DNA from: Escherichia coli
Lineage (GTDB): Bacteria > Pseudomonadota > Gammaproteobacteria > Enterobacterales > Enterobacteriaceae
DNA length: 768 nt
Assembly: GCF_003334255.1 (NCBI RefSeq)
Contig: NZ_QOWU01000192.1
Direction: 5' to 3' (one strand)
Part shown: in pieces, positions 1-768 of the stretch
Position numbering within the stretch: the first letter of the stretch is position 1
How the letters are laid out: the number at the start of each line of letters is the position of its first letter
Made by a program: the position numbers and the translations under genes
The notes under the pieces: generated by a model
What the model was told of the DNA's origin: nothing
The model's input: only the letters and a program-made list of their open reading frames with translations
The model's database searches: none

Positions 1-23
1 GGTGATGCTGCCAACTTACTGAT
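1..23 (+). repeat. IS1 left terminal inverted repeat (IRL), 23 bp
   Basis: Seen in sequence: GGTGATGCTGCCAACTTACTGAT matches the reverse complement of 746-768 at 18 of 23 positions (mismatches at repeat positions 4, 8, 9, 10, 19). Terminal GGT is conserved at both ends. Confidence 0.93.
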
Positions 24-24
24 T
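12..24 (-). promoter_or_regulatory. IHF-binding consensus-like site in the left end (minus strand AATCAGTAAGTTG)
   Basis: Seen in sequence: the reverse complement of 12-24 is AATCAGTAAGTTG, one mismatch from WATCAANNNNTTR (G at position 6). It is the symmetric counterpart of the right-end site. Binding is inferred. Confidence 0.45.
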
Positions 25-44
25 TAGTGTATGATGGTGTTTTT

Positions 45-50
45 GAGGTG
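45..50 (+). promoter_or_regulatory. Shine-Dalgarno sequence for insA (GAGGTG)
   Basis: Seen in sequence: GAGGTG at 45-50 is complementary to the 16S rRNA anti-SD and sits 5 nt upstream of the GTG start at 56. Confidence 0.7.
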
Positions 51-55
51 CTCCA

Positions 56-331
56 GTGGCTTCTGTTTCTATCAGCTGTCCCTCCTGTTCAGCTACTGAC
101 GGGGTGGTGCGTAACGGCAAAAGCACCGCCGGACATCAGCGCTATCTCTGCTCTCACTGCCGTAAAACATGGCAACTGCAGTTCACTTACACCGCTTCTC
201 AACCCGGTACGCACCAGAAAATCATTGATATGGCCATGAATGGCGTTGGATGCCGGGCAACAGCCCGCATTATGGGCGTTGGCCTCAACACGATTTTACG
301 TCACTTAAAAAACTCAGGCCGCAGTCGGTAA
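56..331 (+). CDS. insA: InsA, IS1 transposition repressor / DNA-binding protein (91 aa), zinc-finger plus helix-turn-helix
   Basis: Seen in sequence: ORF 56-331 with GTG start and TAA stop at 329-331. Translation [43 protein letters not shown]...[10 protein letters not shown] matches IS1 InsA as I recall it. Cys pairs CPSC (nt 77-88) and CSHC (nt 149-160) form the zinc-finger-like motif. An SD precedes the start. Confidence 0.95.
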
Positions 332-753
332 CCTCGCGCATACAGCCGGGCAGTGACGTCATCGTCTGCGCGGAAATGGACGAACAGTGGGGCTATGTCG
401 GGGCTAAATCGCGCCAGCGCTGGCTGTTTTACGCGTATGACAGTCTCCGGAAGACGGTTGTTGCGCACGTATTCGGTGAACGCACTATGGCGACGCTGGG
501 GCGTCTTATGAGCCTGCTGTCACCCTTTGACGTGGTGATATGGATGACGGATGGCTGGCCGCTGTATGAATCCCGCCTGAAGGGAAAGCTGCACGTAATC
601 AGCAAGCGATATACGCAGCGAATTGAGCGGCATAACCTGAATCTGAGGCAGCACCTGGCACGGCTGGGACGGAAGTCGCTGTCGTTCTCAAAATCGGTGG
701 AGCTGCATGACAAAGTCATCGGGCATTATCTGAACATAAAACACTATCAATAA
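56..753 (+). CDS. insAB': InsAB' transposase, -1 frameshift fusion (join 56..310, 310..753; predicted 232 aa)
   Basis: Inference from sequence plus established IS1 biology: InsA codons 1-85 (through AAA at 308-310), then the -1 frame from 310 to the TAA at 751-753, gives 85 + 147 = 232 aa, the known size of the IS1 transposase. The insB' segment (…[35 protein letters not shown]…) is the catalytic part. Confidence 0.88.
250..753 (+). CDS. insB: insB ORF (167 aa as an ATG-initiated ORF); functionally the C-terminal catalytic portion of the InsAB' transposase
   Basis: Seen in sequence: ORF in the -1 frame relative to insA, ATG at 250, TAA at 751-753 inside IRR. Translation [16 protein letters not shown]...HYLNIKHYQ matches IS1 InsB as I recall it. 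Established knowledge: it is expressed mainly via frameshift from insA rather than by independent initiation. Confidence 0.9.
307..313 (+). other. Programmed -1 ribosomal frameshift slippery heptamer A AAA AAC (A6C) linking insA to the insB' frame
   Basis: Seen in sequence: AAAAAAC at 307-313. In the insA frame it reads TTA AAA AAC (L K N); after a -1 slip it reads AAA AAA CTC (K K L), continuing into the 250-753 frame. The insA stop at 329-331 lies 16 nt downstream. Established knowledge: IS1 InsAB' is made by -1 frameshifting at this A6C motif. Confidence 0.9.
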
Positions 754-757
754 GTTG
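745..757 (+). promoter_or_regulatory. IHF-binding consensus-like site in the right end (TATCAATAAGTTG)
   Basis: Seen in sequence: TATCAATAAGTTG fits the IHF core consensus WATCAANNNNTTR at every position. Established knowledge: IHF binds both ends of IS1. Binding here is inferred from the motif only. Confidence 0.55.
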
Positions 758-768
758 GAGTCATTACC
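746..768 (-). repeat. IS1 right terminal inverted repeat (IRR), 23 bp
   Basis: Seen in sequence: reverse complement of ATCAATAAGTTGGAGTCATTACC is GGTAATGACTCCAACTTATTGAT, matching IRL at 18/23. It overlaps the last codons and the TAA stop of insB. Confidence 0.93.

Follow-up and report, generated by a model that had tools for sequence, protein, structure and literature searches.

The window, by which we mean the whole 768-nt stretch of DNA analysed here, is a complete IS1 element (768 bp) with the sequence type of IS1A/IS1E. For comparison, all six IS1 copies annotated in Escherichia coli K-12 MG1655 were extracted, and no mismatch to the window was found over 768 positions against either IS1A (19796-20563) or IS1E (3583428-3584195) of NC_000913, whose annotated ends are also the ends of the window. 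The ends, insA, the A6C site, the TAA stop codon and the insB frame of these two K-12 copies are all the same in the window. Their 768-bp sequence has been described as the IS1 'consensus', and IS1A and IS1E, neither of which differs in sequence from the window, differ about twofold in activity by genomic context (PMC12428005). The window shows the features of an IS1 family insertion sequence, namely a length of ca. 768 bp, inverted repeats of ca. 23 bp, identity to IS1A, an insA frame with insB' in the -1 frame, and a DDE domain. A megablast search found matches to the window in 4,971 of 5,426 complete E. coli genomes at a median of 11 places per genome. Thousands of records matched it at 100%, many of them over the full 768 bases and annotated as 'IS1-like element IS1A family transposase'.

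The left terminal inverted repeat (IRL; positions 1-23) pairs with the right one (IRR; 746-768) at 78% complementarity. The two ends of the window agree at 21 of their first 30 positions, and the repeats are imperfect (GGTGATG... and GGTAATG...). On the plus strand, to which all features below also belong, a sigma-70-like promoter match lies at 8-35 (CTGCCA and TATGAT separated by 16 nt; 9 of 12 positions, a consensus match only). This putative promoter overlaps IRL and would be consistent with the weak IS1 promoter PIS1, which is known to overlap IRL partially and to be repressed by InsA (PMC12428005).

The zero-frame gene insA (91 aa) occupies 56-331, from a GTG start at 56 to a TAA stop at 329-331, according to its ORF translation, and is annotated as insA1 and insA6 in NC_000913. 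Its product carries the Pfam domains Zn_ribbon_InsA (residues 1-36) and HTH_Tnp_IS1 (residues 43-86); InsA is a zinc-ribbon plus HTH repressor, the repressor role being taken from the literature. The -1 frame (B'-insB) is open over 229-753 and ends with a TAA at 751-753. From the slip site to this stop it comprises 148 codons, which encode the DDE domain, and 310-753 is the DDE part that would be read after a slip. Joining 56-310 to 310-753 gives the insAB' transframe gene (56-753) for a 232-aa transposase. In this fusion, DDE_Tnp_IS1 (PF03400) was found on residues 102-232, covering model positions 1-131 of 131 with 258 bits. The NCBIfam model NF033558 ('IS1 family transposase'; cutoff 100) gave 243.2 bits for the fusion and 91 bits for InsA alone. 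Since the zinc ribbon and HTH are separated in this way from the DDE domain, the slip would join a DNA-binding module to a catalytic module.

The RefSeq (PGAP) CDS of an identical K-12 copy consists of two joined pieces labelled 'programmed frameshift' (WP_094096600.1) and is equivalent to 56-753 of the window. Records differ in this respect: the curated K-12 record NC_000913.3 lists insA and insB as two CDSs, and NZ_CP032667.1 (PGAP) has a single joined 'programmed frameshift' CDS. Listing two genes implies a separate InsB of 167 aa, contrary to the literature. The 232-aa protein with a Lys-Lys junction is present on more than 100 contigs under the name 'IS1-like element IS1A family transposase', and the 232-aa protein with a Lys-Asn junction is on record on only two.

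The slippery sequence A_AAA_AAC (A6C) lies at 307-313 and is the sole AAAAAAC in the window. The zero-frame codons at the site are TTA (305), AAA (308) and AAC (311), which sets the run in the phase A_AAA_AAC of insA. Fifteen nucleotides, or five codons, separate the heptamer from the insA stop, the first base of which is the 16th nucleotide after the C. A single slip at this point gives the 232-aa fusion, and the tandem-slip form, which has Asn at the junction, also has 232 aa. The original prediction had described an intact heptamer in the insA frame, a stop 16 nt downstream, and zero and -1 frames placed so that a slip yields a 232-aa InsAB'; all of these statements hold, the distance being counted to the first base of the stop. 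It had also reported neither a point mutation in the A6C run nor a frame-breaking indel. With no mismatch to K-12 IS1A or IS1E, and hence no indel within 56-753, the alignment agrees with it.

The bare count of the motif was rejected as evidence for the site, since A6C irrespective of phase and on either strand appeared in 19 of 200 shuffles (ca. 10%) and is therefore not rare. Within the 103-nt overlap of the two frames, an in-phase A6C arose in 71 of 20,000 dinucleotide-preserving shuffles (0.36%), and any in-phase XXXYYYN in 1,717 of 20,000 dinucleotide shuffles (8.6%). The case for a real site therefore depends on phase, position and conservation, of which conservation is a stronger argument than rarity in shuffles. 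An in-phase A_AAA, a -1 frame that opens into a functional domain, and the same arrangement in diverged homologues were all found.

To assess conservation, nine elements were compared (the window and the loci L006, L009 and L093 to L098). The diverged relatives were recovered by tblastn on phage and plasmid records and included IsEc30 and copies from Vibrio harveyi, Klebsiella, Providencia, E. coli plasmids and Shigella plasmids. A 'distant' DNA search of plasmids returned no diverged relatives, its matches being saturated by copies at least 99% identical. IsEc30, located in prophage Rac-SA53, is 766 bp long and has 44% protein identity. The IsEc30/IS1N group, the V. harveyi element and the Shigella plasmid copies (ca. 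766-768 bp) share the layout of the slip site with the window, although such diverged IS1-family elements have only ca. 44% protein and ca. 50% nucleotide identity and A6C is replaced by A6T or A_AAA_AGC in some of them.

In all nine elements the insA-like ORF has 90-91 aa, the -1 frame opens into the DDE part, and TTA AAA A.. occurs in phase at the equivalent position, at identities of the coding region to the window down to ca. 49-52% at the nucleotide level. The 11-nt core TTAAAAAACTC is unchanged even in elements whose coding regions are 49-52% identical to that of the window, and its synonymous sites are fixed across the nine elements, Leu always being TTA and Lys always AAA. The stop that follows the heptamer slot is TAA, never TGA or TAG, and stands exactly five codons on in 9/9 elements, though the intervening residues differ; in the -1 frame this TAA overlaps conserved V/I-T codons of InsAB', so that a role in recoding is confounded with protein constraint. 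The heptamer itself is less constant: A6C or A6T is present in seven of the nine family members, A6T being carried by one E. coli plasmid copy.

The Shigella flexneri and S. sonnei plasmid copies (L094 and L097) have A_AAA_AGC (Leu-Lys-Ser), with the heptamer slot at locus positions 449-455. These copies have five A's, and the A_AAA tetramer alone is available for slipping. The S. flexneri copy has a RefSeq transposase CDS of 692 nt, a length that requires a frameshift, and the -1 frame of the S. sonnei copy is truncated after 81 codons. Judged from the aligned elements, the conserved core appears to be A_AAA (307-310 in the window) rather than the whole heptamer. The term 'slippery heptamer', used in the original prediction, is correct in that the motif is present, but it may overstate the signal, given these Shigella variants and the single tRNA-Lys slip described in PMC1851650.

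Taken together, the window very probably contains the known IS1 programmed -1 frameshift site within a complete element of the IS1A/IS1E type, operating without a stimulator and most likely by a single tRNA-Lys slip. Nothing in the window sequence argues against the -1 frameshift explanation. The mechanism would be as described below. Transcription from the weak left-end promoter would yield an mRNA that is normally translated as insA (91 aa), the product of which is a repressor and binds the element ends. In ca. 1-2% of passes, the ribosome would slip back by one base on the A-run at 307-313, most likely by re-pairing of the peptidyl-tRNA-Lys from AAA at 308-310 to AAA at 307-309. The slipped ribosome would miss the insA TAA at 329-331 and read the -1 frame to 753, producing the 232-aa InsAB' transposase with zinc ribbon, HTH and DDE domain. 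The slip would be unaided by RNA structure or by a Shine-Dalgarno-like stimulator, and this lack would keep its efficiency low and the transposase scarce relative to the repressor.

While the anatomy, reference identity, domains and conservation of the site were determined here, the frameshift rate, the repression by InsA and the effect on transposition are taken from the literature. Using chromosomal lacZ reporters, InsAB' was found to be produced from 1.6% of IS1E transcripts (PMC12903888), and ca. 2% frameshifting by SDS-PAGE is attributed to Escoubas 1991 as quoted in the same paper. In PMC1851650, which cites Sekine & Ohtsubo 1992, a single peptidyl-tRNA-Lys is described as slipping -1 from AAA to the overlapping AAA at A_AAA with an efficiency of 0.3-1%. 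In E. coli, A_AA.A_AA.C frameshifts with low efficiency, and it is employed by IS elements where little transposase is wanted (PMC4066793). When A6C was replaced with the in-frame GAAGAAAC (GA2GA3C), transposition increased ca. 1000-fold, and this increase was largely reversed by InsA (PMC12428005). PMC12903888 and PMC12428005 both date from 2025 and used IS1E. According to published work, it is chiefly the frameshift frequency that governs the InsA:InsAB' ratio and transposition (PMC12428005, PMC12903888); the original prediction had likewise named this frequency as setting both.

We searched for stimulators on both sides of the site. Downstream, the predicted folds of 314-400 (z = 0.16) and 280-440 (z = 0.78) were no better than those of shuffles, and the consensus fold of eight family members reached only -4.63 kcal/mol with no convincing covariation near the site. 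The lone small helix of this consensus fold begins more than 38 nt downstream of the site and is broken in the IS1A group. No Rfam match was obtained at E values up to 10. Upstream, none of GGAG, GAGG, AGGA, AAGG or GGGG, taken as Shine-Dalgarno-like motifs, occurs in the 36 nt at 271-306. A possible downstream pseudoknot stimulator has been mentioned (PMC12428005); it is without support from the folding and covariation tests, though a weak or tertiary element may exist. The missing stimulators agree with the reported low-efficiency single tRNA-Lys slip.

A stimulated -1 frameshift cassette of the dnaX, IS911 or IS3 type was considered and rejected, there being neither a structure 5-9 nt downstream nor a Shine-Dalgarno-like element upstream. 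The IS3/IS911 family resembles IS1 in fusing an upstream DNA-binding ORF to a downstream catalytic one by a -1 slip on an A-rich motif, and in dnaX such a slip, also on an A-rich motif, sets the product ratio. However, IS3/IS911 and dnaX have an efficient heptamer of the A_AAA_AAG type, a Shine-Dalgarno-like element upstream and a hairpin or pseudoknot downstream, and frameshift with high efficiency (PMC4066793), whereas the window has a low-efficiency motif and neither stimulator was found. Another likeness is the CP/12K site of potato virus M, at which, as described for IS1, a single peptidyl-tRNA-Lys slips on A_AAA with very low efficiency (PMC1851650). That site differs in its eukaryotic viral context and in that the slip takes place beside a 'shifty' stop, the IS1 stop being five codons downstream.

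A recoding signal that extends beyond the A-run is conceivable, and we put it forward tentatively, as a suggestion that is more doubtful than not. In such a signal, the invariant TTA and the TAA at five codons would be working parts of a stimulator-free and deliberately inefficient device; the slip rate might, for instance, be adjusted by ribosomes that terminate or queue at the stop close by. The insA stop codon is said to affect frameshift efficiency, a finding ascribed to Sekine and Ohtsubo in 1992. In the present data such a role of TTA and TAA is confounded with constraint at the protein level, the TAA overlapping the V/I-T codons.

Among the other readings, a tandem slip on the full heptamer is the one that survives best, although it is unlikely. 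It is a variant of the same mechanism, in which the P-site tRNA-Lys and the A-site tRNA-Asn slip together, and would give Leu-Lys-Asn-Leu instead of Leu-Lys-Lys-Leu at the junction. The full X_XXY_YYZ pattern is in phase, the retention of A6C or A6T in seven of nine members is in line with it, and A_AA.A_AA.C is treated as a heptamer of IS1-family elements by Sharma et al. (PMC4066793); a Lys-Asn protein is on record, if only on the two contigs mentioned above. However, at the Shigella A_AAA_AGC sites a tRNA-Ser could not re-pair, and one of these copies is still annotated in RefSeq with a transframe transposase. The usual annotated junction is Lys-Lys, though this is a mere annotation convention, and a single peptidyl-tRNA-Lys slip is what PMC1851650 describes, citing Sekine & Ohtsubo 1992. 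From this secondary citation and the Shigella variants, the single-tRNA slip appears most likely.

Transcriptional slippage, in which RNA polymerase adds an A within the A6 run and rare in-frame mRNAs yield InsAB', is improbable. An mRNA with one extra A would be expected to encode exactly the Lys-Lys product, so that the product sequence alone is compatible with this route, and the DNA-level A7C of phage RCS47 (described below), annotated with a single insAB CDS, indicates that such a sequence encodes a coherent protein. Homopolymeric A-runs are known slippage sites according to PMC4066793, which cites Baranov 2005. Against this, what is conserved is A_AAA and its phase, not run length, the window having six A's and the Shigella relatives five; to a polymerase, the reading phase would be irrelevant. 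Appreciable slippage by E. coli RNA polymerase reportedly needs runs of ca. 8-9 or more, as Baranov and colleagues are said to have found in 2005. By this criterion, the six A's of the window fall short. Besides, the A6 tract of pDEST17 gave homogeneous A6 mRNA and yet was frameshifted (PMC1851650).

That insB is translated independently as 167 aa from the ATG at 250, the A-run being incidental, is very improbable. An ATG-initiated ORF of this length does exist at 250-753 and is annotated as insB1 and insB6 in NC_000913, but published work holds that insB has no protein of its own and identifies the fusion as the transposase (PMC12428005, PMC12903888). Furthermore, the DNA-binding zinc ribbon and HTH are confined to the insA part, the family retains the A-run, its phase and the 0/-1 arrangement, and PGAP annotates the fusion. 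It is scarcely credible that the window is a decayed relic in which the site survives by chance; dead copies do keep intact sites (IS1F with W163*, L013, L014 and L007), but the window has no differences from IS1A/IS1E, the source of over 99.9% of K-12 IS1 transposition (PMC12428005), both of its ends are intact, and the 232-aa frame is open.

We judge the IS1 copy in the window to be transposition-competent. The original prediction had reached the same conclusion from the intact cassette; the conclusion stands on other grounds, namely the identity of the whole element to the active IS1A and IS1E, which together account for the above share of IS1 transposition as determined in BW25113, but the inference from the cassette does not. 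An intact cassette is necessary but does not separate live from dead copies. A6C, TAA and the frame relation are preserved, without indels, in every one of the six K-12 copies. Relative to the window, IS1B/C and IS1D have 9 nt differences each and an open 232-aa fusion frame, with the changes L81F, S130R and L217Q in IS1B/C and L81F, S130R and H193Y in IS1D; nevertheless, IS1B/C/D are reported to be 'essentially incapable of transposing' (PMC12428005). IS1F has 73 nt differences, among them one that gives W163* in the insB frame; it is listed as a pseudogene, with its cassette intact. Although IS1B/C, IS1D and IS1F have the same length, A6C and TAA as the window, they hardly transpose (PMC12428005).

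Copies on viral contigs were surveyed by taking the best 80 IS1 loci by protein alignment, nearly all of which were near-identical, so that this is a small population survey and not a survey of diversity. Among these best 80 loci, A6C and TAA were kept in 79 of the 79 copies that covered the site. Two IMG/VR contig copies (L013 and L014) have 88-91% nucleotide identity, 22 and 2 gapped columns, respectively, and exact A6C and TAA; the fusion frame is cut short after 135 codons in L013 and 56 in L014. In a 769-bp IS1 on the E. coli plasmid NZ_CP064015.1 (L007), an additional C follows position 99 within insA, A6C and TAA are intact, and no transposase is annotated; either the copy is broken or the C is a sequencing error, and the cassette is intact all the same.

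A different alteration was seen in the copy of phage RCS47 (L008; FO818745.1, 107194-108489, reverse complement), which has A7C at the equivalent of window positions 306/307. With this additional A, insA and insB share a frame, and a single insAB CDS is annotated. This copy resembles the laboratory 'constitutive frameshift' mutants and, judging from its letters, would make transposase without InsA; the A7C could also be an error in sequencing the homopolymer. When the viral contigs were scanned for other fused copies with A7, there were no matches, so that the RCS47 variant does not recur there.

The finding itself is already known, the site having been characterised since 1989-1992 and re-measured on the exact sequence in 2025. 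What the analysis provides is a label for a very common mobile element and for the site that limits its activity; it contains no new biology. Annotators should treat the two ORFs as one transframe transposase gene and not as two genes or a pseudogene. The analysis is also of use in deciding if an individual IS1 copy is able to promote insertions, deletions and resistance-gene spread. A slip site that is intact is a poor indicator of activity, and such judgements should consider the whole element, with its ends, both frames and changes such as L81F.

Finally, the flanks of K-12 copies and a repeat inside insA were inspected. No target duplication was seen at the flanks of K-12 IS1A, IS1B, IS1C and IS1F, which suggests later rearrangement, for example by IS1-IS1 recombination or adjacent deletion. 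IS1E is flanked by the 9-bp direct repeat GACATTAAA, a target-site duplication, IS1D by the 9-bp direct repeat GACAATACG, and IsEc30 by a target duplication of 8 bp. Within insA, positions 105-117 and 204-216 form a 13-nt inverted repeat (TGGTGCGTAACGG and CCGGTACGCACCA; 92% complementary, 86 nt between the arms), which may be a chance match.
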